Of a stretch of DNA of 64,000 nucleotides, positions 1 to 64,000 are shown one piece after another (positions within the stretch are counted from its first letter, which is position 1; every line of letters starts with the position of its first letter). Origin of the DNA: Escherichia phage MN04; sequence record MT129654.1. One strand, written 5' to 3'. The translations under genes and the position numbers were made by a program. A model generated the notes under the pieces. That model made no database searches and was not told where the DNA came from. It was given only the letters and a program-made list of their open reading frames with translations.

Positions 1-869
1 GCAAGTCCACCTAAACCCATTTGGAAAGCCATGTTTTCAAGAGCCATTTGTCTTGAACGGTTTTCTTTATTGTAAACCGGACCTACAACACTATGCCTGC
101 CTATATCGTTTTGAACTTTTTTAAGGTCTTCTTGGAATAACTTGGAAGCCTCGTCCATTGATATTGCACCCGGGTTTCCTTTAACTTCACGACCTATTTG
201 ATTAGATAATATTTTGTTTATCTGATTCATATCTCTAATAGGTTGTGGTGTAATAAGGTGACCTATACCAATAGTAGGGTATCCTTCGGTATCCCAATAT
301 ACCTTCAGTCTAAGCCCTTCATCACGATGAAGCATGTTTTCTATTGTGAAATTAGGATTATCATCAGGCTTAACTTGGCTTAAATCTAATCCATCCGGAT
401 TAATACCTACATCAGTGTTTGCATCTTGTATTACGTTAGAAGTGGCATCATATCCAACTTCACCACCTCGGTTTAGTGCAGCGGCATCATTACCTAAATA
501 AAGCGGATACTGTCCTGTCGGGTCACTAAAACCTTCGTTTGGATTTGCCTTTTGTTTTGAAGCCGAACCGTATGTACCGAGGACAAGCCCGTTTAATTTC
601 CACTTATCAAGAAAGTGTCCGTAAACTTGTGTACCTGGGACCATACCAGTCATAGCGGTTTGGATACCTGAAACAGAGGCAGAAGATGTAGGCATTAATA
701 CCGACATCCATGGTAAATCTTCTGTACGAAGGCCTTTTACAGGACCTTGTACTTTTTCATATGGATGCATACCCCAGACGCGTACGCGTACTCGGCCTTG
801 TTTGAGTGGGTCCATTCGGTCTTCAACTACACCGACGAACCAACTTAAATTATCAGACATGTTAATCAT
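1..869 (-). CDS. 5: baseplate hub subunit and tail lysozyme gp5, N-terminal portion (gene continues beyond window start)
   Basis: Minus-strand reading from ATG at 869 gives MINMSDNLSWFVGVVEDR... and a T4-lysozyme-like block RDEGLRLKVYWDTEGYPTIGIGHLI; start overlaps gp53 stop (TAATG); T4 order 53-5. Confidence 0.85.
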   Translation of the reverse strand, partial: MINMSDNLSWFVGVVEDRMDPLKQGRVRVRVWGMHPYEKVQGPVKGLRTEDLPWMSVLMPTSSASVSGIQTAMTGMVPGTQVYGHFLDKWKLNGLVLGTYGSASKQKANPNEGFSDPTGQYPLYLGNDAAALNRGGEVGYDATSNVIQDANTDVGINPDGLDLSQVKPDDNPNFTIENMLHRDEGLRLKVYWDTEGYPTIGIGHLITPQPIRDMNQINKILSNQIGREVKGNPGAISMDEASKLFQEDLKKVQNDIGRHSVVGPVYNKENRSRQMALENMAFQMGLGGL

Positions 870-1471
870 TAGAGGGCTTTCTCCATTTCGCGAATAAGAG
901 CAGAAATAAAAGACTCAATATCATTAGGGTCTATAATTTTTATTTCGCGCTTATATTCATTTTTGCGAATAGCATCCTCGTAAATATCTACTGCGGCCAA
1001 TGGGCCTTCGTATTGAGGATAACGTTTTTCTGTATCGCCTTTATCATACCAAGTATATGGATTTTCTGGTGTGTTGACAAGATTCCAGAATTTCTCGCCT
1101 TTTTCGTTTACATGGTAAAGGACCTGGTTTCCACCAGCGGTAGAATATCTTTGGATGGCTGCTTGGTAGGCGGCTTCTTGGCCGGTAATCCATCCATAAT
1201 ACGGGTCGTATATATTATTACACATCAGTAGAACCCAATATAATTGGACATTGCCATAAAGAAGATGGGCTAATTCTTCCGGACGCGGGGCTCCATTGAT
1301 ATAATAAGTTTTTAGTGTATAATTTTTAGCCACTCTATCAAAGTATTCTTTATAATTTCTAAATATATCAGTCATCGGCACGCTCAATACATCGGCATTT
1401 GTTAATGAGCCGGAATCTGGCTTGACTGTTTTTGATTCGTAATCGATAGGATCGAAAAATGAGAAGAGCAT
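869..1471 (-). CDS. 53: baseplate wedge subunit gp53 (assigned by synteny and size, 200 aa)
   Basis: ORF track 200 aa; directly upstream of and translationally coupled to gp5; late promoter upstream. Confidence 0.65.
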   Translation of the reverse strand: MLFSFFDPIDYESKTVKPDSGSLTNADVLSVPMTDIFRNYKEYFDRVAKNYTLKTYYINGAPRPEELAHLLYGNVQLYWVLLMCNNIYDPYYGWITGQEAAYQAAIQRYSTAGGNQVLYHVNEKGEKFWNLVNTPENPYTWYDKGDTEKRYPQYEGPLAAVDIYEDAIRKNEYKREIKIIDPNDIESFISALIREMEKAL

Positions 1472-1483
1472 AGGGCCTCCGAG

Positions 1484-1491
1484 TATAAATA
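1484..1491 (+). promoter_or_regulatory. T4-type late promoter TATAAATA for the gene 4 operon
   Basis: Exact TATAAATA about 27 nt upstream of ATG 1518. Confidence 0.6.
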
Positions 1492-1498
1492 ATATTAA

Positions 1499-1506
1499 TA
1501 TTTATA
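1499..1506 (-). promoter_or_regulatory. T4-type late promoter TATAAATA on minus strand for genes 53-5
   Basis: Plus-strand tatttata is TATAAATA on the minus strand, about 28 nt upstream of the minus-strand ATG at 1471. Confidence 0.6.
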
Positions 1507-1517
1507 AGGAGGCAACT

Positions 1518-1967
1518 ATGGCTTACTCAGGGAAATTTAAACCTACCAACTTACAAAAATATAAAGGTGACTGGAAGAAAATCCAATATCGTTCCTCATG
1601 GGAAGCATGGCTCATGCGTTGGCTTGACAATCATCCTAACGTAGTCCAATGGAACTCTGAAGAGGTAGTTATTCCGTATTTTAGTAATGCTGATGGAAAG
1701 AAACGTCGATATTTTATGGACTTCTGGGTTAAGTTTGATAACGGCCAACAATTCTTTTTTGAAGTCAAACCTTTTAAAGAAACCCATCCTCCAGCGGCTC
1801 CTGCTAAAATGACTACAGCCGCTAAAAAGAGATATATCAACGAACATTATACATGGAGTGTAAATAAAGATAAATGGAAAGCTGCTAAAGCTACAGCAGA
1901 TAAAATGGGAATCAATTTTAGATTGATAACTGAAAACTCACTGAAAAAATTAGGATGGAAAGGATGA
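1518..1967 (+). CDS. 4: head completion protein gp4 (149 aa)
   Basis: ORF with SD aaggagg; size and position match T4 gene 4 (divergent from 53, followed by 2-3-1). Confidence 0.7.
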
Positions 1968-2791
1968 GTATATTTTCCTACATCAATGAGGCTACTGAAA
2001 CCACAAAAGGTTCTAAGCCTACTCGTTCAGAACAACAATGGATAACTTTAGGCGTTGAATATGCCAAAGCTAAGGCCAAAGGTGTCTCGGCTAAGAAATT
2101 CGCTGAAGATAAAGGCATCAAGTATTCTAGCTTTACATCTGCGATGTCTCGATACTCGAGTCGAATTAAAACTGCTGTACAGGTTGAAAAGCTTCAGAAT
2201 AAACCTGGCAATAAATTGACCAAAGCCGAACGTCAATTAATTTTGGTGAATAGTTTTAGAAAGAGTATTCGTGATAAGATTGCTAACGAAGGCGCTGCTG
2301 TAAACAATAAATCAGCTAAATGGTTTACAGAAACATTAAAGAAAGGAATTCGTGGACACCAGGTATCTAAACCATCTCCTGGTAAGCTTTATGCTTATAT
2401 CTATGATGCTAAACACAAGGACACATTACCCTACTGGGACAAATATCCTTTAATCATTTATCTTGGGCTTGGTAAGCATAATCTGATGTACGGGTTGAAC
2501 TTACACTATATTCCGCCTAAAGCACGCCAGCAATTTCTAGAAGAATTGCTGAAGCAATACGCGAGTACGCCTACCATTACGAACTCGACTAAATTAAAAA
2601 TCGATTGGAGTAAGGTAAAAGGATTCGCTGGCGCTGACGTGATGATTAAGGCTTATATCCCTGGAAATATCAAGGGTCCTTTAGTAGAGATAAAACCTTC
2701 TGATTGGGCTAATGTAGTCATGCTTCCGCTTCAGCAATTTGTATCTAAAGGTAAGCGTTACTCAGCTCAGAAAGTATGGAAGAACGCATAA
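1955..2791 (+). CDS. 2: DNA end protector protein gp2 (278 aa; start may be the second ATG at 1964)
   Basis: ORF overlapping gp4 stop; size close to T4 gp2 (274 aa); synteny 4-2-3-1. Confidence 0.7.
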
Positions 2792-2876
2792 TAATCTATT
2801 ATCCCAGCCAGTTATTGAATGGAACAGACCTAGGACCATTATACACTGGCTAGGACTTAAGCAATATAGGAATCCT

Positions 2877-3467
2877 ATGAACGGTTTATTTAACCAAACT
2901 AACACTACCAACTTTATCTTAGAGGTTAGTGACTCAGGAATGACGCAGTCATTCAAATTGAACGTACAAGATGTAACACTACCAGGTATCCATATTCCGG
3001 TCTCAGACGTCCCAGGATCGACCCAAGGTATAAACCGTGCTAAACTGCCAGGTTCTACTGTAGAATTCGACCCTTTGATTGTGAACTTTCTTGTAGACCG
3101 CGAATTGAAATCATGGCTGGACGTTTATAAATGGATGCTATCATTAAACAACTATGTAACACATGAATCCGAAGCCTGGCATCCTAAAGGTCAGCCTGAG
3201 GCTATCACCCTCCACATCCTTGATAACAACAAACAGAAAATCGTAATGAGCATTCATTACTACGGTGGTTGGCCATCAGACCTTTCCGAGATTCAGTACT
3301 CTTATAAAGAAGATTCCGACCCTGCGATAATCGCTACAGCAACATTCAACTTCAAATCGTTTGCTGTAGAAATAGATGGTACAATAGTTACAGGTCGTCC
3401 ACAAATTGATTCGTATGCCGAACAACGTGTGGCTCGTATGTCTATGCATCCATCTATGAGAAAATAA
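2877..3467 (+). CDS. 3: tail completion and sheath stabiliser gp3 (196 aa; alternative start at 2937 would give 176 aa)
   Basis: ATG 2877 preceded by SD tagga; stop overlaps gp1 start; synteny. Confidence 0.65.
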   Translation: MNGLFNQTNTTNFILEVSDSGMTQSFKLNVQDVTLPGIHIPVSDVPGSTQGINRAKLPGSTVEFDPLIVNFLVDRELKSWLDVYKWMLSLNNYVTHESEAWHPKGQPEAITLHILDNNKQKIVMSIHYYGGWPSDLSEIQYSYKEDSDPAIIATATFNFKSFAVEIDGTIVTGRPQIDSYAEQRVARMSMHPSMRK

Positions 3468-4220
3468 TGAAACTAATATCAATTGTAGGAATCAAACGTA
3501 GCGGTAAGGATACCGTTGCTAACTATGTAATTGAGAATATGGATTCCGTAAAATTCCAACTCGCTGGTCCTATTAAAAAGTATCTGGCTGAAGCTTATGA
3601 ATACATATCTGATGACCCTGTATTCGACCGTAGCTATATGCCTAAACTTGATTTTAACTGTTTTGAAGGTATCGGTTACGACCGTGAAGAAATCCTTCCT
3701 TTAAAACCATATGATGTGGTTGATATTTTTGAACATGCTATTGTTAAACTGAATAATATCCTTCCTATTCCAGGAATTGATGTTCTTACCGCATATCATT
3801 ATGGTCTTACCCCGGTCCAGTATCTGTCTGAAGAAACAAAAGACCAGCTATTTGAAGTAATAAATAAAAATAACAATTGGTCAGTACGTCGTCTCATGCA
3901 GACCCTTGGGACTGATATTATTGTTAACCAATTTGATAAGATGTATTGGGTTAAGTTGTTCGCTTTAGACTATTTTGATAAAATATACTCTGATGCGAAA
4001 TACTATGTCGTACCTGATGTTCGTCAAACACATGAAATTGATTCGCTCAGAGCGATGGGTGCTACGATTATTCATGTAGTTCGCGCTGAAACCGGTCAAG
4101 TACAAGACTCGCACATCACTGAAGCGGGTCTACCAATTTTACCTGGTGACGTTGTTGTTGAAAATAACGGCACTCTTTCTGAACTATACACCACTATTGA
4201 TAAATTATTAGGAAATAAAA

Positions 4221-4228
<8 letters not shown>
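3467..4228 (+). CDS. 1: deoxynucleoside monophosphate kinase gp1 (253 aa)
   Basis: N-terminus MKLISIVGIKRSGKDTVANYV...QLAGPIKK matches remembered T4 gp1 (P-loop GxKRSGKDT). Confidence 0.9.
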
Positions 4229-5127
<899 letters not shown>

Positions 5128-5139
5128 TTTAAAAAAGAT

Positions 5140-5180
5140 GTTTACAAGGTCTATAGACATGATACTATAGACCTATCAAA
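5140..5180 (+). promoter_or_regulatory. T4-type early promoter within a promoter/stem-loop cassette
   Basis: GTTTAC at 5140-5145, -10 region within the inverted repeat ggtctatag/ctatagacc, conserved core gatactatagacctatcaa. Confidence 0.6.
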
Positions 5181-5208
5181 ACAAACCCAACCTAACGGAA
5201 ACAAAAAA

Positions 5209-5502
5209 ATGAAAACTTATCAAGAATTTATCAAAGAATCGACAGATTTGTATTCCATTAACAAAGCGGCTATGGCCGATATTAGTAGCGATATTAAAAG
5301 AGCCTTTGGCTCAGGTGATGTTGATAAGGCTCAGCAAATTACTATTACAGTAAATGGTAAACCTGTTAGTATAGCATTCAATACGGTTAAAAAGAAATAT
5401 TATATTAATCTTGGTGATGATATCCACTTTACAAAATATAAGACTTTTTCCGGTCTTACCAAAGATAAAGTAGTTTCTAAAATCAAAGAAATTACAAAAT
5501 AA
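5209..5502 (+). CDS. internal protein with capsid targeting sequence MKTYQEFIKES (97 aa)
   Basis: N-terminal CTS as in T4 IPI/IPII/IPIII; position next to 57B as for T4 ipI. Confidence 0.65.
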   Translation: MKTYQEFIKESTDLYSINKAAMADISSDIKRAFGSGDVDKAQQITITVNGKPVSIAFNTVKKKYYINLGDDIHFTKYKTFSGLTKDKVVSKIKEITK

Positions 5503-5504
5503 TT

Positions 5505-5548
5505 GTTTACAACGGGCTTTAGTTGATGATACTATAGCCCTATCAAAA
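5505..5548 (+). promoter_or_regulatory. T4-type early promoter cassette
   Basis: GTTTAC 5505-5510 plus conserved gatactatagccctatcaa core. Confidence 0.6.
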
Positions 5549-5571
5549 CAAATGAGTGATTGGAGAATAAA

Positions 5572-5757
5572 ATGAAACGTTGTGAATTAATTAGAAATGT
5601 TACTGCACTGACCGCCGTTACTGCTTTTGGCTTTAGTATGTTTGCAGGATTCATGTTGGATTTGCTTACAACTTCCGAGAATACAATCTCTTTAGTAGTG
5701 GCATTCTTAATTGGTTCAATCTCTTTCGTTATGGATAAAATCTCTAAAGGTGAATAA
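5572..5757 (+). CDS. small membrane protein (61 aa)
   Basis: ATG 5572 with SD ggag; hydrophobic helix; ATGA-coupled to the next gene. Confidence 0.5.
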   Translation: MKRCELIRNVTALTAVTAFGFSMFAGFMLDLLTTSENTISLVVAFLIGSISFVMDKISKGE

Positions 5758-6158
5758 TGAACGTTGAATATTATGTATATGCGGATTACGAAAATAATCC
5801 GTCTAAAGATGAAGATAATCGTTTAGGTGTTGATGCTTTTGAATCCCCTGCAGCAGCATGGCAATGGGTTGAAAGTACTGATATTCCTTACCGTTATATT
5901 GAAGTGGTAGACCATGCAGGAAACAAGTATCCTAAGGAAGCATATGTTCCTTCCGGAAAGGTAAATTTCCTTTTGTTTGCGGGTGATAATTATTATCCAC
6001 GCGGTGGGTATACTGATTTAATCGCTAAAGCCTTCTCTGAAGATGAACTGCACGATATCATTAAAGAAAACGAGAATAAGCCTCTTTACGGTTCTAATCG
6101 TTTTGGTTGGTGGCAGATTGTTAATGCCAATACCCACACTATTGTAGACGAGGGTTAA
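5757..6158 (+). CDS. hypothetical protein (133 aa)
   Basis: ORF, translationally coupled (TAATG). Confidence 0.5.
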   Translation: MNVEYYVYADYENNPSKDEDNRLGVDAFESPAAAWQWVESTDIPYRYIEVVDHAGNKYPKEAYVPSGKVNFLLFAGDNYYPRGGYTDLIAKAFSEDELHDIIKENENKPLYGSNRFGWWQIVNANTHTIVDEG

Positions 6159-6449
6159 ATGTTATACGTTAAGGTTACTAATCCAGAGAATGGCTATAAA
6201 TCCGATCAGGTTGCAGCTGAGTTGTTGATTCGAAATTACGGCAAAGATGCTGTGCTTGATGTTCAACAGGTTAATATTGGCCGTAGTTCAAGCGATGTTA
6301 AACTCAAAGTTAACGGCCATCGCTATAATTCTGTTAACTTTACTTTTTATACTGCAACTGAAAATGGATTGGTCGAATACGACATCTTTAAAAATCCTTT
6401 GAAGATTGCTTCTATTAAACTTGATTATATTAATATGTGGCCACAATGA
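6159..6449 (+). CDS. hypothetical protein (96 aa)
   Basis: ORF immediately after upstream stop. Confidence 0.45.
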   Translation: MLYVKVTNPENGYKSDQVAAELLIRNYGKDAVLDVQQVNIGRSSSDVKLKVNGHRYNSVNFTFYTATENGLVEYDIFKNPLKIASIKLDYINMWPQ

Positions 6450-6922
6450 ATATTAAATTCGGACAAGTTATTCCTAAAGGTTATGCGATTGAAATTGAAA
6501 CCTGGGAAAATGATGGCGATAACTATAAAACCCAGACTATATTTGGCGTAGAAGAACAAGAAATCCAACAGTACAAATATATCCTAGAACTTTTCCATGG
6601 TTCGCATTGCAACAACCCGGATAAATGCGGTAATTCGGAATGGGACGTAGTTAAGCATTTGGTTATTGCTCACATTGAATCCGGTGTAAAATCAGGCCAA
6701 TTGACTCCTGAATTTTTAGATAAAGTCCTCGGTATCCAAGACTTAGAAGCCTTGCTGAACGATGACGAAGAAGAATACTACTTGAATGAAGCCCTTACTG
6801 AGCTCCTTGGTATGGCTTGTGAATATGGTGGCGATTTTATCCGTGCAATTTCTTATGTCAAGCTGTATATCATTGAAGAAGAAATTAAAATCCCTGATGT
6901 GAAAGCACTTGATATGCTTTAA
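6437..6922 (+). CDS. hypothetical acidic protein (161 aa)
   Basis: ORF overlapping upstream gene end. Confidence 0.5.
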   Translation: MATMNIKFGQVIPKGYAIEIETWENDGDNYKTQTIFGVEEQEIQQYKYILELFHGSHCNNPDKCGNSEWDVVKHLVIAHIESGVKSGQLTPEFLDKVLGIQDLEALLNDDEEEYYLNEALTELLGMACEYGGDFIRAISYVKLYIIEEEIKIPDVKALDML

Positions 6923-7045
6923 GAATTATGTGATATTATTACTCTATCATTAATACCCTCTATTACCAAAGGTTCTTCCCTCAAAGAGCCTTTCATAATA
7001 GACAAGGTCTATTAATCAAACTTACTTTACTTAATTTTATTTGAG

Positions 7046-7318
7046 GTGTTTATGTTAGTATTAAAATTAGCTTTTTATGACCCAGAAACCAAGACAACAA
7101 CTACTAAACGTTGTTCTATTTCATATGAATGCCAATTTGGCGAAGTTGAGACCGACGGCGAGCCCTTTATGGCAATTGCCGATAGCACATTCGCTAAACC
7201 AAAAATAATTCCACTAGTTAACGCTGCGGCTTATCTGGTTGCTCCTGAAGAAATGACTTATCATACAATTCAGCACATGGCTAAAGACGATAATGCTCCT
7301 GCTGGATTTGTAATTTAA
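7046..7318 (+). CDS. hypothetical protein (90 aa)
   Basis: ORF with SD gaggtg upstream. Confidence 0.45.
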   Translation: MFMLVLKLAFYDPETKTTTTKRCSISYECQFGEVETDGEPFMAIADSTFAKPKIIPLVNAAAYLVAPEEMTYHTIQHMAKDDNAPAGFVI

Positions 7319-7323
7319 ATTAA

Positions 7324-7397
7324 GGCCCTGTAGCTGGACGGTCAAGCGAGCGACTCATAATCGCTGGATGGTGGTTCGATTCCACCCAGGGCCACCA
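7324..7397 (+). tRNA. tRNA with anticodon CAU (Met, or Ile2 if lysidine-modified), CCA encoded
   Basis: Acceptor stem GGCCCTG/CAGGGCC, anticodon stem AGCGA/TCGCT with loop CTCATAA, T-arm GGTGG-TTCGATT-CCACC. Confidence 0.8.
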
Positions 7398-7401
7398 ATT
7401 T

Positions 7402-7476
7402 GGATGTGTAGCTCAGTGGTAGAGCAGTTGACTGTTAATCAATTGGTCCATGGTTCGAATCCATGCATGTCCGCCA
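7402..7476 (+). tRNA. tRNA-Asn (anticodon GTT), CCA encoded
   Basis: D-arm GCTCAGTGGTAGAGC, anticodon loop CTGTTAA, T-arm CATGG-TTCGAAT-CCATG, acceptor with two G-U pairs. Confidence 0.75.
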
Positions 7477-7480
7477 AATA

Positions 7481-7556
7481 CGAGGCATAGCTCAGAAGGA
7501 AGAGCAACGGTCTTCTAAACCGTAGGTCGTAGGTTCGATCCCTACTGTCTCGACCA
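7481..7556 (+). tRNA. tRNA-Arg (anticodon TCT), CCA encoded
   Basis: D-arm GCTCAGAAGGAAGAGC, anticodon stem ACGGT/ACCGT with loop CTTCTAA, T-arm GTAGG-TTCGATC-CCTAC; T4 also carries tRNA-Arg(UCU). Confidence 0.75.
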
Positions 7557-7559
7557 AAC

Positions 7560-7860
7560 AAGAAACCGGGTCGCTACCGGTAAGCCGTCGGACTGATGTT
7601 CCCTGAGTAAGGACTGACATTAACAAATCTTTACGATCTGTTAACGTCCCCTTACATCACAGCAGAAACGGCGCACCGAATTATCGATTCGAGGAAATAT
7701 CTTTGCCGTAAGCCGAGTAGCGTTTTTGACGGAACGTTCGGATATGGTCGAGATATGGCCTTTTAAAAATATTGAGTAGCGTCAACTACTTAATAACCGG
7801 GTTCGAATCCTGGCGTTTCGTACAAACACTTGCCTAGCAGGTGGAACCCCGACAAGGTTA
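7560..7860 (+). ncRNA. structured non-coding region with a tRNA-like 3' T-arm; possible small stable RNA(s) analogous in position to T4 rnaC/rnaD
   Basis: No ORF; T-loop-like CCGGG-TTCGAAT-CCTGG at 7797-7813 and a long imperfect hairpin at about 7609-7660; sits between the tRNAs and a terminator. Confidence 0.3.
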
Positions 7861-7871
7861 CCCTAGGTTAA

Positions 7872-7900
7872 AGGCCCTTCCGAAAGGTTGGGCCTTTTTT
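7872..7900 (+). terminator. rho-independent terminator
   Basis: Hairpin aggccc-ttccgaaaggtt-gggcct followed by a T-run. Confidence 0.7.
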
Positions 7901-7901
7901 G

Positions 7902-7909
7902 TATAAATA
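7902..7909 (+). promoter_or_regulatory. late promoter TATAAATA
   Basis: Exact TATAAATA right after the terminator, 27 nt upstream of ATG 7936. Confidence 0.55.
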
Positions 7910-7935
7910 TACAGTAAACTAACTTAGGAAATAAT

Positions 7936-8490
7936 ATGAAACTTTTAAAATATTTGAGTTGGATTCTGTTGGTCCCACTAGATTTTATCTCTATGGTTCT
8001 AGCCGTTATCCTTGCGCCTTTTGTGGTTCCTTTCCACAATAAAAAGACTGGTAAATTGCCGTACGGTTTTGATTGGATGATGACATACGATAATCCAATT
8101 GACGGTGACAAAGGTCATATTAAACGTTGGGCTAAAATCAGGAAAATGCCTGGCGGTGTTTATCTCCAGAGGGTAGCTTGGCTATGGCGAAATAAAGCTT
8201 ATAACTTTGCTTACCATAAACTCGGTCGCGATTGTAGCTCAGAATTCCATTATCGTGGTAATCCTGATGTGGAATCAGGTTCTCCTGATAAAGCTCACCA
8301 TGGTTGGTTGTGGATGTGGAATGATGACGCCTGGGGTGTATTTGCTTCAGTTCCTTATCTTAAGGTCGGTGGAATCACATTTTACCTTCGCGTGTACTGT
8401 GGCTGGAAGCTTAAGAGTCTTTTGTCTCGTAAAATCCCTAAAGCTATGTTAGCCTTCCACGTGAACCCGTTCCGGTTCTACAAGAACTGA
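7936..8490 (+). CDS. membrane protein (184 aa, N-terminal transmembrane helix)
   Basis: ORF flanked on both sides by identical terminator plus late-promoter cassettes. Confidence 0.55.
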   Translation: MKLLKYLSWILLVPLDFISMVLAVILAPFVVPFHNKKTGKLPYGFDWMMTYDNPIDGDKGHIKRWAKIRKMPGGVYLQRVAWLWRNKAYNFAYHKLGRDCSSEFHYRGNPDVESGSPDKAHHGWLWMWNDDAWGVFASVPYLKVGGITFYLRVYCGWKLKSLLSRKIPKAMLAFHVNPFRFYKN

Positions 8491-8495
8491 TTTAC

Positions 8496-8522
8496 GGCCC
8501 TTCCGAAAGGTTGGGCCTTTTT
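8496..8522 (+). terminator. rho-independent terminator (second copy of the cassette)
   Basis: Same hairpin ggccc-ttccgaaaggtt-gggcc plus T-run as at 7872. Confidence 0.7.
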
Positions 8523-8523
8523 G

Positions 8524-8531
8524 TATAAATA
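8524..8531 (+). promoter_or_regulatory. late promoter TATAAATA
   Basis: Exact TATAAATA, 28 nt upstream of ATG 8560. Confidence 0.55.
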
Positions 8532-8559
8532 GATAAGTTAATTAACACAGGAAACAATA

Positions 8560-9177
8560 ATGAAAACTTACAATGAATTTTTGAACGAAAGCGTTCTGAC
8601 TGAAGCCAGCGTGCGCATGACTAAAGATATGTGGCAAGCTGCTTATGATAAAATTTCCGGGACTAAAACCACTACCGAGTTCTTTAAAAACGTTTATGAT
8701 ATGTATGGTTTTGATACTAGTAGCCAGAAAGAATATTACAAAGCTTCCAAAGCTTTTAAAGATATCGTAGCCGGTGGCGCTACTAAGCCTGCTAAACCAG
8801 CTAAAGCTCCTGTTTCTAAACCCGTGGCTCAGACCAAAGTTGCAGCACCGAAACCGACACCTAAAGCAGAGCCTGTAAAAGAAGCTCCTAAACCTAAAAT
8901 CAAGTTCGACACCAGCACTATTGTTAAAAAATATAACCAGCTGGCTTCTTTGGTTTCTGAAATCGAATCCGAAACTAAACAACTCGTTCGAGAATTCAAC
9001 GCCCTTCGTAATGGGCAGCACATTAACAACCTGGATACCCCAGACCTCTATCGTCTTTACCTGACGGTTGAAGGCCTTAAGTATACCCAGCCTATGCACG
9101 AAGAAATTGATAACAAACTTCGTCAAGCCCGCCGCCTTGCAGGTGACGCAGCACAGTTCGAAAAGACCCGTAAATAA
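8560..9177 (+). CDS. internal protein, IPIII-like (205 aa, Lys/Ala/Pro-rich, CTS MKTYNEFLNES)
   Basis: CTS N-terminus; basic AKPAKAP repeats; late promoter upstream. Confidence 0.65.
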   Translation: MKTYNEFLNESVLTEASVRMTKDMWQAAYDKISGTKTTTEFFKNVYDMYGFDTSSQKEYYKASKAFKDIVAGGATKPAKPAKAPVSKPVAQTKVAAPKPTPKAEPVKEAPKPKIKFDTSTIVKKYNQLASLVSEIESETKQLVREFNALRNGQHINNLDTPDLYRLYLTVEGLKYTQPMHEEIDNKLRQARRLAGDAAQFEKTRK

Positions 9178-9182
9178 TGAAA

Positions 9183-9202
9183 GGAGACTTTGGTCTCCTT
9201 TT
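9183..9202 (+). terminator. rho-independent terminator
   Basis: Hairpin ggagac-ttt-ggtctcc followed by TTTT. Confidence 0.6.
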
Positions 9203-9236
9203 AGGGGGTTTAAACTAAAAATAATTTCACAAAGTT

Positions 9237-9280
9237 GTTTACACCTCCTTTAAATATGATACTATAGACCTATCAAAACA
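9237..9280 (+). promoter_or_regulatory. T4-type early promoter cassette
   Basis: GTTTAC 9237-9242 and conserved gatactatagacctatcaa. Confidence 0.6.
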
Positions 9281-9300
9281 ACAGTGTGAAGGAGAGTAAA

Positions 9301-9564
9301 ATGGATAATTATGGTGAATTGTTTAATTTCTTTATGAAATGCGTTCCTGAAGAATTTGGTGCTACTGTTAACGATATTAAGGTTATCGGTCCTGAACACC
9401 CAGTGTATGAAACCTATGCAGTAATGGGTAACGAAGATGGACAGTGGTATACAATTAAAGTTGTGATTAATATGTTCTCAGCTGAAGGCTACGCCAAAAC
9501 GTCTACCAAAGTTTACCATGATAACGATTTTGATGCAGAAGATTATTTCAATAATATGAAATAA
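9301..9564 (+). CDS. hypothetical protein (87 aa)
   Basis: ATG 9301 with SD ggagag. Confidence 0.5.
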   Translation: MDNYGELFNFFMKCVPEEFGATVNDIKVIGPEHPVYETYAVMGNEDGQWYTIKVVINMFSAEGYAKTSTKVYHDNDFDAEDYFNNMK

Positions 9565-9566
9565 TT

Positions 9567-9605
9567 GTTTACATGGGCCCATGATTGAGATATTATGAGC
9601 CCATA
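9567..9605 (+). promoter_or_regulatory. T4-type early promoter with stem-loop around the -10
   Basis: GTTTAC 9567-9572, -10 TATTAT 9591-9596 flanked by the imperfect inverted repeat gggcccat/atgagccc. Confidence 0.55.
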
Positions 9606-9621
9606 ATTTGAGGAGAGCATA

Positions 9622-10020
9622 ATGAATATCGAAGATAAAGAAATGCAAGAGTTATATAATTCATTAACACCTGAACAACAAAAAGCTGCCAAAGAATTAG
9701 AGAAAGCTCTTGCTTTCAACTTGGCAAAAACCGATTGGGCCGCCATGTATGAAGAAAAAAGGAGATCGGAAATTGAAGCTGCCGAGAGAAATGAATGGAT
9801 TGTAGAAACCAAGATTTCTGATGGTGGTTGCTCTGTTGAGGTGTCAGCTGTGGTTAAAGGTAGTCATGGCGAAAAATCACTAGGTTGGCATAATGAGGCA
9901 AACAAATATATTGTTCTCTCAACGTCAAAAACTTATGGTCAAAAGGTTCCTGTATCCAAAGCTATTATTAAGCAAGCTCAATGGGAAGCCAATGAAATCT
10001 GCCTCACCAAAATGAAATAA
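9622..10020 (+). CDS. hypothetical protein (132 aa)
   Basis: ORF with SD gaggagag. Confidence 0.5.
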
Positions 10021-10023
10021 AAT

Positions 10024-10060
10024 GTTTACAACCCTCAGAGGACGGGGTATAATGTCCTCA
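10024..10060 (+). promoter_or_regulatory. T4-type early promoter, -10 inside a hairpin
   Basis: GTTTAC 10024-10029, TATAAT 10048-10053 between inverted repeats GAGGAC and GTCCTC. Confidence 0.6.
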
Positions 10061-10096
10061 TGGATTACAAAATACCAACCGACTGAAGGAAATACT

Positions 10097-10690
10097 ATGA
10101 ATACTTTAAAGAAAATTGTTGAGTTCATCCGTTCTAAACTGGGTACCGCAATGACTCAGAACCTGTCAATCGAAGACCAGTATACTAAAGCTGCTTCTAC
10201 CCTGATTGATAAAATTACTGAACTCCAGACTGCTCATGTTAAGTCTGTGAATGAAGAAAAACGCATTCGTGCATTGGCAAATGAAAAAGACCAACTGGCT
10301 GCTTCTAAAGAACGTGAAATTCGTAAACTGATTGCCGAAGGCGCCGATGTTCAGGTACATGCTAAACTCGGCCTCCTTTATCGTCGTACAGCCACTCAAC
10401 TTCGTAAGAAAGCTGACGATTATATCGAAATGCGTAATGAAATTAAACTGAAGGTCAAGGAACTTGATGACTCTCGCCAGGAACTGGCTGTTAAGCTCGA
10501 GTACATCCGTGAAACTCGTAATATGGCTGCCCTTGGTATTGCTACTGCCGATGATGTGGTTGAAATCGCTGCACTGACTAAGATTGATATTGAAGACACT
10601 CTGATGCGTGTAGAAACGTTTAAAGGCCCACAAGTTGGAATGGATACGACTTCAGCTGATATCGAAGACTACATTAATTCACTTAAGTAA
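10097..10690 (+). CDS. coiled-coil protein (197 aa)
   Basis: ATG 10097 with SD gaagga; heptad-rich sequence. Confidence 0.5.
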
Positions 10691-10696
10691 TGTTAC

Positions 10697-10720
10697 CCGG
10701 AGACTTCGGTCTCCCTATTT
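10697..10720 (+). terminator. hairpin, weak terminator candidate
   Basis: ggagac-ttcg-gtctcc, but the downstream T-run is interrupted. Confidence 0.35.
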
Positions 10721-10738
10721 GGAGGAGAGGAGAATATT

Positions 10739-11284
10739 ATGAGTTTATATGATGACCTGATATCAAATGTTGGCTGGTTTAAAAATAGTGGTCTTTCCCA
10801 TGAAACTAATTCGGTTCTTTATAGAATTCGCCAAGACCTAGGTTATTCTAATGATTTCTTAAGTCGAACAAGTAGCAGCCGTGGATATACTACCAAATTA
10901 CCCTTTATCTTTGCTTTAGCTGAAGACCTTTCTTTTGCAGAAGCTTTAGAAATTATTGACGTAAATCTGGGTATTCAACGGGTGGAATTCGCTGGACTAC
11001 GTTATTCAGTATACTCTTTAAATGAACCAAGCGATTATAAACAGCTTGTTGATGCTGATGATGATTATCACTTGGTATGCTATTTGATGTTAGAAAACGG
11101 TGACCACTTTGGTATGGTCGACCGCCGTCCGAGTTATTCGGATATAAAAAACTATGATAAAGATGAGCTTATTATTTTAGCCAACGAATACACATCAGAG
11201 AGTCGTAAACAGCAACGTAAACTTAATCGTTTTATTAAAGAATGCCGTGAATACGCTAAAGAGGTTCAAAATGGAGCGGCCTAG
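10739..11284 (+). CDS. hypothetical protein (181 aa)
   Basis: ORF with SD ggaggag. Confidence 0.5.
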   Translation: MSLYDDLISNVGWFKNSGLSHETNSVLYRIRQDLGYSNDFLSRTSSSRGYTTKLPFIFALAEDLSFAEALEIIDVNLGIQRVEFAGLRYSVYSLNEPSDYKQLVDADDDYHLVCYLMLENGDHFGMVDRRPSYSDIKNYDKDELIILANEYTSESRKQQRKLNRFIKECREYAKEVQNGAA

Positions 11285-11624
11285 TCTTGCATCACATGTT
11301 TATCAATTGGCTGAATATAATATTGGTGACAATTTATTATTAGGGATTGCCACCGGTATGCTTGGTGGTTTGGTTGGTCTGGTAATGACCACGGTTATGG
11401 CTGCAATCGAAGGAGTCATGCCCGTTGAGATGGGTTTCTATATGATAATCGCTCCGGCTGTCGTGGCTTATTTTATCCCTCTCGTGTATGATATTTGCCA
11501 TACAAATGCTTTGAATGCTCCCATCCGTAAGAGATATGCTTTAGAGATGGCTAATTATAATGAGTATGTAAAACAAACCAAACGTAATGACCTTGAAACC
11601 TTTATTAAGGAATGTAAATCATGA
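11271..11624 (+). CDS. membrane protein (117 aa)
   Basis: ATG 11271 with SD aagagg; two hydrophobic helices; C-terminal FIKEC motif. Confidence 0.5.
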   Translation: MERPSLASHVYQLAEYNIGDNLLLGIATGMLGGLVGLVMTTVMAAIEGVMPVEMGFYMIIAPAVVAYFIPLVYDICHTNALNAPIRKRYALEMANYNEYVKQTKRNDLETFIKECKS

Positions 11625-11911
11625 ATAAAATTGAAATTGAAATCCCTGAATACAACGACGAGAAATCTGCAGAAAAAGCTATCTATGCTCTTCTGAATAA
11701 AGTAGATACCATCGAACATGAATGTGAAGCTATTGCCGATAAGTACGGTATTCAATTCGGAACAGGTGATTATGGCTCAGGACGTACATACTACCCCGTT
11801 GGTTATGAATGCTCACAGTGGTTTAAAGATGAAATTGAAAACAATGGTGGTGAAGTTGAAAATGGCGTCGTTACAGTTGGTGCCTGGGTCTCCTCTTCAG
11901 CATTATGCTAA
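11621..11911 (+). CDS. small protein, member 1 of a tandem W-x-S-S-x-x-C family (96 aa)
   Basis: ORF ends ...AWVSSSALC; followed by TAAGGA and the next paralog. Confidence 0.55.
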   Translation: MNKIEIEIPEYNDEKSAEKAIYALLNKVDTIEHECEAIADKYGIQFGTGDYGSGRTYYPVGYECSQWFKDEIENNGGEVENGVVTVGAWVSSSALC

Positions 11912-11920
11912 GGAAACGCT

Positions 11921-12202
11921 ATGATGAATGATAATCATAACCACCCAGAGCTTCTGGCCGCAGTAAAAGAAATTCATGAAGCTATTCGTCGTGCCGAGGA
12001 AATTGCAGACAAATATGAGTCCCATTTTAATATATACCCTGCTCGCGGTATGGGCGGCGACTATTATTCTCCTGGTGCCTTGAAAGCTGACCTTGCCCAT
12101 TGGGAAGAAGATGGTCATCCTGAATGGGCTATTGTTAATACTCATGACTATACAACTGACCTGGAAAATGGTGGTTGGGTGTCCTCTTCTTCTGAATGTT
12201 AA
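11921..12202 (+). CDS. small protein, member 2 of the tandem family (93 aa)
   Basis: Ends ...GWVSSSSEC; SD taaggaa upstream. Confidence 0.55.
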   Translation: MMNDNHNHPELLAAVKEIHEAIRRAEEIADKYESHFNIYPARGMGGDYYSPGALKADLAHWEEDGHPEWAIVNTHDYTTDLENGGWVSSSSEC

Positions 12203-12211
12203 GGAAATATT

Positions 12212-12409
12212 ATGTCTCGTGAATTAGATTGTGCAATCCGAACTGCCGCCGCAGCTATTGAAAACGTTATCCAGATTTGTAAAGAAGAACGCGAAGAAGC
12301 TGATATCTATATCGATGGTGTTCGTGACTTAGAACGACATATCACGCTTTATAATGGTTGTATTACTATTAGTGGTACCTCTTGGGTATCATCCTCTTAC
12401 GAATGCTAA
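12212..12409 (+). CDS. small protein, member 3 of the tandem family (65 aa)
   Basis: Ends ...SWVSSSYEC. Confidence 0.55.
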   Translation: MSRELDCAIRTAAAAIENVIQICKEEREEADIYIDGVRDLERHITLYNGCITISGTSWVSSSYEC

Positions 12410-12418
12410 GGTAATAAA

Positions 12419-12631
12419 ATGACTATTGATGAAATCGAAAAACAAATCCGTGAATTAGTACGTAAAGGCCAGTCCGTGGCTGACGAAACAGGTGAAGAGT
12501 TCCATGTTTCCGGACGTGGACAATACATTTCTCCAAAGAATCCGGAATATGATGATTACGAATGGGTCCGTGACGATTACGGTATCCCAGATGGTGAAGG
12601 TTTCTGGTTTACATCCTCTATGTCTTGCTAA
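12419..12631 (+). CDS. small protein, member 4 of the tandem family (70 aa)
   Basis: Ends ...FWFTSSMSC. Confidence 0.55.
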   Translation: MTIDEIEKQIRELVRKGQSVADETGEEFHVSGRGQYISPKNPEYDDYEWVRDDYGIPDGEGFWFTSSMSC

Positions 12632-12642
12632 GGAATAAAAAA

Positions 12643-12867
12643 ATGACCGATATTGATGAATTAGAAAAAGCTGCCCTTGAACTGGCTGCCCTGTATAAGA
12701 AAGTAAAAGATATGGCTTCTGCTCAGGATTTTGGTGTTGAGCTAGATGATTATGACGGTGAAGTTCGTCTTGAAGATTGGCTGAATAGTTCTTGTTATGG
12801 TGAAGAAGCTGGTCGTACCTTCGTTGCTCGTCCCGATGGTAAAATCTGGTACCCGAGCTCATGCTAA
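12643..12867 (+). CDS. small protein, member 5 of the tandem family (74 aa)
   Basis: Ends ...KIWYPSSC; ATG 12643 after SD taaggaa. Confidence 0.5.
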   Translation: MTDIDELEKAALELAALYKKVKDMASAQDFGVELDDYDGEVRLEDWLNSSCYGEEAGRTFVARPDGKIWYPSSC

Positions 12868-13088
12868 AATTAAAGAAAAGATATATTCGTAAAATAAACG
12901 GTCTTCGTGATTATGCCAAAGGTTGGCCGTTAAGTATTATTATGGCCGATAGACACCCACGTTATAATACTGAGATGACTTATTACAAAAAGTATGATTC
13001 ATATTGTCGGTCTAAAGCTGGTCGTTTAGATGGTTCTTATGAAGAATATTTTGGCAAAAAACCTACTCGTATTTCGTTAGGAAAATAA
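12861..13088 (+). CDS. hypothetical basic protein (75 aa)
   Basis: ORF overlapping upstream stop by 7 nt. Confidence 0.35.
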   Translation: MLKLKKRYIRKINGLRDYAKGWPLSIIMADRHPRYNTEMTYYKKYDSYCRSKAGRLDGSYEEYFGKKPTRISLGK

Positions 13089-13118
13089 TTTAACCACAAG
13101 GATGTGGTAGGAGGACTT

Positions 13119-13448
13119 ATGCACAAAGATTCAGTATTCAAATACCTTTTGAAAACAGATAAAGAATTCTATATGAATGGACAAGCTTTCTTGTTCATTC
13201 GTGGTAAACGTGAGATGTTTTATAAATGCGACCTCTCAATGCATCATCATATGTATCATACTCATGGTGAGCCTATACTAGGGTTTTCTGGTGACGAGAC
13301 TAGACGCATAGCTATGTACTACGACCATTTTAAGCTCAATGATTGTGGTGACAACGCTTTGGTCTGGAACCCGTCTTGGCGTCGTTGGGATACAGTAGAC
13401 AACGATAAATTATTTTTAGAATATTGCAGAAGTGATGTACAACTCTAA
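13119..13448 (+). CDS. hypothetical His-rich protein (109 aa)
   Basis: ATG 13119 with SD gtaggagga; HHHMYHTHGE stretch. Confidence 0.5.
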   Translation: MHKDSVFKYLLKTDKEFYMNGQAFLFIRGKREMFYKCDLSMHHHMYHTHGEPILGFSGDETRRIAMYYDHFKLNDCGDNALVWNPSWRRWDTVDNDKLFLEYCRSDVQL

Positions 13449-13492
13449 AAATACGTGTTACTATTACCGTACACCAACATGAGGAGAACATT

Positions 13493-13732
13493 ATGTGGTA
13501 TTACTCTCCACTGTCTGATAAGTCTGATGAGCCGGTACGAATTAGTCGTGCTAAGTTTAAAAAGATTTATGGCTTTGCCTATAAGAAGTCTGATTACGGC
13601 GTTCGTTTTGAAGATGCCCACTGTATCAATGACCCTTATGCAGAAGAAATCTCTAATGAGATAATTCCTATCATTAAGAATAATTCTGATGATATGTGGG
13701 AGTTGCATAACGATTATGTTGCTGAAATTTAA
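13493..13732 (+). CDS. hypothetical protein (79 aa)
   Basis: ORF with SD gaggag. Confidence 0.5.
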   Translation: MWYYSPLSDKSDEPVRISRAKFKKIYGFAYKKSDYGVRFEDAHCINDPYAEEISNEIIPIIKNNSDDMWELHNDYVAEI

Positions 13733-13753
13733 GTTTACTCTGAGGAAAATATT

Positions 13754-13921
13754 ATGTATAATGTTCTTATTGTTTTTGTTACTCACCCACAAGGTGGCGT
13801 AAGGCAGAATACTTCCCAAGTGGTCCAATTTTCTTCGGTAGAGGCTGCTAATCTAGCCGCAACGCGTATTGAAGCAAAAAAATCTGAACTGGGTAAATAT
13901 GAAGTAACTCGTCTTTATTAA
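13754..13921 (+). CDS. small protein (55 aa)
   Basis: ATG 13754 preceded by the conserved gaggaaaatattatg initiation region; not in the ORF track because under 60 aa. Confidence 0.4.
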   Translation: MYNVLIVFVTHPQGGVRQNTSQVVQFSSVEAANLAATRIEAKKSELGKYEVTRLY

Positions 13922-13934
13922 TGAGGAAAATATT

Positions 13935-14894
13935 ATGATGTTAGTTATTGGTTCTCGTGCACTGCACCAAGCTGGTCTGATTGAAAGTAAGTATATCGAA
14001 AATTCTGATTGGGATTTCATTGCCGACCAAGGCTCATGGAATCACTTTAAAGCCCGGATGTTCGGCGCTCATGTTCCTGTGGATAATCCTGATGTCCAGG
14101 CCTTTAAATGTATGTACAATGGTAAAGAAACCTATTTTGAAGCTTATATCGTCCGTGCCCTGACTAACGTACGAGAAATCACCGGCGAGCTTCAGGACGA
14201 AGATTTCACCTCAAGTTATCGTCTCCTGAAATATGCCGAAAATCATATTAAAAAGGACCGTCTTACGGGTTTCTATTGGGCCACACCTGATATCTGTCTG
14301 GCCATCAAAATGAGCCATCGTTATCTGAAGAATAACCCTTTCTTTTTGAAGACGATGTCCCACATCAAATACCTTCGTAATAAAGGTGTAACCCTGAATG
14401 AAGAGCTCCAAGAAATCATGCTGCAACGTCAGAAAGAAACGTTGAGCTATTCTCATCCTAAATTGGATGTAAACAAATCATCATTCTTTAATGACACCAT
14501 TTATACGCTAGACCATGACTCTATCCACGAAGCTGTGGCATTGGCTGGACGCCCTGCATATACCTTTTATATGAAAGATGGTTCTGAAGTCATGACCTCA
14601 CGTGAGAAGTTTGAAGCTTTGCCTGAAGCTATTAAACTGGCTGGCGTATATGAAGAAACTTGTGTGTTGGCCCTAGAACGTTCACAGGTTCCTAATGACT
14701 TCAATATTTCACCATCATTAAGTTTCTATATGGCTCTTGAGAAAGTGTGTACCTCAATCACTTCAGGCTGGTTCCGCGAGTATGCCTGGGAAAACTACCA
14801 AGCTGTAGTGAATATGTATAAGACGCTAGGTGAAAATGACTACATCAAGCGATTCCAAGATAACCAACATTTAATTCGTCCTTTCACAAAATAA
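13935..14894 (+). CDS. hypothetical protein with possible nucleotidyltransferase-fold motif (319 aa)
   Basis: Conserved initiation region; N-terminal GS...x16...SDWD pattern. Confidence 0.55.
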   Translation: MMLVIGSRALHQAGLIESKYIENSDWDFIADQGSWNHFKARMFGAHVPVDNPDVQAFKCMYNGKETYFEAYIVRALTNVREITGELQDEDFTSSYRLLKYAENHIKKDRLTGFYWATPDICLAIKMSHRYLKNNPFFLKTMSHIKYLRNKGVTLNEELQEIMLQRQKETLSYSHPKLDVNKSSFFNDTIYTLDHDSIHEAVALAGRPAYTFYMKDGSEVMTSREKFEALPEAIKLAGVYEETCVLALERSQVPNDFNISPSLSFYMALEKVCTSITSGWFREYAWENYQAVVNMYKTLGENDYIKRFQDNQHLIRPFTK

Positions 14895-14906
14895 TTGCAT
14901 AAAACA

Positions 14907-14950
14907 GTATACAAGGTCTATAGGTGTGATACTATAGACCTATCAAAACA
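14907..14950 (+). promoter_or_regulatory. T4-type early promoter cassette
   Basis: GTATAC -35 variant, inverted repeat ggtctatag/ctatagacc, core gatactatagacctatcaa. Confidence 0.55.
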
Positions 14951-14972
14951 ACAGAGTGAAATGGAGAATAAA

Positions 14973-15185
14973 ATGAAACTTTCTAACCAAGCAATCAACA
15001 TGTTAAACGAAGTTCGTGCAGCTGGTGCTAAATGTCTGATGGTTAACACTCGTGACGGTGACCTTCGTCAAGCATTTGGTGAATTGAAATCTGCTGACCT
15101 GGTTAAATGTTCAGTTGGTATTGGTAACGCACTTCGTGTATCCTTATCCCCTAAAGGTAAAATGTACTTTTTCAACAAAAAGTAA
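14973..15185 (+). CDS. hypothetical protein (70 aa)
   Basis: ATG 14973 with SD ggag. Confidence 0.5.
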   Translation: MKLSNQAINMLNEVRAAGAKCLMVNTRDGDLRQAFGELKSADLVKCSVGIGNALRVSLSPKGKMYFFNKK

Positions 15186-15199
15186 TTGAGGAAAATATT

Positions 15200-15886
15200 A
15201 TGAACAGCCCGAAAACTTTTAATTCTCAAGCTCGTGCAGTAGGCGGTTTCGCCGGTAAAATTTCTAACGATAAAATCAAAAATGAAACTATGTTCTTCAA
15301 CAGCTCATTGGCTTTCGCTTTTGATAATGGTGGTCCTATTACTCGCAGCTTCATCATGAACCTGCCAGATGGGTGGAACACCGACCAGGTTGTATTTGAT
15401 TCTCGGGTTCATATGCTGATGCCTGGTTGGTATCCTGCTATCCCAGGTTATCACCATGATGATGTACCACGTCCGGATATTCCGGTTGGTCAACACTTTA
15501 TTACTGCAGGGCAACCTGATTATGATAATCCTCGATACCATTCTGAACATATTCTTGGTCTTGTTAACGCTGATGTGTGTCCTACTTATTTTGCAACCGG
15601 AACTGCGCAATTTAGCCAGATTCCTGAAGGCGAACTTATCTATCGCCAGTGGCATAAAGAAGTTCTGGAAAAAATCGAGTCCAATGAATTAACCAAGTGG
15701 GATGCTCCTGACCGCACATTGCTCCAGTTTGATTGGCAGACATGGCATACAGGTTCTCGTGCAGTAAGTAACGGTTGGCGCTGGTTTGGTCGTGTGTCTC
15801 GTAATACTGACCGTGTTAAAAAGATTACAAATGAAATCCGCGTTAATGCTCAAGTATATCTGGAATTCCCTATGGAGGGCTGGTAA
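15200..15886 (+). CDS. hypothetical protein (228 aa)
   Basis: Conserved initiation region gaggaaaatattatg; coupled to the downstream gene. Confidence 0.55.
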   Translation: MNSPKTFNSQARAVGGFAGKISNDKIKNETMFFNSSLAFAFDNGGPITRSFIMNLPDGWNTDQVVFDSRVHMLMPGWYPAIPGYHHDDVPRPDIPVGQHFITAGQPDYDNPRYHSEHILGLVNADVCPTYFATGTAQFSQIPEGELIYRQWHKEVLEKIESNELTKWDAPDRTLLQFDWQTWHTGSRAVSNGWRWFGRVSRNTDRVKKITNEIRVNAQVYLEFPMEGW

Positions 15887-16473
15887 TGGCCCTTTATGAA
15901 CCAGGTTGTATGGGTGTTGATGTAAACTTCATCCGTCGGTCTGAAAATGCCGGAATCATTATCCCAAGTGGTGAGAATATGATTATTAAAAAGTCCTGGC
16001 GAAATATTGATGATGGTGATGAAGGAATTTCAGCCAGTACAATAGATTGGTCAGGTTGTACTGCTGAAATGAAACAACTTTTAATTGAGGAATATAAAAT
16101 GGGTTATATCGTAAATGGTTGGCAACCAGAACCTCATAAAGAACAGACTCCAGACCCATTGATTTGTTATAGCAAAAAATATGGCTTTCGTGCATGGAGT
16201 GATGAATACGACAAATTGGTGAGTTCTAGGTTCTATGTTTGGATGGGTATATTATTTTTCCCACTCCTAGGGTTTTTCCTGACAACAGATAATGACCTGC
16301 CTATTACTGTATTCGCTTCGGCCATGTCTGCAGCTATCTTAGGTCTTATTGCATCATTTTTATGGACCTCTGTTATCGAAGTACCTTTTCGTATTTCTAA
16401 AGTTAAAAAGGTGTATGACGATATAACCAAGAAAAATACATTAAACTCTTTTATTGAGGAATGCCGTAAATGA
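15886..16473 (+). CDS. membrane protein (195 aa) with C-terminal FIEEC motif
   Basis: TAATG coupling; hydrophobic segments; C-terminus resembles those of the ORFs ending at 11284 and 11624. Confidence 0.5.
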   Translation: MALYEPGCMGVDVNFIRRSENAGIIIPSGENMIIKKSWRNIDDGDEGISASTIDWSGCTAEMKQLLIEEYKMGYIVNGWQPEPHKEQTPDPLICYSKKYGFRAWSDEYDKLVSSRFYVWMGILFFPLLGFFLTTDNDLPITVFASAMSAAILGLIASFLWTSVIEVPFRISKVKKVYDDITKKNTLNSFIEECRK

Positions 16474-16706
16474 GTATTGCAATTTATATTAAATCTGAGT
16501 CGTGTGATTCTTATCTGTATTCCTATGATACGGGTACATCAGAAGAGAAAATCAAAGAAGATTTAGAAAGCGACTTGGATATGTTCCGCCCTATTTCTGA
16601 CTATATGGTCCAAATATCTGATAGTGAAAGTCCGTCAACAGAAACGTGTGTTGAAATTATTATACGAGATATTTTTGAACAATCATGGAAACGAGACGAT
16701 GAGTAA
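16470..16706 (+). CDS. small acidic protein (78 aa)
   Basis: ATGA-coupled ORF. Confidence 0.45.
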   Translation: MSIAIYIKSESCDSYLYSYDTGTSEEKIKEDLESDLDMFRPISDYMVQISDSESPSTETCVEIIIRDIFEQSWKRDDE

Positions 16707-17145
16707 AGTTAAAGAATTATCCGCAGGTATTTTGTTCATGACCGCCGATAAAGAATTGGTTATGGGTCGTGTAACAGGCTCTCGTAATCCAGAGAACATG
16801 CGTCATAAATGGGACATTCCTAAAGGTCATGTCGAACCAGGCGAAGAGCCTATTCAAGCAGCAATGCGTGAAACCGAAGAAGAGATTGGATTCACGGCAT
16901 ACGACCCTGCGTTCCTGAAAGACCTAGGTGAGTTCAAATATTCAAGCAATAAGAATCTACACCTGTTCTTATATACTGTGCCTGTCGAACACGAGCAGTT
17001 CAAGAATTGCAAATGTACAGCTTACCATACGTTCCCTGATGGTCGTACGATTCCGGAATTCGACGCTTTCGCTTTGATTAAACGTCCGCAATGGGAATAT
17101 GTCATGGGCCCGTCGATGTTTAAGGTTTTAGATTCGCTCTTTTGA
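16699..17145 (+). CDS. Nudix hydrolase (148 aa), counterpart of T4 e.1/NudE
   Basis: Nudix box GHVEPGEEPIQAAMRETEEEIGF; located just upstream of endolysin e as in T4. Confidence 0.8.
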   Translation: MSKVKELSAGILFMTADKELVMGRVTGSRNPENMRHKWDIPKGHVEPGEEPIQAAMRETEEEIGFTAYDPAFLKDLGEFKYSSNKNLHLFLYTVPVEHEQFKNCKCTAYHTFPDGRTIPEFDAFALIKRPQWEYVMGPSMFKVLDSLF

Positions 17146-17175
17146 TATAAATACCTCCTATAATCAGGAGGTATT
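17146..17175 (+). promoter_or_regulatory. late promoter TATAAATA fused to an RBS-sequestering hairpin for gene e
   Basis: TATAAATA 17146-17153; hairpin acctcc-tataatc-aggagg places the SD in the 3' arm; same arrangement is known for T4 gene e. Confidence 0.6.
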
Positions 17176-17664
17176 ATGGATATTTTTGATATGTTACGTC
17201 AAGACGAAGGTCTTGATTTAAATCTTTATAAAGACACTGAAGGTTATTGGACTATTGGTATTGGCCAGTTAGTTACCAAGAACCCATCTAAAGATGTTGC
17301 TCGCGCTGAACTTGATAAGCTTATGGGCCGAGTTTGTAATGGTCGTATTACTATGGCTGAAGCTGAACAACTCTTTAATCGTTCAGTGGAAAATGCTCGT
17401 AGAGCTATAATGCGTAATCCTAAATTGAAACCGGTTTATGATGTGCTGGACGAAGTTCGTCGTTGCGCATTGATTAATATGGTCTTCCAAATGGGCGAAG
17501 CTGGTGTAGCAGGATTTACCAACTCTCTGCGTATGCTCCAACAGAAACGTTGGGATGATGCCGCAGTTAACCTGGCGCAGTCTCGTTGGTACAAGCAAAC
17601 CCCGAATCGTGCCAAGCGTGTTATCGCCACTTTTAAAACAGGTACTTGGGCTGCTTATAGATAA
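17176..17664 (+). CDS. e: endolysin (T4 lysozyme e, 162 aa)
   Basis: [32 protein letters not shown]... is near-identical in pattern to T4 lysozyme. Confidence 0.95.
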
Positions 17665-17669
17665 AAGCA

Positions 17670-17705
17670 GTTTACATCTCCTAGAATTGTGATAGTATAT
17701 CTACA
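17670..17705 (+). promoter_or_regulatory. T4-type early promoter
   Basis: GTTTAC 17670-17675, -10 TAGTAT 17694-17699. Confidence 0.5.
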
Positions 17706-17748
17706 GTTACTTGAACAGACTAATTAAATTTACATTTGAAGGACCCGT

Positions 17749-18345
17749 ATGAAAACGTATAAAGAATTTATCACCGAAGCTACTGCAGGAAAGGTCAAAG
17801 GCATTAATAAAGATGAGTGGACCTACCGAGGAAACGGCGTTGACAACCCAGGAAACGGCTTTGACGCTAAAACAGCTCCTATTGAACGGTATTTAGCTAC
17901 AAAAGCTTCCGACTTTAAAGCTTTCGCCTGGGAAGGACTTCGCTGGCGTAACGACCTAAATATTGAAGCTGATGGACTTAAATTTGCTCATATTCAGGAT
18001 GTTGTTGCTAGTAACTTAGACGCAGCTTTTGTTAAAGCTGACAGCGACCTTCGTCGCTGGAATTTAAAACTGTTCTCTAAACAGAAAGGTCCGGTATTTG
18101 TACCTAAAGCAGGTAAATGGACTATTGATAATAAATTGGCTAAAGCAGTCAACTTCGCTGGTCTTGAATTTGCCAAGCATAAATCAGCATGGAAAGGTCT
18201 TGATACAATGGCTTTCCGTAAAGAATTTGCCGATGTTATGACTAAAGCCGGCTTTAAGGCAGAGCTAGATACCTCTAAAGGTACGTTTAAAGACGCTAAT
18301 ATTCAGTACGCTTACGCCGTTGCTAATGCCGCTCGTGGTAATTAA
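17749..18345 (+). CDS. internal protein with CTS MKTYKEFITEA (198 aa)
   Basis: CTS N-terminus; SD gaagga. Confidence 0.65.
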   Translation: MKTYKEFITEATAGKVKGINKDEWTYRGNGVDNPGNGFDAKTAPIERYLATKASDFKAFAWEGLRWRNDLNIEADGLKFAHIQDVVASNLDAAFVKADSDLRRWNLKLFSKQKGPVFVPKAGKWTIDNKLAKAVNFAGLEFAKHKSAWKGLDTMAFRKEFADVMTKAGFKAELDTSKGTFKDANIQYAYAVANAARGN

Positions 18346-18405
18346 TAAAGCCTATACTGACCCTTAAATCCGTGATAGAATACTTCTATCAACTTAAGGA
18401 ATAAT

Positions 18406-18705
18406 ATGAAAACTTATCAAGAATTTATTACAGAAGCCAAAGCTCCTAAAGCATTCCAAATAGGTGTCCAAGGCACCTTAGACCAAGAATATGTTGATGC
18501 TATTGTAGCAAGCCTCGGTAAACAGGGTGTACAAGTGGATTTGGTTGATTTTACTAAAGGTAATACTTTTAATATTGTTACATCTAAAGGCTCTTTAGCT
18601 AAAGTTAAAAAGGCCTTTGGTGTAGCCCAAGCATACGAAATCGACCACTCCGAATTGGAAAATAAAGGTCGCCAGAACACAATTAAAGGTTCTGGTTCTT
18701 TCTAA
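18406..18705 (+). CDS. internal protein with CTS MKTYQEFITEA (99 aa)
   Basis: CTS N-terminus; SD taaggaa. Confidence 0.65.
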   Translation: MKTYQEFITEAKAPKAFQIGVQGTLDQEYVDAIVASLGKQGVQVDLVDFTKGNTFNIVTSKGSLAKVKKAFGVAQAYEIDHSELENKGRQNTIKGSGSF

Positions 18706-18801
18706 TAAAGGCAAGCCGGCCCTCTCCTCATGAACGTCGCGTCCTCTGAGTGATGGACCTTTCCCTACCTGTAATAAGGTCGAGCCCAAGTGCGGTAAAG
18801 G

Positions 18802-18835
18802 GTTTACATACGGATACATGGATGAATTATGTGCC
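18802..18835 (+). promoter_or_regulatory. candidate early promoter
   Basis: GTTTAC 18802-18807 with AATTAT 17 nt downstream. Confidence 0.4.
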
Positions 18836-18865
18836 AAGGAATGGCCCCACAACTAAGAGACAATT

Positions 18866-19411
18866 ATGAAAACGTTTTTAACCGGTAGTTATCTATCCCT
18901 GATGAATGCTTTTGCAAACCATTCTGATGCTAGAGTAGAACACATTTGTAATAGTGGGTTTTATGTACCCGATTCACCAACCCTGTTTAAAGAATGCTGC
19001 ACCTTAAAACTTGACGGCGGACGCCAATCTGGCAAAACAAGGGCAGTATCCATTTTTGCTACAGAATGGTTAGCTAATGGTGGCTCTATTGTTATTTTGT
19101 CTAATAACACGGCGTATGCTAATGTTTCGGCTACTGCAATCCGAAAAGAATATTTTAATAACCATACAGAAAGTATTAAGTACCGTTTGTACACTGATTC
19201 TGTTCGTAGTTTTATTGGTAACACTGCATGCAAATTCCGTGGATTATCACTTTCACGGGTTCTGTATATAATTGATGAGCCTGTTAAAACACCTGATATG
19301 GATAAGATTTATGATGCTCATATAAAGGTAGTCCAGAATTGCTGCCGAGCTCAATGCGTAGAAAGAAATCAAACCGCAAGACCTTTGTTTTTTGTGATAG
19401 GAATGCAATGA
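18866..19411 (+). CDS. P-loop-containing protein (181 aa)
   Basis: Walker A-like GGRQSGKT; ORF with SD aagagac. Confidence 0.5.
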   Translation: MKTFLTGSYLSLMNAFANHSDARVEHICNSGFYVPDSPTLFKECCTLKLDGGRQSGKTRAVSIFATEWLANGGSIVILSNNTAYANVSATAIRKEYFNNHTESIKYRLYTDSVRSFIGNTACKFRGLSLSRVLYIIDEPVKTPDMDKIYDAHIKVVQNCCRAQCVERNQTARPLFFVIGMQ

Positions 19412-19704
19412 TGACTGATGAAGAGCTTTTTGAGTTCTGTTATTTCTCACGTAAGGTTCGAAGAGAGGACCTTACTGCAAATTTCGAATATGCTTATTTC
19501 TATCCATTAGAATATGTATTCATGTCAGGGCCCTTTAAGGGCTCTCGTTTTAGATGCCATGCCCCAAGCATCCGATTAATGAAACAGGTTCCTTACTTCA
19601 CTCTCGAGTTCATCTCTGGGCCGTGTAAGGGTATTATTACTCGCAGTCTCTTGACGTATGACCAAGAGATTCATATGATTTCTGACTGGAAAAAATATGT
19701 CTAA
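19408..19704 (+). CDS. hypothetical protein (98 aa)
   Basis: ATG 19408 overlaps upstream TGA. Confidence 0.45.
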   Translation: MMTDEELFEFCYFSRKVRREDLTANFEYAYFYPLEYVFMSGPFKGSRFRCHAPSIRLMKQVPYFTLEFISGPCKGIITRSLLTYDQEIHMISDWKKYV

Positions 19705-19915
19705 ATTGACAATTGAAGGCTCTGATGAAGCCCTGAAGATGTTTGTTGACTGGTTCCACGAACAGGGCGAACAAGGCTTTATGGAATGTTGGGACGGTGG
19801 CCAATGGAATGGTAAAGAAATTGTTTACCCGACTACGTATATCTCTGTTAGTGGTGGATACGATGGCCTTCGTTTTGTAGAATATGATATTGCATCTGAT
19901 GAGGAAGTGAAATGA
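19697..19915 (+). CDS. hypothetical protein (72 aa)
   Basis: Overlapping coupled ORF. Confidence 0.45.
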   Translation: MSKLTIEGSDEALKMFVDWFHEQGEQGFMECWDGGQWNGKEIVYPTTYISVSGGYDGLRFVEYDIASDEEVK

Positions 19916-20190
19916 TTGAAGATATCAAGGGTTACAAGCCACATACCGACGATAAAATCAGTAAAGTGAATGCCATTAAAGATGCTGAAGTTCGATTAGG
20001 CTTAATCTTTAAAGCATTAGAAGAAGAATACGTTGAAGCCTTTACATGCTCAGGTGTTGATAAAATGAGTGATGAAGAATTCGACCTCACTCATGAACGT
20101 CTCGCCCAGATTCGTACGGCAATCGAACGCTTGAAAGAAGCCTCCATGTGGGCCTGTCGTTCTGTTTTCCAACCCGAAGAAAAATACTAA
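19912..20190 (+). CDS. hypothetical protein (92 aa)
   Basis: ATGA-coupled ORF. Confidence 0.45.
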   Translation: MIEDIKGYKPHTDDKISKVNAIKDAEVRLGLIFKALEEEYVEAFTCSGVDKMSDEEFDLTHERLAQIRTAIERLKEASMWACRSVFQPEEKY

Positions 20191-20195
20191 AAGCA

Positions 20196-20240
20196 GTTTA
20201 CATCTCCTGTAGACGTGGTACTATAGACCTATCAACTACA
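20196..20240 (+). promoter_or_regulatory. T4-type early promoter cassette
   Basis: GTTTAC 20196-20201; inverted repeat tctcctgtag/ctacaggaga flanks the core ggtactatagacctatcaa. Confidence 0.6.
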
Positions 20241-20252
20241 GGAGATTACAAA

Positions 20253-20711
20253 ATGTCAGAAATTAATTCAGAAGTATTCATCCGCCGCAACAAATTACGT
20301 CGTCAGTTCGAAACCGAATTTCGTGAACTTAACGCGTCCATCAAAAAAGCCGCCATCAAGAGCGGTGTCCCAGCTTTCTTTATTAAGTACTCTAATCACT
20401 TGTTGGACCGTGCTATCCAACGTGAAATTGACGAAAAATATGTTTTCTCTTTGTTCAAGAAGCTCCATAATCATGTTAAAGAAATCCATGAATTTTTAAT
20501 CCAGGAGCCTCTTCCTGACATAGAATCTGAAATTGTCCCAGGTAAAGTGTATCGTCCACTGCGTCTCGAGATTACCGATAAAACCTTATGGTTGGGTATG
20601 ACCGTAGATCGTAAACATCCTGATAAAGGATATTCATTAAAATGTCGTATGGCATTTGTTAACTCTAAACGTTTAGAAGGTAAAACCAGCACGAAAGTAA
20701 TCTATCTTTAA
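20253..20711 (+). CDS. hypothetical protein (152 aa)
   Basis: ATG 20253 with SD ggag. Confidence 0.5.
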   Translation: MSEINSEVFIRRNKLRRQFETEFRELNASIKKAAIKSGVPAFFIKYSNHLLDRAIQREIDEKYVFSLFKKLHNHVKEIHEFLIQEPLPDIESEIVPGKVYRPLRLEITDKTLWLGMTVDRKHPDKGYSLKCRMAFVNSKRLEGKTSTKVIYL

Positions 20712-20723
20712 TAATGAGGTCTC

Positions 20724-21263
20724 ATGAAAAAAGTATTAGCCACTTTACTATTGACAGTTAGTATGTCTGCCTATAGCGTAGAGCCTACTTTCAGTAATGA
20801 ACAACTCGATAATTTACATTATGCGTATGCTTTCGGTGAACAATACCAAAAGTCGGGAAAGTTCAAAGAAAACCCTAATCAAAAAGGATTAGGATATATA
20901 ATGGCCGGATTATTATGGCAGGAATCATCTGCTGGAATTAATCAAGGTTTAAATAAAGATAAGCACCATGCTTATGGCATGTTCCAAAATTACTTGCCTA
21001 CGTTAAGAAGTCGTGTTCAACAGGTAGGTTGGAAGATGTCAGACAAAGAAATAATTCGTATGGTCCAAAAACGACAGAACAGTGCCTCTTGGGCCTACAT
21101 TGAGCTGTCTTATTGGATTAATGTTCACAAAGGTGACCTGAGAAAAGCGATTGCTTCTTATAATGCGGGCTGGAATGTCAAAGCAGGCAGTAAATATGCT
21201 TCCGAAGTTCTAGAAAAGGCCAATTACCTAAAATCTAAAAAGATGTTTGAGGCGGTATATTAA
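20724..21263 (+). CDS. secreted lytic-transglycosylase-like protein (SLT domain, 179 aa)
   Basis: Signal peptide MKKVLATLLLTVSMSAYS; motifs WQESSAG, GMFQ, SYNAGWN typical of SLT/goose-type lysozyme folds. Confidence 0.6.
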   Translation: MKKVLATLLLTVSMSAYSVEPTFSNEQLDNLHYAYAFGEQYQKSGKFKENPNQKGLGYIMAGLLWQESSAGINQGLNKDKHHAYGMFQNYLPTLRSRVQQVGWKMSDKEIIRMVQKRQNSASWAYIELSYWINVHKGDLRKAIASYNAGWNVKAGSKYASEVLEKANYLKSKKMFEAVY

Positions 21264-21620
21264 ATGATTAAACAGATGACTATAGCGCTTATGTTGATTG
21301 CTCCGGGAGTATTAGCATCACAGGTTGATGATACAAATAATTCAATTGTCGAGTATGCCACCCGTACAGCAAAAGATTATTGTCATCCAAGTAATACTGA
21401 ATGTGTTATTGAATTCAGTTCAAAAATAACAGCTGCTTTTAAAGATGGGCAGAACGACGTCGAGCATCGCCGAATGAAAGAGAAAACTCTTTCTAAAAGA
21501 TACGAGCAACGTCTAAACGTTACTGAATGTGTTCCGTCTGATAAAAAGTACAAAGAAATGTGCGCGTCTATGGTAGACAGACTCGTTGACTCTTACAACC
21601 GAGGGCTAAACTCTAAATGA
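21264..21620 (+). CDS. secreted Cys-containing protein (118 aa)
   Basis: Signal peptide MIKQMTIALMLIAPGVLAS; coupled to the SLT gene. Confidence 0.5.
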   Translation: MIKQMTIALMLIAPGVLASQVDDTNNSIVEYATRTAKDYCHPSNTECVIEFSSKITAAFKDGQNDVEHRRMKEKTLSKRYEQRLNVTECVPSDKKYKEMCASMVDRLVDSYNRGLNSK

Positions 21621-22096
21621 TTATTGATTATATTAAGGGCGATATCGTCGCCCTGTTTCTCCAAGGTAATATTATTGCACATGGGTGTAACTGCTTTCAC
21701 ACAATGGGTTCAGGTGTAGCGGGTCAATTAGCAAGAGCTTATCCTAAAATTTTAGAAATTGATAAGACTACTACCGAATACGGCTCTCGTGATAAATTAG
21801 GTGATATGTCTATTGTTTTTAAACATAAGCCTAATGGATTTGCAATGTGCTATAATTTATACACCCAATACGAACCAGGCCCTAATCTTGATTACGGTGC
21901 TTTAGTAAACTGTATGATAGAATTAAATCTACAAGCAAATGACCTTTTGTTTAAACCAAGAATTTATATTCCTCGTATAGGTTGTGGTATTGCTGGTGGC
22001 GATTGGGACAAGGTTTCTCAATTAATTGATATGTTTACCCCTGATATTGATTTAATAGTGGTGGATTATGAAAGCACATTACCCACATCCGTTTGA
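21617..22096 (+). CDS. macro-domain protein (ADP-ribose binding/processing fold, 159 aa)
   Basis: Motifs HGCNCFHTMGSGVAGQL and IPRIGCGIAGGDW resemble the macro-domain glycine-rich loops; ATGA coupling. Confidence 0.6.
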   Translation: MIIDYIKGDIVALFLQGNIIAHGCNCFHTMGSGVAGQLARAYPKILEIDKTTTEYGSRDKLGDMSIVFKHKPNGFAMCYNLYTQYEPGPNLDYGALVNCMIELNLQANDLLFKPRIYIPRIGCGIAGGDWDKVSQLIDMFTPDIDLIVVDYESTLPTSV

Positions 22097-22280
22097 CCCT
22101 AAAAACAAAGCGGAAATTATTCGGAGTTGGACCGAAACCCGAGTAACTAAATGCCCTATAAAAAGTCAGCATAACACCGATAAATGGTATATTGGTGAAT
22201 ACGTTGAATATACTTTTATAGATAAAAATAAACGTAAACAGCATGTAGAAGAATATTGCTTAAAGGTGCAATGGTTATGA
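22068..22280 (+). CDS. hypothetical protein (70 aa)
   Basis: ORF overlapping the macro gene end. Confidence 0.35.
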   Translation: MKAHYPHPFDPKNKAEIIRSWTETRVTKCPIKSQHNTDKWYIGEYVEYTFIDKNKRKQHVEEYCLKVQWL

Positions 22281-22483
22281 GCCAAGCCCGAATTCTTAAA
22301 ACGGCTAAATGTGAAAAATGTGAATGGCCGGTAATCGCAGCTTTATGCAACGATGAAATGGAATGTGAATTTGATTACTGGTGGTACTGTTCTAATAAAG
22401 GATGTTCTAATCATAAGGGTGAAGGTTTTCATTCTGGTTATTGCGAACATCCTAAATTTGTGCGATATGGTGAACCTAAATGA
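22271..22483 (+). CDS. Cys-rich small protein (about 70 aa)
   Basis: CEKCEW...CNDEMEC...CSNKGC...CEH pattern. Confidence 0.45.
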   Translation: MVMSQARILKTAKCEKCEWPVIAALCNDEMECEFDYWWYCSNKGCSNHKGEGFHSGYCEHPKFVRYGEPK

Positions 22484-22665
22484 GTTTAAGTATTAGTCAG
22501 AAAAGTAGATTGTTTGAGCTTATTCATGAGCTTTTGGATGAACATACCGAAGCAAACGCTTTTTACGATGAATATGGCCCGCTATCCCCCGAACAGCAAG
22601 AAGAATTTGCTGATCGGTTTGATGAGAAAGAAAACGAATTAATTGCTTATGTGAATACGCTTTAA
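22480..22665 (+). CDS. hypothetical acidic protein (61 aa)
   Basis: ATGA-coupled ORF. Confidence 0.4.
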   Translation: MSLSISQKSRLFELIHELLDEHTEANAFYDEYGPLSPEQQEEFADRFDEKENELIAYVNTL

Positions 22666-22674
22666 GAAGGTAAT

Positions 22675-23247
22675 ATGGCTCAACTTTATTTTCATTATGC
22701 GGCAATGAACTCAGGTAAGACCGCTTCATTGCTAACGGCCGCTCATAACTACAAAGAACGCGGTATGGGCGTGCTCCTTTTAAAGCCTGCGATAGACAAT
22801 AGAGAATCAAGCCATACCATTTCGTCTCGTATAGGGATTAGTCAAGAGGCCAATGCGGTGACTCCGGATATGGACCTATACGAGTTCTATCGTTGGGCTG
22901 AATCTCAAAAAGATATCCACTGTGTGTTTGTGGATGAAGCACAGTTCTTAGAACCTGCACAGATAAAACAACTGGCAAAGATAGTAGACAATTATAATGT
23001 TCCGGTTATGTGTTACGGGCTAAGAACTGATTTTCAGGGTAAACTGTTTCCTGGTTCTGCTGAATTACTCGCTACGGCAGATAAACTCGTTGAGTACAAA
23101 GGTGTGTGCCATTGCGGCCGTAAAGCTACTATGACTGCTAGGGTCCAAGATGGTGTCGCAATTAAGGACGGAGCCCAAGTTTCTATAGGTGGCAACGATT
23201 CTTACGTGTCATTGTGCAGGAAGCACTGGATAGAAATAACGAGTTGA
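22675..23247 (+). CDS. tk: thymidine kinase (190 aa)
   Basis: MAQLYFHYAAMNSGKTASLL...CHCGRKATMTAR...SLCRKHW matches remembered T4 tk (P-loop plus zinc-binding Cys motifs). Confidence 0.9.
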   Translation: MAQLYFHYAAMNSGKTASLLTAAHNYKERGMGVLLLKPAIDNRESSHTISSRIGISQEANAVTPDMDLYEFYRWAESQKDIHCVFVDEAQFLEPAQIKQLAKIVDNYNVPVMCYGLRTDFQGKLFPGSAELLATADKLVEYKGVCHCGRKATMTARVQDGVAIKDGAQVSIGGNDSYVSLCRKHWIEITS

Positions 23248-23254
23248 GGGTACT

Positions 23255-23533
23255 ATGGACCTAAATTCAAAGATTTTAATTCTAGCGTTCGCTGTGGCCA
23301 TCTCTTATATTGTTCTTTTGCCCATCATGGATGATGCGGCTTACAAAAGAGAGATAGAAGTTGTAGCAGCGACGTATAATGCTAATAATAAAGAATGTCC
23401 TAATAAAAATGGAATGGATTTAATTAAAGCGCATTATATGCTTTCCATTACCTCGCCTATACAGAGGAATTGGGTTGAATATAATTTTAACGACGTGTTC
23501 TATTCTTATTGTCGTAAGCTTAAAAAGCTATAA
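23255..23533 (+). CDS. membrane protein (92 aa)
   Basis: ORF with N-terminal hydrophobic helix. Confidence 0.45.
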   Translation: MDLNSKILILAFAVAISYIVLLPIMDDAAYKREIEVVAATYNANNKECPNKNGMDLIKAHYMLSITSPIQRNWVEYNFNDVFYSYCRKLKKL

Positions 23534-23626
23534 ATAGTAATACTAACCGTAGAGCTTTAGCTTTTGGTAATCGCTATCGGTTAAGGCCGAAAGGCAAATT
23601 CGTATAAAATAACAAAGGACTTTTGT

Positions 23627-23920
23627 ATGGGTATTTTCCGTACAGTGGCTTGTATCCTTATGATTGGATGTTTAAGCCCAACATCTTCACTAGCAAACAA
23701 ATCCGACCCTAAATTGATGGACGCCTTTGCTAGTAGTGCGATGCCAGTTTATGCGCAAATGAGTAAACCTAGTGTAAAGGCCTCCGAAGACTACTGGGCT
23801 TATGTAACTGCTTCTTGGAAAATTTCAAATTGCAATACAATAGAGTCTTGCTCGATTGAAGGTCGGGCTATCGGAGAACGATACGCTAAACTAATGAAGG
23901 TAGATGATGAAATTCAATGA
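23627..23920 (+). CDS. putative lipoprotein or secreted protein (97 aa)
   Basis: Signal-like N-terminus ending MIGC; TATAAATA at 23529-23536 upstream. Confidence 0.45.
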   Translation: MGIFRTVACILMIGCLSPTSSLANKSDPKLMDAFASSAMPVYAQMSKPSVKASEDYWAYVTASWKISNCNTIESCSIEGRAIGERYAKLMKVDDEIQ

Positions 23921-24290
23921 TTTCGTACTTAGTCGAGGGACTGAAGTAGATTCTTATATTGGTTGGCTGTTGGTTTCTTTAGCCTATTTTAAGTCAGCCC
24001 ATTTGGAAACCAAAAGCTATGCAAGACACAAAGCATATGACTTCTATTATACAGAAGTTCAAGGACCACTAGACCAGTTCAGTGAACAGTATTTAGGATT
24101 TAGTGGCAAAGAATATAAAGCATCACTACCATCTGCTTCAGAACTGCCTAAAGACCCCATAGATTTTCTTGATGAACTTATTAAAGCGTCTGATAAAATC
24201 TACAAAAATCTTCCTAAGGCCATCCAATCGACTTTGGACGACATCACTGGTGTCTTTTACCAGACTAAGTATTTGTTAACGTTAGAATAA
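23904..24290 (+). CDS. hypothetical protein (128 aa)
   Basis: Overlapping coupled ORF. Confidence 0.45.
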   Translation: MMKFNDFVLSRGTEVDSYIGWLLVSLAYFKSAHLETKSYARHKAYDFYYTEVQGPLDQFSEQYLGFSGKEYKASLPSASELPKDPIDFLDELIKASDKIYKNLPKAIQSTLDDITGVFYQTKYLLTLE

Positions 24291-24294
24291 TCAA

Positions 24295-24321
24295 AGGTCT
24301 CACTTCGGTGGGACCTTTTTT
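24295..24321 (+). terminator. rho-independent terminator
   Basis: Hairpin ggtctcac-ttcg-gtgggacc followed by TTTTTT. Confidence 0.7.
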
Positions 24322-24330
24322 CGTTTTAGT

Positions 24331-24375
24331 GTTTACATCCTCTAGGAACGTGATACTATAGACCTATCAACTAAT
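24331..24375 (+). promoter_or_regulatory. T4-type early promoter cassette
   Basis: GTTTAC 24331-24336 and core gatactatagacctatcaa. Confidence 0.6.
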
Positions 24376-24387
24376 GAGGAGAACAGT

Positions 24388-24624
24388 ATGAAACTTACAA
24401 GTACTACGGTTTCATTGGAATATGAAATCAATAACCGCCTCCTTGAGATTAAGATATTCGACGACCGAAGTATCTTTGCTGACTACCGAGGGTACAGAAT
24501 TCGTCTAGAAAAGGACGAGCTCAAGGAACCATGGCTCCTTAAAGACACATTAAAGGGTTGTGGGTGTAAGCTGAAGACCACTCAAGCCCAAGAATTAATT
24601 TCTACTATCAACAAATACTGGTGA
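24388..24624 (+). CDS. hypothetical protein (78 aa)
   Basis: ORF with SD gaggag. Confidence 0.5.
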   Translation: MKLTSTTVSLEYEINNRLLEIKIFDDRSIFADYRGYRIRLEKDELKEPWLLKDTLKGCGCKLKTTQAQELISTINKYW

Positions 24625-24628
24625 TATT

Positions 24629-24811
24629 ATGTTAACTACCGAACAGATTGAGAAAATTATCAAACTCGCCCAGCATATTGAAAACGCATCCAATGACCTA
24701 GCTGTTGAATATTGCGAAGGTTATTCATATTCCGGAATAGAGCAGTGTAAACGAGATTTGGCTAACTCTAAAGCAGCCTTGGCTGAGTATCTTAATGAGT
24801 TGAAAGCATAA
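24629..24811 (+). CDS. hypothetical protein (60 aa)
   Basis: Short coupled ORF. Confidence 0.4.
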   Translation: MLTTEQIEKIIKLAQHIENASNDLAVEYCEGYSYSGIEQCKRDLANSKAALAEYLNELKA

Positions 24812-25068
24812 TGGCCGTTGGATTTGCTAAGGACGGAGCCGAACAGCTCGAAATGGAAGCGGTCGTTCAGGCCGCTATAGTACACGCCCGTAAGCAAGTA
24901 GCAGTTGAACGTGAATCGGCTAAATATTGTTTTGATTGCGATGAAGAGATTCCTGAAGCACGACGTCAAGCTATCAAAGGTGTGATATATTGTATAGGTT
25001 GTCAGTCAATGCATGATGAAATTTTTAAACGTGAGCCACGTAACTGTTGGCACAGGAGCATGAGATGA
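24811..25068 (+). CDS. TraR/DksA-family C4 zinc-finger protein (85 aa)
   Basis: CFDCDEEIPEARRQAIKGVIYCIGCQ gives the CxxC-x17-CxxC signature. Confidence 0.65.
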   Translation: MAVGFAKDGAEQLEMEAVVQAAIVHARKQVAVERESAKYCFDCDEEIPEARRQAIKGVIYCIGCQSMHDEIFKREPRNCWHRSMR

Positions 25069-25159
25069 TTTACTATCTTGAACCTTGGGCTTGGCTTACA
25101 ATGCTTATTGGTCCAGTTTTAATAGGTTTATTCTTTTCATGGCTAGCGAGGAAACTGTA

Positions 25160-25357
25160 ATGTTATACGACCCAAGTGGTAATTCTGAAGACGGTATTAT
25201 TGTCCTTTTGGCAGATGTTGAAGAGTCTGACGATGACATTTTTGTTAAAGATTGGGAAGAAAAAGGCGGAATCACAATCCAGCAAGAAAATGATATGATT
25301 TGTCTGAATGCAAGCCAAGTCGAAGAACTTTATAGTATTTTAAAACATAACCGTTGA
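25160..25357 (+). CDS. hypothetical acidic protein (65 aa)
   Basis: ATG 25160 with SD gaggaaa. Confidence 0.45.
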   Translation: MLYDPSGNSEDGIIVLLADVEESDDDIFVKDWEEKGGITIQQENDMICLNASQVEELYSILKHNR

Positions 25358-25367
25358 GGAACAGAAA

Positions 25368-25928
25368 ATGATTATTGAAACAACTGAATTGTTTGGTGAA
25401 CTGACCGCTGAAGTAGTTGATAATGCAATTGTGCTTTCACAAGAAGACGATAAAATCGTACTAACTATCCAAGATATTAAACCACTTTATGATTTAAAGG
25501 TTTTGGATAAAGATGGGTATCTTGATGGACGCCATAGAGCATCGTTTGATATTAACGACGATGTATGGGCCCAGATTTATAAAAATGAAGACGGGTTTAA
25601 TATCGAAACTGATACGGAATGTCTAAGCATTAGGAATTCTAGTAATTTCTTTAAATGTATTTTTAAACTGTTCCAGGAAGAATGCAAGCCTGAAGTTGAA
25701 TGGAAAGTTCCAGGTCAAGATGCGGTGATTCGTTCTAGTGAAACATTCGAAGGTGATGAAGAAGAACTGGATTATGATACCGAATTATCCGTGTATCAAC
25801 ACCAGGGTCGTGATTTGCTATCCTTGACCCAAAGACACGACGGTGAAAATGAAGTGGTATTTACTAAAGACGAGCTAAAAGTTTTAGTCTCTTATCTGAA
25901 CTCTGTTATCCCAACTATGAACCCTTAA
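25368..25928 (+). CDS. hypothetical acidic protein (186 aa)
   Basis: ORF with SD gaggaa. Confidence 0.5.
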   Translation: MIIETTELFGELTAEVVDNAIVLSQEDDKIVLTIQDIKPLYDLKVLDKDGYLDGRHRASFDINDDVWAQIYKNEDGFNIETDTECLSIRNSSNFFKCIFKLFQEECKPEVEWKVPGQDAVIRSSETFEGDEEELDYDTELSVYQHQGRDLLSLTQRHDGENEVVFTKDELKVLVSYLNSVIPTMNP

Positions 25929-25938
25929 GGAAAATATT

Positions 25939-26391
25939 ATGATTATCAATTCAAACTCTTGGCACGTTAAATTACACGACCGTTTTTATGACCGTCATTC
26001 TCGACCGCACTCTTTGTGTGCTTATTTCTGGAAAATGGTTTGGGCTTGTTTTGCTTGTGCCATTGTTGCAGGTAGTACGCTTTTTGGATTAACTGTTGCA
26101 GGCGCTGGTGTATTAGAGCATTTCTTTGTATTAAGTACTCCCGTTCTGTTGAGTCTAGGGTTTGTTTTAGGGTTGATTGCAATAGCTCTTATTATTGCTC
26201 TATCCATTGGTTTGGCATTAGGTGCGATGAATTTACACGCGTGGTATGATGCACGTAGAGAAGAAAAGGAATGGCAACGTATTCAAGCTGAGCGTGAAGG
26301 CCGAGAAACTAAAGAAAATATCGTCGTCCAATACATTAAAGCTCGTAAATCTAAGATGTGTCCTGTAATCCACTTCGAGAACAAAGAATGA
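25939..26391 (+). CDS. membrane protein (150 aa)
   Basis: Conserved initiation region; multiple hydrophobic helices. Confidence 0.5.
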   Translation: MIINSNSWHVKLHDRFYDRHSRPHSLCAYFWKMVWACFACAIVAGSTLFGLTVAGAGVLEHFFVLSTPVLLSLGFVLGLIAIALIIALSIGLALGAMNLHAWYDARREEKEWQRIQAEREGRETKENIVVQYIKARKSKMCPVIHFENKE

Positions 26392-27398
26392 GAACTGTTA
26401 TGAAAGGCTACTTCGGTAGCCACCTTTATGGAACAAGTACTCCGGAATCTGATGTCGATTTTAAAGAAATCTTTGTTCCACATCCGCGTGATATTCTGTT
26501 AGGTACGGCTATGAACCATACCAACCTGAACACGAATAACACTGCTTCCAAAAACACTAAAGATGATGTTGACCATGAGCTTTATAGTCTGAAATATTTC
26601 TTTAAACTGGCTGCTGAAGGCGAAACCGTTGCTCTGGATATGCTCCACACTCCGCCTGAAATGGTGGTTAAATCTGATTTACCTGATGTATGGAAATTTA
26701 TCCAAGACAACCGTTCTCGGTTCTATACAACCAACATGAAAGCCTATTTAGGGTACGTCCGTAAGCAAGCTTCTAAATATGGTGTTAAGGGTTCTCGACT
26801 GGCTGCTCTGCGTGGTGTACTGGCTATTGTTAACCAGATTCCTGAACAATGGGTCGATTATCAAGAAGACGGTTCGACTAAGCAACGTCGCACTAAGGTA
26901 GAAGATATCAAACATCGACTCCCTGAAAATGAGTTCTGTGAATGGGTATTCCATAACCATGAGAAAACAGGACCTCAAACGTTCTATACTGTTCTCGGAC
27001 GTAAGTACCAAACCACTTTGTCATTAATCGAGCTCAAGCAATCTCTGAATAAGCTCGATGCGGAATATGGTGAACGCGCTCGTAAAGCTGAAGCTAACGA
27101 AGGTATTGACTGGAAAGCTCTGAGCCATGCTTATCGTGCTGGTTATCAGTTGAAGGAAATCTATCAAACTGGTGACCTCCAATATCCTTTACGTACAGCA
27201 CCGTTTATCCTTGAAATCAAACAAGGGCTTCATGCTTTTAAAGATGTACAGGCCGAACTTGAAGCTATCGTTGATGAAGTCGAAACCAATGCTATCTGGG
27301 CCGCTAAGAACGGCATGCCTGAGAAGGTAGACATGAAGTTCTGGGACAAGTTCGTTGAAGAGGTGTACCTTGACAACCACAACGCTTATTACCGCTAA
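26388..27398 (+). CDS. Pol-beta-superfamily nucleotidyltransferase (336 aa)
   Basis: N-terminal GSHLYGTSTPESDVD fits the GS-x9-13-Dh[DE] NTase signature; ATGA coupling. Confidence 0.6.
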   Translation: MRTVMKGYFGSHLYGTSTPESDVDFKEIFVPHPRDILLGTAMNHTNLNTNNTASKNTKDDVDHELYSLKYFFKLAAEGETVALDMLHTPPEMVVKSDLPDVWKFIQDNRSRFYTTNMKAYLGYVRKQASKYGVKGSRLAALRGVLAIVNQIPEQWVDYQEDGSTKQRRTKVEDIKHRLPENEFCEWVFHNHEKTGPQTFYTVLGRKYQTTLSLIELKQSLNKLDAEYGERARKAEANEGIDWKALSHAYRAGYQLKEIYQTGDLQYPLRTAPFILEIKQGLHAFKDVQAELEAIVDEVETNAIWAAKNGMPEKVDMKFWDKFVEEVYLDNHNAYYR

Positions 27399-27594
27399 AG
27401 AAGAAATTAACGTCTTTCTATCGTATGGAAGACCTCATAAAACTCGACGTTGGTATCTTGAAGCTGTCTGTAAAGAAACCGGACGTCGAGTCAATGTCAA
27501 ATACGTATGTAAACCGTCTCCCAAACAAACTCGCAGGTTTGTTAACTGGGCTATCAATACTATAAGATTCCATAATTTTTGGAGTGCAATATAA
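27355..27594 (+). CDS. uncertain small ORF (79 aa, non-ATG start in track)
   Basis: ORF track only; overlaps NTase 3' end; no convincing RBS. Confidence 0.25.
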   Translation: MKRCTLTTTTLITAKEEINVFLSYGRPHKTRRWYLEAVCKETGRRVNVKYVCKPSPKQTRRFVNWAINTIRFHNFWSAI

Positions 27595-27616
27595 GGGCCG
27601 TATGGCCCTTTTTTTG
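27594..27616 (+). terminator. rho-independent terminator at a convergent gene junction
   Basis: Hairpin gggcc-gtat-ggccc followed by TTTTTTT. Confidence 0.7.
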
Positions 27617-27617
27617 T

Positions 27618-28373
27618 TTACGAAGTCACTGTTTGTTCGGCTACTAACAATGCAGAGGTTATTGTAAAGTTGCCGCCATTTGGCGTAACAGTTATAGCTG
27701 TACCATTGGTTGCCATTGGCCCATCTTTATCAATGCTAAAGAACGTCGTAAAAGACAAAATATCTGTAGCATTTTCTGGACGGTTCTGTATATAGGAGTT
27801 TCCGTTGGTTCCAACGAAATTTAATGTTATACTTCGAGCTTGCGAGACTCCTGTAAAATTACCAATAAGGTTGAGTTTAAACATTAGGCTTCTGTCTTGC
27901 TTATATGGCCACATCTTATCATCAGCGGTTCTAAAAAACGGAGATAGAGTCCCTGCTGTCGGCGGAATCCCCTTTAAAATACTAATTATGTTTGAAGCCG
28001 CACCATTAGTTAATAGAACGTTTATACCACTCCAAAACACTTCTGATTTTCTTCTCTTTCCTGCTGTTGCAGTCAAAAAATCATCTACTGTTCCACTATT
28101 ACCCTCATCAATCCATAATTGGTATGAAGACTTTCCTGGTTCACCTTGAACTCCCGGGTCGCCAGGATTTCCCGGGTCACCTTTATCACCTTTTTGTCCA
28201 GGAGGTCCTGGAATCTGGGTAACTGATTTTGACATCGTTTGAAAGAACCGTTCGCTGTTATCAGTTACGGTATTAGGAAGGACTACCGTTGAACCAAAAA
28301 GATGCCAGTTATCGTCTAATGCTAACTGGACCTTCTCGTTCAATTCATCGATGGTTTTTGCTGATAAAATCAT
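27618..28373 (-). CDS. collagen-like repeat protein, probable late structural or fibre-like protein (251 aa)
   Basis: Eight G-X-Y triplets PGPPGQKGDKGDPGNPGDPGVQGEPG then a Asn/Thr/Gly-rich C-terminal domain; strong SD AAGGAG and late promoter on the minus strand. Confidence 0.65.
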   Translation of the reverse strand: MILSAKTIDELNEKVQLALDDNWHLFGSTVVLPNTVTDNSERFFQTMSKSVTQIPGPPGQKGDKGDPGNPGDPGVQGEPGKSSYQLWIDEGNSGTVDDFLTATAGKRRKSEVFWSGINVLLTNGAASNIISILKGIPPTAGTLSPFFRTADDKMWPYKQDRSLMFKLNLIGNFTGVSQARSITLNFVGTNGNSYIQNRPENATDILSFTTFFSIDKDGPMATNGTAITVTPNGGNFTITSALLVAEQTVTS

Positions 28374-28395
28374 AAACCTTCTCCTTTAAATAAAA

Positions 28396-28403
28396 TATTT
28401 ATA
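28396..28403 (-). promoter_or_regulatory. late promoter TATAAATA (minus strand) for the collagen-like gene
   Basis: Plus-strand tatttata is TATAAATA on minus, about 22 nt upstream of ATG at 28373. Confidence 0.55.
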
Positions 28404-28409
28404 AAAGTA

Positions 28410-28450
28410 GTTTACACTTTCGTAGAGCATGTTATTATGGACCTATCAAA
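28410..28450 (+). promoter_or_regulatory. T4-type early promoter cassette
   Basis: GTTTAC 28410-28415, -10 TATTAT 28433-28438, then ggacctatcaaa. Confidence 0.55.
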
Positions 28451-28475
28451 TCTACTGAGTGAAACGGAGAATATA

Positions 28476-29456
28476 ATGTTAACTATCAAAATCAACAAAG
28501 GTATCTATCGCGGTAATGAAATCTCTGGTACGTTCATGAGTTCAGGTAAAACCTGGTTCCCTAATAAAATTCATGAATCCGAAGCTCATCTCGGTGATGG
28601 CAAGGTATTTGTACAGATTGATGGTGTTGAACGTGGTGTATGGGTGTTCAAATGTGACGTTGAAATGGAAGGTGTTGAAGCTCCTGCAATGGTTACTGAA
28701 TCCGCTGAAGAAATGAAACATCGCATCAACAAACGTTTTAAAGTAATGAACATGATGACTAACGGAATCATTGATGGTAAAATTCGTTCCCTTATCATCT
28801 CTGGTGCCGCAGGTATCGGTAAAACGTATTCTTTGGATAAAGCATTACAAAATGCCCACGAAAATGAAACTATCGAATATAAATCAATCAACGGAAAGAT
28901 TAGTGGAATCGGTCTTTACGAGCAGCTTTGGAATAACCGCGGCCCTAATAGTGTTCTTCTTATTGATGATGTTGATGTATTCTCTGACATGGATATCCTG
29001 AACCTTCTTAAAGCTGCATTGGATACCGGTGAGAAACGTAAGGTGTGCTGGAGCACTTCAAGTTCTTATCTCGATGATAAAAATATCGATAAAGAATTCG
29101 AATACGAAGGCACCATCGTGTTCATCACCAACGTTGATATTGATCGTGAATTAGAGCGTGGAACTAAACTTGCTCCACACCTCCAAGCTTTAGTATCTCG
29201 TTCAGTTTACTTAGACCTCGGAGTTCACTCGAATGAAGAGATTATGGTTCGTGTTGAAGACGTTATCCTGTCCACCGATATGATGCAAAACCGAGGTCTG
29301 ACTGATGCTGAGACTTATCAAGCTCTAGCATGGATGAAGGCCAATGTATCTCGTCTTCGTAACGTATCATTACGTACAGCTCTTTATCTGGCGGACTTCA
29401 TTGCCACCGATAAAAATGACTGGAGCGAAATCGCCGAAGTTACACTTCTGAAATAA
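28476..29456 (+). CDS. AAA+/P-loop ATPase (326 aa)
   Basis: Walker A GAAGIGKTYS and Walker B LLIDDVD; ATG 28476 with SD ggag. Confidence 0.6.
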   Translation: MLTIKINKGIYRGNEISGTFMSSGKTWFPNKIHESEAHLGDGKVFVQIDGVERGVWVFKCDVEMEGVEAPAMVTESAEEMKHRINKRFKVMNMMTNGIIDGKIRSLIISGAAGIGKTYSLDKALQNAHENETIEYKSINGKISGIGLYEQLWNNRGPNSVLLIDDVDVFSDMDILNLLKAALDTGEKRKVCWSTSSSYLDDKNIDKEFEYEGTIVFITNVDIDRELERGTKLAPHLQALVSRSVYLDLGVHSNEEIMVRVEDVILSTDMMQNRGLTDAETYQALAWMKANVSRLRNVSLRTALYLADFIATDKNDWSEIAEVTLLK

Positions 29457-29466
29457 AGGTGAAATT

Positions 29467-29808
29467 ATGTTCGAACAATTTATTTACAATCTTTTTAATG
29501 CAGGCCAAACTTTTTCCAAAGCCATGAAACAGTCCGTCGAGGACTATGATAAAGAAGTTATCGACGGATATACCAATAGAGTTTATAAAACGGATTGTGA
29601 AGAAGGAGACTACAGGAGACTGCTCTTGGCAGCGAAGACCCAAGCCTTAATAAATCTAGACCGTAAGCAGGTTAAGTTGGCAGGCGACTTCAGAGATGAA
29701 CTCTGTGCCATCAGGAACGAATACCTTATTCGTATTAAACACCAACGGAAAGAGAACACACAATCCGCCTGGTTTAGTGGGCAAGCCGGTGAAAAAAGTT
29801 TTTATTAG
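29467..29808 (+). CDS. hypothetical protein (113 aa)
   Basis: ORF with SD aaggtg. Confidence 0.45.
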   Translation: MFEQFIYNLFNAGQTFSKAMKQSVEDYDKEVIDGYTNRVYKTDCEEGDYRRLLLAAKTQALINLDRKQVKLAGDFRDELCAIRNEYLIRIKHQRKENTQSAWFSGQAGEKSFY

Positions 29809-29810
29809 TT

Positions 29811-29855
29811 GTTTACATCTCCAGTAGAAATGATACTATAGACCTATCAACTACT
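29811..29855 (+). promoter_or_regulatory. T4-type early promoter cassette
   Basis: GTTTAC 29811-29816; inverted repeat ctccagtag/ctactggag flanks the core gatactatagacctatcaa. Confidence 0.6.
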
Positions 29856-29865
29856 GGAGGTTATC

Positions 29866-30390
29866 ATGAACGCTAAAGATATTTTTTCATTGATTAATTT
29901 TAACAATGGTAATTTCAAATCTGAAAAACAAAGCAAGTTCTTTAACGACGTTGCTTGTGGTAATGAGATTACCGTATCTGGAGGAGAGATTTACAAAAGC
30001 CGTTGGAACTGGATTGCTATCATCGATTCAGTTGGTATTGTAGAGCTCTATAAAAACACCAACAAAAAACGTACTCTTCACTGGAGTCGTGAAACCAACC
30101 AAGCTTATCAAGCTGAGCGTAATAAACGTTTAATGCCTACTGAATCTGACCTGGCAAACGTTAAATCAGATATCGCTTATTTTGATAACTTGATTGCCGA
30201 ACAACAAGCGGTTATTGATAAGTTTGACGAAATCAAAGCTTGTAAAGAGATTCCTGAATTCATGCGGGAATCAGTAAACGAACAGTACGCCCTCACTTCA
30301 GGTCGTATTGAGCAGTACAAATCACAACGAGCTGAACGCCAAGCTCTGCTTCAGAAATTTGAAGAGCGTTTAAAGACGGTTCTCGCATAA
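29866..30390 (+). CDS. hypothetical protein with C-terminal coiled coil (174 aa)
   Basis: ORF with SD ggaggt. Confidence 0.5.
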   Translation: MNAKDIFSLINFNNGNFKSEKQSKFFNDVACGNEITVSGGEIYKSRWNWIAIIDSVGIVELYKNTNKKRTLHWSRETNQAYQAERNKRLMPTESDLANVKSDIAYFDNLIAEQQAVIDKFDEIKACKEIPEFMRESVNEQYALTSGRIEQYKSQRAERQALLQKFEERLKTVLA

Positions 30391-30416
30391 ACGCTTTATA
30401 CCAAGGATGGTATAAT
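30389..30416 (+). promoter_or_regulatory. candidate MotA-dependent middle promoter
   Basis: MotA-box-like aaCGCTTTA then TATAAT 12-13 nt downstream; no -35 hexamer. Confidence 0.45.
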
Positions 30417-30453
30417 GGTTCTAGGTTCTTAATTACTTACTGAGGAAATTATT

Positions 30454-31299
30454 ATGTCACAAGCAATTAATCAAATTCGTTCTGAAGTTAAAAAAGTTGT
30501 TAAATTTGGTCGTATTCCGAGTTCTAAAGAAGTGGTTGAAAAGGTCCTATATATGATGTGGGACAAGTTCAACGTTTGTACTGTTAAAGATGACTTCACT
30601 AAAATCTTTGACAAGACTAAAGGTTCGTTTACGTTAGAAGACCGAGTCATGAAAACTCTTCGTAAAACAGGTATGTTGTCTCGTGCTAATGCCAAAATTA
30701 TTCTTAAAAATTATAACAAAGGCTACGACCTCTATGGTCGTTTAATCCCGGCGATGACATTTGATGAAGTTGTTAAAGACCTTAATACTAATCAACGTCG
30801 TCTACTGGCCCTTGGTGCTCGCCTTGCAAAAGGTCAAGATAAACAAATGACCTTTAAAACCAATGGTTCAGGCGATTGGATTATCTTTAATATTGTTAAC
30901 CATCCAAGAAATGAAAACGAGTATACTATTTCCCATTACAGTGGGTGTCAATATGACAACTGGAAGTTCCATCTCCGATTAGCCCTGTCTGAATTAGAAC
31001 AGCACGGTGTTCTTAGTTTTGGTGATGCTGAAACTGGAATGGGTCAGCGTATTAAACTTTATAAAATTAAAGACCTGGCTGAAGAGCATTCAGAACAAGC
31101 TCCTAAAATGGAACCTGTACCAGTGCGCAGCAATGAGAAACATCAAGCCCAGATTGAGTATTTTAGCAATTTGCTTACTTGCTTGAATGTTACAATCCAA
31201 CAACAAGATGATGAGATTTTCCGACTCTCTGGTCTGAATGCCAAAGCTAAGGCTGAACGCCAGAAATATATCGATATCCTAAATCTTCTTAAGGATTAA
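30454..31299 (+). CDS. hypothetical protein (281 aa)
   Basis: Conserved initiation region ctgaggaaattattatgtcacaagc. Confidence 0.55.
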   Translation: MSQAINQIRSEVKKVVKFGRIPSSKEVVEKVLYMMWDKFNVCTVKDDFTKIFDKTKGSFTLEDRVMKTLRKTGMLSRANAKIILKNYNKGYDLYGRLIPAMTFDEVVKDLNTNQRRLLALGARLAKGQDKQMTFKTNGSGDWIIFNIVNHPRNENEYTISHYSGCQYDNWKFHLRLALSELEQHGVLSFGDAETGMGQRIKLYKIKDLAEEHSEQAPKMEPVPVRSNEKHQAQIEYFSNLLTCLNVTIQQQDDEIFRLSGLNAKAKAERQKYIDILNLLKD

Positions 31300-31383
31300 T
31301 TATGGAATGGCTCACTGTTCTTGGTTATGTAATCGTAGCCACGGGTGTTCTGTGGCTAATTTTCTCAAACATTATAGGTTAAT

Positions 31384-31599
31384 ATGGAAATCTTAGGTTT
31401 TATTCTCCTTTACTTTGTGCTAGGATTTATGACGACCTTTATCATTCATAAATCGGGTGATTGGAATCCAATCGAAATTGAATCAAGCTATGATGCAGTA
31501 TTCATTACACTAGTATGGCCTATGTTTTGGATAGTGGGCATTATAATGTGTATCGCATGGCCTTTCGCTAAATTCTATGAAAAATTATTTGGACTTTAA
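31384..31599 (+). CDS. membrane protein (71 aa)
   Basis: Two hydrophobic helices. Confidence 0.45.
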   Translation: MEILGFILLYFVLGFMTTFIIHKSGDWNPIEIESSYDAVFITLVWPMFWIVGIIMCIAWPFAKFYEKLFGL

Positions 31600-32482
31600 T
31601 ATGAACATTAAAACACGTAAAGAATATTCTATATATGACCATGACACGACTCGTCGTATCGCTATTGACCGGCTGGCCGACTTTGGTTATATTTGTAATG
31701 GTAATTATACTTATGGTGTAGGCCATAAAGGAACTTATATCGGTTCTTTGAACGATTATTGCCGTTGCCCAGCCCACCTGTTTGGTGCAACATTGCGAGC
31801 TAATATCAAAGACCTCTTGGCTACTGCAGGACGTATTTCTACGGTTCCTGTTAATATCAAAAGTATTAATTTTACGGCTCGTAACCTGGTCATTAATATT
31901 CTGGCTGAGGGTATTCAAGTTCGTTTCCGTCCTACCTCAAAAGGTAATAAGGCCCTTCGTGAAGCATTCGAAACCTTATTCAGAGAAGCAATGACTCGTA
32001 TTAAGGCCGTAGAATCATATAAAGTTACAACCGATGAATATGCTGATTGTTCTGGGCGAGCCGATGCGGTGTATTTTAATGTTAAACTAACTCGTGAATA
32101 TCTTTTGTCTTATGCCCCTTACCAATCCCAACAAAAGGACCCACAAATGGAACGTCGTATATCTATCGCTACCTCCACAGTATCATGTGACAGCGTAGGC
32201 CAGTATGCAGCCTATGACAAATTCAAAACCACGGCTGTGCCTAGTCCATTCAATTCCGAACCGTATCATTGGAAAATTAAACCCGATAATTCTTTGGTTG
32301 TTACTAACCCTACGATGAAACCTATTGAGACCTATTATGCAGATAGCATTCAGGAATCAATCCACCGTTTAAATGGTCAGATTGAAGATGAGAAAAAGAG
32401 TATTCAAGACGTATTGATTCGCATCAAGAATATGGAAAACCAGCGTGACAAGCTCAGCGCGGCCCTATTAGCTCTAAAATAG
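31577..32482 (+). CDS. hypothetical protein (301 aa; alternative start ATG 31601 gives 293 aa)
   Basis: ORF track; C-terminal coiled coil. Confidence 0.5.
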   Translation: MKNYLDFNMNIKTRKEYSIYDHDTTRRIAIDRLADFGYICNGNYTYGVGHKGTYIGSLNDYCRCPAHLFGATLRANIKDLLATAGRISTVPVNIKSINFTARNLVINILAEGIQVRFRPTSKGNKALREAFETLFREAMTRIKAVESYKVTTDEYADCSGRADAVYFNVKLTREYLLSYAPYQSQQKDPQMERRISIATSTVSCDSVGQYAAYDKFKTTAVPSPFNSEPYHWKIKPDNSLVVTNPTMKPIETYYADSIQESIHRLNGQIEDEKKSIQDVLIRIKNMENQRDKLSAALLALK

Positions 32483-32483
32483 T

Positions 32484-32520
32484 GTTTACATCCAAGGACG
32501 GATGGAGTATAATCCTTTTA
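32484..32520 (+). promoter_or_regulatory. T4-type early promoter
   Basis: GTTTAC 32484-32489, TATAAT 32508-32513. Confidence 0.6.
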
Positions 32521-32541
32521 TCAACTACTGAGGAGAATATC

Positions 32542-33552
32542 ATGACCCGTACTGAATACATTAATGCCTTTACTACGTATATCACTGCCAACACCCCTCC
32601 ATTAACCCCATATGTGGTAATAGTTTCTAATATCAATAAATGGGTCGACCAAATTGATGATGCATTATCGCGCTGTTTCAAAGCTGAAATCGAAAAGATA
32701 GCGGGTCGTTTGTTTATTCCTGATATCGTAGATACATTTAAAGGTTCTCGACTGCTTTCTCGACTGGTCAATAAGGACATCCTTTCTGAGTTCGGTAAAG
32801 AGAAATATCCGGGTTCTAGCCATGTTGTTAGCTACAAATGGTTTGGTGATACCATAAAAGATTATGTCAAAATTAAAGGTATGGACCCTAGTAGTTTATT
32901 TCCGCAACGTTGGGTTAGCGAATTCAAGGCTAACTCTGCATTAATTCTCAAAGCGGCCTCTAAAACTATAGTTTCCGGTGATTGTCGTACTATTCACCCG
33001 ATGGCTAATTGCATGATTAAAACAAATAGTTATAAAGGAAAAGCTATTATTTCTGTTATTTGGTCACCTAATAGGAAACCTAAAGATGATGCGGAAGTTG
33101 TAAAGTATCAAGATATTGCTTACGATACCTTGAATACTATCGAACAAGCCTTAGCTTTGATGAATACAGTAGAGAAATATGAGACCCAAGAAGTTAAACA
33201 CCACTTAGGCTGGAAAGGATATGAAGTTTTAGTAACAGTTCGCGAAATCAAATACCCTGTTCTAAAAACTGACGCTGAAATTTACCAAGAAAAATGTGAG
33301 GAAATTGTGAATACTGATAAAGAGCCTGCTACATTAGAAGACTTGATTAACGACTTGAACAGCCCTATCATGGCCCATACACCAATTACTAAATCCAAGT
33401 TACCGGAAATCGTTGCCTTAGAAAAAGCGTATAAAGATGCCTTGGCTATTAACAAAAAACTGACTGGCCAATATACTGCTGCCAAGAAACTTTGGGAAGA
33501 GTCTACCAATCGTTTAGACCGTCTTGAACAAGCCCTGGAGCTGTTGAAATGA
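32542..33552 (+). CDS. hypothetical protein (336 aa)
   Basis: ATG 32542 with SD gaggag; C-terminal coiled coil. Confidence 0.55.
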   Translation: MTRTEYINAFTTYITANTPPLTPYVVIVSNINKWVDQIDDALSRCFKAEIEKIAGRLFIPDIVDTFKGSRLLSRLVNKDILSEFGKEKYPGSSHVVSYKWFGDTIKDYVKIKGMDPSSLFPQRWVSEFKANSALILKAASKTIVSGDCRTIHPMANCMIKTNSYKGKAIISVIWSPNRKPKDDAEVVKYQDIAYDTLNTIEQALALMNTVEKYETQEVKHHLGWKGYEVLVTVREIKYPVLKTDAEIYQEKCEEIVNTDKEPATLEDLINDLNSPIMAHTPITKSKLPEIVALEKAYKDALAINKKLTGQYTAAKKLWEESTNRLDRLEQALELLK

Positions 33553-33770
33553 AATACCAATTAGCTGACGATATTGACCAAACTATTCCTGATTGGAATG
33601 CTGTTATTAAAATTGTCGAACGCCGTGAAAAAGCTTCTAAGAATGTTCCGAACTGTCCGGAATGTGGTACTGAACAGGTTCAGTTAGTCCAATGGCGACA
33701 TAATCCGCTTCAGTACAAATGCCGACATTGTAAGCACAAATTTGAGCGAGATGAAAATGGCAAAGCGTAA
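33549..33770 (+). CDS. zinc-ribbon protein (73 aa)
   Basis: CPECG...CRHCKH pair of CxxC motifs; ATGA coupling. Confidence 0.5.
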
Positions 33771-33993
33771 AGAATATGTAGAGGCTGCCGATAAGGCAGT
33801 CCGCGAACTCACCGTAGCTTATTATAAAGAGCATGGTAAATTCCCGGACAGTTATTCAGTATTGAAATCTGCTTTAACTCGTTCGTATAATAATATACTA
33901 TCTGATGTGTATGATTTAAAATACGAACACCTAGAAAAATATGGAACGGAACTTGACCGTTCTGAAGCATTCAAACAAGTATTAGGAATTTAA
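33742..33993 (+). CDS. hypothetical protein (83 aa)
   Basis: Overlapping ORF. Confidence 0.45.
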
Positions 33994-33994
33994 A

Positions 33995-34258
33995 ATGTTT
34001 AAAGTTTATGGGTATGATTCAAATATTCACCGTTGTGTTTTCTGTGATAATGCTAAACGACTACTTGATGTTAAGAAACAACCTTACGAATTCATTAACG
34101 TGATGCCGGAAAAAGGTGTATTTGATGATGAGAAGATTGCTGAACTCTTGGCTGCACTTGGTCGTGAATCTCAAGTAGGTTTGACTATGCCTCAGGTATT
34201 TGCTCCTGATGGAACTTCTATTGGTGGCTTTGACCAACTGCGAGCATATTTCAAATGA
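33995..34258 (+). CDS. nrdC: thioredoxin/glutaredoxin NrdC (87 aa)
   Basis: MFKVYGYDSNIHRCVFCDNAKRLL...MPQVFAPDGTSIGGFDQLRAYFK closely matches remembered T4 NrdC. Confidence 0.9.
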   Translation: MFKVYGYDSNIHRCVFCDNAKRLLDVKKQPYEFINVMPEKGVFDDEKIAELLAALGRESQVGLTMPQVFAPDGTSIGGFDQLRAYFK

Positions 34259-34416
34259 TTGAATTATTGTTGGGTGTTTTGTATCTTATCATCGGCATTG
34301 GTTATGCTAAGACTCTAGCTAAATTAGATGATTCCGGTGACTTTTGTTCGTGGCTGACGTCTATGATTTGTTGGCCTTTATTTCTGGTTGGTGCTTCATT
34401 CTGGAACTTTAAATGA
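34255..34416 (+). CDS. small membrane protein (53 aa)
   Basis: ATGA-coupled at both ends; hydrophobic; under the ORF-track size cutoff. Confidence 0.4.
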   Translation: MIELLLGVLYLIIGIGYAKTLAKLDDSGDFCSWLTSMICWPLFLVGASFWNFK

Positions 34417-34601
34417 CTGAATTTGATATGGCTTATGGAACCTGCGCAAGAGAGTTTGCAAGTGAGTTTGATACTCCCGCGCCTAGTAAAGAAACCGTAT
34501 TGGCAAATCTCCCGGATTGGTTAAAAGAAGAAGCCACTGAATGGGGTTGGACTGATACTTGTGTACGTGACCAGCTATTTGAATTTATGGTGGAATTATG
34601 A
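34413..34601 (+). CDS. hypothetical protein (62 aa)
   Basis: Coupled ORF. Confidence 0.45.
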   Translation: MTEFDMAYGTCAREFASEFDTPAPSKETVLANLPDWLKEEATEWGWTDTCVRDQLFEFMVEL

Positions 34602-34906
34602 TTGAATTAAACGAACAGACCATTTTTCTAGGTGATGGCACCGAAGATGACCTAGAATATAAACTATACGAATATATGGTTTGGTTGGCTAAAGCAGAAG
34701 GTATTGACTTTGTTGTGGCTAATCCGTATGGTGAGAATACTGTTGTAATCGGTGACATTGCTTATGAAGTCCAATGGCAATACGTTGGGCTTGAATCTGA
34801 AGAATTTGAAGAAGATGAACATGGCGATTGGCATCCGGTTGGTCCTTGGTACTGGGACGACGGTGAGCCTGATTTTGAAGTATCAAGCTATTGGAGTGAC
34901 CAATGA
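34598..34906 (+). CDS. hypothetical acidic protein (102 aa)
   Basis: ATGA-coupled ORF. Confidence 0.45.
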   Translation: MIELNEQTIFLGDGTEDDLEYKLYEYMVWLAKAEGIDFVVANPYGENTVVIGDIAYEVQWQYVGLESEEFEEDEHGDWHPVGPWYWDDGEPDFEVSSYWSDQ

Positions 34907-35223
34907 CTATTGAAAATGAATTAGATGTTGATGCTGTTTTAAGCGAAATCATTGAAGACCATGATGCGTTTACTGAATCATACGAGTTTGAATTTTCGGA
35001 CTACCTGGTTCCGGTTGAATTAGGCGAATGGACACAAACCGGCAAATACCAATATCGCCAGGCAATTTATTTCAGCAAAAAACATAATGTGCATGTGGCT
35101 GTAAACGAAACTCGTACCGGCTCTTATCATACCGACTGGGACCATATGGTCCCGACTGTTGAACTGGTTAAGCTCCAAGAACGTGTCGTAACCCAAACTA
35201 TCCGAGAATGGATTACGCTATAA
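34903..35223 (+). CDS. hypothetical protein (106 aa)
   Basis: ATGA-coupled ORF. Confidence 0.45.
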   Translation: MTIENELDVDAVLSEIIEDHDAFTESYEFEFSDYLVPVELGEWTQTGKYQYRQAIYFSKKHNVHVAVNETRTGSYHTDWDHMVPTVELVKLQERVVTQTIREWITL

Positions 35224-35340
35224 AACCATGGTATACCGCTCGATGGGAAACCGTCGAGCCAGAGGAACCGGTTTACAACGATTCCGAAATAGAGTATAAT
35301 GAACCTTCAAACAATGATTTAATCGATATGGAGTTTGGAT

Positions 35341-35514
35341 ATGAGTACCAAAATTGAAATTGGCCGTCATAAAGGCCGTCTGATTGAACATTCGCTTTAC
35401 GAGTTATCGGATTCAGGTTCTTTACCTGACCTAGAGTCTGATTTGATTAAAGCTGCAGCCGATTATATCCATTGGCTTGAAGCGCAACTCCGCTTTGCTG
35501 ATAAGGCGTTCTGA
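35341..35514 (+). CDS. small protein (57 aa)
   Basis: ATG 35341; stop overlaps next ATG; under the ORF-track cutoff. Confidence 0.4.
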   Translation: MSTKIEIGRHKGRLIEHSLYELSDSGSLPDLESDLIKAAADYIHWLEAQLRFADKAF

Positions 35515-35699
35515 TGAAAACTGTATTAGTCTATACTGAAAAGTTAAATGGCGACAAGGTATGGAAACTTCTTATCAAAGGAAGTCCTAATGACCAGTTT
35601 ATGGCTACCTGCGTAGGATTATACACTCGTCCTACCAAAAAGATGATTCGTCAATTTAAACGGTTACACCGTATGTTTTACGGTACATTTGAAAAATAA
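35514..35699 (+). CDS. hypothetical protein (61 aa)
   Basis: Coupled ORF. Confidence 0.45.
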   Translation: MKTVLVYTEKLNGDKVWKLLIKGSPNDQFMATCVGLYTRPTKKMIRQFKRLHRMFYGTFEK

Positions 35700-35703
35700 T
35701 AAA

Positions 35704-35730
35704 TACCCTTATCTAATAATGGTAAGGGTT
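35704..35730 (+). promoter_or_regulatory. hairpin immediately upstream of gene 49 (possible translational control or terminator)
   Basis: Inverted repeat accctta/taagggt 5 nt before ATG 35735; T4 gene 49 is known to be regulated by RNA structure. Confidence 0.4.
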
Positions 35731-35734
35731 TATT

Positions 35735-36208
35735 ATGTTGTTGACCGGCAAATTATACAAAGAAGAAAAACAAAAACTTTATGATGCACAATGTGGTAAG
35801 TGTTTGATTTGTAAACGTGAATTAAACCCTGATGTTCAAAGTAACCACCTTGACCACGACCATGAATTGAGCGGGCCAAAAGCTGGTAAGGTTCGTGGTT
35901 TACTATGTAACCTGTGCAATGCTGCAGAAGGACAAATGAAGCATAAGTTCAACCGTTCTGGTCTTAAAGGTCAAAACGTTGACTACCTCGAATGGTTAGA
36001 GAATTTGCTGGTCTATCTGAAATCTGATTACACTGAAAACAATATCCATCCTAATTTCGTTCCTGATAAAACCAAAGAGTTCAGTAGATTAGGTAAGGAA
36101 GAAATGATTGCTGAAATGCTTTCGCATGGAATGACTTATAATGAATCTGACACAAAGAAACAAATGGTCGATTCATTTAAAAAACAACTGAGGAAATCGC
36201 TTAAATGA
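35735..36208 (+). CDS. 49: endonuclease VII, Holliday-junction resolvase gp49 (157 aa)
   Basis: MLLTGKLYKEEKQKLYDAQCGKCLICKRELNPDVQSNHLDHDHE... near-identical in pattern to remembered T4 gp49. Confidence 0.92.
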   Translation: MLLTGKLYKEEKQKLYDAQCGKCLICKRELNPDVQSNHLDHDHELSGPKAGKVRGLLCNLCNAAEGQMKHKFNRSGLKGQNVDYLEWLENLLVYLKSDYTENNIHPNFVPDKTKEFSRLGKEEMIAEMLSHGMTYNESDTKKQMVDSFKKQLRKSLK

Positions 36209-36302
36209 TTAATTTTTATGCCTTAACCGAATCTATGAATGATATTATCCGGCGCATGGGTGTTGAGTATCCTGCTCAATGGTTATTTGTTGTAACTAAT
36301 AC

Positions 36303-36530
36303 ATGGACTATCGTATGAATAAATTTCGTAATGCTGCTTCTGATATCCTGGCCAATATTACATTTGTCCTGTTTATTGTGTGCCTTTTAATCCTGGTTAT
36401 CCCATTTGGATTGCTGTTTGTAATGATTGGTGCGCTGAGTACTGAAAAGGGTCTTGAAGGGTCTGAGTTCGAAAAACGAATCCAGGCTGTGCATAGTGTT
36501 ATTGCTAAAATGATGAAGGTGAAAGAATGA
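36303..36530 (+). CDS. membrane protein (75 aa)
   Basis: Hydrophobic ORF. Confidence 0.45.
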   Translation: MDYRMNKFRNAASDILANITFVLFIVCLLILVIPFGLLFVMIGALSTEKGLEGSEFEKRIQAVHSVIAKMMKVKE

Positions 36531-36823
36531 AACGTTTTGAAGAGTATGTAGCTACTGATTGGGCGGCTTGGGACAAGTTTGGCCAAGAATGGTACTTCCA
36601 TGACTGTGACCTGAACCCGGAATTCTTTATCGGTAAGGAAGATGACCTTAAAGATATCTATGCTCTGTCAGAGATTCACGGTATTAAACCTACCGTCTAC
36701 TTCTCTTTTGATGATATGGGATTCCTTATCCAGATTTACATCCCGTATGGAACTAATGAAGACGAAGTTATCAAAACTTGGGACTACCAAGGAGTTATTT
36801 CCTGTGGACCAAAAGTTAACTAA
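36527..36823 (+). CDS. hypothetical protein (98 aa)
   Basis: ATGA-coupled ORF. Confidence 0.5.
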   Translation: MKRFEEYVATDWAAWDKFGQEWYFHDCDLNPEFFIGKEDDLKDIYALSEIHGIKPTVYFSFDDMGFLIQIYIPYGTNEDEVIKTWDYQGVISCGPKVN

Positions 36824-37121
36824 AATTGAGATTTATGGTATCCCTGAGACAGTCATGCGCTGTCCAGGGTGCATTGCAGTTCTATCGCTCCTAAATTCCC
36901 TTTCTATCCCACATACTTTCTATCCTGTGATTAACCAGACGCCGTCAGGCGCAGTATATGACAAGCCTCTTATAGTATCATTGGCCAAACGTGCTGGCTT
37001 CAAGAGCTTAGCTATACGCTATCCTGTAATCTTTGTTGATAATAAGAAAATAGAAAATATTCCTGCCTTCAAATCCCTTTTGATTGAGCTTGGCTATGAC
37101 CGAGATTTAATTGAAGATTAG
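36804..37121 (+). CDS. glutaredoxin/thioredoxin-fold protein (NrdH/NrdC-like, about 105 aa, probable GTG start)
   Basis: IEIYGIPETVMRCPGC...YPVIFVDNKKI...FKSLLIELG; GTG 36804 preceded by SD ccaaggag; no in-frame ATG before the CxxC motif. Confidence 0.5.
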   Translation: MDQKLTKIEIYGIPETVMRCPGCIAVLSLLNSLSIPHTFYPVINQTPSGAVYDKPLIVSLAKRAGFKSLAIRYPVIFVDNKKIENIPAFKSLLIELGYDRDLIED

Positions 37122-37122
37122 T

Positions 37123-37165
37123 ATTTACTTCCTCTCCTCATGTGTTATAGTCTATCCTATCAACA
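37123..37165 (+). promoter_or_regulatory. early promoter variant with long hairpin
   Basis: ATTTAC -35, TATAGT -10, inverted repeat cctcatgtgtt/aacacatgagg, cctatcaa core. Confidence 0.45.
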
Positions 37166-37180
37166 CATGAGGAGAACATT

Positions 37181-37363
37181 ATGACCATCCAAGATAAAGA
37201 AATTAAAGCCGACCAGTATTATTTGGTAAATGGACGTGCGGTTCGTGTAATTGCTGCTAGTGATTCAGACGTATGGTATCGTGTACTAGACCATAAAAAT
37301 ATTCCATTGATGGTATGTGACGGTAGCTTGTTTTGTTCGATAGCTAAGGAAATTAAATTATGA
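37181..37363 (+). CDS. hypothetical protein (60 aa)
   Basis: ORF with SD gaggagaa. Confidence 0.45.
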   Translation: MTIQDKEIKADQYYLVNGRAVRVIAASDSDVWYRVLDHKNIPLMVCDGSLFCSIAKEIKL

Positions 37364-37614
37364 GCCTGAAATTACATTCAATGAAAAATGTCATCACCCT
37401 TAATCTTGATGATGAGCGCCTGATTTTTCTCACCGTCACTGATAAGAATATTGAAATTGCAAATGGTCCTAAGACTTATTGCTGCCCAGTGAAGAATTGG
37501 AAGCATGTAACCTTTTTGACCCTGGCCGACCGTCTGAAAGACCTTAAGTTGGATTTGGATATCAAAGATATCCAGTACATTAAAAATCTTATTGGATACA
37601 AACTGTTGAGGTAA
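37360..37614 (+). CDS. hypothetical protein (84 aa)
   Basis: ATGA-coupled ORF. Confidence 0.45.
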   Translation: MSLKLHSMKNVITLNLDDERLIFLTVTDKNIEIANGPKTYCCPVKNWKHVTFLTLADRLKDLKLDLDIKDIQYIKNLIGYKLLR

Positions 37615-37616
37615 CT

Positions 37617-37910
37617 ATGGGTAAAACTATCCGTCGTAAAGAATTGCCATCTAGAGATTTTAATTGCATTGCTAGACGTAAAGCACCTGATGGCGTATCG
37701 GAAGAAACTTTGAATGAAAATATCTTCCGGTCAGATAAATGGAAACGCTTTAGCGGTGTTGATTCTGAAGTTAAGAATGAAATGAATCGCCAACTTCGTA
37801 AAGAAGTGAGAAAGCTGAAAAAAGATGTTTACAACGACGATGAACCTGATTACAATACTTCTCATCGAGTTGCAAAACGTAAATCAAACGAGTGCTATCG
37901 TTACAGCTGA
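37617..37910 (+). CDS. hypothetical basic protein (97 aa)
   Basis: ORF with SD gaggt. Confidence 0.45.
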   Translation: MGKTIRRKELPSRDFNCIARRKAPDGVSEETLNENIFRSDKWKRFSGVDSEVKNEMNRQLRKEVRKLKKDVYNDDEPDYNTSHRVAKRKSNECYRYS

Positions 37911-37917
37911 GGAAAAT

Positions 37918-38049
37918 ATGAATATCAAACGTATGCTTTTTAAACAAGGATTATACACCTTAAATGTTGCTCCAAAAGGCGATACGACTAAGTGGTCAGT
38001 AAATGACTGGATTGAATTTATTGATGAAAACGGCAACTGGAAAATTTAA
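37918..38049 (+). CDS. small protein (43 aa)
   Basis: ATG 37918 after the conserved ctgaggaaaatatg initiation region. Confidence 0.4.
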   Translation: MNIKRMLFKQGLYTLNVAPKGDTTKWSVNDWIEFIDENGNWKI

Positions 38050-38250
38050 ATGAATCCTGAATCTAAATTATCACAACGAATTGCTGAAGCCCGTCGTCAG
38101 TTCTTTGAAAATATGGTAGCTCAAGGTATTGATGACGAAGTTTTTCTAAACTGGTTTTGGAATAACAAATATTCAAAATGTGCAGGAGCAATATTAATAT
38201 CGGCCGCAATGATGTATGAAGGTTGGAAAGGCGCACTAGCACAAAAATAG
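38050..38250 (+). CDS. hypothetical protein (66 aa)
   Basis: TAAATG-coupled ORF. Confidence 0.45.
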   Translation: MNPESKLSQRIAEARRQFFENMVAQGIDDEVFLNWFWNNKYSKCAGAILISAAMMYEGWKGALAQK

Positions 38251-38285
38251 TTTACAAACTCTTGGGACCAGAGTATAATGGTCCC
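38250..38285 (+). promoter_or_regulatory. T4-type early promoter, -10 inside a hairpin
   Basis: GTTTAC 38250-38255, TATAAT 38274-38279 flanked by gggacc/ggtccc. Confidence 0.6.
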
Positions 38286-38319
38286 CACGGATTATAAATT
38301 TTAAACTGAGGAAATTATT

Positions 38320-38649
38320 ATGTCACAAGCTATTAAAAACGTACTGAACTCTTTCGCTTTCGATAAAGTTAATGAACTGATGAAAACTGGCTTTGTAACT
38401 CCTCAGGTTCTTGACCAATGGGTTGCTGAACTGTTACCAATCATGCACTCTAAAGACCAAAAAATTGGTAAGAACGGTATTCGTGAAATCCTGGTTCAAT
38501 ATATTCTTGATGAGTTTGATGTTGCTGCCTTCGGTGTTGAATCTAAAGCTTGGCACCCAGGTGAAATCACAGACAAAACCATCCGTCGTATGAAGAACCA
38601 ACGTAAGAAAAAATTCGTTGACCTGAAAATTGTTAAGGCTGCGAAATGA
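38320..38649 (+). CDS. hypothetical protein (109 aa)
   Basis: Same 25-nt initiation region as the gene at 30454. Confidence 0.5.
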   Translation: MSQAIKNVLNSFAFDKVNELMKTGFVTPQVLDQWVAELLPIMHSKDQKIGKNGIREILVQYILDEFDVAAFGVESKAWHPGEITDKTIRRMKNQRKKKFVDLKIVKAAK

Positions 38650-38912
38650 TTAAAATAAAACTCTCTAATTACGATAAAAACTTGGAAATGATTGCTATGA
38701 AAGAAGAACTCCTGAATGATGTCCGCTTTACAGGTTATGCAGTCCAATTTAATGGTGATGGGGCTCTCCAGATTGAAGGTGACCACTTTATTATCGAATA
38801 TGAATTTAAACGGTACTGGCTATACGCTAAAGATGAAGTTGGCGGTATTGATTACGTCGATGAGTTTGATAATCTTGATGATGCATTAGAAGGAGCTCGA
38901 TTCCTACAATGA
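38646..38912 (+). CDS. hypothetical protein (88 aa)
   Basis: ATGA-coupled ORF. Confidence 0.45.
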   Translation: MIKIKLSNYDKNLEMIAMKEELLNDVRFTGYAVQFNGDGALQIEGDHFIIEYEFKRYWLYAKDEVGGIDYVDEFDNLDDALEGARFLQ

Positions 38913-39172
38913 AACCCATATCCACCACCCTCGCTTATGAAGGTCTCGGATTTTTCTTAATAGATAACTGTATGGATGTTGAGTTTGTTTGTGGTGAGAC
39001 TTCTTTAGTATGGAAGTCTCATATTTCCAAATACAACCATCGGGATTATCCGGAACTTTTTAAAGAATTTTGCGGATATATGTCCGAACATGGATGTACT
39101 GATACAATTTCTTATCCCGAGTTCATACAAATCCTTGAAACAGTATTTCAGGCTTATTGCTTACTCCGTTGA
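38909..39172 (+). CDS. hypothetical protein (87 aa)
   Basis: ATGA-coupled ORF. Confidence 0.45.
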   Translation: MKPISTTLAYEGLGFFLIDNCMDVEFVCGETSLVWKSHISKYNHRDYPELFKEFCGYMSEHGCTDTISYPEFIQILETVFQAYCLLR

Positions 39173-39200
39173 TGCTTTAAACGGGTCTCCAAATACTATG
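39173..39200 (+). promoter_or_regulatory. candidate MotA-dependent middle promoter for gene 55
   Basis: MotA box aTGCTTTA 39172-39179 with TACTAT about 14 nt downstream. Confidence 0.45.
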
Positions 39201-39238
39201 ATATAATAGACCTATGATTTGAGTTATCTGAGGTAACA

Positions 39239-39796
39239 ATGACCGAAATTAAACTGACTAAAAATAACTATGTAAATAATAAGGAGCTTCTGAAAGCCAT
39301 TACCCAGTGGAAAACGGAACTCCGAGAAAATACCGACCCTAATAAAATAGTTCGTCAGAACGACGTTATCGGCTTGGCTATTATGCTCATTGCTGAAGGC
39401 CTTTCTAAGCGTTTCAACTTCTCCGGATATACCCAATCTTGGAAGCAAGAAATGATTGCTGATGGAATCGAAGCCTCTATTAAAGGTCTTCATAACTTCG
39501 ACGAAACAAAATACGACAACCCACATGCATATATCACTATGGCTTGTTTTAATGCCTTTGTTCAGCGTATCAAGAAAGAACGTAAAGAAATGGCAAAGAA
39601 ATACAGCTACTTCGTCCATAACGTTTATGACGCCAATGACGACGACATGGTAGGTATCGCAGATGAAACTTTTATCCAGGATATTTACGACAAAATGACT
39701 CAGTATGAAACCTCTTTAGTTAAAGCGCCAGGGTCTGATAAGAGCGCTGAATCTAAAGTTGGTGAGCTGGATTTTTTATATGGAACTCAAGATTAA
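39239..39796 (+). CDS. 55: late-transcription sigma factor gp55 (185 aa)
   Basis: ...[55 protein letters not shown]... matches remembered T4 gp55. Confidence 0.92.
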
Positions 39797-40007
39797 CCTG
39801 GTAGGCCTTTTAGAAGAAGTAGATGGAGAGTATTCGGCAATTCCTTATGTTCTTAAAATGTATCTTAAGGATATTGCCAAGCTTCCTATTGTAATAGACC
39901 CAAAACACCCTGATTCGGTAGAAATTAAAGCTGAAAAAGGAACATTAACTTATAACTATCACGTTACCGACGAAGATTTTTATATAAAACTGAATTACAA
40001 GGATTAA
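39780..40007 (+). CDS. hypothetical protein (75 aa)
   Basis: ATG 39780 overlapping gp55 3' end. Confidence 0.4.
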
Positions 40008-40008
40008 T

Positions 40009-40320
40009 ATGCAAAGCCATGACATTTCTCAATTGACTGATGAGCAAATTGAAGAAGCCCAGCAACGTTTAGAAGAGCACAATATTAAAGAAGCCAATTC
40101 GCAAGCGGCTAAGATTCTTAAGAAGAATGCTCGTGAAATCCGTCGTTTAAATCTCCATGCCCAAGGCGCTGTACTTGAAAACAACTTTGAAGCATATAAG
40201 TACGCTTTAATTAAATTACGCGGTATTTACCGTCAACCTGTTACTGATGAACTTGTTCAATTGATGTGGGAATCTACCCGCAAACAAATTTGGGAAATCG
40301 TCAATGGCTCTAGTAAATAA
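40009..40320 (+). CDS. hypothetical protein (103 aa)
   Basis: TAATATG-coupled ORF. Confidence 0.45.
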   Translation: MQSHDISQLTDEQIEEAQQRLEEHNIKEANSQAAKILKKNAREIRRLNLHAQGAVLENNFEAYKYALIKLRGIYRQPVTDELVQLMWESTRKQIWEIVNGSSK

Positions 40321-40504
40321 ACCCTTTAAACGGCTTCTTATTGGAGCCGCCTTCAGACTTCGCTCATACGGTAATATTTGTATTAAGCAGACCGAAACCG
40401 AATATAAAATGGTTGGGCAGTATTCCGATGAAATTTTTCGGATTGAGCCTGTAGCCAAGGTTTGGGTGGATTCACATCAACTTAAGAAGTGGTGGCAACG
40501 ATGA
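40304..40504 (+). CDS. hypothetical protein (66 aa)
   Basis: Overlapping ORF. Confidence 0.4.
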   Translation: MALVNKPFKRLLIGAAFRLRSYGNICIKQTETEYKMVGQYSDEIFRIEPVAKVWVDSHQLKKWWQR

Positions 40505-40592
40505 TAACATGGACAGGTGGCTAATGAAAGACGAACATCCGGATTTTTAAGCTATGAATGACGAATACGAAAAAGTTTAAGAGGTTTTATGA

Positions 40593-40766
40593 ATGACGAA
40601 TTCGATGGATTTTGATAAGATTAAATCTGACAAAAATGAGATGATACTTAAATTTGAAGCTGCTCGTATTAAAGCGGAAAATGAAGGTATTATTACCTAT
40701 AAGCCTATCAAGTTCAGGTCTTCTCATGAACCTCTGTATGGTGTATTAATTGGTAAAGGAGCTTAG
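40593..40766 (+). CDS. small protein (57 aa)
   Basis: ATG 40593 after SD gaggtt; followed by terminator; under the ORF-track cutoff. Confidence 0.35.
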   Translation: MTNSMDFDKIKSDKNEMILKFEAARIKAENEGIITYKPIKFRSSHEPLYGVLIGKGA

Positions 40767-40778
40767 GCTCCTTTTTTG
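40757..40778 (+). terminator. rho-independent terminator
   Basis: Hairpin ggagc-tta-ggctcc followed by TTTTTT. Confidence 0.65.
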
Positions 40779-40820
40779 CTTTATATTCGGATGATAAAAT
40801 GAACCAACTGAGGAGAACAT

Positions 40821-40964
40821 ATGGAATTACTTTTAGGATATGTCGTGTTATTCATGGCATTCTACACATTCACACGAGCCTGTTGGATAGGATTCTTTTC
40901 TACTCCTGATGGGTTCATCTCAATAATTTTATTTTGCATTGCGATAACGGTGCTCGGCTTATGA
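40821..40964 (+). CDS. small membrane protein (47 aa)
   Basis: ATG 40821 after SD gaggagaa; hydrophobic; stop overlaps gp47 ATG. Confidence 0.4.
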   Translation: MELLLGYVVLFMAFYTFTRACWIGFFSTPDGFISIILFCIAITVLGL

Positions 40965-41983
40965 AAATATTAAACACAGGTGACTGGCACCTTGGAGTGA
41001 AGGCTGATGATGTGTGGGTACAAAATATCCAACGTCAAGGTATCCAAGACGCTATCAATTATTCTAAAGCAAATGGTATTACCGTGTGGATTCAATACGG
41101 TGATATCTTTGACGTTCGTAAAGCAATTACTCATAAGTGTATGGAATTCGCTCGCGAAATCTCTGATTTGCTTAAAGCTAATGGCATTACCATGTATACC
41201 ATTGTTGGTAATCATGATATGCACTACAAAAACACCCTAACTCCTAACGCTGCTTCTGAAGTTCTCGGTAAATACGACCATATCAAGGTTATTGAGAAAC
41301 CTACTACGGTTAACTTTGATGGCACCGAAATTGATTTGATTCCATGGATATGTGAAGAAAACACGACTGATATCATGGACCATATCAAAAATACCACAGC
41401 AGATTTCTGTATTGGACATTGGGAATTAAATGGTTTCTATTTCTATAAAGGAATGAAATCTCATGGTTTAGAACCTGATTTCCTTAAAAAGTATAAGCAA
41501 GTTTGGTCAGGCCACTTCCACACTATTTCTGATGCAGCAAACGTCAAGTACATTGGTACTCCATGGACCCTGACTGCAGGTGATGAGAACGACCCTCGTG
41601 GTTTCTGGATTTTCGATACCGAAACTCATAAAATGGATTTCATCATTAATGAAACCTGTTGGCATCGTAAGATTCATTATCCTAATGCGACTATCGATTA
41701 CAAAGATTTTACAAATATCGCAGTTCGTGTTATAGTCGATAAAATCGATGACGGCCTTACTAAGTTCGAATCAGAGCTTGAAAAGGTTGTTCACTCTTTA
41801 CGTATTGTGTCTAAGGTAGATAATAGTGTTGATATCGATGATTCTGAAGAGGAAGATGAAGTTAAATCCCTCTTGGATATGATGTATGATTATATCGACG
41901 CCCTTCCTGATGGCCACACTGAAGAAGACGTTAAAGCCCTTAAGACTATGGCCGCACAACTTTATAATGAGGTTACACGATGA
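40961..41983 (+). CDS. 47: recombination endonuclease subunit gp47 (Mre11-like, 340 aa)
   Basis: MKILNTGDWHLGVKADD...GNHDMHYKN...GHWELNGFYFYKGMKSHG matches remembered T4 gp47. Confidence 0.92.
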   Translation: MKILNTGDWHLGVKADDVWVQNIQRQGIQDAINYSKANGITVWIQYGDIFDVRKAITHKCMEFAREISDLLKANGITMYTIVGNHDMHYKNTLTPNAASEVLGKYDHIKVIEKPTTVNFDGTEIDLIPWICEENTTDIMDHIKNTTADFCIGHWELNGFYFYKGMKSHGLEPDFLKKYKQVWSGHFHTISDAANVKYIGTPWTLTAGDENDPRGFWIFDTETHKMDFIINETCWHRKIHYPNATIDYKDFTNIAVRVIVDKIDDGLTKFESELEKVVHSLRIVSKVDNSVDIDDSEEEDEVKSLLDMMYDYIDALPDGHTEEDVKALKTMAAQLYNEVTR

Positions 41984-42243
41984 CTTTAGATGAATTCAAA
42001 AAATCGGGACTTGAACTGGAACACGACTGTATAGTTATTGACGATGATGGGCAACCTAGTACAATTAAGTTCTGGTTTGAAGCCGTGAGCACTCGTGATA
42101 CCGGCGAGCTTATTAAAGTTTATGTTGCTACCGATTGGGCTGTAGAATTTAGCTTTAATGTAATGGTAGATGATACTCCAGAAACATTAATTCATATGGC
42201 TGAATCATGCATCAAGGATGCTTATAACGATGAAGACTTTTAA
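41980..42243 (+). CDS. hypothetical protein between 47 and 46 (87 aa)
   Basis: ATGA-coupled ORF. Confidence 0.45.
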   Translation: MTLDEFKKSGLELEHDCIVIDDDGQPSTIKFWFEAVSTRDTGELIKVYVATDWAVEFSFNVMVDDTPETLIHMAESCIKDAYNDEDF

Positions 42244-43912
42244 GTTAAAAAAAGTAACGTATAAAAATATTATGTCGGTAGGGCAGCAGCCCATTACAAT
42301 CCAACTTGACAAGGTCCAAAAGACCTTAGTCACTGGTAAAAATGGTGCAGGGAAATCAACATTCCTTGAAGCTGTAACATTTGCTCTGTTCGGTAAGCCT
42401 TTTCGTGATGTTAAGAAAGGGCAGTTGATTAACTCAAGTAACAAGAAAGACCTTTTGGTCGAACTGTGGATGGAATATGATGGCAAAGAATACTATATCA
42501 AACGCGGGCAAAAACCCAACGTTTTTGAAATCTCTTGTGACGGTGAACGTCTTGATGAATCTGCCAGCAGTAAAGACTTCCAAGCGGAATTTGAACAGCT
42601 TATCGGAATGTCCTATGCAAGCTTCAAACAAATTGTCGTACTCGGCACAGCTGGATATACCCCTTTTATGGGCCTATCCACTCCTGCAAGAAGAAAACTC
42701 GTCGAAGACCTGTTAGAGGTTTCTGTATTAGCGGATATGGATAAGTTGAACAAATCTTTAATTCGTGAGACTAATAGCCAAATCCAAGTAATAGACGTTA
42801 AGCAAGATTCTATTACCCAACAAATTAAAATTTATAATGACAACGAAGAACGTCAACGTAAATTATCCGGCGAGAACGCCGCCCGCCTACAATTAATGTA
42901 TGATGAGCTCGTTAAAGAAGCCAGGACTGCGAAGGCGAGCATAGAATCCCTGACTGATGAATTACTCAATGTTATCGTAGATGATGACCCTAGCGACTCC
43001 ATGAGTGACCTGAGTAATAAAGGATTTGCAATCAAAAATGATATGGCAACCTTTACAAAGGTGGTTAAGTTATACGAAACTGGTGGTCACTGCCCTACGT
43101 GTATGCAAGGGTTAGAAGAGCACGGTAATATCCTTACTAAAATTAAGGATAAAAACTTTGAGCTTCAAAAATCTTTGGATAAGATTAATGAGCAATACCA
43201 AGAACTCAAGCTCATTAAGGACCAAGTAACCGAACAACGCAATAAAGCGTTGGCTATTAAATCTCAGATAGCTACTCATAAGCAGCAAGCCATTACTGCT
43301 GTAGAGAAAGCCAAAAAGGTTAAGGTATTAATTGACCAAGCGGCAGCTGAGTTCGTAAGTAATGCCGAAGAGATTGCTGTGCTTCAAGCAGAGCTTGATA
43401 AAATCGTCTCTACCAAATCGTCCTTGGTAATGGAAAAATATCATCGTGGAATTCTGACAGAAATGTTGAAGGATACTGGTATTAAAGGTTCCATTATTAA
43501 GAAATACATTCCTATCTTTAATAAGCAGATTAATTCTTATTTGAAGATTATGGAAGCGGACTACGTCTTTACCTTAGACGAAGAATTCAACGAGACGATT
43601 AAATCACGTGGACGTGAAGACTTTAGTTATGCTTCATTTTCACAGGGTGAGAAAGCACGTATTGATATCGCACTTCTTTTTACATGGCGTGATATTGCTT
43701 CTAAGGTATCAGGTGTTAATATCAGCACGTTAATTCTTGATGAAGTTTTTGATAGTGCCACGGATTCTGAAGGCGTTAAGAGCATTGCAACCATCTTGAA
43801 TAGCCTTGAGGATACGAACGTGTTCATTATCTCTCACCGAGACCATGACCCACAAGCTTATGGCCAACATCTTCAAATGAAGAAAGTTGGGCGATTCACG
43901 GTGTTAGAATGA
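42230..43912 (+). CDS. 46: recombination endonuclease subunit gp46 (Rad50-like ATPase, 560 aa)
   Basis: MKTFKLKKVTYKNIMSVGQQPITIQLDKVQKTLVTGKNGAGKST...; Walker A, CPTC zinc hook, C-terminal signature/Walker B region. Confidence 0.92.
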   Translation: MKTFKLKKVTYKNIMSVGQQPITIQLDKVQKTLVTGKNGAGKSTFLEAVTFALFGKPFRDVKKGQLINSSNKKDLLVELWMEYDGKEYYIKRGQKPNVFEISCDGERLDESASSKDFQAEFEQLIGMSYASFKQIVVLGTAGYTPFMGLSTPARRKLVEDLLEVSVLADMDKLNKSLIRETNSQIQVIDVKQDSITQQIKIYNDNEERQRKLSGENAARLQLMYDELVKEARTAKASIESLTDELLNVIVDDDPSDSMSDLSNKGFAIKNDMATFTKVVKLYETGGHCPTCMQGLEEHGNILTKIKDKNFELQKSLDKINEQYQELKLIKDQVTEQRNKALAIKSQIATHKQQAITAVEKAKKVKVLIDQAAAEFVSNAEEIAVLQAELDKIVSTKSSLVMEKYHRGILTEMLKDTGIKGSIIKKYIPIFNKQINSYLKIMEADYVFTLDEEFNETIKSRGREDFSYASFSQGEKARIDIALLFTWRDIASKVSGVNISTLILDEVFDSATDSEGVKSIATILNSLEDTNVFIISHRDHDPQAYGQHLQMKKVGRFTVLE

Positions 43913-44100
43913 GTGATTTTATAACAGGCCAGCATTTGTTGGCCGTTCCAGAAATAAAGAGATATGTTTTAGTTAACAACTTCTCTGGAGACGAACATCT
44001 TGTTACTGAAGATTATCTCCAAAATGCTTTTAAGTCAGAATATGTTACAATCATGTCAAATAGAAATCCATCATGGTTTGTCTATGAGTACTTTGATTAA
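43909..44100 (+). CDS. 45.2: gp45.2-like small protein (63 aa)
   Basis: ATGA-coupled to gene 46; position and size as T4 45.2. Confidence 0.45.
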   Translation: MSDFITGQHLLAVPEIKRYVLVNNFSGDEHLVTEDYLQNAFKSEYVTIMSNRNPSWFVYEYFD

Positions 44101-44156
44101 ATTGCTTTAAAATATTGATTTATAATACATTTACCAACTAAATGAGAGAAAATATT

Positions 44157-44576
44157 ATGTTTGCTACTTCTAATGGCGTTACCGTTAAAGATATCCAAGT
44201 TAAAACCATCCGTACTGATTCCAACCCACATAATCAGAACCGTATCCGTAAATCATGGGTACTGAATATTGATACCGACTCTGCACGCCGATTGCAGTCT
44301 CTTCCACAAGAAACCAAGTTTATGCTGTACAGTATCATCGATAATGATGTATCTGATAAGTGGATTGAAATCATGCGTAAACACTTTAAAGATTCTTTGG
44401 CTGCAGGTGCTAAACTTGTTATCGACCGCGACGGTTCTGAACGTTTAGAAGATGATTATTGCGTCGACCCTGATGAGCAGTTGCTTGAAGCCGGTTCTAT
44501 TATTGCTTCCAAGATTCCAGAGTATATTGAATCTCTGCCTGAATCAATCCGTAAACAAATGATCGTAATTGCTTAA
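44157..44576 (+). CDS. rpbA: RNA polymerase-binding protein RpbA (by synteny, 139 aa)
   Basis: ATG 44157 after the conserved gagagaaaatattatg initiation region; between 45.2 and 45 as in T4. Confidence 0.5.
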   Translation: MFATSNGVTVKDIQVKTIRTDSNPHNQNRIRKSWVLNIDTDSARRLQSLPQETKFMLYSIIDNDVSDKWIEIMRKHFKDSLAAGAKLVIDRDGSERLEDDYCVDPDEQLLEAGSIIASKIPEYIESLPESIRKQMIVIA

Positions 44577-44601
44577 TAATTTGACTTGATAAGGAAACAT
44601 T

Positions 44602-45300
44602 ATGAAATTCTCTAAAGAAACCCTGAACATTCTTAAAAACTTCTCTGGTATTAACCCAGGCATTATGCTTAAACCAGGTAACACCATTCTGACCCGATCT
44701 GTTACCGGTGCAAGTTATGGTGAAGCTACTGTAAGTGATACCTTCGATATCGAAGCAGCAATCTATGATTTGAATGGCTTCTTAAGTATTCTGTCTTTGG
44801 TATCGGAAAGTGCTGAAGTTTCGGTAAGTGAAGACCAAACCACGTTAATTATTAAAGACCAACGTTCAACAATTAAGTGGCCTATTGCTGACCCAAGCAC
44901 AATCGCATTCCCAAGTAAAGCTATTCCGTTCCCTGTGGCTGAAGTTATTTTCGACCTGAAAGCCGAAGATTATCAACAGTTGATGCGTGTGTCCTCTGGT
45001 CTGAGTATTGATACATTTGCAATCACTGTAGACGATGGTAAAATTGTTATCAACGGTTATAAACAAGTCGACGATAAAGAATTAACTCGTCCATTGTATT
45101 CTCTGGTCGTGGCTGACCATGATGGTCCTGACTTTAAGTTCATCATTAACAAAACTAATATGAAAATGATGCCAGCCGATTATCATGTGTTGTTATGGGC
45201 GCGCGGTGAAGGCCAGGATGCTCGATTTGCAGCTAAGTTTGAAGGTACACAAGCTTCTTACGTATTAGCTATGGAAGCAGGCTCAAGCCACTCGTTCTAA
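44602..45300 (+). CDS. 45: sliding clamp gp45 (232 aa)
   Basis: MKFSKETLNILKNFSGINPGIMLKPGNTILTRSVTGASYGEATVSD... matches remembered T4 gp45. Confidence 0.92.
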   Translation: MKFSKETLNILKNFSGINPGIMLKPGNTILTRSVTGASYGEATVSDTFDIEAAIYDLNGFLSILSLVSESAEVSVSEDQTTLIIKDQRSTIKWPIADPSTIAFPSKAIPFPVAEVIFDLKAEDYQQLMRVSSGLSIDTFAITVDDGKIVINGYKQVDDKELTRPLYSLVVADHDGPDFKFIINKTNMKMMPADYHVLLWARGEGQDARFAAKFEGTQASYVLAMEAGSSHSF

Positions 45301-45361
45301 AGCATAGGGAGGAATTTCCTCCCTTGGAGTATAATGTAAAAACAAACCTGAGGAAATTAAT

Positions 45362-46321
45362 ATGCTTACAGTAAATAATAATGAATTCATGTGGGAACAG
45401 AAATATCGTCCAGGTACTTTATCTGAATGTATTCTGCCTGCTCATGATAAAGAAACTCTCCAAGCCATTGTTAATAAGGGCCTAATCCCTAACATTATCC
45501 TAGTCTCTGCTTCACCAGGCACAGGTAAAACTACCGTGGCTAAAGCATTGTGTGCCGATACAAATTCAGACATGTTGTTTGTTAACGGTTCCGACTGTCG
45601 TATTGATTTCGTTCGTAACGAACTTACTCGTTTTGCATCTTCTAAATCTATCGAAGGTAAACGTAAGGTAATTGTTATTGACGAATTCGACCGTGCTGGT
45701 GTTGCTGAAGCTCAACGCCACCTTCGTTCATTCTTAGAGGCCTATTCCTCAAACTGTTCTGTAATTATTACAGCAAACAATATTGATGGTATCATTGGTC
45801 CACTTCAATCCCGTTGTCGTGTAATTAAATTTGGTGAAGCCACTCCAGCTGACCAAACAGCCATGATGAAAGAAATGATTCATCGTGCAGTAGCAATTTG
45901 TAAAAATGAAAATGTTGAAGTCGAAGACCTTAAAGTTATTGCGGCTTTAGTTAAACAAAACTTCCCTGACTTCCGTAAAACAGTTAACCAACTGGACCGT
46001 TATTCCTCAAGTGGTAAAATCGATACAGGCATTTTGAGTATTGTAATGAATACCAATTCGCCTATTGATGAAGTAGTGGCTGCACTGAAAGATAAAAACT
46101 TTAAAGAACTCCGTGCATTAGCTCCACGTCATGTCAATGATTATGCCAACTTTATTATGACATTGGCTAACGAACTCTATGGTAAATTGCCTGGGCCGAG
46201 CATTGTTAGAATGTATGAAATCGTCGGTGAAAATAACCAATACCATGGTATTGCTGCTAACCCAGAAATTCACCTGACTTATCTGTTTATCCAACTTGCT
46301 CTGGAGCTCCAATGGCTATAA
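45362..46321 (+). CDS. 44: clamp loader large subunit gp44 (319 aa)
   Basis: Walker A SPGTGKTT, DEFD Walker B, SRC motif; length equals T4 gp44. Confidence 0.92.
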   Translation: MLTVNNNEFMWEQKYRPGTLSECILPAHDKETLQAIVNKGLIPNIILVSASPGTGKTTVAKALCADTNSDMLFVNGSDCRIDFVRNELTRFASSKSIEGKRKVIVIDEFDRAGVAEAQRHLRSFLEAYSSNCSVIITANNIDGIIGPLQSRCRVIKFGEATPADQTAMMKEMIHRAVAICKNENVEVEDLKVIAALVKQNFPDFRKTVNQLDRYSSSGKIDTGILSIVMNTNSPIDEVVAALKDKNFKELRALAPRHVNDYANFIMTLANELYGKLPGPSIVRMYEIVGENNQYHGIAANPEIHLTYLFIQLALELQWL

Positions 46322-46884
46322 GTCTTTTTGATGATGACGTTGAACTGAATGAACATGAAGTTGCTTGGAAACAACGTAACGACGCTGCTATTCAAGCCTT
46401 GGCCGATTCATTTAAAGAAAAGGCTGAAAACGAATTGTTTGCCATTATGAACGATATCACATACGGTAAAAAACAACGTAACTTGGCTCAATCAGAAAAC
46501 TATAACCAATTTTGGCTAGATAATAGTTTGAGCCAACACGTAGATTGCATTATGCAAGCCGCGATGGTTAACTGTCTTAAACTTGACGACCAAAGTCACT
46601 TCAATTATCTTTTACATGCTGTTCCTAAGGGTAAGAGATTTGGTAAATGGGCTAAGGCCCATGATGATGAAGTTAGTGTAGTTTTTATTACTCGTTTATT
46701 GATGAAATACCATTCAATTAATAATGATGACGCTTATCGTTATCTCGAGACTTATAAAATTAAAGGCCATCTTCCGGCAATGCTTAAGAAGATGAAAGGG
46801 TTGGTTACGGACGAGTTCCTGAAATCCGTAACTAAAAATGTGAAAGAACAAAAAGACTTGAAAAAGAAAGCATTGGAATGGTAA
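46312..46884 (+). CDS. 62: clamp loader small subunit gp62 (190 aa)
   Basis: MAISLFDDDVELNEHEVAW...GLVTDEFLKSVTKNVKEQKDLKKKALEW matches remembered T4 gp62. Confidence 0.85.
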   Translation: MAISLFDDDVELNEHEVAWKQRNDAAIQALADSFKEKAENELFAIMNDITYGKKQRNLAQSENYNQFWLDNSLSQHVDCIMQAAMVNCLKLDDQSHFNYLLHAVPKGKRFGKWAKAHDDEVSVVFITRLLMKYHSINNDDAYRYLETYKIKGHLPAMLKKMKGLVTDEFLKSVTKNVKEQKDLKKKALEW

Positions 46885-46890
46885 ATTAAA

Positions 46891-47253
46891 ATGATTGAAA
46901 TTACTCTGAAGCAACCTGAAGACTTCCTAAAAGTGAAAGAGACCCTGACTCGTATGGGTATCGCTAATAATAAAGAAAAGAAACTATATCAATCCTGTCA
47001 CATTTTGCAAAAGCAAGGACGGTATTATATTGTCCACTTTAAAGAGATGTTGCGTATGGACGGTCGCCAGGTAGATATCGATGGTGAAGACTACCAACGC
47101 CGCGATTCTATCGCCCAGCTTCTTAAGGATTGGGGACTTATTGATATTGTAGACGATTCTGAATTGTTCGAAATTACTAATAATTTCCGTGTCATTTCCT
47201 TTAAACAAAAAAATGACTGGGAACTATTGTCTAAGTATACCATTGGTAATTAA
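46891..47253 (+). CDS. regA: translational repressor RegA (120 aa)
   Basis: MIEITLKQPEDFLKVKETLTRMGIANNKEKKLYQSCHILQKQGRYYIVHFKEMLRMDGRQV... near-identical to remembered T4 RegA. Confidence 0.92.
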   Translation: MIEITLKQPEDFLKVKETLTRMGIANNKEKKLYQSCHILQKQGRYYIVHFKEMLRMDGRQVDIDGEDYQRRDSIAQLLKDWGLIDIVDDSELFEITNNFRVISFKQKNDWELLSKYTIGN

Positions 47254-47254
47254 T

Positions 47255-47455
47255 ATGATTCTTGAAATTGAAACGTGTGAACGTCTTAAAGAGGTGTACG
47301 GGCTTTCACCAACTCAAACTGTTTTTGACCTTTCCGAAGAGCTCCAAATAGAATTTCAAAAGGACCTCCATAAGTTACTACATCCAGGTCAGCAAGTCTT
47401 CCAGGCTATGATTAGAACTAAGGCGAAGATGGCAATCCGACTATTAAACGTTTGA
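47255..47455 (+). CDS. small protein (66 aa)
   Basis: ATG 47255 right after regA stop. Confidence 0.4.
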   Translation: MILEIETCERLKEVYGLSPTQTVFDLSEELQIEFQKDLHKLLHPGQQVFQAMIRTKAKMAIRLLNV

Positions 47456-47472
47456 CAATAGAAATTTAAGCA

Positions 47473-47494
47473 AAGGGACTTCGGTCCCTTTTTG
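47473..47494 (+). terminator. hairpin plus T-run upstream of gene 43 (terminator and/or part of the gp43 translational operator)
   Basis: agggac-ttcg-gtccct followed by TTTTT. Confidence 0.55.
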
Positions 47495-47551
47495 GAGTAT
47501 AATTATTCATCAACAAACAAAAGACAATCACTCGTCTATAAAGGAAATGAA

Positions 47552-50263
47552 ATGCAAGAATTCTATTTGACAGTCGAACAAATCGGTGATAATATTCTCG
47601 AACGTTACATCGATAAAAATGGTAAAGAACGTAGTCGTGAAGTTCCTTACAAGCCTACAATGTTTATGCATGCCAACCCAGAGCAAGCCGTAAAATATAT
47701 TGACATCTACGGTAAGGGCTGTGTTAAGAAAGAATTCGATTCAATGCGCGATGCTTCTCAGTGGATGAAGCGCATGGACGATATGGGTCTCGAAGCCCTT
47801 GGTATGGACGACTATAAATTAGCCTATTTGTCTGATACCTATCGTAAAGAAATCAAGTATGATTCTTCCAAGATTCGTATTGCTAACTTCGACATCGAGG
47901 TAACATCTCCTGATGGATTCCCTGAACCTGCTCAGGCTAAACATCCTATCGATGCCATTACTCACTACGACTCGATTGATGATAAATTCTATGTATTTGA
48001 CCTTTTAGTTTCACCTTATGGTACGGTCGAAGAGTGGTCGATTAAAATCGCTGAGAAACTCCAAGACGAAGGTGGTGACGAAGTTCCACAAGAAATCATT
48101 GACAAAATCGTTTATCTTCCGTTTAATTCTGAAGAAGAAATGATGCTTGAGTATCTGAATTTCTGGCAACAGAAAACTCCTGTGATTTTGACTGGATGGA
48201 ATGTTGAATCATTTGACGTGCCATACGTTTATAACCGTCTTAAAAATCTGTTTGGCGAGAACACTGCTAAGCGATTAAGCCCACATCGTAAGACTCGTGT
48301 TAAAGTTATCGAGAATATGTACGGTGTTCGTGAAATTATTACACTGTTCGGTATCTCTGTTCTGGATTATATCGACCTTTATAAAAAATTCAGCTTTACC
48401 AACCAGCCTTCTTATTCTCTGGATTATGTTTCTGAATATGAATTGAAAGTAGGTAAGTTGAAATATGATGGTCCTATCTCCAAGTTACGTGAGACGAACC
48501 ACCAACGATATATTTCCTATAACATTATCGACGTATATCGTGTTGTACAGATTGATATGAAACGCCAGTTCATTCTTCTGAGTTTGGACATGGGTTACTA
48601 TGCCAAGATGCAGATTCAGTCGGTGTTCAGTCCAATTAAGACTTGGGACGCTATTATCTTTAATAGCCTTAAAGAACAGGGTAAAGTTATTCCTCAGGCC
48701 AAATCGCATGCGGTTCAACCTTATCCGGGTGCTTTCGTTAAGGAACCGATTCCTAACGCGTACAAATATGTAATGAGTTTCGACCTTACATCTCTGTACC
48801 CGAGTATCATTCGACAAGTGAATATAAGCCCAGAGACCATCGCAGGGACATTCGCTAACGCACCGATACATGAATATATTGCCGGAACTGCTCCGCGTCC
48901 TAGCGACACCTACAGTTGCTCTCCTAACGGCATGATGTACTATAAAGACCGTGATGGTGTGATTCCTACAGAAATCACGAAGGTGTTCTTACAGCGTAAA
49001 GAACATAAAGGTTATATGCTTGCAGCTCAACGTAACGGTGAGTTAATTAAAGAAGCATTAGAAAATCCTAATCCGTCTGTTGATAGCCCACTGGATATCG
49101 ATTATCGTTTCGACTTCTCTGACGAAATCAAAGCCCAGATTAAAAAATTGTCAGCATCTTCTTTAAAAGAAATGTTATTCAAAGCCGAACGTACTGAAGT
49201 CGCAGGTATGACTGCTCAGATTAACCGTAAGTTGCTTATCAACTCCCTTTATGGTGCACTTGGTAACGTATGGTTCCGTTACTATGACCTCAGGAACGCA
49301 ACTGCAATCACATTGTTTGGTCAAATGGCCCTCCAATGGATTGAACGTAAGGTTAACGAATATCTGAATAGCGTGTGTAAGACTGAAAACCAGAAGTTCG
49401 TGCTTTATGGTGATACCGACTCCATTTATGTTAAGGCTGATGCAATTATCAATAAAGTAGGCGAAGATAAATTCCGTGATACTAACCACTGGGTTGACTT
49501 CTTAGATAAATTTGCACGTGAACGTATGGAACCAGCTATTGATGCAGGCTTCCGTGAGATGTGTGAATACATGAACAATAAACAGCACTTGATGTTCATG
49601 GACCGAGAAGCTATCGCTGGTCCTCCACTTGGTTCTAAAGGTCTTGGTGGATTCTGGACAGGCAAGAAACGTTATGCACTGAACGTTTGGGACATGGAAG
49701 GTACTCGTTATGCCGAACCACACTTGAAAATCATGGGTCTCGAAACCCAGAAATCAAGTACACCTAAAGCGGTTCAGAAAGCACTGAAAGAATGCATCCG
49801 TCGTATGCTTCAAGAAGGCGAGGCCTCTTTGCAAGAGTATTTCAAACAGTTTAATAAGGAATTTAACGAATTAGACTATGTAAGCATTGCTGCAGTATCC
49901 AGTGCTAACAACATTGAGAAATATAATGAAGGTGGTTTCCCTGGTTCTAAATGTCCGTACCACATCAAAGGTTGCTTAGCTTACATGCGTGCTTCTGCTG
50001 GTGATTTGACAATGCCTCGAATCGTTGATGGTGAAAAGGTATATGTACTGCCACTTAAAGAAGGCAACCCGTTCGGTGAAGCTTGTATGGCATGGCCGTC
50101 AGGTATTGAACTTCCGATTCAGATTCGTGACCAAGTCCTCCGTTGGATGGACTACAACGTACTGTTCCAAAAGACCTTTATCAAACCTCTGACCGGTTTT
50201 ACTGAGTCTGCTAAAATCGACTACGAGAAAAAAGCAACATTATTTGACATGTTCGACTTTTAA
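47552..50263 (+). CDS. 43: DNA polymerase gp43 (family B, 903 aa)
   Basis: MQEFYLTVEQIGDNILERYIDKNGKERSREV... plus exonuclease FDIEV and polymerase motifs SLYPSII, KILINSLYGALG, YGDTDS; closest to remembered RB69 gp43. Confidence 0.96.
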   Translation: MQEFYLTVEQIGDNILERYIDKNGKERSREVPYKPTMFMHANPEQAVKYIDIYGKGCVKKEFDSMRDASQWMKRMDDMGLEALGMDDYKLAYLSDTYRKEIKYDSSKIRIANFDIEVTSPDGFPEPAQAKHPIDAITHYDSIDDKFYVFDLLVSPYGTVEEWSIKIAEKLQDEGGDEVPQEIIDKIVYLPFNSEEEMMLEYLNFWQQKTPVILTGWNVESFDVPYVYNRLKNLFGENTAKRLSPHRKTRVKVIENMYGVREIITLFGISVLDYIDLYKKFSFTNQPSYSLDYVSEYELKVGKLKYDGPISKLRETNHQRYISYNIIDVYRVVQIDMKRQFILLSLDMGYYAKMQIQSVFSPIKTWDAIIFNSLKEQGKVIPQAKSHAVQPYPGAFVKEPIPNAYKYVMSFDLTSLYPSIIRQVNISPETIAGTFANAPIHEYIAGTAPRPSDTYSCSPNGMMYYKDRDGVIPTEITKVFLQRKEHKGYMLAAQRNGELIKEALENPNPSVDSPLDIDYRFDFSDEIKAQIKKLSASSLKEMLFKAERTEVAGMTAQINRKLLINSLYGALGNVWFRYYDLRNATAITLFGQMALQWIERKVNEYLNSVCKTENQKFVLYGDTDSIYVKADAIINKVGEDKFRDTNHWVDFLDKFARERMEPAIDAGFREMCEYMNNKQHLMFMDREAIAGPPLGSKGLGGFWTGKKRYALNVWDMEGTRYAEPHLKIMGLETQKSSTPKAVQKALKECIRRMLQEGEASLQEYFKQFNKEFNELDYVSIAAVSSANNIEKYNEGGFPGSKCPYHIKGCLAYMRASAGDLTMPRIVDGEKVYVLPLKEGNPFGEACMAWPSGIELPIQIRDQVLRWMDYNVLFQKTFIKPLTGFTESAKIDYEKKATLFDMFDF

Positions 50264-50265
50264 GT

Positions 50266-50300
50266 GTTTACATACCACATGGAACGTGGTAGTATCCTTC
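50266..50300 (+). promoter_or_regulatory. T4-type early promoter
   Basis: GTTTAC 50266-50271, hairpin accac/gtggt, -10 TAGTAT, cctatcaa core. Confidence 0.5.
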
Positions 50301-50325
50301 CTATCAACTACATGAGGAAATTATA

Positions 50326-50562
50326 ATGGAAGCTTTAATCGTTAGTGCTGGTGTTTTAGGATTTGGTTCTCTGGTTATTATGTTCATTGGTTACTTTTTA
50401 CCATGGATTCTGGCTCTTCTGCGAGGCACTCGTAGCAATGTTGGAATCTTCTTCCTTAATCTCCTGTTAGGATGGACTATGATTGGTTGGGTAGTGGCTT
50501 TAATCTGGGCTATCGTCGCTGAACGTAAATCAAACGCACAAATCATTATCGTTAAACAATGA
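50326..50562 (+). CDS. small two-helix inner-membrane protein (78 aa), positional counterpart of Imm
   Basis: Two hydrophobic helices; first gene after 43 as T4 imm. Confidence 0.45.
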   Translation: MEALIVSAGVLGFGSLVIMFIGYFLPWILALLRGTRSNVGIFFLNLLLGWTMIGWVVALIWAIVAERKSNAQIIIVKQ

Positions 50563-50696
50563 AGATAATTATTTTATTTCTTATAATGGCTGCCTTTACC
50601 ATTTATTGGGCAGTGGCAATTCCTCCAATGATTCCAACATTAATCATGGGATGGATTATTCTTATAGCACAAATTAAGTATAACTGTTTTAATTGA
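50559..50696 (+). CDS. small membrane protein (45 aa)
   Basis: ATGA-coupled; hydrophobic; under the ORF-track cutoff. Confidence 0.35.
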   Translation: MKIIILFLIMAAFTIYWAVAIPPMIPTLIMGWIILIAQIKYNCFN

Positions 50697-50703
50697 GGAT
50701 ATT

Positions 50704-51204
50704 ATGAAAAAGTTAATTATCGCAATGAGTATGCTCCTATCAGGTTGCGCAGTCCAATACGGTGATGCAGTTTCGGCTGATGAAGTTGGTAAAGCTCGTA
50801 TCGCAGCTGAACAGAAACAATTCGACGGCGAAATGAAATTCCGTGCCGGTTCTGGACTTGTGTATACCCGAGCTAATAATCAATGTGGTAATAACTGTGC
50901 AAAATATGCTCAAAGGGAAATCGAATTCCAACGTGAACAAGAGTCTAAGCGTGAAGCGGTACTAGCCAAACACCAGGCAGAAATGAAGCGCCAAGATGAT
51001 TTGTACAAAAAGCAGAAACTGTATTCTATGTGTGTAAACCATATCAATTTACAGATTTCTGTCCATGAGGCTCGTTATTACGAAATGCTCGAAACCGAGA
51101 GCTTCGATAAGGCTCGTGATTATAAGAAACAAATCAACAAGCTTAAGACCAAAGTGCCTGCTGCAGTAGAACAGTGCATGGAATACGGTAAAGATAAGAT
51201 TTAA
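50704..51204 (+). CDS. predicted lipoprotein (166 aa)
   Basis: Signal peptide with lipobox LLSGC; charged coiled-coil-like mature part. Confidence 0.55.
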   Translation: MKKLIIAMSMLLSGCAVQYGDAVSADEVGKARIAAEQKQFDGEMKFRAGSGLVYTRANNQCGNNCAKYAQREIEFQREQESKREAVLAKHQAEMKRQDDLYKKQKLYSMCVNHINLQISVHEARYYEMLETESFDKARDYKKQINKLKTKVPAAVEQCMEYGKDKI

Positions 51205-51240
51205 GCAATAGAAATTTATTAAAAATAGTGTATAATGTAC
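51200..51240 (+). promoter_or_regulatory. candidate promoter for the modification operon (-10 only)
   Basis: TATAAT at 51231-51236 preceded by TG; no clear -35. Confidence 0.3.
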
Positions 51241-51264
51241 CTACATTCACTTGAGGAACAGATA

Positions 51265-52938
51265 ATGAAAAAGGTTGTTATTTTAGGCGCAGGTCTTGGC
51301 TCACGGTTGTATCCAATTACTAACGAAATCCCGAAGGTATTGGTTAACTATAAACAACATACGGTATTAAAGCATTTGTATGATTTGTATAGTAACCAAT
51401 CAGATGAAATTATTCTGGTTATTCACAGCAAATTTAACGACCTCGTTAAAGGCTATATTAAATCCATTAACATGATTACTGGTGATAAGCCTAAATTCAC
51501 TATTCGTAACGTTGATGTTGCTAATGGTTCAGCTCATGCTATCGATTGCATTGCCGAAGATATCATTGGCCATAACGTCCTGTTTAACTGGTGTGACATC
51601 ATTCCTGAAGGTCATAAAGTTGAGTGGGGTAACGACTACTGTTATACCTATGGAACTGACTGTCGTTTTACATTTGAAGAACCGTACTTACGTGAAATTG
51701 GCACTGGTGGTGGCGTAGTTGGTTTATATCAGGTGGCTAATTGGACAGGTTTCGACCGTTCTAATTACGGTGAAGACCTTGCTGATAACCTGGATTCAAT
51801 GGTCTATTTGACTGAACGTAAACTGGACTTTGTAGTTGATGTCGGTGACAAATTGAAACTGGCTAAGGCCCATGAAGATTCTGAAATTAACCGTGAATTT
51901 AATAAATTAGAATTCACCGAGAATCTGGCTATTAAAGTACCAACTAACGAATTAGGTAAAGAAATTCAATCTAAAGAAATCAATTGGTATAATTCTATTG
52001 ATTCTGAATTCGTTCCTAGCATTGTAGACTTTTCTCCAGGCGAATTCATTAAAATGGAACGTATCTTTGGTCGGACCATGGCAGATGCCTACCGGTTTAT
52101 GTCCAAAGAAACTAAAGTCCTCATGGTTTATAAGGTCATTAGTGCATTACGTTCATTCGGTGGAACTATTGATAATCCGTCCGATGAACAATGGTATTCC
52201 GATGTTAAGAAAGAAGTATTGGACAAGGTCCTTATTCGTAATGCTTCTATTGCCGGATTGATTGAAGGCTTTGCTCCACAAGGCATTACCCATGTTAACG
52301 ATTTCAAAGTAGGCGACCCTGAAAAACTTCTCCGCCATGCACTAGAAATTCTGTCTGAACATAAAGAACCGTACCAACTTATTCATGGCGACCCACACTA
52401 CAGTAATATTATGCTGTCGGACGAAGGTGATATTAAAATCATCGACCCACGTGGTTATTTCGGTAATAGTTCTAAAGGCCCTGCGATTTATGATGAAGCT
52501 AAGGTGCTTTATTCTATCGATGGCTATGACAAATTTAACTCAGACCCTCTATGGGGTGGATTAACCCGTAACGGAACTCGTGTATTCGTTGATATTGAAA
52601 AGGTTATGCCTTTAGACGATATCCCTATGTGCACATTTAAGCACAAGCTCTGGATTGCTGTTATTTGGATGGCTCTGGCAGGTTACTTTAAGAATAACCC
52701 TCTGAAAGCTCTGGGTGCTTATTATAACGGTTTGTACCAACTGAGTGTGCTGCTGAAGCGGCATCCTCGTAAGCGTAAGCTTATTACAGGTGAATTTGTC
52801 GATGAAGTTCGTGACCCTATCACGGCCCAAATTATTACTCGTTGTCCTGATAAGTGGGTTTTGCTTGACCAGGAAACTGGTGTAAAATATAAACCTACAG
52901 GTTCTACTGAACTCCACAAACAATGGAAGAAAATTTAA
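51265..52938 (+). CDS. bifunctional sugar-1-phosphate nucleotidyltransferase (N-terminal) / APH-fold kinase (C-terminal), 557 aa
   Basis: N-terminus VVILGAGLGSRLYPITNEIPKVLV (GxGxRxxPxT...PKxLV signature of RmlA/LicC-type NTases); C-terminal HGDPHYSNIML and IIDPRGYFG (Brenner and DFG-like motifs of choline/aminoglycoside/anomeric-sugar kinases). Confidence 0.65.
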   Translation: MKKVVILGAGLGSRLYPITNEIPKVLVNYKQHTVLKHLYDLYSNQSDEIILVIHSKFNDLVKGYIKSINMITGDKPKFTIRNVDVANGSAHAIDCIAEDIIGHNVLFNWCDIIPEGHKVEWGNDYCYTYGTDCRFTFEEPYLREIGTGGGVVGLYQVANWTGFDRSNYGEDLADNLDSMVYLTERKLDFVVDVGDKLKLAKAHEDSEINREFNKLEFTENLAIKVPTNELGKEIQSKEINWYNSIDSEFVPSIVDFSPGEFIKMERIFGRTMADAYRFMSKETKVLMVYKVISALRSFGGTIDNPSDEQWYSDVKKEVLDKVLIRNASIAGLIEGFAPQGITHVNDFKVGDPEKLLRHALEILSEHKEPYQLIHGDPHYSNIMLSDEGDIKIIDPRGYFGNSSKGPAIYDEAKVLYSIDGYDKFNSDPLWGGLTRNGTRVFVDIEKVMPLDDIPMCTFKHKLWIAVIWMALAGYFKNNPLKALGAYYNGLYQLSVLLKRHPRKRKLITGEFVDEVRDPITAQIITRCPDKWVLLDQETGVKYKPTGSTELHKQWKKI

Positions 52939-53321
52939 TGTCGCATCGAGTAGAAAATAAGCCACATTTATGTTTTGATATCGATAACACAATCACGATT
53001 TGGAACCATGACCGTGATTATGAGAACTTTAAACCGGACACCGAAATGGTGTCCATGATTAATAAGCTTTATGATGAAGGGTACGAGATTACATTGTTCA
53101 CCGCGCGTGGCATGACTTCATGTGGCCCAGGTCGAATCTTGGTTGAAGTAGTTCCTGCATTGGTTAAGAACCTTGAAAAGATTGGATTGAAATATCATAA
53201 TCTGCTTACACATAAGCCGAGTTATACTTTTATCATCGATGACCGAGCAATCCGTCCCGACCACTTTAAAGAAATGGTTCGTGAAGGAACTCTTGATAGT
53301 TATAAGGCCTATCATCCATGA
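52938..53321 (+). CDS. HAD-superfamily phosphatase (127 aa)
   Basis: Motif I CFDIDNTIT (DxDxT), motif II TLFTAR, motif III HKPS, motif IV IIDDRA; TAATG coupling. Confidence 0.65.
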   Translation: MSHRVENKPHLCFDIDNTITIWNHDRDYENFKPDTEMVSMINKLYDEGYEITLFTARGMTSCGPGRILVEVVPALVKNLEKIGLKYHNLLTHKPSYTFIIDDRAIRPDHFKEMVREGTLDSYKAYHP

Positions 53322-53854
53322 ATCCAAAAATCATTGTTATAGACGGCCCGGATAATTCCGGGAAGTCCACTTTAATTAAAAATCTGTTATCCAATAAGAA
53401 ATACCGCCTTATTGATTTTCCTAAAAAGATTAATGGTAAGTGTATTTCATTAGGAACTGATAACGATAAGGCTTTAGTTGAAACTCTGTATAAGTTTTTA
53501 GACCCTAATTTCGTTTATATCCTTGACCGTGGTTATCCAAGTAATATTGTTTACTCAGGATTCCTTCGTGGTGAAATGGACCCTTATGTAGAACTGGAAG
53601 ATTGGAAAGGGTTTAAATCTGAATTTAACGTTATCGAGGTTATTTTAACTCGCAATCCATTAGACGAAGACTTCGAAGACGACCTTATTAAATTAACCAA
53701 AGATGAGTTCAACCTAACTATCCGGCAATACGAAACATGTTTTGAAAACGTGTTTAAAATCTTAAATCATGACGGCCATAATAATTTGCTTAATGTTGAT
53801 ATGGTAGAATTAAAACGTCTGAACGAATATATTGAAAATAAGGTGAATAGATGA
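53318..53854 (+). CDS. P-loop nucleoside monophosphate kinase, thymidylate-kinase family (178 aa)
   Basis: IVIDGPDNSGKSTL Walker A and ILDRGYPS...VYSG (DRY-like motif); ATGA coupling. Confidence 0.6.
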   Translation: MNPKIIVIDGPDNSGKSTLIKNLLSNKKYRLIDFPKKINGKCISLGTDNDKALVETLYKFLDPNFVYILDRGYPSNIVYSGFLRGEMDPYVELEDWKGFKSEFNVIEVILTRNPLDEDFEDDLIKLTKDEFNLTIRQYETCFENVFKILNHDGHNNLLNVDMVELKRLNEYIENKVNR

Positions 53855-54549
53855 AACACATTACCGCTGTTAGTTTTGAAAATGCATTTAAACAAATGAA
53901 CGAAGAAATCCTGGAAGCTCCACAGTTTGCAGTTGATTCTCGTATCGGACGTTGTTATGAAATTGGTTCTGCTTCGGTAGAAGTACTGGATGCAAGCACC
54001 TATAAATTCACCGATCCTCGTATTAATCGTATTAGTTATGAATATGCCGAATCTTTCTGGAAGTTTATGATTTCTGGTGGTACTGACGCCGCCGAAGCAT
54101 TTAAGGAATACCCTAATGTTGCTAAGTTCATTGATAAGCCGAAAAGTGACGTATTGCCTGCAAACTTCAACACTTTCTATGGACCTCGAATTGTGGCCCA
54201 ACTCCCAGCCTTACTTAAAGAGCTTAAAGAAAAGCCTAACTCAAGACGCGTTGTGTTCCAGATTCTCCAAGAACAAGACCAAGCCCTCCTTGATTCTGAC
54301 GAATCCTTAGAATATCCTTGCACCGATTCGGTAACGTATTATATTCGTGATGGACGTCTGTATGCACACACTCATATGCGTTCACAGAACTGTGCTATTG
54401 TTATGCAGCTGGATTTCTATCTGCAGGGTAAACTGATGGCATTTATTGCTGAACAGTGCGGTGTCGGTTTAGGTACATATTCCCACACCATGGTAAGTGC
54501 ACACGTGTTTGAACGTGATTTTGACTACGTCCGAGGTTTCCTGAAATGA
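53851..54549 (+). CDS. 42: pyrimidine hydroxymethylase of the thymidylate-synthase fold, positional and sequence counterpart of T4 gp42 dCMP hydroxymethylase (232 aa)
   Basis: NSRRVVFQI, YPCTDSV (catalytic Cys), MRSQNCAIVMQLDF with Asp at the position that is Asp in T4 dCMP hydroxymethylase and Asn in ThyA. Confidence 0.75.
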   Translation: MKHITAVSFENAFKQMNEEILEAPQFAVDSRIGRCYEIGSASVEVLDASTYKFTDPRINRISYEYAESFWKFMISGGTDAAEAFKEYPNVAKFIDKPKSDVLPANFNTFYGPRIVAQLPALLKELKEKPNSRRVVFQILQEQDQALLDSDESLEYPCTDSVTYYIRDGRLYAHTHMRSQNCAIVMQLDFYLQGKLMAFIAEQCGVGLGTYSHTMVSAHVFERDFDYVRGFLK

Positions 54550-55439
54550 GTTTGTTTATCGTTCCTATTTTCAGTATGCGTAGTTACGAAACAGGTGAAT
54601 ATGCCGTCCTTAAGGACGGCAATTTTCAACTCCATTTAAATCGTGCTCGTCCAGGTGATTATCTGGCTTATCCTAGAAATTCGAGCGATATCAAAGAATG
54701 CATTGAATTATTCCCAGATCTGAATTTCGTACCACTTTGGTATAAAGAAAATGCTTATGAAACCCGTAAACATTTCTGGTCTGAAAATGAGTTTGTAGTC
54801 GATTCACTAATCGAATACTACGATTGCTCAGGACTGGTAACCGATATCACTGGTTACGATGGTGCTCATACTGTACAATTCAACTTTAATATCACAATGG
54901 ACCCTGAAGTTCCTCGTTATTATATCGACGAGTTCATTGATATTGATGTGGCTTCAGTTGAACGTTCACTTTATACTACAGTCCTGAATCAATGCCAGAA
55001 AGACGTCTTGGTGTCACGAGGTGCATCCTCTGATAAGATTTTTGTAGACCAAAAGGTAATTAATCCTGCAGTAATTGAGCGTTACTCTGAAGGTCTAGCG
55101 CCTATTAAAATTGATGGTATTTTCCATCCATTCCGTATTTCAGATAAGTGTTATCAATTCGAAAGAGTTGTAGACCAAGCTGCCGCTGAAGGTGCTCGTC
55201 TTTATATCACCGATCCGAATGATTCATTTAAGCGCGAAGACTATCGTCCTGATGTAGAGATTATTAAATTCAAACCAAGTAAGGTTGAATATTATCAAAT
55301 TCTGAAATCAAGACCACATATCATTTATCATGAGAACCCAGGTTTAGTATTCCATCCTGGTCTGGCTGAATTCATTTATTTCGGTGCCAATATTCATTCT
55401 GAATACGAAATGCCACGTTATGAGGACGTAGTATGCTAG
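54546..55439 (+). CDS. unassigned 297-aa protein in the slot where T4 has beta-glucosyltransferase; candidate DNA sugar-transferase
   Basis: ATGA-coupled to the hydroxymethylase; no resemblance to remembered T4 bgt. Confidence 0.5.
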   Translation: MSLFIVPIFSMRSYETGEYAVLKDGNFQLHLNRARPGDYLAYPRNSSDIKECIELFPDLNFVPLWYKENAYETRKHFWSENEFVVDSLIEYYDCSGLVTDITGYDGAHTVQFNFNITMDPEVPRYYIDEFIDIDVASVERSLYTTVLNQCQKDVLVSRGASSDKIFVDQKVINPAVIERYSEGLAPIKIDGIFHPFRISDKCYQFERVVDQAAAEGARLYITDPNDSFKREDYRPDVEIIKFKPSKVEYYQILKSRPHIIYHENPGLVFHPGLAEFIYFGANIHSEYEMPRYEDVVC

Positions 55440-55564
55440 GTCCTCTATTGCTTTTTATAGGTTTGTTATTATTCTCTTTCGGAGCCTTGCTATTACTAGT
55501 GTGGCTCGAGAAACGAGAAGTTCGGAAGATAGTCGATAAGGCTATCAACCGAGGAATTAAGTAA
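55433..55564 (+). CDS. small membrane protein (43 aa)
   Basis: ATG overlapping upstream stop; hydrophobic; under the ORF-track cutoff. Confidence 0.3.
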   Translation: MLGPLLLFIGLLLFSFGALLLLVWLEKREVRKIVDKAINRGIK

Positions 55565-55590
55565 TGCTGTAGCTGTGAAGTGATATAATT
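55563..55590 (+). promoter_or_regulatory. MotA-dependent middle promoter for uvsX
   Basis: MotA-box-like aaTGCTGTA 55563-55571 and TATAAT 55584-55589, 12 nt apart; T4 uvsX has a classic middle promoter. Confidence 0.5.
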
Positions 55591-55642
55591 ACCCTATCTT
55601 AAAACGTGAGAAAAAATATAATGATGCCTATGGAAAAATATA

Positions 55643-56815
55643 ATGTCTGATTTAAAATCCCGTTTGATTAAAGCTTCTACTTCTAAAATGACTGCCGACC
55701 TGACCAAATCTAAATTGTTTAATGGTCGTGACGAAGTTCCTACTCGTATTCCTATGCTTAATATTGCATTGGGTGGTGCATTGAATGCAGGCTTACAATC
55801 AGGTTTGACAATCTTTGCTGCACCGTCTAAACACTTTAAAACGTTGTTTGGATTAACTATGGTTGCGGCGTATATGAAGAAATATCCAGACGCAATTTGC
55901 TTGTTCTATGACTCTGAGTTCGGTGCTTCAGAATCTTATTTCCGTTCAATGGGTGTTGACCTGGAACGTGTGGTTCATACGCCAATCCAGTCAGTCGAAC
56001 AACTGAAGGTTGACATGACCAACCAATTAGAAGAAATTACTCGTGGCGAAAAGGTTATTATCTTTATCGACTCCATCGGTAACACTGCTTCTAAGAAAGA
56101 AACCGAAGATGCTTTGAACGAGAAAGTTGTAGGTGATATGACTCGTGCTAAGTCTCTGAAATCTCTGTTCCGTATCGTAACACCTTATCTGACTATCAAG
56201 GATATTCCTTGTGTAGCAATTAACCATACGGCTATGGAAATTGGTGGAATGTATCCTAAAGAGATTATGGGTGGTGGTACTGGTATTCTGTACTCTGCTT
56301 CTACTGTGTTCTTTATCTCTAAACGTCAGGTTAAAGATGGCACCGAGCTCACTGGTTATGACTTCACCCTGAAGGCCGAAAAATCTCGTACTGTTAAAGA
56401 GAAATCAACGTTCCCAATTACTGTGAACTTTGAAGGTGGTATTGACCCATTCAGTGGATTGCTCGAAATGGCTACTGATATTGGCTTTGTTGTGAAACCT
56501 AAAGCTGGTTGGTATAATCGTGCATTCCTTGACGAAACCACAGGTGAAATGGTTCAAGAAGAAAAATCATGGCGTGCTAAAGCTACCGATTGTGTCGAGT
56601 TCTGGGGACCACTGTTTAAACATGCTCCATTCCGTGAAGCAATCGAGAATAAGTATAAGCTCGGTGCAATTAATTCTATTAAAGAAGTCGATGATGCGGT
56701 GAACGACCTTATTAACTCTCGTGTCTCTAAGAACGTTGCTGTTAAATTAGGTGGCAATGCCCAAAGTGCCGCTGATATCGAAAACGATTTAGAAGAGATG
56801 GATTTAGATGACTGA
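55643..56815 (+). CDS. uvsX: RecA-like recombinase UvsX (390 aa)
   Basis: Walker A-like APSKHFKT; overall match to remembered T4 UvsX including the acidic C-terminus. Confidence 0.92.
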   Translation: MSDLKSRLIKASTSKMTADLTKSKLFNGRDEVPTRIPMLNIALGGALNAGLQSGLTIFAAPSKHFKTLFGLTMVAAYMKKYPDAICLFYDSEFGASESYFRSMGVDLERVVHTPIQSVEQLKVDMTNQLEEITRGEKVIIFIDSIGNTASKKETEDALNEKVVGDMTRAKSLKSLFRIVTPYLTIKDIPCVAINHTAMEIGGMYPKEIMGGGTGILYSASTVFFISKRQVKDGTELTGYDFTLKAEKSRTVKEKSTFPITVNFEGGIDPFSGLLEMATDIGFVVKPKAGWYNRAFLDETTGEMVQEEKSWRAKATDCVEFWGPLFKHAPFREAIENKYKLGAINSIKEVDDAVNDLINSRVSKNVAVKLGGNAQSAADIENDLEEMDLDD

Positions 56816-57137
56816 TTTATCTGATTTAGATAATTTTGTTAAAGATACTGAAGAGGGTCCTAGTGACCCTCGTTATTATGAGAAATCGTTAGATATAATC
56901 CGTAAGTCAATGGGTTCTGTTAAGCAGGAAATTATGCTTACATTACCCGATGGCACTGCTCACATCGTTTATGTGATGAATATTGTTATTGAGAAAGATG
57001 GAAAAGTGTCGGTTGATTTCGGAACGCCTTCCGAAGACCGAAAAGAAGAGCTAGCGCTTCATGTAGAAAAATGTGTTACAATGCAAATACAAGAAGAACT
57101 GGATAAAATTAAATCTAAGAGGTGGTGGAAGTGGTAG
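56808..57137 (+). CDS. 40: gp40-like protein (head vertex assembly chaperone, by synteny; 109 aa)
   Basis: Between uvsX and 41 as in T4; ATGA coupling. Confidence 0.55.
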   Translation: MTDLSDLDNFVKDTEEGPSDPRYYEKSLDIIRKSMGSVKQEIMLTLPDGTAHIVYVMNIVIEKDGKVSVDFGTPSEDRKEELALHVEKCVTMQIQEELDKIKSKRWWKW

Positions 57138-58561
57138 AAACTATTTTGGCTCAACTGCTAGGCAATAGTGATTATTTCACTAAGGTCTGGCCTTATATGA
57201 ATGATTCTTATTTTGACCAGGGTCCGGCAAAGACCCTTTTCAAAGAAATCAAAAAACATGTCAATGAATATAATGCGGTGCCTTCTAAAAATGCTTTGAG
57301 TATTGCATTAGATAACAGCACCCTTTCAGAAGTTGAACACCAAGGAGCTAAAGAGCTTTTAAGTTCACTGAACGCTGGCCCTGAAGACCAAGAATGGTTG
57401 GTTAAAGAGACAGAGAAATATGTTCAGAAGGCAGCGATGTATAATGCCACTTCAAAAATTATTGAAATTCAAACTAATGCCGACCTTCCGGTTGAGCAAC
57501 AAAATAGAAAACTCCCAGGTATTGGTGCTATTCCAGATATCATGCGTGATGCATTATCGATTTGTTTCGATTCTGAATTAGGCCATGACTGGATGGATGA
57601 CTATGAAGAACGTTTTAAAAGTTATTCCGATAAAGCACGTAAGGTTCCATTCCGTCTTAATATTCTGAATAAGATTACTAAGGGTGGCGCTGAGTTTGGT
57701 ACTGAAAACGTATTGTTGGCAGGAACAAACGTAGGTAAGTCTCTGGGTCTGTGTTCATTGGCTGCTGATTACCTTCAATCCGGTTACGATGTTCTTTATA
57801 TCTCCATGGAGATGGCAGAGGAAGTATGCGCTAAGCGTATCGATGCTAACCTTCTAGATGTATCACTGGATGATATTGATGATGGTCACGTCTCATGGCC
57901 TGAATATAAAGCTAAGATGGATAAGTGGCGTTCAACTGCTACTTTAGGTCGTTTAAAGATTAAACAGTATCCTACTGGTGGTGCTAATGCCGATACATTC
58001 CGTGCATTATTAAACGAATACAAGCTCAAACAAAACTTTGTCCCACAGGTCGTTATCGTCGACTACTTGGCTATCTGTGCTTCATCCCGTACGAAAGTTT
58101 TCTCTGAAAACAGTTATGGATTGATTAAGATGGTTGCCGAAGAACTACGTGGACTTGCAGTAGAGAAGAAATTATTGTTGTGGACTGCAGCCCAGACTAC
58201 TCGTGGTGCGAACGTTGCCGCCGAAATCGATATGGCTGATATCGCTGAATCCTTTGGTATTGCACATACTGCAGACTTCATGTTAGGTGTGGTCGAGACA
58301 GAAGAGTTTGCTCAGATGGGTATGCAGATGGTTAAGCAGCTTAAATCTCGTTATGGTGATAAGAGCTACTACAACAAATTTAAGATTGGTGTTAAGAAAG
58401 GAAACCAGCGTTGGTATGAAGTTGAAGACGATTCTAACCCAGGCCCAGTGAACACCGTTCGTGAGGCTACAGGTGAAATGAACCGCCAAGCAGAGGTCAA
58501 TCGCCAGTCGCGTGTTAATAGAAGCGATTTAGACGATTTAGCAGCATCTATCAAATTTTAA
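57122..58561 (+). CDS. 41: replicative DNA helicase gp41 (DnaB-like, 479 aa)
   Basis: MVEVVETILAQLLGNSDYFTKVWPYM...; Walker A GTNVGKS, ISMEM, VIVDYL match remembered T4 gp41. Confidence 0.95.
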   Translation: MVEVVETILAQLLGNSDYFTKVWPYMNDSYFDQGPAKTLFKEIKKHVNEYNAVPSKNALSIALDNSTLSEVEHQGAKELLSSLNAGPEDQEWLVKETEKYVQKAAMYNATSKIIEIQTNADLPVEQQNRKLPGIGAIPDIMRDALSICFDSELGHDWMDDYEERFKSYSDKARKVPFRLNILNKITKGGAEFGTENVLLAGTNVGKSLGLCSLAADYLQSGYDVLYISMEMAEEVCAKRIDANLLDVSLDDIDDGHVSWPEYKAKMDKWRSTATLGRLKIKQYPTGGANADTFRALLNEYKLKQNFVPQVVIVDYLAICASSRTKVFSENSYGLIKMVAEELRGLAVEKKLLLWTAAQTTRGANVAAEIDMADIAESFGIAHTADFMLGVVETEEFAQMGMQMVKQLKSRYGDKSYYNKFKIGVKKGNQRWYEVEDDSNPGPVNTVREATGEMNRQAEVNRQSRVNRSDLDDLAASIKF

Positions 58562-58584
58562 GGAGCTTCGGCTCCTTTTTTTTG
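58561..58584 (+). terminator. rho-independent terminator
   Basis: Hairpin ggagc-ttcg-gctcc followed by a T8 run. Confidence 0.75.
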
Positions 58585-58592
58585 TTTTAAGG

Positions 58593-58635
58593 GTTTACTT
58601 CTCCTGTAGGCATGATACTATAGACCTATCAACTT
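58593..58635 (+). promoter_or_regulatory. T4-type early promoter cassette
   Basis: GTTTAC 58593-58598 and core gatactatagacctatcaa. Confidence 0.6.
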
Positions 58636-58645
58636 GGAGAACAAA

Positions 58646-58963
58646 ATGAAAACCATCGACTGTAAAGCGGAATATAAAGTGTATTACCATGGAAGTTGTA
58701 GTGTTGCTAATATTGGTAATATGCTTTGTCCTCCTGAGGAAACAGGAGTTCTGTCTGAAACTGGTCGTAAGAAAAACCTAAATCGTGTGTTCTTTACTGA
58801 AGATATCGGTTTGGCTAAGATTTATGCTGGACGAGCTGCTCGTTCGGTGGGAGGAGAACCTCGTCTTTATCGTGTAATTGCTCCGGTAGATGTGGTTTGT
58901 TTAAATGATACCAAAGGCGCTACGGTTTATCACGCTGAATGGGCCTTCTGTGAGGAAATCTAA
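58646..58963 (+). CDS. hypothetical Cys-containing protein (105 aa)
   Basis: ATG 58646 with SD ggag. Confidence 0.5.
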   Translation: MKTIDCKAEYKVYYHGSCSVANIGNMLCPPEETGVLSETGRKKNLNRVFFTEDIGLAKIYAGRAARSVGGEPRLYRVIAPVDVVCLNDTKGATVYHAEWAFCEEI

Positions 58964-59167
58964 ATGTATAAATTAGAGAACGTAGTGTTTATTGGTTGGT
59001 TTGAAAATGGTAATATGTTTACCAAAGAAACTGCGCTGGATGTTAGTGACCAAAAAATGATTGAATGGGTTACAGTGCAGTATGCAGAAGTGAATAATGC
59101 ACTGGTGAAAGCCTTTGTTAATGACAATAAAGTTTTTGAATATGATGCCCGCATTGAGGAAATCTAA
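58964..59167 (+). CDS. dmd: Dmd antitoxin (discriminator of mRNA degradation, 67 aa)
   Basis: NVVFIGWFENGNMFTKE...VQYAEVNNALVKAFVNDNKV matches remembered T4 Dmd (61.5). Confidence 0.8.
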   Translation: MYKLENVVFIGWFENGNMFTKETALDVSDQKMIEWVTVQYAEVNNALVKAFVNDNKVFEYDARIEEI

Positions 59168-59308
59168 ATGGAAGAGGTTGAATGTGTAGTATGTGGTTGT
59201 TCGGTATGTGAAGACCAGGCAGTATTTGATGCTTGGGACAACGCAACTTGTTTAGACTGCGATAGCGAATACGAAGAAATTGCTCATAAACATGAAGACG
59301 AGGAATAA
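59168..59308 (+). CDS. small zinc-ribbon protein (46 aa)
   Basis: CVVCGCSVC...CLDC; TAAATG coupling at both ends; under the ORF-track cutoff. Confidence 0.4.
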   Translation: MEEVECVVCGCSVCEDQAVFDAWDNATCLDCDSEYEEIAHKHEDEE

Positions 59309-59548
59309 ATGAATATTGTATTAATGAAGCCAACCCCTAGCTCTTTTTGGAATAAATCTTTTGGTAAGCATAATATGTTTATCCAACGCACCGTAAGCAG
59401 CTGGGAACTAGTTCTTTCAGTAGGTCATAATGATTATGAACAGGAATATGTAGAGTTCTTCGAATTTCCTGTGAAGCCTACTAAGCGTCAGATTCGTCAG
59501 ACCAAACGTAAATTCCGTAAAATTTATTTGGAAGATTCGTTAAAATAA
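59309..59548 (+). CDS. small protein with basic C-terminal tail PTKRQIRQTKRKFRK (79 aa)
   Basis: ORF; paralogous tail to the ORF at 60339. Confidence 0.5.
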   Translation: MNIVLMKPTPSSFWNKSFGKHNMFIQRTVSSWELVLSVGHNDYEQEYVEFFEFPVKPTKRQIRQTKRKFRKIYLEDSLK

Positions 59549-59549
59549 A

Positions 59550-59595
59550 GTTTACATCGGTCTATGGTAGTGATACTATAGACCTATCCACTAAT
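59550..59595 (+). promoter_or_regulatory. T4-type early promoter cassette
   Basis: GTTTAC 59550-59555; inverted repeat ggtctatgg/ctatagacc; core gatactatagacctatcca. Confidence 0.6.
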
Positions 59596-59607
59596 GAGGA
59601 GTTAAAA

Positions 59608-59901
59608 ATGAAAAAGTTATTAATCGCAGCAATCCTTACAGTAGCATCATGTGGCACGGCTCCGGTAACTGCCGGATTGGATAAAGACCTTTGTGAATGG
59701 TCTATGACTGCAGACCAAGAGTCAGTTGAACATCAGATTTATGCCGATATCATGAACATCACTAAACGTGACCGTCCTGACATGGTTAAAGAAGTGTCCG
59801 ACCAATTAGCTTCAACCGGTGTTATGCAGTACAACTATGTTTTGTATTGTGACGCTAATTTCGATAACAAAAACATTGTTAAAGAGGTTACAGGTGAGTA
59901 A
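59608..59901 (+). CDS. sp: Spackle, periplasmic superinfection-exclusion protein (97 aa)
   Basis: Signal peptide plus DKDLCEWSMTADQ...VMQYNYVLYCD matches remembered T4 Sp (61.3); length identical. Confidence 0.8.
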   Translation: MKKLLIAAILTVASCGTAPVTAGLDKDLCEWSMTADQESVEHQIYADIMNITKRDRPDMVKEVSDQLASTGVMQYNYVLYCDANFDNKNIVKEVTGE

Positions 59902-59902
59902 A

Positions 59903-60337
59903 ATGATTAACAGAACTTTGGTTATTAAAAAGCTTCGTTGTAAAAATCCAAACGCACAAGCATACAGGATGTTTTGGAGCGACGACCATCAGTACCTAGG
60001 TTATTTTATTGTTGATAGCGACGATAGAATTGTATTCGCTCATAAACTTCTTAACAGAGAATTAAACCATTGGCAAGAACTTATTGCTGTTAAGTCTAAA
60101 TTATTTTCGCTCAATGCAATGCACCAATTGGTTTATTTTTTCGCTGACGGGTTTCCGGACAAGGTTGAATTTGAAGGATTCGAATTTAAAGATATCCACC
60201 CGGGCAACGAATTGAACGACCGCGTTAATATGGATATCCCTAGCAAGTATATCAAAAACAGTCTGTTGAAAATTCTGGAAGCTCCGGTTTATTCAATTGA
60301 CGACCAGATTTTTAATGCCTTTATGAACCGAGGTTGA
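59903..60337 (+). CDS. hypothetical protein (144 aa)
   Basis: ATG 59903 after SD ggtgag. Confidence 0.45.
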   Translation: MINRTLVIKKLRCKNPNAQAYRMFWSDDHQYLGYFIVDSDDRIVFAHKLLNRELNHWQELIAVKSKLFSLNAMHQLVYFFADGFPDKVEFEGFEFKDIHPGNELNDRVNMDIPSKYIKNSLLKILEAPVYSIDDQIFNAFMNRG

Positions 60338-60338
60338 T

Positions 60339-60560
60339 ATGTTTGTCTTAACTCAATTCTCTAAAGCAGTGTATAGTTACTCTTGTCAGTGGGAAGTCTT
60401 TATTGATTCTCCTTCGCCCAAGTACGGCGTTTTTGGACGAGTAACTACTCAGGCTTACGTTGCACGACCTACTAAAAGACAGATTCGTAAGCTTAAAAAG
60501 GCACACCGTCAACTGATTAAAAGAAGGGAACAATATGAGTGCAATGTGTACGGGCTCTAA
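60339..60560 (+). CDS. small protein with basic tail PTKRQIRKLKKAHRQ (73 aa)
   Basis: ORF; paralogous tail to the ORF at 59309. Confidence 0.5.
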   Translation: MFVLTQFSKAVYSYSCQWEVFIDSPSPKYGVFGRVTTQAYVARPTKRQIRKLKKAHRQLIKRREQYECNVYGL

Positions 60561-60726
60561 GATTTCTGTATTCGAACTGTTCGAAGAATATGAAATCGTA
60601 TCAAAAGACCAAGAAGCTATCCATATTATTGCAGGTGATGGCGTAACTTGGATTATCCCACTTTACCACGAAGATACGTATGAAGTCACTGATGCAAATG
60701 GTGATAAAGCTATTTTCGTAATATAA
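60535..60726 (+). CDS. hypothetical protein (63 aa)
   Basis: Overlapping ORF. Confidence 0.4.
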   Translation: MSAMCTGSKISVFELFEEYEIVSKDQEAIHIIAGDGVTWIIPLYHEDTYEVTDANGDKAIFVI

Positions 60727-60729
60727 ATA
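60722..60729 (+). promoter_or_regulatory. candidate late promoter TATAAATA
   Basis: Exact TATAAATA 14 nt upstream of ATG 60743. Confidence 0.35.
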
Positions 60730-60742
60730 AGGCCAGGAGCCT

Positions 60743-60904
60743 ATGAAATCTTTTAAAGAAGTTATGAACGAAGATATGGTCGCAGGCGATGCTGGTGGAA
60801 ATCCATCTAATATTGCCTCCGGAACTACCTCAGGCGCAGTCGTCAACAAAGGGCCTGAACAAATCCCATCTAAAAAGCGTAAAGAAAAATCCGAAAACGA
60901 ATGA
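60743..60904 (+). CDS. small protein with CTS-like N-terminus MKSFKEVMNED and basic tail (53 aa)
   Basis: ATG 60743 with SD ggccaggag; under the ORF-track cutoff. Confidence 0.35.
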   Translation: MKSFKEVMNEDMVAGDAGGNPSNIASGTTSGAVVNKGPEQIPSKKRKEKSENE

Positions 60905-60942
60905 TATAATGGCTCTATTAATTTAGAGCCCAAGGAAAAATA

Positions 60943-61971
60943 ATGTCATATGTCGATAGAGAATTTGCTGTACGTGCCTTGAATTACCAACCTAAATTCA
61001 GACAAGTAACTGGTAGTGATTTTAAATTAAATTGTCGTTGCCGTGTATGTGGTGACTCCCAAAAAGATGAAAACAAAGCTCGATTCTGGGCCTATCCGGC
61101 CAATGACGGCTCTGTAATGCTACACTGTTTTAACTGTGATTATTCGGCAGGAATTAAGAAGTACCTATACGAATATGAGCCTGATTTATATCGCGAATAT
61201 ATTCTTGAGAAACATAAAGAGCAATCGTTCGGGAGACAAGCTGCACCTAAGGTGGAGATATCTGAAAAAATTAAAGCTAAGATGCCTGTCATTGAAAAGC
61301 TTAATTTCTGTGAACGATTAGATAGAATGCCGAAAGACCATCCTATTATTAAGTATGTAACTCTGCGGTGCATTCCTGAAAATAAATGGAATCGGTTATG
61401 GTTTACTAAAGAATGGCCTGCATTGGTGAATTCTGTTAATCCAGGGACCTATTCCAAAGAAATGCCTGAACCACGTTTGGTTATTCCAATTTTCAATAAG
61501 AATAAGCAAATTGAAAGTTTTCAGGGCCGAGCCTTACGTAAAGATGCTCCACAAAAATATATTACAATAAAAGCTCATGACCAAGCTACAAAAATATATG
61601 GAATGGATACAGTTGACGAACGTCAATTGGTGTGGGTAATGGAAGGTCCTATTGATTCATTATTCGTACCTAATGCAATAGCAATTACTGGTGGGTCGTT
61701 GGACTTGGCTATGGTTCCGTGTAAAGAAACTCGTGCCTGGGTAATGGACAATGAACCCCGTCATCCTGACACAATTAAGCGTATGCAACGATTAGTTGAT
61801 GCCGGCGAAAGGGTCCTATTCTGGGACAAGGCTCCATGGCCTTCTAAAGATATAAATGATATGGTTATGAAAGATAAAGCTGATATAAATGATATATTGA
61901 CGTATATGAAAGCTAATATAGCCCAAGGGTTAATGGCAAAAATGAGGCTTTCAAAATATTCTAAAATTTAG
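60943..61971 (+). CDS. 61: DNA primase gp61 (342 aa)
   Basis: N-terminal zinc ribbon CRCRVCGDS...CFNC, TOPRIM-like core, length equal to T4 gp61; synteny 41...61-56. Confidence 0.85.
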   Translation: MSYVDREFAVRALNYQPKFRQVTGSDFKLNCRCRVCGDSQKDENKARFWAYPANDGSVMLHCFNCDYSAGIKKYLYEYEPDLYREYILEKHKEQSFGRQAAPKVEISEKIKAKMPVIEKLNFCERLDRMPKDHPIIKYVTLRCIPENKWNRLWFTKEWPALVNSVNPGTYSKEMPEPRLVIPIFNKNKQIESFQGRALRKDAPQKYITIKAHDQATKIYGMDTVDERQLVWVMEGPIDSLFVPNAIAITGGSLDLAMVPCKETRAWVMDNEPRHPDTIKRMQRLVDAGERVLFWDKAPWPSKDINDMVMKDKADINDILTYMKANIAQGLMAKMRLSKYSKI

Positions 61972-62168
61972 ACAGGAACTCCGCTAAAGAATCCAATTAT
62001 GCTTAATACGTGTTCCATTGTAACCGCTGGTAAAATTACCCCTTGGCTAGCGGCTACAGGAACTACTAAAAGATTCCAAAGGAATACGTCTAGCGCAAGA
62101 AAACCTAACATCATTTTCTTGTCTTTCTTTTCAGCCAATTTCCAGATTTGGTAAAAAATACTACCCAT
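61968..62168 (-). CDS. small membrane protein on minus strand (66 aa)
   Basis: Strong SD AGGAGG 5 nt upstream of minus-strand ATG at 62168; hydrophobic; tail-to-tail with gene 61. Confidence 0.5.
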   Translation of the reverse strand: MGSIFYQIWKLAEKKDKKMMLGFLALDVFLWNLLVVPVAASQGVILPAVTMEHVLSIIGFFSGVPV

Positions 62169-62262
62169 GTTATCCTCCTGTTAAATTAATATTTATTCGC
62201 TTTAATCTAGCAGTTTATAATTATCTAACTTACTAACAAATGAATTGATAAGGAAAAATATA

Positions 62263-62784
62263 ATGGCTCATTTTAATGAATGTTCTCAACTGATTGCCGG
62301 TGCCGATAAAGCTGAAGAAGCTTATTTTAATGCTCTGATTCACGAAGATAAAGACCCTCTGCAGGTTATGCTTGATATGCAGAAATCTTTGCAGGTTCGT
62401 TTAGCTAAAGATAAGCCTGAATATAATCGTCATCCTGATGATTTGGCCACTGCGGGTGAAGTTGTCGATTGGCTTCGCAACCAGAAAGATTATATTGATG
62501 ACGAATTCCGTGAACTTCTGACTTCTCTTGGTGGTATGAGTAATGGTGAAAAAGATGCATCTGCAGTATGGAAGCCTTGGAAAGCTCAACATGCTGAACG
62601 TCGTGAAACCCTGATTAACGATTTGTCTCCTGAAGACCAGCTCGAAATTAAATTCGAAATGATTGATATTCTGCACTTTGTTCTGAATATGTTCCAGGGT
62701 CTTGGACTGACCGCTGAAGAAATCTTTAAACTGTATTACCTTAAAAATGCCGAGAACTTTGCTCGTCAAGACCGAGGTTATTAA
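62263..62784 (+). CDS. 56: dCTP pyrophosphatase gp56 (MazG-like, 173 aa)
   Basis: MAHFNECSQLIAGADKAEEAY...PLQVMLDMQ...DDEFRELLTSLG...EEIFKLYYLKNAENFARQDRGY matches remembered T4 gp56. Confidence 0.92.
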   Translation: MAHFNECSQLIAGADKAEEAYFNALIHEDKDPLQVMLDMQKSLQVRLAKDKPEYNRHPDDLATAGEVVDWLRNQKDYIDDEFRELLTSLGGMSNGEKDASAVWKPWKAQHAERRETLINDLSPEDQLEIKFEMIDILHFVLNMFQGLGLTAEEIFKLYYLKNAENFARQDRGY

Positions 62785-62825
62785 GTTATAAATACACCTG
62801 TAATTAAACAACAAAGGAGTTAATT

Positions 62826-63059
62826 ATGGGTGGTTTCGTTAATATCAAAACCTTTACGCATCCAGCTGGTGAAGGTAAAGAAGTTAAAGGTACTGAGGTT
62901 TCAGTCCCGTTTGAAATCTATTCAAATGAGCATCGTATTGCCAATGCTCATTATCAGACTTTCCCTTCGGCCGTTGCAGCCTATACTACTGTAGTGACTG
63001 ATGCAGCCGATTGGCGAACTAAGAACGCGGCGATGTTTACGCCAACTGATATTGTTTAA
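62826..63059 (+). CDS. hypothetical protein (77 aa)
   Basis: ORF with SD aaggag. Confidence 0.5.
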   Translation: MGGFVNIKTFTHPAGEGKEVKGTEVSVPFEIYSNEHRIANAHYQTFPSAVAAYTTVVTDAADWRTKNAAMFTPTDIV

Positions 63060-63065
63060 TTATAA

Positions 63066-63087
63066 GGAACCTTCGGGTTCCTTTTTT
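63066..63087 (+). terminator. rho-independent terminator
   Basis: Hairpin ggaacc-ttcg-ggttcc followed by TTTTTT. Confidence 0.75.
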
Positions 63088-63097
63088 CGTTTTAGTA

Positions 63098-63135
63098 GTT
63101 TACTTTACGAGTAGGCCATGTTAAGATAGATGTAT
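63098..63135 (+). promoter_or_regulatory. early promoter candidate
   Basis: GTTTAC 63098-63103; hairpin aagata/tatctt in the -10 region. Confidence 0.45.
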
Positions 63136-63153
63136 CTTATAGAGGAGAACACT

Positions 63154-63363
63154 ATGTTAAATCGTTGGATTAAACCAAATAAAACTTTGGATGAAATTAT
63201 CGCTAATCACGTATTGAAAAAGTACTTCTATACTCCTTGGTATACCGAAGTTATTGTCCATTCATTTATGATGCATGAAGACGGTTCTATCGAATTTAAT
63301 GCCGAAATCCGTCACGAGACTGATGATATTGATAAGGTTGAATTTAAACGAGGTTTCCTATGA
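63154..63363 (+). CDS. hypothetical protein (69 aa)
   Basis: ATG 63154 with SD gaggag. Confidence 0.45.
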   Translation: MLNRWIKPNKTLDEIIANHVLKKYFYTPWYTEVIVHSFMMHEDGSIEFNAEIRHETDDIDKVEFKRGFL

Positions 63364-63677
63364 TTCGTTGGCTTAAGAATTTTTTCAAGACCACTCCTGG
63401 TGAAGGTGTAGTTCCTATCTCAGGTCCGAAGGAATATGTTTATGTAGGCGATGGTATGATGGAAGAAGTTACCCGTCAACCTGAAAAGGCGGGTAATGTG
63501 GATGCCAAGGCTATTCCTTTGAATTCTAAAAAGTTTAAAGAACATCTAGAAGCTAGTCGAACAAGCCATATTGATACCACTCCTATTATGGTTGCGGCTG
63601 CCGTTAGTTCTTGGACCGGCGATTCGTCTTATTCTGACTCAGGAAGCTGTGACTCATCGTCCGGCTCGTGTGATTAA
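63360..63677 (+). CDS. protein with Ser/Cys-rich C-terminal tail (105 aa)
   Basis: ATGA coupling; C-terminus SSWTGDSSYSDSGSCDSSSGSCD. Confidence 0.5.
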   Translation: MIRWLKNFFKTTPGEGVVPISGPKEYVYVGDGMMEEVTRQPEKAGNVDAKAIPLNSKKFKEHLEASRTSHIDTTPIMVAAAVSSWTGDSSYSDSGSCDSSSGSCD

Positions 63678-63877
63678 TGAAACCTTTATCATGGCTTAAA
63701 GATTGGCTAGACCGTCCTGGTGATTATCTTGATGACGGTTGGTTAGACCAAGCTAATGCAGAAATGAAACGTGAATCCGAGGAATGGATTCTTAAAGGCA
63801 TCCGTGACGAACGCGAAAAGAAATTAGAACGCGAGGCCCTTAGGATTATGCGTGATATCTATGGGGATAAATCATGA
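63677..63877 (+). CDS. hypothetical protein (66 aa)
   Basis: TAATG-coupled ORF. Confidence 0.45.
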
Positions 63878-64000
63878 CTATTGAAGAAGCTGAAGCACGT
63901 ACTAAAGAGGCAATGGATTTGCTTCTTAAAATTGGTAGTAAAATGATGGAAGAAAACGAGAAATACATCCAGGAAAATAAAATTCCGGATGGTCCTTTAG
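63874..64000 (+). CDS. hypothetical protein, N-terminal fragment (runs off window end)
   Basis: ATGA-coupled ATG at 63874; open to the end of the window. Confidence 0.35.

Follow-up and report, generated by a model that had tools for sequence, protein, structure and literature searches.

The arabosyl-5-hydroxycytosine DNA hypermodification pathway, in which 5-hydroxycytosine takes the place of cytosine and receives arabinose to form arabinosyl-5-hydroxycytosine (arabinosyl-5hoC) in phages RB69, HY126 and DLP3, was published between 2018 and 2026. The 2018 report on RB69 described arabinosyl-hydroxymethylcytosine (ara-hmC; PMC6024577), an assignment that was later corrected (PMC13326640, PMC13390438). 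RB69 gp48 was experimentally shown to be a 5-hydroxy-dCMP (5hodCMP) synthase, and the changes D169N/N177D are the signature of flavin/O2-dependent enzymes of this type (PMC13326640). Three studies, Mahler 2025, He 2026 and Lee 2026, assigned functions to the pathway enzymes. In HY126, as He et al. 2026 is summarized in PMC13326640, the kinase of AfhE converts arabinose-5-phosphate to Araf-1,5-bisphosphate, the phosphatase AfhF generates Araf-1-P and the nucleotidyltransferase of AfhE generates UDP-Araf. In the in vitro work of Lee et al., no single glycosyltransferase reconstituted transfer of the first arabosyl (arabinosyl) group, and the authors leave it undecided whether the nucleotide or the DNA is the acceptor at this step (PMC13326640). 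Dhakaviruses are among the lineages that carry the cluster (Lee et al., NAR 2026, PMC13326640).

The window analyzed here, 64,000 nucleotides of Escherichia phage MN04 (MT129654.1), represents a Dhakavirus genome with 98% nucleotide identity to JS10/JS98. Between gene 43/imm and uvsX it has five ORFs in the same strand, with the coordinates and overlapping stop and start codons that a first-pass annotation had given:

51265..52938, + strand: bifunctional sugar-1-phosphate nucleotidyltransferase and APH-like kinase, 557 aa, homologue of RB69 gp53:52 and HY126 AfhE
52923..53321, + strand: small HAD-superfamily phosphatase, 132 aa (127 aa if the start is at 52938), homologue of RB69 gp51 and HY126 AfhF
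53318..53854, + strand: thymidylate-kinase-like (TMK-like) P-loop nucleotide kinase, 178 aa, homologue of RB69 gp45 and DLP3 gp78
53851..54549, + strand: thymidylate synthase (TS)-superfamily dCMP 5-hydroxylase (5hodCMP synthase), 232 aa, homologue of RB69 gp48
54546..55439, + strand: compact GT-B-fold glycosyltransferase, 297 aa, homologue of RB69 gp47:46 and DLP3 gp79

Judged by these homologies, the operon is already explained by the published pathway, of which it is probably the Dhakavirus version. All five proteins are full length relative to their homologues and are thus encoded by real genes rather than chance ORFs. A longer ORF begins at 51235; the 557 amino acids are counted from the ATG after GAGGAACAGATA (51265), which is preceded by a Shine-Dalgarno-like GAGGA. 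The genes for the 557- and 132-aa proteins share 16 nt; with the second ATG (52938) as the phosphatase start, the overlap would shrink to 1 nt (TAATG). The remaining three junctions overlap by 4, 4 and 4 nt (ATGA). One upstream element was recorded:

51209..51236, + strand: promoter-like site TAGAAA-16-TATAAT, 10/12 matches, roughly 30 nt before the first gene

This site is a weak candidate promoter, and such sites are not above expectation in the region (17 observed, 18.9 expected after shuffling).

Upstream of the operon are imm (Pfam Imm_superinfect) and the DNA polymerase gene, whose product is RB69-like as previously annotated (84% identity to RB69 vs 61% to T4); downstream is uvsX. The matching T4 interval includes imm, 42 and β-gt, as the annotation stated, plus imm.1 and segA. 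RB69 has, in its own polymerase–uvsX interval, one-to-one counterparts of all five proteins, which in the order of the MN04 operon are gp53:52, gp51, gp45, gp48 and gp47:46 (38–80% identity). The 4.3-kb cluster is kept at at least 90% identity in 51 phage records. The absence of α-gt between genes 47 and 55 was also corroborated; that interval (39794–40960) is only about 1.2 kb, and tblastn (E<0.01) detected no homologue of T4 α-gt or β-gt in the 64-kb window or the whole JS10 genome. A gp42-type hydroxymethylase was not found in either.

The 232-aa protein, initially read as a gene 42-like hydroxymethylase, shares only 25% identity with T4 gp42 and 80% with RB69 gp48. It matches PDB entries 9iqu, 9iqc and 9ir2 (E 2e-126); these structures are presumably from phage HY126 and are 80% identical to the 232-aa protein. 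Alignment with E. coli ThyA showed that Cys146 is kept, D169 is replaced by N (RSQN) and N177 by D, and that the ThyA C-terminal region is absent. On these comparisons the protein is a 5hodCMP synthase and no hydroxymethylase, and the D169N signature together with the identity to gp48 points to 5-hydroxycytosine as the acceptor base. The version of the first-pass annotation, a T4-like pathway with hmC produced by a gene 42 hydroxymethylase and an unfamiliar sugar linked to the hydroxymethyl group, would accommodate the TS-superfamily membership, the weak similarity to gp42 and the original ara-hmC report. However, it is highly improbable considering the D169N signature, the missing C-terminal region, the identity to enzymes shown to form 5hodCMP from O2 and the correction of the ara-hmC assignment, which also supersedes the arabinosyl-hmC that the annotation had cited for RB69-type phages.

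The best guess for the substrate of the 178-aa kinase is a 5-substituted dCMP. The protein, already read as a P-loop kinase in the first pass, has the P-loop GPDNSGKST, is 38% identical to RB69 gp45 (E 7e-35) and belongs to phrog_761 (E 2e-39). It matches TMK/CMK models at the P-loop level only, and a sequence search returned no PDB relative. It had been described as lacking a counterpart in the T4 scheme; RB69 gp45, DLP3 gp78 and RL38J1 gp214 are its counterparts in known clusters, and in an unrelated 383-kb contig a homologue adjoins TS and GT1 genes.

In the Pfam profile search, a check proposed for the 557-aa protein, NTP_transferase scored 33.9 bits and APH 25.7, each above its cut-off; the nucleotidyltransferase is N-terminal (approximately residues 1–215) and the APH-like kinase C-terminal. 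The protein belongs to phrog_4098 (E 6e-269), shares 44% and 41% identity with RB69 gp53 and gp52 across its full length, and is of the family named in Thomas 2018, IME08 gp43 included. The motifs quoted earlier are present and invariant in 28 homologues: G10/R14/K24 of GxGxR...PK in the nucleotidyltransferase, and H374-G-D376...N381 and D394 of IDPRG in the kinase. Metagenomic single chains that fuse HAD, SIS (arabinose-5-phosphate isomerase type), nucleotidyltransferase and kinase domains tie this enzyme to arabinose-5-phosphate chemistry. By analogy with AfhE, it is predicted to be an arabinose-5-phosphate 1-kinase and UDP-arabinofuranose pyrophosphorylase. The 132-aa protein would correspondingly strip the 5-phosphate from Araf-1,5-bisphosphate. 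It is 62% identical to RB69 gp51, matches PDB entry 9iqw (E 5e-54) and, under the cut-off, the capsule-biosynthesis phosphatase model NCBIfam TIGR01689 (E 1e-14), and has the DxDxT (FDIDNT), K and DD motifs, as first noted. Its RefSeq and PHROGs label, phosphoheptose isomerase, is a mis-annotation. The suggested salvage of a free sugar or alcohol did not hold, as the HY126 route starts at arabinose-5-phosphate (He et al. 2026, as relayed in PMC13326640); nor are the donor enzymes unassigned, as had been thought, since these sources assign them as AfhE/AfhF and Lee 2026 names Dhakaviruses.

Within its family the 557-aa protein stands furthest from the rest (45–50% identity to all others, which share 48–71% among themselves), and an arabinose-5-phosphate isomerase, present in RB69 and DLP3, is absent from the window and the whole JS10 genome, as are a U32-family gene and a second transferase. 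Because of this divergence and the missing isomerase, the sugar on 5-hydroxycytosine could be another one, with the enzyme activating, for example, a different pentose phosphate. RL38J1 5hoC does carry galactose/glucose (PMC13326640), and the TS–GT1–kinase trio of the 383-kb contig has no donor genes nearby. This alternative is nevertheless unlikely. The HAD phosphatase, tied to the 1,5-bisphosphate intermediate, and the transferase (67% identity to its RB69 counterpart) are both retained, E. coli itself makes arabinose-5-phosphate via KdsD and GutQ, and similarly distant homologues come from Serratia phage 92A1 (47%) and Shewanella phage Thanatos (43%), both of which are on the list of arabinosylated phages. 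Arabinose, already considered in the annotation, is the best candidate, as in RB69.

The structural model of the 297-aa protein is confident (pLDDT 94) and has the compact fold of a GT-B glycosyltransferase. Its family is the one proposed as the base-proximal "arabinosyltransferase 1". Thanatos TH1_063 (300 aa), equated with this protein by size and position next to a TS homologue, was reported to be a UDP-xylose pyrophosphorylase and not a transferase: in vitro it used UTP and xylose-1-P to form UDP-xylose, and no sugar transfer was detected with DNA, dCMP or dCTP as acceptor (PMC12838424). If the MN04 protein were likewise a sugar-1-phosphate uridylyltransferase, transfer would require another protein. 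This is quite improbable: the fold is GT-B and not the Rossmann-like nucleotidyltransferase fold, the operon already includes a canonical nucleotidyltransferase domain, JS10 yielded no further glycosyltransferase homologue, and the acceptors tried with Thanatos were not 5-hydroxylated. As this is the only transferase present, the predicted product is mono-arabinosyl-5hoC.

Two accessory genes outside the operon contribute to the proposed pathway:

62263..62784, + strand: gp56 dCTPase/dUTPase, 100% identical to JS10 gp56
3467..4228, + strand: gp1 deoxynucleoside monophosphate kinase, 99% identical to JS10 gp1

As in T4, gp56 would supply dCMP and keep dCTP out of DNA; for RB69, PMC13326640 gives gp28 as a dCTPase. 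The 232-aa enzyme, with flavin and O2, would hydroxylate dCMP at C5 to give 5hodCMP, a reaction demonstrated for the RB69 and HY126 enzymes (80% identical). The gp1 orthologue of RB69, gp159, was shown to convert 5hodCMP to 5hodCDP (PMC13326640). In MN04, gp1 and/or possibly the TMK-like kinase would act first and host NDP kinase next, yielding 5hodCTP, which the polymerase would insert instead of dCTP. In parallel, arabinose-5-phosphate from host KdsD/GutQ would be phosphorylated at C1 by the 557-aa kinase domain, the HAD phosphatase would take off the 5-phosphate and the nucleotidyltransferase domain would produce UDP-arabinofuranose. These steps are modeled on AfhE/AfhF of HY126, as relayed by Lee et al. 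The 297-aa enzyme would then put arabinose on the 5-hydroxyl, as proposed in the literature. The modification is expected to shield DNA against restriction and CRISPR nucleases. The first-pass interpretation was therefore partly supported: a self-contained module for donor synthesis and transfer, distinct from T4 glucosylation, stands together with arabinose and the RB69 likeness, but the hydroxymethyl-pyrimidine acceptor (D169N, 80% identity to gp48) and the novelty do not. The remaining interest lies in the minimal Dhakavirus gene set, from which mono-arabinosylation with host-made arabinose-5-phosphate is predicted.

The RB69 gp45–gp55 and HY126 Afh clusters (Mosigvirus; Thomas 2018, Mahler 2025, He 2026 and Lee 2026) occupy the same slot and share the five protein families, the 5hodCMP synthase signature, the GT-B transferase fold and the lack of T4 α-gt/β-gt. 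RB69 has in addition the isomerase gp55, the U32-family gp50, gp49 and the second arabinosyltransferase gp3; in Dhakavirus the isomerase position is filled by imm and a 166-aa lipoprotein-like gene, the kinase gene precedes the TS gene instead of following the transferase gene, and all five genes are translationally coupled. Acinetobacter phage DLP3 (gp76–gp83, tri-arabinosyl-5hoC) has the same core of TS-type hydroxylase, transferase 1, TMK-like kinase, HAD phosphatase and bifunctional nucleotidyltransferase/kinase (PMC13326640), but three glycosyltransferases and its own isomerase, compared to one transferase and no isomerase in the MN04 window. In Thanatos (mono-pentosyl cytosine), a single GT1-family gene adjoins the TS homologue as in MN04, and the nucleotidyltransferase/kinase (561 aa) is 43% identical to the 557-aa protein. 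Lee et al. describe Thanatos as mono-arabinosylated (PMC13326640), the state predicted for MN04, although it is a distant relative with another host and its authors read the sugar and enzyme roles otherwise (PMC12838424). The T4 glucosyl-hydroxymethylcytosine system (gp42, α-gt, β-gt) lies in the same neighborhood and follows the same logic, in which a TS-superfamily enzyme equips dCMP with a hydroxyl group as handle and the sugar is attached by a GT-B enzyme. The chemistry differs, being flavin/O2 hydroxylation as predicted for MN04 and folate hydroxymethylation in T4; the sugars differ, the donor would be phage-made in MN04 and is host UDP-glucose in T4, and the transferases share no homology at the sequence level.

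Five open reading frames occupy the interval between the DNA polymerase gene and uvsX of Escherichia phage MN04 (MT129654.1), and the overlapping junctions that the first-pass annotation had described there were confirmed in full. The RB69 counterparts of the five proteins were assigned by BLASTP and the correspondence was one-to-one.

The five genes of the MN04 operon and their RB69 counterparts
51265-52938, + strand: 557-aa nucleotidyltransferase/kinase; RB69 gp53 + gp52 (44% + 41% identity)
52923-53321, + strand (alternative start 52938): 132-aa HAD phosphatase; RB69 gp51 (62% identity)
53318-53854, + strand: 178-aa thymidylate kinase-like (TMK-like) kinase; RB69 gp45 (38% identity, E 7e-35)
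53851-54549, + strand: 232-aa thymidylate synthase (TS) homologue; RB69 gp48 (80% identity)
54546-55439, + strand: 297-aa putative glycosyltransferase; RB69 gp47 + gp46 (69% + 65% identity)

The first two genes overlap by 16 nt and each of the following three junctions is a 4-nt overlap (ATGA). The start of the phosphatase gene is ambiguous (52923 or a second ATG at 52938); the second agrees better with the RB69 N-terminus and turns the first junction into TAATG. Because the alignments of the 132-aa protein to RB69 gp51 and to PDB 9iqw start at residues 7-8, and GGAAG lies about 10 nt upstream of the TAATG start, the product may be 127 aa long. The operon is preceded by the genes for DNA polymerase and Imm (Pfam Imm_superinfect), a 36-aa ORF and a 166-aa ORF, and is followed by uvsX; T4 has imm.1, imm, 42, b-gt and segA in the same interval. 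MN04 is a T-even phage of the JS98/JS10 type, in the genus Dhakavirus. JS10 and JS98 share 98% identity with the 4.3-kb operon region, which was found in 51 phage records at at least 90% identity over at least 80% of its length, and colinearity with JS10 (13.2-76.0 kb) extends over the whole window. Promoter and terminator counts in a scan of 50200-55700 did not exceed those of shuffled sequence, and the same scan found no terminator-like site on the + strand 3' of 55439.

The two small ORFs deserve a brief description. The 36-aa ORF (50586-50693, + strand), which follows imm and precedes the lipoprotein-like gene, shares 56% identity with RB69 gp54, which is annotated as 'similar to T4 42-imm intercistronic region', and is also kept in JS10 as a hypothetical protein. 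The 166-aa ORF (50704-51204, + strand) occupies the position of the RB69 arabinose-5-phosphate isomerase gene. The product starts with a signal sequence that closes with a lipobox-like LLSGC; it is basic (pI 9.0) and contains many predicted coiled-coil-like K/E/Q stretches. It matched phrog_1754 (unknown function, E 2e-52) and gave no Pfam or NCBIfam match above cut-off. This protein may be a periplasmic or membrane lipoprotein and, if so, its location beside imm would suggest a role in superinfection exclusion.

Two of the RB69 counterparts are split. RB69 gp53 and gp52 are a single gene divided through a sequencing error (Thomas et al. 2018, PMC6024577), and gp47 and gp46 are likewise one gene (Lee et al. 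2026, PMC13326640). Deletion of one base per pair yielded intact proteins of 561 and 299 aa. The 557-aa MN04 protein is homologous to RB69 gp53:52 over its full length and has the domain composition of AfhE, its counterpart in phage HY126, with Pfam NTP_transferase and APH both above cut-offs. The GxGxR/PK motif, the HGDxxxxN catalytic loop and the aspartate of IDPRG were invariant in an alignment of 28 homologues. The 132-aa protein is a HAD phosphatase of the AfhF type, containing the DxDxT motif and matching PDB 9iqw (E 5e-54). The cluster also includes the TMK-like kinase, the homologue of RB69 gp45, for which a search of PDB sequences gave no match. The 297-aa protein, encoded beside the TS gene, is a predicted GT-B glycosyltransferase of the gp46:47/DLP3 gp79 family (hereafter GT1). 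Searches of Pfam, NCBIfam and PDB sequences returned no meaningful match for it, and structure prediction alone was informative. With a median pI of 5.2, the GT1 family is acidic. Charge was considered as a criterion to discriminate between DNA and nucleotide acceptors and is not decisive, since the DNA-acting T4 a-gt is acidic too (pI 6.1).

The 232-aa protein had been taken for a gene 42-like hydroxymethylase. It matched PDB 9iqu, 9iqc and 9ir2 (E 2e-126) and is 80% identical to 9iqc. Its amino acid sequence was aligned with those of T4 gp42, RB69 gp48 and E. coli ThyA, and the ThyA numbering fits the alignment. The protein keeps Cys146, has RSQN at positions 166-169, with Asn at ThyA-169, and carries the Asp at ThyA-177 that is associated with cytosine specificity. 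T4 gp42 keeps Asp at ThyA-169 and is only 25% identical to the MN04 protein, so the hydroxymethylase assignment does not stand. The D169N substitution is the diagnostic signature of 5-hydroxy-dCMP (5hodCMP) synthases, and all of nine further natural D169N enzymes tested produced 5hodC (PMC13326640). The 232-aa protein thus combines the features of a 5hodCMP synthase: the catalytic Cys, N177D and D169N.

Homologues of further modification genes were sought by tblastn in the window and in the complete JS10 genome. The queries were RB69 gp55 (arabinose-5-phosphate isomerase), gp50 (Pfam Peptidase_U32), gp49 and gp3 (a second arabinosyltransferase), and T4 a-gt and b-gt. None produced a match at E<0.01 in either target, while the five cluster genes were recovered. 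The absence of T4-type glucosylation genes noticed in the first pass was borne out, and the idea of an a-gt or b-gt elsewhere in the genome was rejected after this search of the whole JS10 genome. The T4-type glucosyl-hydroxymethylcytosine system, a gp42-type enzyme with a-gt, b-gt or ba-gt, was rejected since its defining features are missing.

The pathway to which these genes belong has been published between 2018 and 2026 and is not new, contrary to what the first-pass annotation had supposed. Petrov et al. (2010) noted that RB69 and JS98 had a 'gene 42' but no glucosyltransferase, an open puzzle at the time that has since been solved by the work of 2018-2026. Thomas et al. detected arabinose on the DNA of RB69, put forward ORF53_52c and ORF055c as the UDP-arabinose enzymes and listed the Dhakavirus protein IME08 gp43 as a homologue (PMC6024577). 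Lee et al. showed that the base in RB69 and DLP3 is arabinosylated 5-hydroxycytosine (5hoC), not hydroxymethylcytosine. They also showed that flavin-bound RB69 gp48 converts dCMP to 5hodCMP with O2, and a gp1-type deoxynucleoside monophosphate kinase, in RB69 gp1 itself, converts 5hodCMP to the diphosphate (PMC13326640). As relayed there from He et al. [quoted passage not shown] PDB 9iqc, 9iqw and 9iqz belong to a consecutive block of accession codes; 9iqz is labelled as a phage HY126 glycosyltransferase and is the orthologue of RB69 gp3 (E 5e-249). Because 9iqc and 9iqz are near-identical to RB69 gp48 and gp3, we infer that HY126, which NCBI taxonomy leaves unclassified, is RB69-like. Comparative genomics by Lee et al. 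had already extended the pathway to Dhakaviruses, among others (PMC13326640). The MN04 operon is best explained as a copy of the arabinosyl-5-hydroxycytosine system already on record, and its lineage is one that the literature counts among the carriers. The pathway logic, the core idea of the first-pass annotation, was deduced correctly from raw sequence; its base chemistry and donor route were wrong. A literature search found no virion-DNA nucleoside LC-MS/MS or NMR data for any Dhakavirus.

The isomerase that supplies arabinose-5-phosphate in other phages (RB69 gp55/DLP3 gp83 type) was not found at E<0.01 in the window or in JS10. Since E. coli has KdsD and GutQ, which make arabinose-5-phosphate for KDO synthesis, a phage isomerase is probably not essential and would be an accessory rather than a defining feature. 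Dhakavirus modification is predicted to depend on host arabinose-5-phosphate. Additional arabinosyltransferases are represented elsewhere by RB69 gp3, HY126 9iqz and DLP3 gp76-77, and there was no gp3 homologue in JS10 or the window. The slot between rIIA and gene 39 lies outside the window, and for MN04 the absence of gp3 is that seen in the 98%-identical JS10. In JS10 the slot between rIIA.1 and gene 39 (2437-3024), where RB69 carries gp3, is a 590-bp gap with no annotation; the 107-aa minus-strand ORF in it (2423-2746) is not similar to gp3. Judged from these tblastn absences, the Dhakavirus pathway consists of a minimal set of five genes, with one transferase and no isomerase.

The hydroxylase, transferase and phosphatase (232, 297 and 132 aa) are close to those of RB69. 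The 557-aa protein diverges most within its family: its identity to each of the other lineages is 45-50%, as against 48-71% among those others. In view of this divergence a sugar other than arabinose in Dhakavirus DNA is conceivable. Distant homologues of the 557-aa protein, of about 920-946 aa, fuse HAD, SIS, nucleotidyltransferase and kinase domains in one chain. The metagenomic proteins P0185, P0196 and P0211 (922-946 aa) have this composition, the SIS domain being of the arabinose-5-phosphate isomerase type, and amount to a one-protein NDP-arabinose pathway, presumably in bacteria. These fusions support arabinose-5-phosphate chemistry and extend the Butyrivibrio observation of Thomas et al. 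(PMC6024577).

The U32 family, to which gp50 belongs, includes oxygen-independent hydroxylases such as UbiU/UbiV, TrhP (ho5U) and RlhA (ho5C in rRNA), so RB69 gp50 could provide 5-hydroxycytosine by an anaerobic route. In Lee et al. it appears as a 'sugar or heterocycle reductase' (PMC13326640). The gp50 gene is absent from the window and JS10, and the JS10 annotation also has no nrdD or nrdG. A U32 protein 51% identical to RB69 gp50 was seen in an unrelated phage-like 26-kb metagenomic contig (L011, Logan SRR22071707; 7496-11220) that contains a DNA polymerase III alpha gene. There, the U32 protein gene, a P-loop TMK-like gene and a gene for a GT47-like protein flank a GT1 homologue (33% identical), and no TS homologue was present within the 17 kb examined.

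The acceptor of the first arabinose was considered next to the role of the TMK-like kinase. No single glycosyltransferase was active in vitro on 5hoC-DNA with UDP-Araf or UDP-Arap, and Lee et al. could not decide between the nucleotide and DNA as the acceptor of the first arabinose (PMC13326640). The Thanatos 300-aa counterpart of the 297-aa protein (TH1_063) was reported to form UDP-xylose from UTP and xylose-1-phosphate (PMC12838424). An unrelated 383-kb contig (L010, GCA_040384225.1; 6426-9576) groups genes for an RSQN-bearing TS homologue (53% identical), a GT1 homologue (39%) and a TMK-like kinase (40%) with a flavodoxin-like gene and a 107-aa ORF, and no nucleotidyltransferase/kinase, HAD or isomerase gene was found within 8 kb. 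From this cluster it seems that hydroxylase, transferase and kinase make up a portable core, which perhaps has a flavin reductase of its own and relies on the host for the sugar donor. Kinase, transferase and TS genes are also neighbors in RL38J1 (PMC13326640). Since the trio recurs in both without nearby donor genes, it looks like a core that has been conserved, and the donor module like a part that can be exchanged. This arrangement leaves room for glycosylation at the nucleotide level by the translationally coupled trio: GT1 would arabinosylate 5hodCMP, the bulky product would be beyond gp1 and would be phosphorylated by the TMK-like kinase instead, and the polymerase would insert the pre-glycosylated dCTP. 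The trio without donor genes, the activity of gp1 on 5hodCMP in RB69, the inactivity of single transferases on 5hoC-DNA and the acidity of GT1 are all compatible with it. We nevertheless consider it improbable, and He et al. or Mahler et al. may already exclude it. If true, glycosylation would precede replication, contrary to the T4 paradigm.

The practical value of assigning the operon to the arabinosyl-5-hydroxycytosine pathway is corrective. The labels that the five genes still carry in GenBank and RefSeq Dhakavirus records matching 51200-55500 are inconsistent and mostly wrong; among them are 'phosphoheptose isomerase', 'thymidylate kinase', 'thymidylate synthase', 'dCMP hydroxymethylase', 'deoxycytidylate 5-hydroxymethyltransferase', 'capsule biosynthesis protein', 'capsid and scaffold protein' and 'RNA polymerase binding protein'. 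What value remains is modest and concerns the minimal gene set together with the first-transfer and kinase steps. With five genes, one transferase and no isomerase, the operon offers a natural minimal system well suited to work on the first arabinosyl transfer and its substrate, the role of the TMK-like kinase and the feeding of the pathway by host KdsD/GutQ. The pathway also bears on phage therapy and phage engineering, given that the modification affects how sensitive a phage is to restriction and CRISPR and that oral phage studies have made use of JS98-type phages.

Thanatos, with one transferase gene of this kind, is stated to be mono-arabinosylated (PMC13326640), RB69, with two, has mono- and di-arabinosyl forms, and DLP3, with three, has a tri-arabinosyl form. 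By analogy, the DNA of MN04 and other Dhakaviruses is predicted to contain mono-arabinosyl-5hoC, and the Dhakavirus version is the leanest coliphage form of the pathway among those compared.

What the first reader, a model, noticed from the sequence alone, without database searches (positions are those of the whole stretch)
59309..60560. Two small paralogs with a shared basic PTKRQIR tail flanking the spackle gene
ORFs 59309-59548 and 60339-60560 both end with ...(K/R)PTKRQIR(Q/K)xK(R/K)... followed by a Lys/Arg-rich tail. The DNA encoding the shared motif differs by synonymous changes (aag cgt cag versus aaa aga cag), pointing to protein-level conservation. Such tails suggest nucleic-acid or ribosome binding; their position near dmd and sp places them in a host-interaction neighbourhood.
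Basis: seen in the sequence. Interest (0 to 1): 0.4.

Follow-up and report, generated by a model that had tools for sequence, protein, structure and literature searches.

The report
Known TifA anti-toxin paralogs in JS98-like phage
The two small genes are real paralogs, but they belong to the already described TifA family of phage RNA-binding proteins that disarm a bacterial suicide RNase, and their shared PTKRQIR motif is that family's experimentally mapped RNA-binding site, so the finding is correct but not new.

Summary
ORFs 59309-59548 (79 aa) and 60339-60560 (73 aa) both carry (K/R)PTKRQIR followed by a Lys/Arg-rich helix, encoded with synonymous differences. Each matches Pfam DUF7279 at E~1e-20, and so does T4 TifA (gp61.4).

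The window is 99% identical to phage JS98. ORF1 is the dmd-linked tifA ortholog. ORF2 is a second, anciently diverged tifA paralog.

In TifA of T4 and RB69, the Pro-Thr caps a basic C-terminal helix. K55/R56/R59, the K, R and R of PTKRQIR, are required for RNA binding and for neutralising the ToxN RNase (Guegler et al., NAR 2023). That paper cloned both of these exact proteins, as tifA_JS98 and tifA_vB_EcoM_005. Neither neutralised any of six ToxN homologs or TenpN, so their targets are unknown.

New here:
- A third family member lies at 35514-35699, giving three copies in the whole JS98 genome.
- Both copies are under strong purifying selection (dN/dS 0.02-0.12).
- ORF2 is far more conserved across genera than ORF1.
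- T4's pin gene ends in a remnant of the third paralog.

Verdict: real, correctly interpreted, already known. Interest is low to moderate.

The parts
59309..59548 (+). tifA1: the dmd-linked TifA ortholog (JS98 gp61.4), 79 aa. The PTKRQIR motif is encoded at 59477-59497.
   Evidence: Pfam DUF7279 at 8.6e-20 and phrog_2375 at 2e-35. It is annotated 61.4 in JS98 and is 46.6% identical to T4 TifA. It matches tifA_JS98 in Table S2 of PMC10853763. The AF2 model has pLDDT 78: three strands plus helix 59-78.
60339..60560 (+). tifA2: second TifA-family paralog (JS98 orf29), 73 aa. The PTKRQIR motif is encoded at 60468-60488. The last 26 nt overlap the next gene.
   Evidence: Pfam DUF7279 at 5.7e-20 and phrog_3272 at 1e-25. 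It is 100% identical to the vB_EcoM_005 protein tested as tifA_vB_EcoM_005. The AF2 model has pLDDT 80: E2-9, E16-24, E34-40, H46-70. A GAGG Shine-Dalgarno sequence and a TGA-N-ATG junction with the upstream ORF are visible in the sequence.
35514..35699 (+). tifA3: third TifA-family paralog (JS98 orf76), 61 aa, with motif RPTKKMIRQFKR (P40 at 35631). It lies directly upstream of gene 49 (endonuclease VII).
   Evidence: phmmer E=0.0023, then the family HMM at 3e-17. Pfam DUF7279 at 1.3e-16. JS98 annotation. Orthologs occur in 339 phage records.
58593..58621 (+). T4-type early promoter (GTTTAC, 17 nt, TACTAT with upstream TG) of the orf34-dmd-zn46-tifA1 operon. It follows the gene 41 terminator at 58560-58577.
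   Evidence: Terminator scan. Alignment with the sp promoter. Promoter function is inferred from the consensus only.
59550..59579 (+). Second early-type promoter, between tifA1 and sp, heading sp-orf30-tifA2-orf28-61.1-61. Its -10 and start region (59571-59592) is a 22-nt, 95% direct repeat of 58613-58634.
   Evidence: Promoter scan: TTTACA, 17 nt, TACTAT with TG. Direct repeat D5. Alignment.
58964..59167 (+). dmd, the inhibitor of the RnlA/LsoA toxins, in the same operon as tifA1.
   Evidence: Pfam Dmd at 2.3e-20 and phrog_2102. JS98 annotation.
59608..59901 (+). sp (spackle), the gene the two paralogs bracket.
   Evidence: Pfam T4_Spackle at 2.5e-42.

Best explanation
ORF1 and ORF2 are two of three TifA-family (Pfam DUF7279) genes in this JS98-like T-even phage.

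Each encodes a protein of about 60-80 aa built from a variable three-stranded beta-sheet and a constant C-terminal alpha-helix. The helix is capped by Pro-Thr and lined with Lys/Arg; PTKRQIR is its first turn and a half.

By homology with TifA of T4 and RB69, the helix binds RNA non-specifically. The variable sheet and loop face recognises a host RNase toxin released during infection. The toxin is then trapped on bulk RNA, notably 16S rRNA, and cannot cleave phage transcripts, so abortive infection is blocked.

Shown: family membership, motif conservation, predicted fold, purifying selection and early-operon placement. Shown by others, for the T4 and RB69 proteins only: RNA binding through this motif and ToxN neutralisation. 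Inferred: that these paralogs bind RNA and each neutralises a different toxin. Both were tested against six ToxN homologs and TenpN and neutralised none, so their partners are not known.
For: Both ORFs, and T4 TifA itself, match PF23945 at about 1e-20.

The motif maps onto P53, T54, K55, R56 and R59 of TifA-RB69. The P53A/T54A and K55A/R56A/R59A mutants lose RNA co-purification, ToxN rescue and ToxN co-immunoprecipitation (PMC10853763).

The AF2 models of ORF2 (pLDDT 80) and ORF1 (pLDDT 78) show three strands plus a helix starting right after PT. This is the architecture published for TifA. Foldseek against viral models returns only other TifA homologs: EcS1, PM2 and VR25.

The three paralogs are 53% identical in the motif and helix but only 11-18% identical in the sheet and loop part. 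This fits a constant RNA anchor plus a variable specificity surface, as the authors proposed for the family.

dN/dS is 0.02-0.12 for both genes. ORF1 sits in the dmd operon and ORF2 in the next early operon of the 'anti-TA island'. tifA3 sits beside the pin/49.x locus, where gp49.2 is amplified under OLD immunity.
Against: The only functional test of these exact proteins was negative. tifA_JS98 (ORF1) and tifA_vB_EcoM_005 (ORF2) neutralised none of six ToxN homologs or TenpN, although the vB_EcoM_005 protein was shown to be well expressed.

RNA binding has not been measured for them. TifA-RB69 also binds ssDNA and dsDNA in vitro with similar affinity. No toxin partner can be proposed from sequence. 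ORF2 is 97% identical between JS98-like phages and VR7 while ORF1 is 50%, so ORF2 does not look like a gene in a fast arms race.
Confidence: 0.6

Rival explanations
1. The proteins are general RNA- or ribosome-binding modulators with no toxin partner. They would coat or bind 16S rRNA or mRNA to alter translation or RNA stability during infection. ToxN trapping would then be a speciality of the T2/T4/T6/RB69 clade only.
For: The only family-wide conserved feature is the RNA-binding helix. Six of ten tested homologs, including both of these proteins, neutralised no toxin. TifA-RB69 binds RNA without ToxN, and 16S rRNA is the enriched species. ORF2 is nearly invariant across two genera, as expected for a conserved host target such as the ribosome.
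Confidence: 0.2
2. The copies are redundant dosage copies of one inhibitor. They would be the fixed outcome of the kind of tifA amplification seen in evolved T4, all acting on the same target.
For: T4 escapes plasmid-borne toxIN by tandem amplification of dmd-tifA through short flanking homologies. Here the tifA1 cassette is flanked by 22-nt direct repeats.
Against: The paralogs share only 11-18% identity outside the helix. At the DNA level only a 24-nt patch is similar. They have different lengths and termini, evolve at very different rates, and each lineage has its own orthologs in other genera. This is ancient divergence, not dosage.
Confidence: 0.08
3. The proteins are small DNA-binding regulators of phage or host transcription.
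For: TifA-RB69 binds short ssDNA and dsDNA with affinity similar to RNA in vitro. The proteins are basic (pI about 10).
Against: The nucleic acid that co-purifies with TifA from cells is RNase-sensitive and DNase-resistant. No HTH, RHH or other DNA-binding family was hit.
Confidence: 0.07
4. One or both ORFs are decaying duplicates or chance ORFs.
For: They are short and ORF2 overlaps the next gene by 26 nt. QL01's annotators did not call ORF2.
Against: dN/dS is 0.02-0.12 at dS of 0.2-0.5. The reading frames are intact in every Dhakavirus examined and in VR7. Both have Shine-Dalgarno sequences and coupled starts and strong HMM matches.
Confidence: 0.02

Closest known systems
TifA (gp61.4) of phages T4, T2, T6 and RB69: ToxN inhibitory factor A (Srikant et al., eLife 2022; Guegler et al., NAR 2023)
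   Same: Same Pfam family (DUF7279). Same predicted fold of three strands plus a PT-capped basic helix. Identical PTKRQIR motif. ORF1 has the same position downstream of dmd in an early operon.
   Different: ORF1 is 47% and ORF2 37% identical to T4 TifA. ORF2 lies in a different operon, after sp and orf30, lacks the roughly 14-aa beta1-beta2 insertion, and has its own C-terminal C-[ND]-[VI]-[YI]-G-L tail. Neither protein neutralised ToxN or TenpN in the published screen.
Dmd (gp61.5), the T4 inhibitor of the RnlA/LsoA RNase toxins
   Same: A small early protein in the same operon (58964-59167) that neutralises a host RNase toxin of a toxin-antitoxin defence system.
   Different: Unrelated family (Pfam Dmd). 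[quoted passage not shown]
AdfA (gp61.2), the anti-DarT factor
   Same: Third member of the 'anti-TA island' between genes 41 and 61.
   Different: Unrelated protein that targets a DNA ADP-ribosyltransferase toxin. In this window its slot holds a different 144-aa ORF that shares only the last 15 or so residues with AdfA.
HIV-1 Vif-APOBEC3-RNA 'molecular glue' complexes (the analogy drawn by Guegler et al.)
   Same: A viral antagonist needs RNA to engage and inactivate a host antiviral enzyme.
   Different: No homology. The analogy is mechanistic only.

Membership tests
TifA family / Pfam DUF7279 (PF23945) | Match to the family HMM above the curated cutoff of 24.5 bits. The founding member, T4 TifA, is in the same model. 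| tested here: met
   ORF1 scores 70.8 bits and ORF2 71.4 bits. T4 gp61.4 scores 72.7 bits and ORF3 60.6 bits.
TifA family / Pfam DUF7279 (PF23945) | A Pro-Thr helix cap followed by the basic residues equivalent to K55, R56 and R59 of TifA-RB69. | tested here: met
   PTKRQIR is present in ORF1 (57-63) and ORF2 (44-50). T and the second R are invariant and P is 98% conserved in 53 sequences. The mutational importance comes from PMC10853763.
TifA family / Pfam DUF7279 (PF23945) | [quoted passage not shown] | tested here: met
   AF2 gives ORF2 as E2-9, E16-24, E34-40 and H46-70 (pLDDT 80). It gives ORF1 as E2-6, E32-38, E47-53 and H59-78 (pLDDT 78). These are predictions only; no solved structure of the family exists.
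TifA orthologs (gene 61.4 position) | Located downstream of dmd in the same early operon. | tested here: met
   Met for ORF1, with one 46-aa ORF between dmd and it. Not met for ORF2, which follows sp and orf30 behind a second promoter. ORF2-position copies are the only copies in Enterobacter phage MY742 and Klebsiella phage Biddle.
TifA as a functional class (ToxN inhibitor) | Neutralises ToxN toxicity or toxIN defence. | not testable with these tools
   The published experiment was negative. tifA_JS98 (ORF1) and tifA_vB_EcoM_005 (ORF2) neutralised none of six ToxN homologs or TenpN, and expression of the latter was verified. They are therefore family members by sequence, not demonstrated ToxN inhibitors.
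TifA as a functional class (RNA-binding protein) | Binds RNA through the basic helix. | not testable with these tools
   Shown for TifA-RB69 and TifA-T4 only. It is inferred here from the identical motif and 9-10 K/R residues in the helix.
dsRBD or ribosome hibernation factor (HPF/YfiA)-like RNA-binding folds (considered) | Structural similarity clearly above generic small alpha+beta matches. | tested here: not met

The most novel reading that the evidence does not exclude
The three TifA-family paralogs of JS98-like phages are a diversified panel of RNA-tethered toxin traps. They would share one RNA anchor (the PT-capped basic helix) and carry three different recognition surfaces. Each would neutralise a different host RNase or defence nuclease outside the ToxN/TenpN set already tested. 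The highly conserved ORF2 and ORF3 lineages would then define new anti-defence specificities.
Probability: 0.4. Interest if true: 0.5.

Novelty: already known. Interest (0 to 1): 0.22.

Why it matters
The finding itself re-discovers a characterised family, which is useful mainly as a check that the first-stage reading was sound.

What remains open is practical. Both proteins were negative in the only toxin screen done, yet both are kept under strong purifying selection, and a third copy exists. JS98-like phages therefore carry three orphan TifA-type proteins whose targets are unknown. Finding those targets would extend the RNA-dependent 'trap the toxin on rRNA' mechanism beyond ToxN, and would help predict host range of T-even phages used in therapy.

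Tried and rejected
1. A single-sequence search of the 5.8-billion-protein set with ORF2 gave only 3 near-identical hits, because of word-index limits. I replaced it with a profile of 13 diverse homologs, which gave 56 hits, and a full HMM scan, which gave 74 clusters.

3. I tested recent duplication or gene conversion between ORF1 and ORF2. The DNA alignment shows only a 24-nt patch at 83% identity, so this is rejected in favour of ancient paralogy.

4. I tested T4 Pin as a further full family member. Only its last 18 aa are related, as a remnant.

5. I looked for further copies elsewhere in the genome. There are none in the rest of JS98 at E of 1 or less.

6. The literature search for 'DUF7279' returned no papers. 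Neither TifA paper uses the words paralog, two copies, second copy or second tifA; multiple copies was searched only in the NAR paper.

7. The Arr-like hit of orf34 found no PDB sequence match.

Full report
**Observation.** The ORF listing shows both ORFs exactly as described, 59309-59548 (79 aa) and 60339-60560 (73 aa), on the + strand.
- ORF1 ends FPVKPTKRQIRQTKRKFRKIYLEDSLK. ORF2 ends YVARPTKRQIRKLKKAHRQLIKRREQYECNVYGL.
- The 21 nt that encode PTKRQIR differ at three positions, all synonymous: AAG CGT versus AAA AGA.
- BLASTP aligns only this 20-aa stretch (45% identity, E=6e-5).
- Each protein independently matches Pfam PF23945 (DUF7279) at 8.6e-20 and 5.7e-20, so the paralogy is not a chance motif match.
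- PHROGs places them in different but cross-hitting families, phrog_2375 and phrog_3272.

**Where we are.** The region is 99% identical to Escherichia phage JS98, a Dhakavirus in the Tevenvirinae. The gene order is as follows:
- gene 41 helicase, then a terminator;
- orf34, dmd, a 46-aa CxxC ORF, then ORF1, which JS98 annotates as 61.4;
- sp, orf30, then ORF2 (JS98 orf29, 'hypothetical');
- orf28, 61.1, then the gene 61 primase.

A T4-type early promoter precedes orf34. A second one lies in the 59-nt gap between ORF1 and sp, so the two paralogs are in consecutive early operons.

[quoted passage not shown] T4 TifA matches DUF7279 at 2.3e-20, so DUF7279 is the TifA family.

Guegler et al. (PMC10853763) reported the following:
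- A conserved Pro-Thr (P53, T54) caps that helix.
- TifA-RB69 binds RNA, with KD falling from 2.3 uM to 0.36 uM as RNA length increases.
- The P53A/T54A and K55A/R56A/R59A mutants lose RNA co-purification, ToxN rescue and ToxN co-immunoprecipitation.
- ToxN-TifA forms a large ribonucleoprotein enriched in 16S rRNA.

P53-T54-K55-R56-Q57-I58-R59 is exactly PTKRQIR. The guess of 'nucleic-acid or ribosome binding' was right.

**These very proteins have been tested.** Table S2 of that paper lists tifA_JS98, which is ORF1 apart from OCR noise, and tifA_vB_EcoM_005, which is 100% identical to ORF2.
- They were treated as homologs from different phages and different phylogenetic clusters.
- Searches of the two papers for paralog, two copies, second copy or second tifA (and, in the NAR paper only, multiple copies) found nothing.
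- In a pairwise screen against six ToxN homologs and E. coli TenpN, only the T2, T4, T6 and RB69 proteins neutralised anything.
- The vB_EcoM_005 protein was confirmed to be highly expressed.
- GenBank annotators of VR7 and VR5 had already labelled both copies 'similar to T4 gp61.4'.

On this basis the finding is already known.

**Structure.** I built a 53-sequence alignment from a profile search and ran AF2 on it.
- ORF2 has mean pLDDT 80, with strands 2-9, 16-24 and 34-40 and helix 46-70.
- ORF1 has mean pLDDT 78, with strands 2-6, 32-38 and 47-53 and helix 59-78. A low-confidence insertion of about 25 aa sits between strands 1 and 2.
- In both models the helix begins right after PT.
- Foldseek against viral models finds only other TifA homologs: EcS1, PM2 and VR25.
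- Nothing in the PDB matches by sequence profile or by Foldseek.

**A third copy and the lineages.** A family HMM run over all six-frame ORFs finds a third member at 35514-35699: 61 aa, motif RPTKKMIRQFKR, Pfam 1.3e-16. It lies directly upstream of gene 49. The rest of the JS98 genome has no further copy, so there are three per genome.

| Lineage | Relatives |
|---|---|
| ORF1 | Positional ortholog of T4, RB69 and VR7 tifA |
| ORF2 | Shares a C-terminal C-[ND]-[VI]-[YI]-G-L tail with the only copy in Enterobacter phage MY742 and Klebsiella phage Biddle, which sits in the same place after sp |
| ORF3 | Found in 339 phage records, many of them Tequatroviruses, next to pin |

T4 itself lacks an intact ORF3. 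Its pin gene ends in an 18-aa remnant of the ORF3 helix, and a deletion of about 137 nt is visible in the DNA alignment. The whole family is small: 74 clusters at E of 1e-3 or less among 1.84 billion representatives, and all the proteins are short.

**Evolution.**
- Between the three paralogs, the sheet and loop part is 11-18% identical and the motif plus helix is 53% identical. At the DNA level only a 24-nt patch is similar. The duplication is ancient.
- Against six Dhakavirus orthologs, dN/dS is 0.02-0.12 for ORF1 and 0.02-0.09 for ORF2, at dS of 0.2-0.5. Both are maintained genes.
- Against VR7, of another genus, ORF2 stays 97% identical, ORF1 drops to 50% and dmd to 73%.
- A 22-nt direct repeat, formed by the -10 and start regions of the two promoters (58613-58634 and 59571-59592), flanks the orf34-dmd-zn46-tifA1 cassette. 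This is the kind of short flanking homology invoked for dmd-tifA amplification in T4.

**Mechanism and rivals.** The best-supported model is that each paralog uses the constant PT-capped basic helix to bind RNA and its variable sheet and loop face to recognise a host RNase toxin. The toxin is then trapped on abundant RNA, as shown for TifA and ToxN.
- Firm: family membership, motif, predicted fold, selection and operon context.
- Inference: RNA binding and toxin trapping by these particular proteins. The published ToxN/TenpN screen was negative, so any target lies elsewhere.

The main rival is a toxin-independent RNA or ribosome modulator. It is favoured somewhat by ORF2's extreme conservation and by the many non-neutralising homologs. 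Redundant dosage copies, DNA-binding regulators and decaying ORFs fit the data poorly.

**Verdict.** The observation and the interpretation are both correct, but the family, the motif's function and even these two exact proteins are already published. The modest additions here are four:
- three paralogs co-reside in one genome;
- their lineages map to fixed genomic positions;
- ORF1 and ORF2 evolve at very different rates;
- T4 pin carries a remnant of the third copy.

Interest is low to moderate.

Noticed in passing
JS98 has three copies in its whole genome.
   Followed up: yes
window 35335-35699, compared with L011 5860-6383 (T4 pin): T4 pin (161 aa) looks like a deletion fusion. Residues 102-146 match the Pin-like ORF at window 35335-35514, and its last 18 aa (DRMIQQYKRLHQMFYNT) match the C-terminal helix of the third TifA paralog. 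A gap of about 137 nt removes that gene's beta-sheet and PT cap.
   Followed up: partly
window 58613-58634 and 59571-59592: A 22-nt, 95% direct repeat (TGATACTATAGACCTATC[A/C]ACT) lies in two T4-type early promoters, 958 nt apart. It brackets the orf34-dmd-zn46-tifA1 cassette and is a plausible substrate for the segmental amplification described for dmd-tifA in T4.
   Followed up: partly
window 59168-59308 (+): A 46-aa acidic ORF with CxxC...CxxC lies between dmd and tifA1. It is not annotated in the JS98 RefSeq record but is annotated in QL01. It matches phrog_13952 at 5e-30 and has pooled pN/pS of 0.07, so it is likely a real small zinc-ribbon gene.
   Followed up: partly
window 58646-58963 (+): The first gene of the dmd operon (JS98 orf34, RB69 orf040c-like, 105 aa) has a sub-threshold Pfam hit to the rifampin ADP-ribosyltransferase Arr (E=0.026). 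It is 99-100% identical in protein across six Dhakaviruses despite dS of 0.09-0.25. It has no PDB sequence match.
   Followed up: partly
window 59903-60337 (+): The slot held by adfA (61.2, anti-DarT) in T4 and RB69 holds a different 144-aa protein (phrog_8539). It shares only its last 15-27 residues with AdfA-like families: Pfam AdfA E=0.006 and phrog_4122 E=3e-5. VR7 carries both this gene and 61.2.
   Followed up: no
window 58964-59167, compared with L015, L016 and L017: dmd is only 52-62% identical in QL01, IME08 and Ec2-ASingh, while the flanking orf34 and tifA1 are 97-100% identical. This looks like allelic replacement of dmd within an otherwise conserved operon.
   Followed up: no
proteins P0039, P0043, P0045, P0047 (metagenomic): Some family members are 159-164 aa: an N-terminal TifA domain fused to a conserved C-terminal domain of about 90 aa (...GRTPHELWEAIQHGAIVCT.IDK.IAS.RPA...TCYVFWDE...) of unknown function.
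   Followed up: no

Follow-up and report, generated by a model that had tools for sequence, protein, structure and literature searches.

A conserved, probably late gene of T-even phages for a small membrane protein lies tail-to-tail with primase gene 61 in Escherichia phage MN04

A 66-codon open reading frame (ORF) on the minus strand of Escherichia phage MN04, between the primase and dCTPase genes, is almost certainly a genuine protein-coding gene, judging by its conservation in related phages. It was analyzed within a stretch of 64,000 nucleotides from record MT129654.1 (referred to below as the window), which is classed as JS98-like Dhakavirus. Taken together, the observations are probably best explained by a conserved late membrane gene of the T-even phages that encodes an accessory envelope protein; a role of this protein in tuning lysis is a guess. 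The ORF starts with an ATG at 62168–62166, ends with a TAA at 61970–61968, and its translation is MGSIFYQIWKLAEKKDKKMMLGFLALDVFLWNLLVVPVAASQGVILPAVTMEHVLSIIGFFSGVPV. The initial annotation had described a hydrophobic ORF opposite to all of its neighbors and tail-to-tail with gene 61, with an AGGAGG motif 5 nt before its ATG. Both the arrangement and the motif were confirmed from the sequence: every annotated neighbor is on the plus strand, and the convergent 3′ ends overlap by 4 nt. The coordinates are collected in Table 1.

Table 1. Features of the 66-codon gene and its immediate surroundings (positions in the window).
Feature	Position	Strand	Details
Small membrane protein CDS	61968..62168	-	66 aa; JS98-type "B" subtype, Dam.1/phrog_2024 family
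Shine-Dalgarno AGGAGG	62174..62179	-	ATAAC spacer (5 nt), then ATG
Predicted gp55-type late promoter box AATAAATA	62190..62197	-	-29 to -22 from ATG
Overlap of convergent 3′ ends, 4 nt	61968..61971	.	Primase TAG 61969–61971; small-gene TAA, complement of 61968–61970
Primase gene 61	60943–61971	+	Flanks 66-aa ORF
dCTPase gene 56	62263–62784	+	Flanks 66-aa ORF

What takes the gene call beyond chance is the conservation of the frame with a coding pattern of substitution, combined with a full-length PHROG match. Comparison of the ORF with its relatives yielded pN values of 0.09–0.34 and (saturated) pS values of 0.55–0.93, with differences distributed over the three codon positions as 465:227:829, a pattern that indicates a minus-strand frame under purifying selection. 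The match to phrog_2024 (E = 6.5e-28) aligns residues 1–64 with positions 1–64 of the 65-position profile. A family HMM built here recovers the ORF at 1.3e-29 and has no other match in the window.

The opposite view, that the ORF exists by chance or is the shadow of a 51-aa ORF on the plus strand (61999–62154), draws on the abundance of such frames in AT-rich DNA, where the minus strand of the window alone holds 61 ORFs that start with ATG and reach 50 aa or more, and on the plus-strand frame sharing third codon positions, which is open over 49–65 codons in 12 of 15 relatives. However, that plus-strand frame is interrupted in Bp7, Q7622, and SEA1, and its 51-aa ORF lacks a Shine-Dalgarno (SD) sequence. 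The minus-strand ORF, its start codon, its SD sequence and its promoter signal are all kept among relatives, and the scarcity of changes at codon position 2 suits the minus-strand frame. We consider the chance or shadow origin extremely unlikely, and the 51-aa ORF was rejected as a true gene on the substitution pattern, the broken frame in relatives, and the missing SD. Only four of the 61 minus-strand ORFs have an SD core, and the full AGGAGG is found at the 66-aa ORF alone. The combination of late-promoter box, SD, and ATG is present in three minus-strand ORFs of the window: the 66-aa ORF, gp53 (a classic late gene), and a 251-aa ORF.

By similarity, the ORF is the JS98-type version of a T-even gene that is known as dam.1 in T4T, RB32ORF030w, and RB69ORF029w, and that corresponds to PHROG 2024. 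The T4 counterpart, at 17738–17938, is labeled "dam.1" in T4T (HM137666, T4Tp032) and is unannotated in NC_000866; the ORF is also missing from the RefSeq annotation of JS98. An identical protein has already been deposited as "hypothetical protein" in EcWhh-1 and others, and phrog_2024 carries the annotation "unknown function". The family already has catalog entries, as hypothetical. Neither the T4 counterpart nor the identical deposited protein had been noticed in the initial annotation.

Members of the family share the opposite-strand position, with a 3′ end overlapping the gene 61 stop in T4 Dam.1, RB32ORF030w, and RB69ORF029w, a length of 61–74 aa, and a late box plus strong SD upstream. 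They also share a layout composed of a basic N-terminus, a membrane helix with Trp-Asn, a P...G...P segment, an acidic residue, and a C-terminal glycine. T4 Dam.1 differs from the window protein in being only ∼27% identical to it. The B (JS98) subtype is set apart from T4 by its N-terminus (MGSIFYQIWK) and by an Asp inside the membrane helix. The opposite-strand gene upstream is dam in T4, whereas MN04 has no dam at this locus.

Relatives located tail-to-tail with gene 61, or immediately beside it, are carried by ∼1000 T-even genomes, and both place and orientation are kept in at least nine genera by sequence comparison (eight genera of Tevenvirinae plus Marfavirus). In tblastn searches, 121 phage records contained the B subtype and 693 the A subtype of T4 and RB69, and an additional subtype turned up among 279 records. 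Enterobacterial T-even phages carry the family near-universally. The opposite-strand position at gene 61 was seen in Bp7, Marfa, VR26, Q7622, PM2, SEA1, Kosakonia 305, PEi20, SP18, NC-G, VR7, T4, RB69, PKO111, CF-SP2, and NM4.3, and the overlap of exactly 4 nt recurs in T4, RB69, Marfa, VR26, Kosakonia 305, PEi20, CF-SP2, and NM4.3. In Bp7 and one metagenomic lineage, another gene lies between the small ORF and gene 61.

The small ORF does not follow the divergence of its neighbor. SEA1 and CF-SP2 are 91% identical in primase and 17.5% in the small ORF; the corresponding values are 98% and 20% for the window and NC-G, and 98.8% and 38% for Q7622 and Kosakonia 305. Conversely, the window and Marfa are 69% identical in primase and 77% in the small ORF. 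Tandem pairs of the small gene also occur, with one copy decaying. A profile search of 1.84 billion representatives returned only 19 matches, all of them small proteins of the same family, and a scan of genome contigs located family members at only two loci.

We expect with good confidence that the gene is expressed late in infection, as suggested by its conserved signals. Of 20 promoter-proximal copies, 17 have a late box, (N)ATAAATA, 21–41 nt upstream of the ATG, mostly at -21 to -29 and at -41 in a metagenomic T4-like contig (L017). The other three copies, from Gelderlandvirus and Moonvirus, have TATTAAATA in its place. The chance of encountering a late box is ∼0.003 per 12-nt slot, and none was found upstream of the second gene in tandem pairs. 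The box in the window, AATAAATA, differs from the T4 consensus TATAAATA at one position, where it has the common A(-13). This base is the commonest natural variant and is present at 9 of 50 late promoter sites in T4 (PMC2988020), and T(-13) is poorly conserved in late promoters (PMC1524935). The early and middle transcripts of T4 share one polarity, while late transcripts run either way (PMC2988020). The small gene sits on the strand never used by early and middle transcription in T-even phages, and should therefore be silent early. Scans for sigma-70 promoters and for terminators gave scores no better than those of shuffled sequences.

Ribosome-binding signals are similarly conserved. An SD core of 4–6 nt, starting 8–13 nt before the ATG, is present in 15 of 16 copies, the exception being VR26_B, which comes second in its tandem pair, and AGGAGG or GGAGG is visible ahead of the ATG in five further lineages. 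We propose that the gene is transcribed by the gp55/gp33/gp45-RNA polymerase from AATAAATA, with a predicted start ∼6 nt downstream of the box, near 62182–62184, and a leader of ∼15 nt, and that AGGAGG, as a near-perfect ribosome-binding site, would support efficient translation. The closest parallels for this organization are soc, which is located next door and has TATAAATA at 62787, and gene 53. Both are late genes embedded beside early genes, and in both a late box is likewise followed by a short leader, an SD, and the ATG. However, they encode structural virion proteins, not a membrane protein, and soc is on the strand of the early genes.

The product is very probably a small inner-membrane protein. 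The hydrophobic character assigned to it earlier is supported by mean Kyte-Doolittle values of 1.90 for residues 19–41 and 1.67 for residues 44–66. The AlphaFold2 model (pLDDT 73) contains helices at residues 3–10, 14–41, and 51–62; the C-terminal segment, which might itself cross the membrane, comprises 23 hydrophobic residues by hydropathy vs a 12-residue helix in the model. Lys and Arg average 4.1 on the N-terminal side and 0.5 on the C-terminal side. In a merged alignment of 46 sequences, P37 is present in all, followed by N32 and P47 (44 each), W31 (43), G63 (42), and G43 and an acidic residue at position 52 (41 each). The resulting core, W-N-x4-P-x5-G-x3-P-x4-[ED] ... G, is complete in the window protein (W31, N32, P37, G43, P47, E52, G63).

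An N-in, C-out topology is predicted from the basic N-terminus, the long membrane helix, the Pro/Gly turn, and the short helix with acidic character at the C-terminus. The N-terminus (KKDKK) would remain in the cytoplasm, and residues ∼19–41 would form a single membrane helix with the near-invariant Trp31-Asn32 in its core. The conserved P37...G43...P47 turn would follow, leading to the short helix 51–62 with the conserved acidic E52 at the periplasmic face. A polar Asn in the bilayer and the very small size suggest that the protein binds another membrane helix, either of its own copies or of a partner, rather than acting as a catalyst. The first hydrophobic stretch could also be taken for a cleavable signal peptide that releases a hydrophobic acidic peptide of ∼24 residues at the periplasmic face. 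It has a basic n-region, a hydrophobic core, the invariant Pro37, and small residues at -3 and -1 before the conserved Gly43, as in A-I-A/HG of T4, A-L-A/HG of VR7, and A-A-S/QG here (A-x-[AST], the slash marking the site). However, a core of ∼20 residues that includes the most conserved W31 and N32 is a better fit to a signal anchor, and position -1 is Thr or position -3 is Leu in many members, so that cleavage appears decidedly unlikely.

Searches for known relatives of the protein gave little beyond its own family. Pfam, NCBIfam, and PADLOC yielded no meaningful match to the window protein, the best being a chance hit to SspI (E = 0.12), and Pfam searches with 30 family members gave scattered single matches only. 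No match was found between the window protein and holin, antiholin, spanin, Imm, or defense families, nor between lysis families (Pfam, PHROG-lysis, NCBIfam) and either the window protein or the 30 members. A PDB sequence profile search returned one chance match (E = 7.3). In a Foldseek comparison of the AlphaFold2 model with BFVD, only family members rose above noise, and nothing reached E ≤ 0.001. A literature search on dam.1/ORF030w and on small or unannotated T4 proteins found nothing on this ORF. The labels "Holin" (one UniProt entry), "dCTP pyrophosphatase", and "DNA packaging ATPase" attached to individual homologues were set aside as isolated, mutually contradictory, and without profile support.

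Some of the 19 cluster representatives reside in siphophage-like prophages of enterobacteria, and phrog_2024 confirms their membership at E-values of 1e-8 to 1e-11. In these prophages, the gene belongs to the late module, next to the gene for the tail tip protein and within ∼1–2 kb of a T4-type lysozyme, usually with other genes in between; in one lineage, the family member opens an operon whose last gene is the lysozyme. Its tightest linkage is not to the lysozyme but to two paired soluble proteins of ∼190 and 108 aa. One of the two proteins after tail tip protein J weakly matches phrog_1924, "minor tail protein" (E = 6.8e-8), and the ∼190-aa neighbor had one uninformative match only. The prophage gene lies where the late operon ends, directly adjoining a cargo hotspot with a DUF3800 or RelA_SpoT protein. 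The prophage-type members P0130 and P0131 had no tblastn match in isolated phages.

The initial annotation had anticipated a late or accessory gene, which agrees with the conserved gp55-type box, the T4 polarity rule (PMC2988020), and the swapping and decay of subtypes; no family match was found for its further suggestion of a role in lysis regulation or exclusion. We propose that the product is a late, accessory protein of the envelope, which would tune the timing or robustness of lysis via the holin/antiholin system, without forming the hole itself. The lysis modulator role is a guess, possible in our view and well short of an even chance. The only hint towards lysis would be the proximity of the distant prophage relatives to a T4-type lysozyme; in T-even genomes, t, rI, rIII, and e all lie away from the small gene. 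A more specific version, in which the Trp-Asn helix contacts the holin/antiholin machinery or acts in the superinfection response, with subtypes marking partner specificity, is rather unlikely; on this version, the lack of a T4 reference annotation would have kept a part of T-even envelope control hidden for decades.

T, RI, RIII, the spanins, and lysozyme e already explain the lysis of T4, which fails in t mutants; the 66-aa protein can therefore not suffice as a holin. Similar to holins and their modulators (T4 T/RI/RIII, lambda S, pinholin S21), it is small, phage-encoded, predicted to be late, and an inner-membrane protein. However, none of the holin families matches it in sequence or profile, and its first helix would be pinned by the strongly basic N-terminus, in contrast to a SAR or pinholin helix. 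A membrane helix is present, but the C-terminal tail charge usual in holins appears to be missing, the C-terminus being hydrophobic and the charges clustered at the N-terminus. The gene is also located between genes 61 and 56, not by endolysin or spanin genes, and T-even phages have T.

An inner-membrane protein could instead block DNA entry or handicap relatives in superinfection exclusion or phage-phage competition, with subtypes diversifying under conflict. T4 Imm and Sp and the exclusion proteins of prophages offer a parallel as small membrane proteins with variable, swappable alleles and, in prophages, cargo neighbors. This idea would account for the exchange of subtypes independently of the flanking genes (in the four genome pairs compared above), for the tandem pairs with a decaying copy, and for the position of the prophage gene, since the end of a late operon beside cargo is a typical site of exclusion genes. 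On the other hand, T4 Imm and Sp are early, encoded on the other strand (Sp in the same region of the window), and late-only expression would be the wrong timing in a lytic phage. Neither Imm nor any PADLOC model resembles the protein, and within the window, which covers the imm region, the family HMM recovers only the 66-aa ORF. The swapping could alternatively result from co-conversion by the homing endonucleases that crowd the locus (mobE, segF, and SegE-like genes). On balance, we give exclusion a small chance of being correct.

Late timing, the abundance predicted from the strong SD, near-universal presence in enterobacterial T-even phages, and prophage co-transcription with the two proteins after J would suit a membrane-bound helper in morphogenesis or a minor component of the virion or of ejection, such as an inner-membrane assembly anchor or a tail passenger that aids genome entry. 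However, core morphogenetic genes are not usually swapped between subtypes of 17–38% identity within one genus, and their duplicates are not usually left to decay. The small gene is far from the structural genes in T-even genomes, and the literature search turned up no proteomic report. We regard such a role as quite unlikely. The main product could also be RNA, a late antisense transcript that shuts primase off by entering the 3′ end of gene 61, with the ORF being secondary. No terminator-like sites were found in a scan of 60800–62900, and the overlapping 3′ ends leave no space for one, so that late transcription would continue into gene 61 as antisense RNA. However, strong purifying selection, the conserved SD and start, and residues kept across subtypes of 17–30% identity show that the protein is selected, and the intervening gene in Bp7 and the metagenomic lineage also speaks against RNA as the main product, which is highly improbable. 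An antisense side effect on gene 61 may exist beside the role of the protein.

T4 is the best-studied phage, yet this ORF is absent from NC_000866. Studies that rely on such reference annotations cannot report it, and it has probably escaped surveys of expression and of the proteome. Annotating the ORF costs nothing and makes a simple knockout test possible. If a knockout had no effect, the gene would be one more accessory ORF; if lysis timing, lysis inhibition, or phage competition were affected, it would be a new player in a classical system.

The 66-aa minus-strand ORF between primase gene 61 and dCTPase gene 56 (hereafter the small ORF) was described accurately in the initial annotation; its length, its opposite strand, its tail-to-tail arrangement with gene 61 and its AGGAGG Shine-Dalgarno (SD) sequence all match the sequence in every detail. 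The annotated neighbours are all on the plus strand. The stop codons of the primase gene and the small ORF overlap, so that 4 nt are common to both 3' ends. In this region, the window shares 99.2% identity with Escherichia phage JS98, of the genus Dhakavirus.

The small ORF is a real, conserved gene. Its length alone is no evidence for this, since the window contains 61 minus-strand ATG-initiated ORFs with 50 aa or more. A match to PHROG family 2024 spans the whole protein (E=6.5e-28), and the ORF was found by tblastn in 121 phage records (Dhaka-, Gapriver-, Marfa-, Kanagawa-, Mosuguk- and Gelderlandvirus). At all loci inspected, it is opposite in strand to its neighbours and tail-to-tail with gene 61, an inserted gene intervening only in Bp7 and one metagenomic lineage. 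Among seven genes of the JS98-type subtype, per-site differences are 0.09–0.34 at non-synonymous sites versus 0.55–0.93 (saturated) at synonymous sites, with dN/dS of 0.07–0.44 in the computable cases, and differences by codon position are 465:227:829. A plus-strand 51-aa ORF antisense to the gene was rejected as a shadow ORF. Its frame, open over 49–65 codons in 12 of 15 relatives examined, is interrupted in the other three (Bp7, Q7622, SEA1), it lacks an SD, and the observed substitution pattern is at odds with it. That this frame tends to stay open follows from its third codon positions, which coincide with those of the real one.

Coordinates of the small ORF and related features (window positions unless a compared locus, L, or accession is given; L012, NC-G; L014, T4 slice)
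Feature	Location	Strand	Remark
Small ORF, 66 aa	ATG 62168-62166, TAA 61970-61968	-	From sequence reading
SD AGGAGG	complement of 62174-62179	-	5 nt ahead of small-ORF ATG
Predicted late box AATAAATA	62190-62197	-	T4 late consensus TATAAATA with A at -13
Primase gene 61	60943-61971	+	Flanks small ORF
Primase stop TAG	61969-61971	+	Overlaps small-ORF stop
dCTPase gene 56	62263-62784	+	Flanks small ORF
51-aa shadow ORF	61999-62154	+	Antisense to small ORF
Gene 53 (baseplate wedge)	869-1471	-	Own late promoter present
251-aa ORF	27618-28373	-	Perfect TATAAATA box and SD
T4 homologue, 66 aa (dam.1 in T4T)	NC_000866 17738-17938 = L014 3739-3939	+	Within dam/gene 61 gap
Tandem-pair loci	L013 1295-1770; L011 1311-1614; L012 1444-1893; L005 1295-1701		T4-type plus JS98-type
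Prophage protein, ~81-95 aa	L020 5260-5544; L021 7643-7918; L024 3777-4022; L025 4712-4999; L033 5774-6049		Between J and lysozyme
Prophage cargo slot	L025 6269-7378; L027 325-1383; L033 8532-9190		Beside family member

The small ORF is the counterpart of the T4 dam.1 ORF, which lies within the 309 bp that NC_000866 leaves unannotated from dam to gene 61. The T4 ORF overlaps the gene 61 stop by the same 4 nt as in the window, is preceded by GATAAATA and AGGAGG, and its product aligns with that of the window through a common core, LLWNF..P.A...G...P.VT.D. A tblastn query with the T4 protein returned 693 phage records, and 279 records include a further subtype, found in Jiaoda-, Moon- and some Gelderlandvirus genomes with unchanged synteny. 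T4-type ORFs are already annotated as dam.1 (T4T), RB32ORF030w (RB51) and RB69ORF029w (RB69), and a protein identical to that of the window is deposited as a hypothetical protein in EcWhh-1, IME281, CLB_P2 and others. The gene belongs to an already catalogued, uncharacterised family, Dam.1/phrog_2024. Other names given to homologues, namely "Holin" (UniRef; OE5505), "dCTP pyrophosphatase" (UniRef; IME341 and SEA1) and "DNA packaging ATPase" (SAKp28, EI, MY02 and vB_YenM_P8), are mutually contradictory and without support, and look like annotation transfer errors. The protein has no match in Pfam, NCBIfam, PADLOC or the PDB, a fold search returned family members only, and no paralogue is present in the window. 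When 1.84 billion representatives were searched exhaustively by profile, only 19 clusters were hit, all of 45–82 aa.

The gene is predicted to encode a small inner-membrane protein. Residues 1–18 are basic and amphipathic (KKDKK), and mean hydropathy is 1.90 for residues 19–41 and 1.67 for residues 44–66. An AlphaFold2 model (30-sequence alignment, pLDDT 73) contains helices at 3–10, 14–41 and 51–62, with a loop at 42–50. The most likely arrangement is a single membrane-spanning helix with Trp-Asn at its centre, then a Pro/Gly turn and, on the periplasmic face, a short acidic helix; a helical hairpin, with the second hydrophobic stretch also in the membrane, is a possible alternative. The excess of Lys/Arg on the N-terminal side (family means of 4.1 versus 0.5 on the C-terminal side) predicts a cytoplasmic N-terminus. 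An A-x-A-like motif ahead of G43 makes a cleavable signal peptide possible, but this is less likely than a signal anchor. When 46 diverse members are aligned together, P37 is present in all, N32 and P47 in 44 each, W31 in 43, G63 in 42, and G43 and an acidic residue at 52 in 41 each. An invariant asparagine within a membrane helix strongly promotes association between helices, and here it suggests that the protein acts by binding a partner or by associating with itself.

The minus-strand sequence preceding the ATG, GCGAATAAATATTAATTTAACAGGAGGATAAC, contains the predicted gp55-type late box. The A at -13 is the commonest natural late-promoter variant (9 of 50 T4 sites; PMC2988020), at a position poorly conserved across T4 relatives (PMC1524935). 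An (N)ATAAATA box precedes 17 promoter-proximal copies, mostly at -21 to -29 from the ATG and at -41 in a metagenomic T4-like contig (L017); TATTAAATA replaces it in three Gelderland/Moonvirus copies. In the compared loci, the heptamer has a frequency of 2.7e-4 per position, or ~0.003 per 12-nt slot, and the sequence flanking the box has diverged between lineages, even to a different gene. No box precedes the second gene of tandem pairs, as co-transcription would predict. Only three minus-strand ORFs in the 64-kb window have both a late box and an SD: gp53 (a classic late gene), a 251-aa ORF and the small ORF. In T4, early and middle transcripts are all of a single polarity, and only late ones can be of either (PMC2988020), so a gene on this strand is expected to be late. 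Judging from these signals, the small ORF is almost certainly expressed late. Its transcript would start at ~62182–62184, with a leader of ~15 nt, and is predicted to run on antisense into gene 61, since no terminator-like site follows the ORF.

Other promoter-like sites were observed in the window. The soc gene, which directly follows gene 56, has a perfect late box at 62787. At the late promoter of gene 53, two perfect TATAAATA boxes, at 1484–1491 (plus) and 1499–1506 (minus), point away from one another in a span of 23 nt and look like a divergent late promoter pair. The 251-aa ORF contains a collagen-like Gly-X-Y run (GPPGQKGDKGDPGNPGDPGVQGEPG), is flanked by two plus-strand nrdC.10/nrdC.11-like genes, and has no match in the roughly corresponding JS98 slice, the coordinate mapping being inexact. 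Back-to-back with the small-ORF late box, a sequence resembling a MotA-type middle promoter for gene 56 was noted by eye (62195–62221, plus): ATTCGCTTTA, which matches the Mot box at 9 of 10 positions, followed by 11 nt and TATAAT (62216–62221). Also judged by eye, the complement of the late-box region in SP18 and VR7, TTATGCTTTA, is a perfect Mot box.

Some of the 19 clusters derive from siphophage-like prophages of Enterobacterales (Pseudescherichia, Pectobacterium), whose members each match phrog_2024 independently. Usually, tail tip protein J is followed by a ~90-aa protein with a membrane segment and a coiled coil, then by a T4-type lysozyme encoded on the opposite strand and, in many cases, a SegE-like homing endonuclease; next come a soluble pair (~190 and ~108 aa), the family member itself, DUF2188 and variable cargo (DUF3800 or a RelA_SpoT protein); in another lineage, the family member comes first, then the soluble pair, then the lysozyme. 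The family member is thus also in a late module near a lysis enzyme, though not reliably adjacent to it. The cargo slot, always preceded or followed by the DUF2188 gene, holds DUF3800, small lipoproteins or a 352-aa RelA_SpoT-domain protein that resembles fused toxin-antitoxin defence proteins. In five prophage loci, the protein of ~81–95 aa between J and the lysozyme begins with a membrane helix and continues as a coiled coil. It has a weak Rz-like spanin match (E ~1e-3) and could be a spanin or the holin of these elements.

Subtypes of the small ORF have been swapped independently of the flanking genes. Phages of the same genus can have primases 91–99% identical and small ORFs only 17–38% identical: 91% and 17.5% for SEA1 and CF-SP2 (L008, L031), 98% and 20% for the window and NC-G, and 98.8% and 38% for Q7622 and Kosakonia 305 (L006, L009). 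Between different genera, the window and Marfa share 69% in primase and 77% in the small ORF. Gaprivervirus genomes and Dhakavirus NC-G/ESCO47 carry a T4-type and a JS98-type copy in tandem. VR26 retains two intact copies. The JS98-type copy of VR7 no longer has its stop or frame, that of SP18 is truncated, and that of NC-G carries a frameshift. That one copy is often broken suggests functional redundancy of the subtypes. This behaviour would fit an accessory gene that takes part in conflict or in interaction with the host, but may just as well result from the homing endonuclease genes that repeatedly adjoin the locus (mobE, segF, an unnamed one in Bp7, SegE-like in prophages). The guess that the gene is late or accessory holds, through the conserved late box and strand polarity on the one hand and subtype exchange and decaying copies on the other. 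As to its function, regulation of lysis is a tentative possibility, an exclusion factor is doubtful, and a role in morphogenesis or the virion is improbable. The practical point is that the ORF is missing from the reference annotations of T4 and JS98 (NC_010105), as well as from IME08, JS10, PEi20, SP18 and other records.
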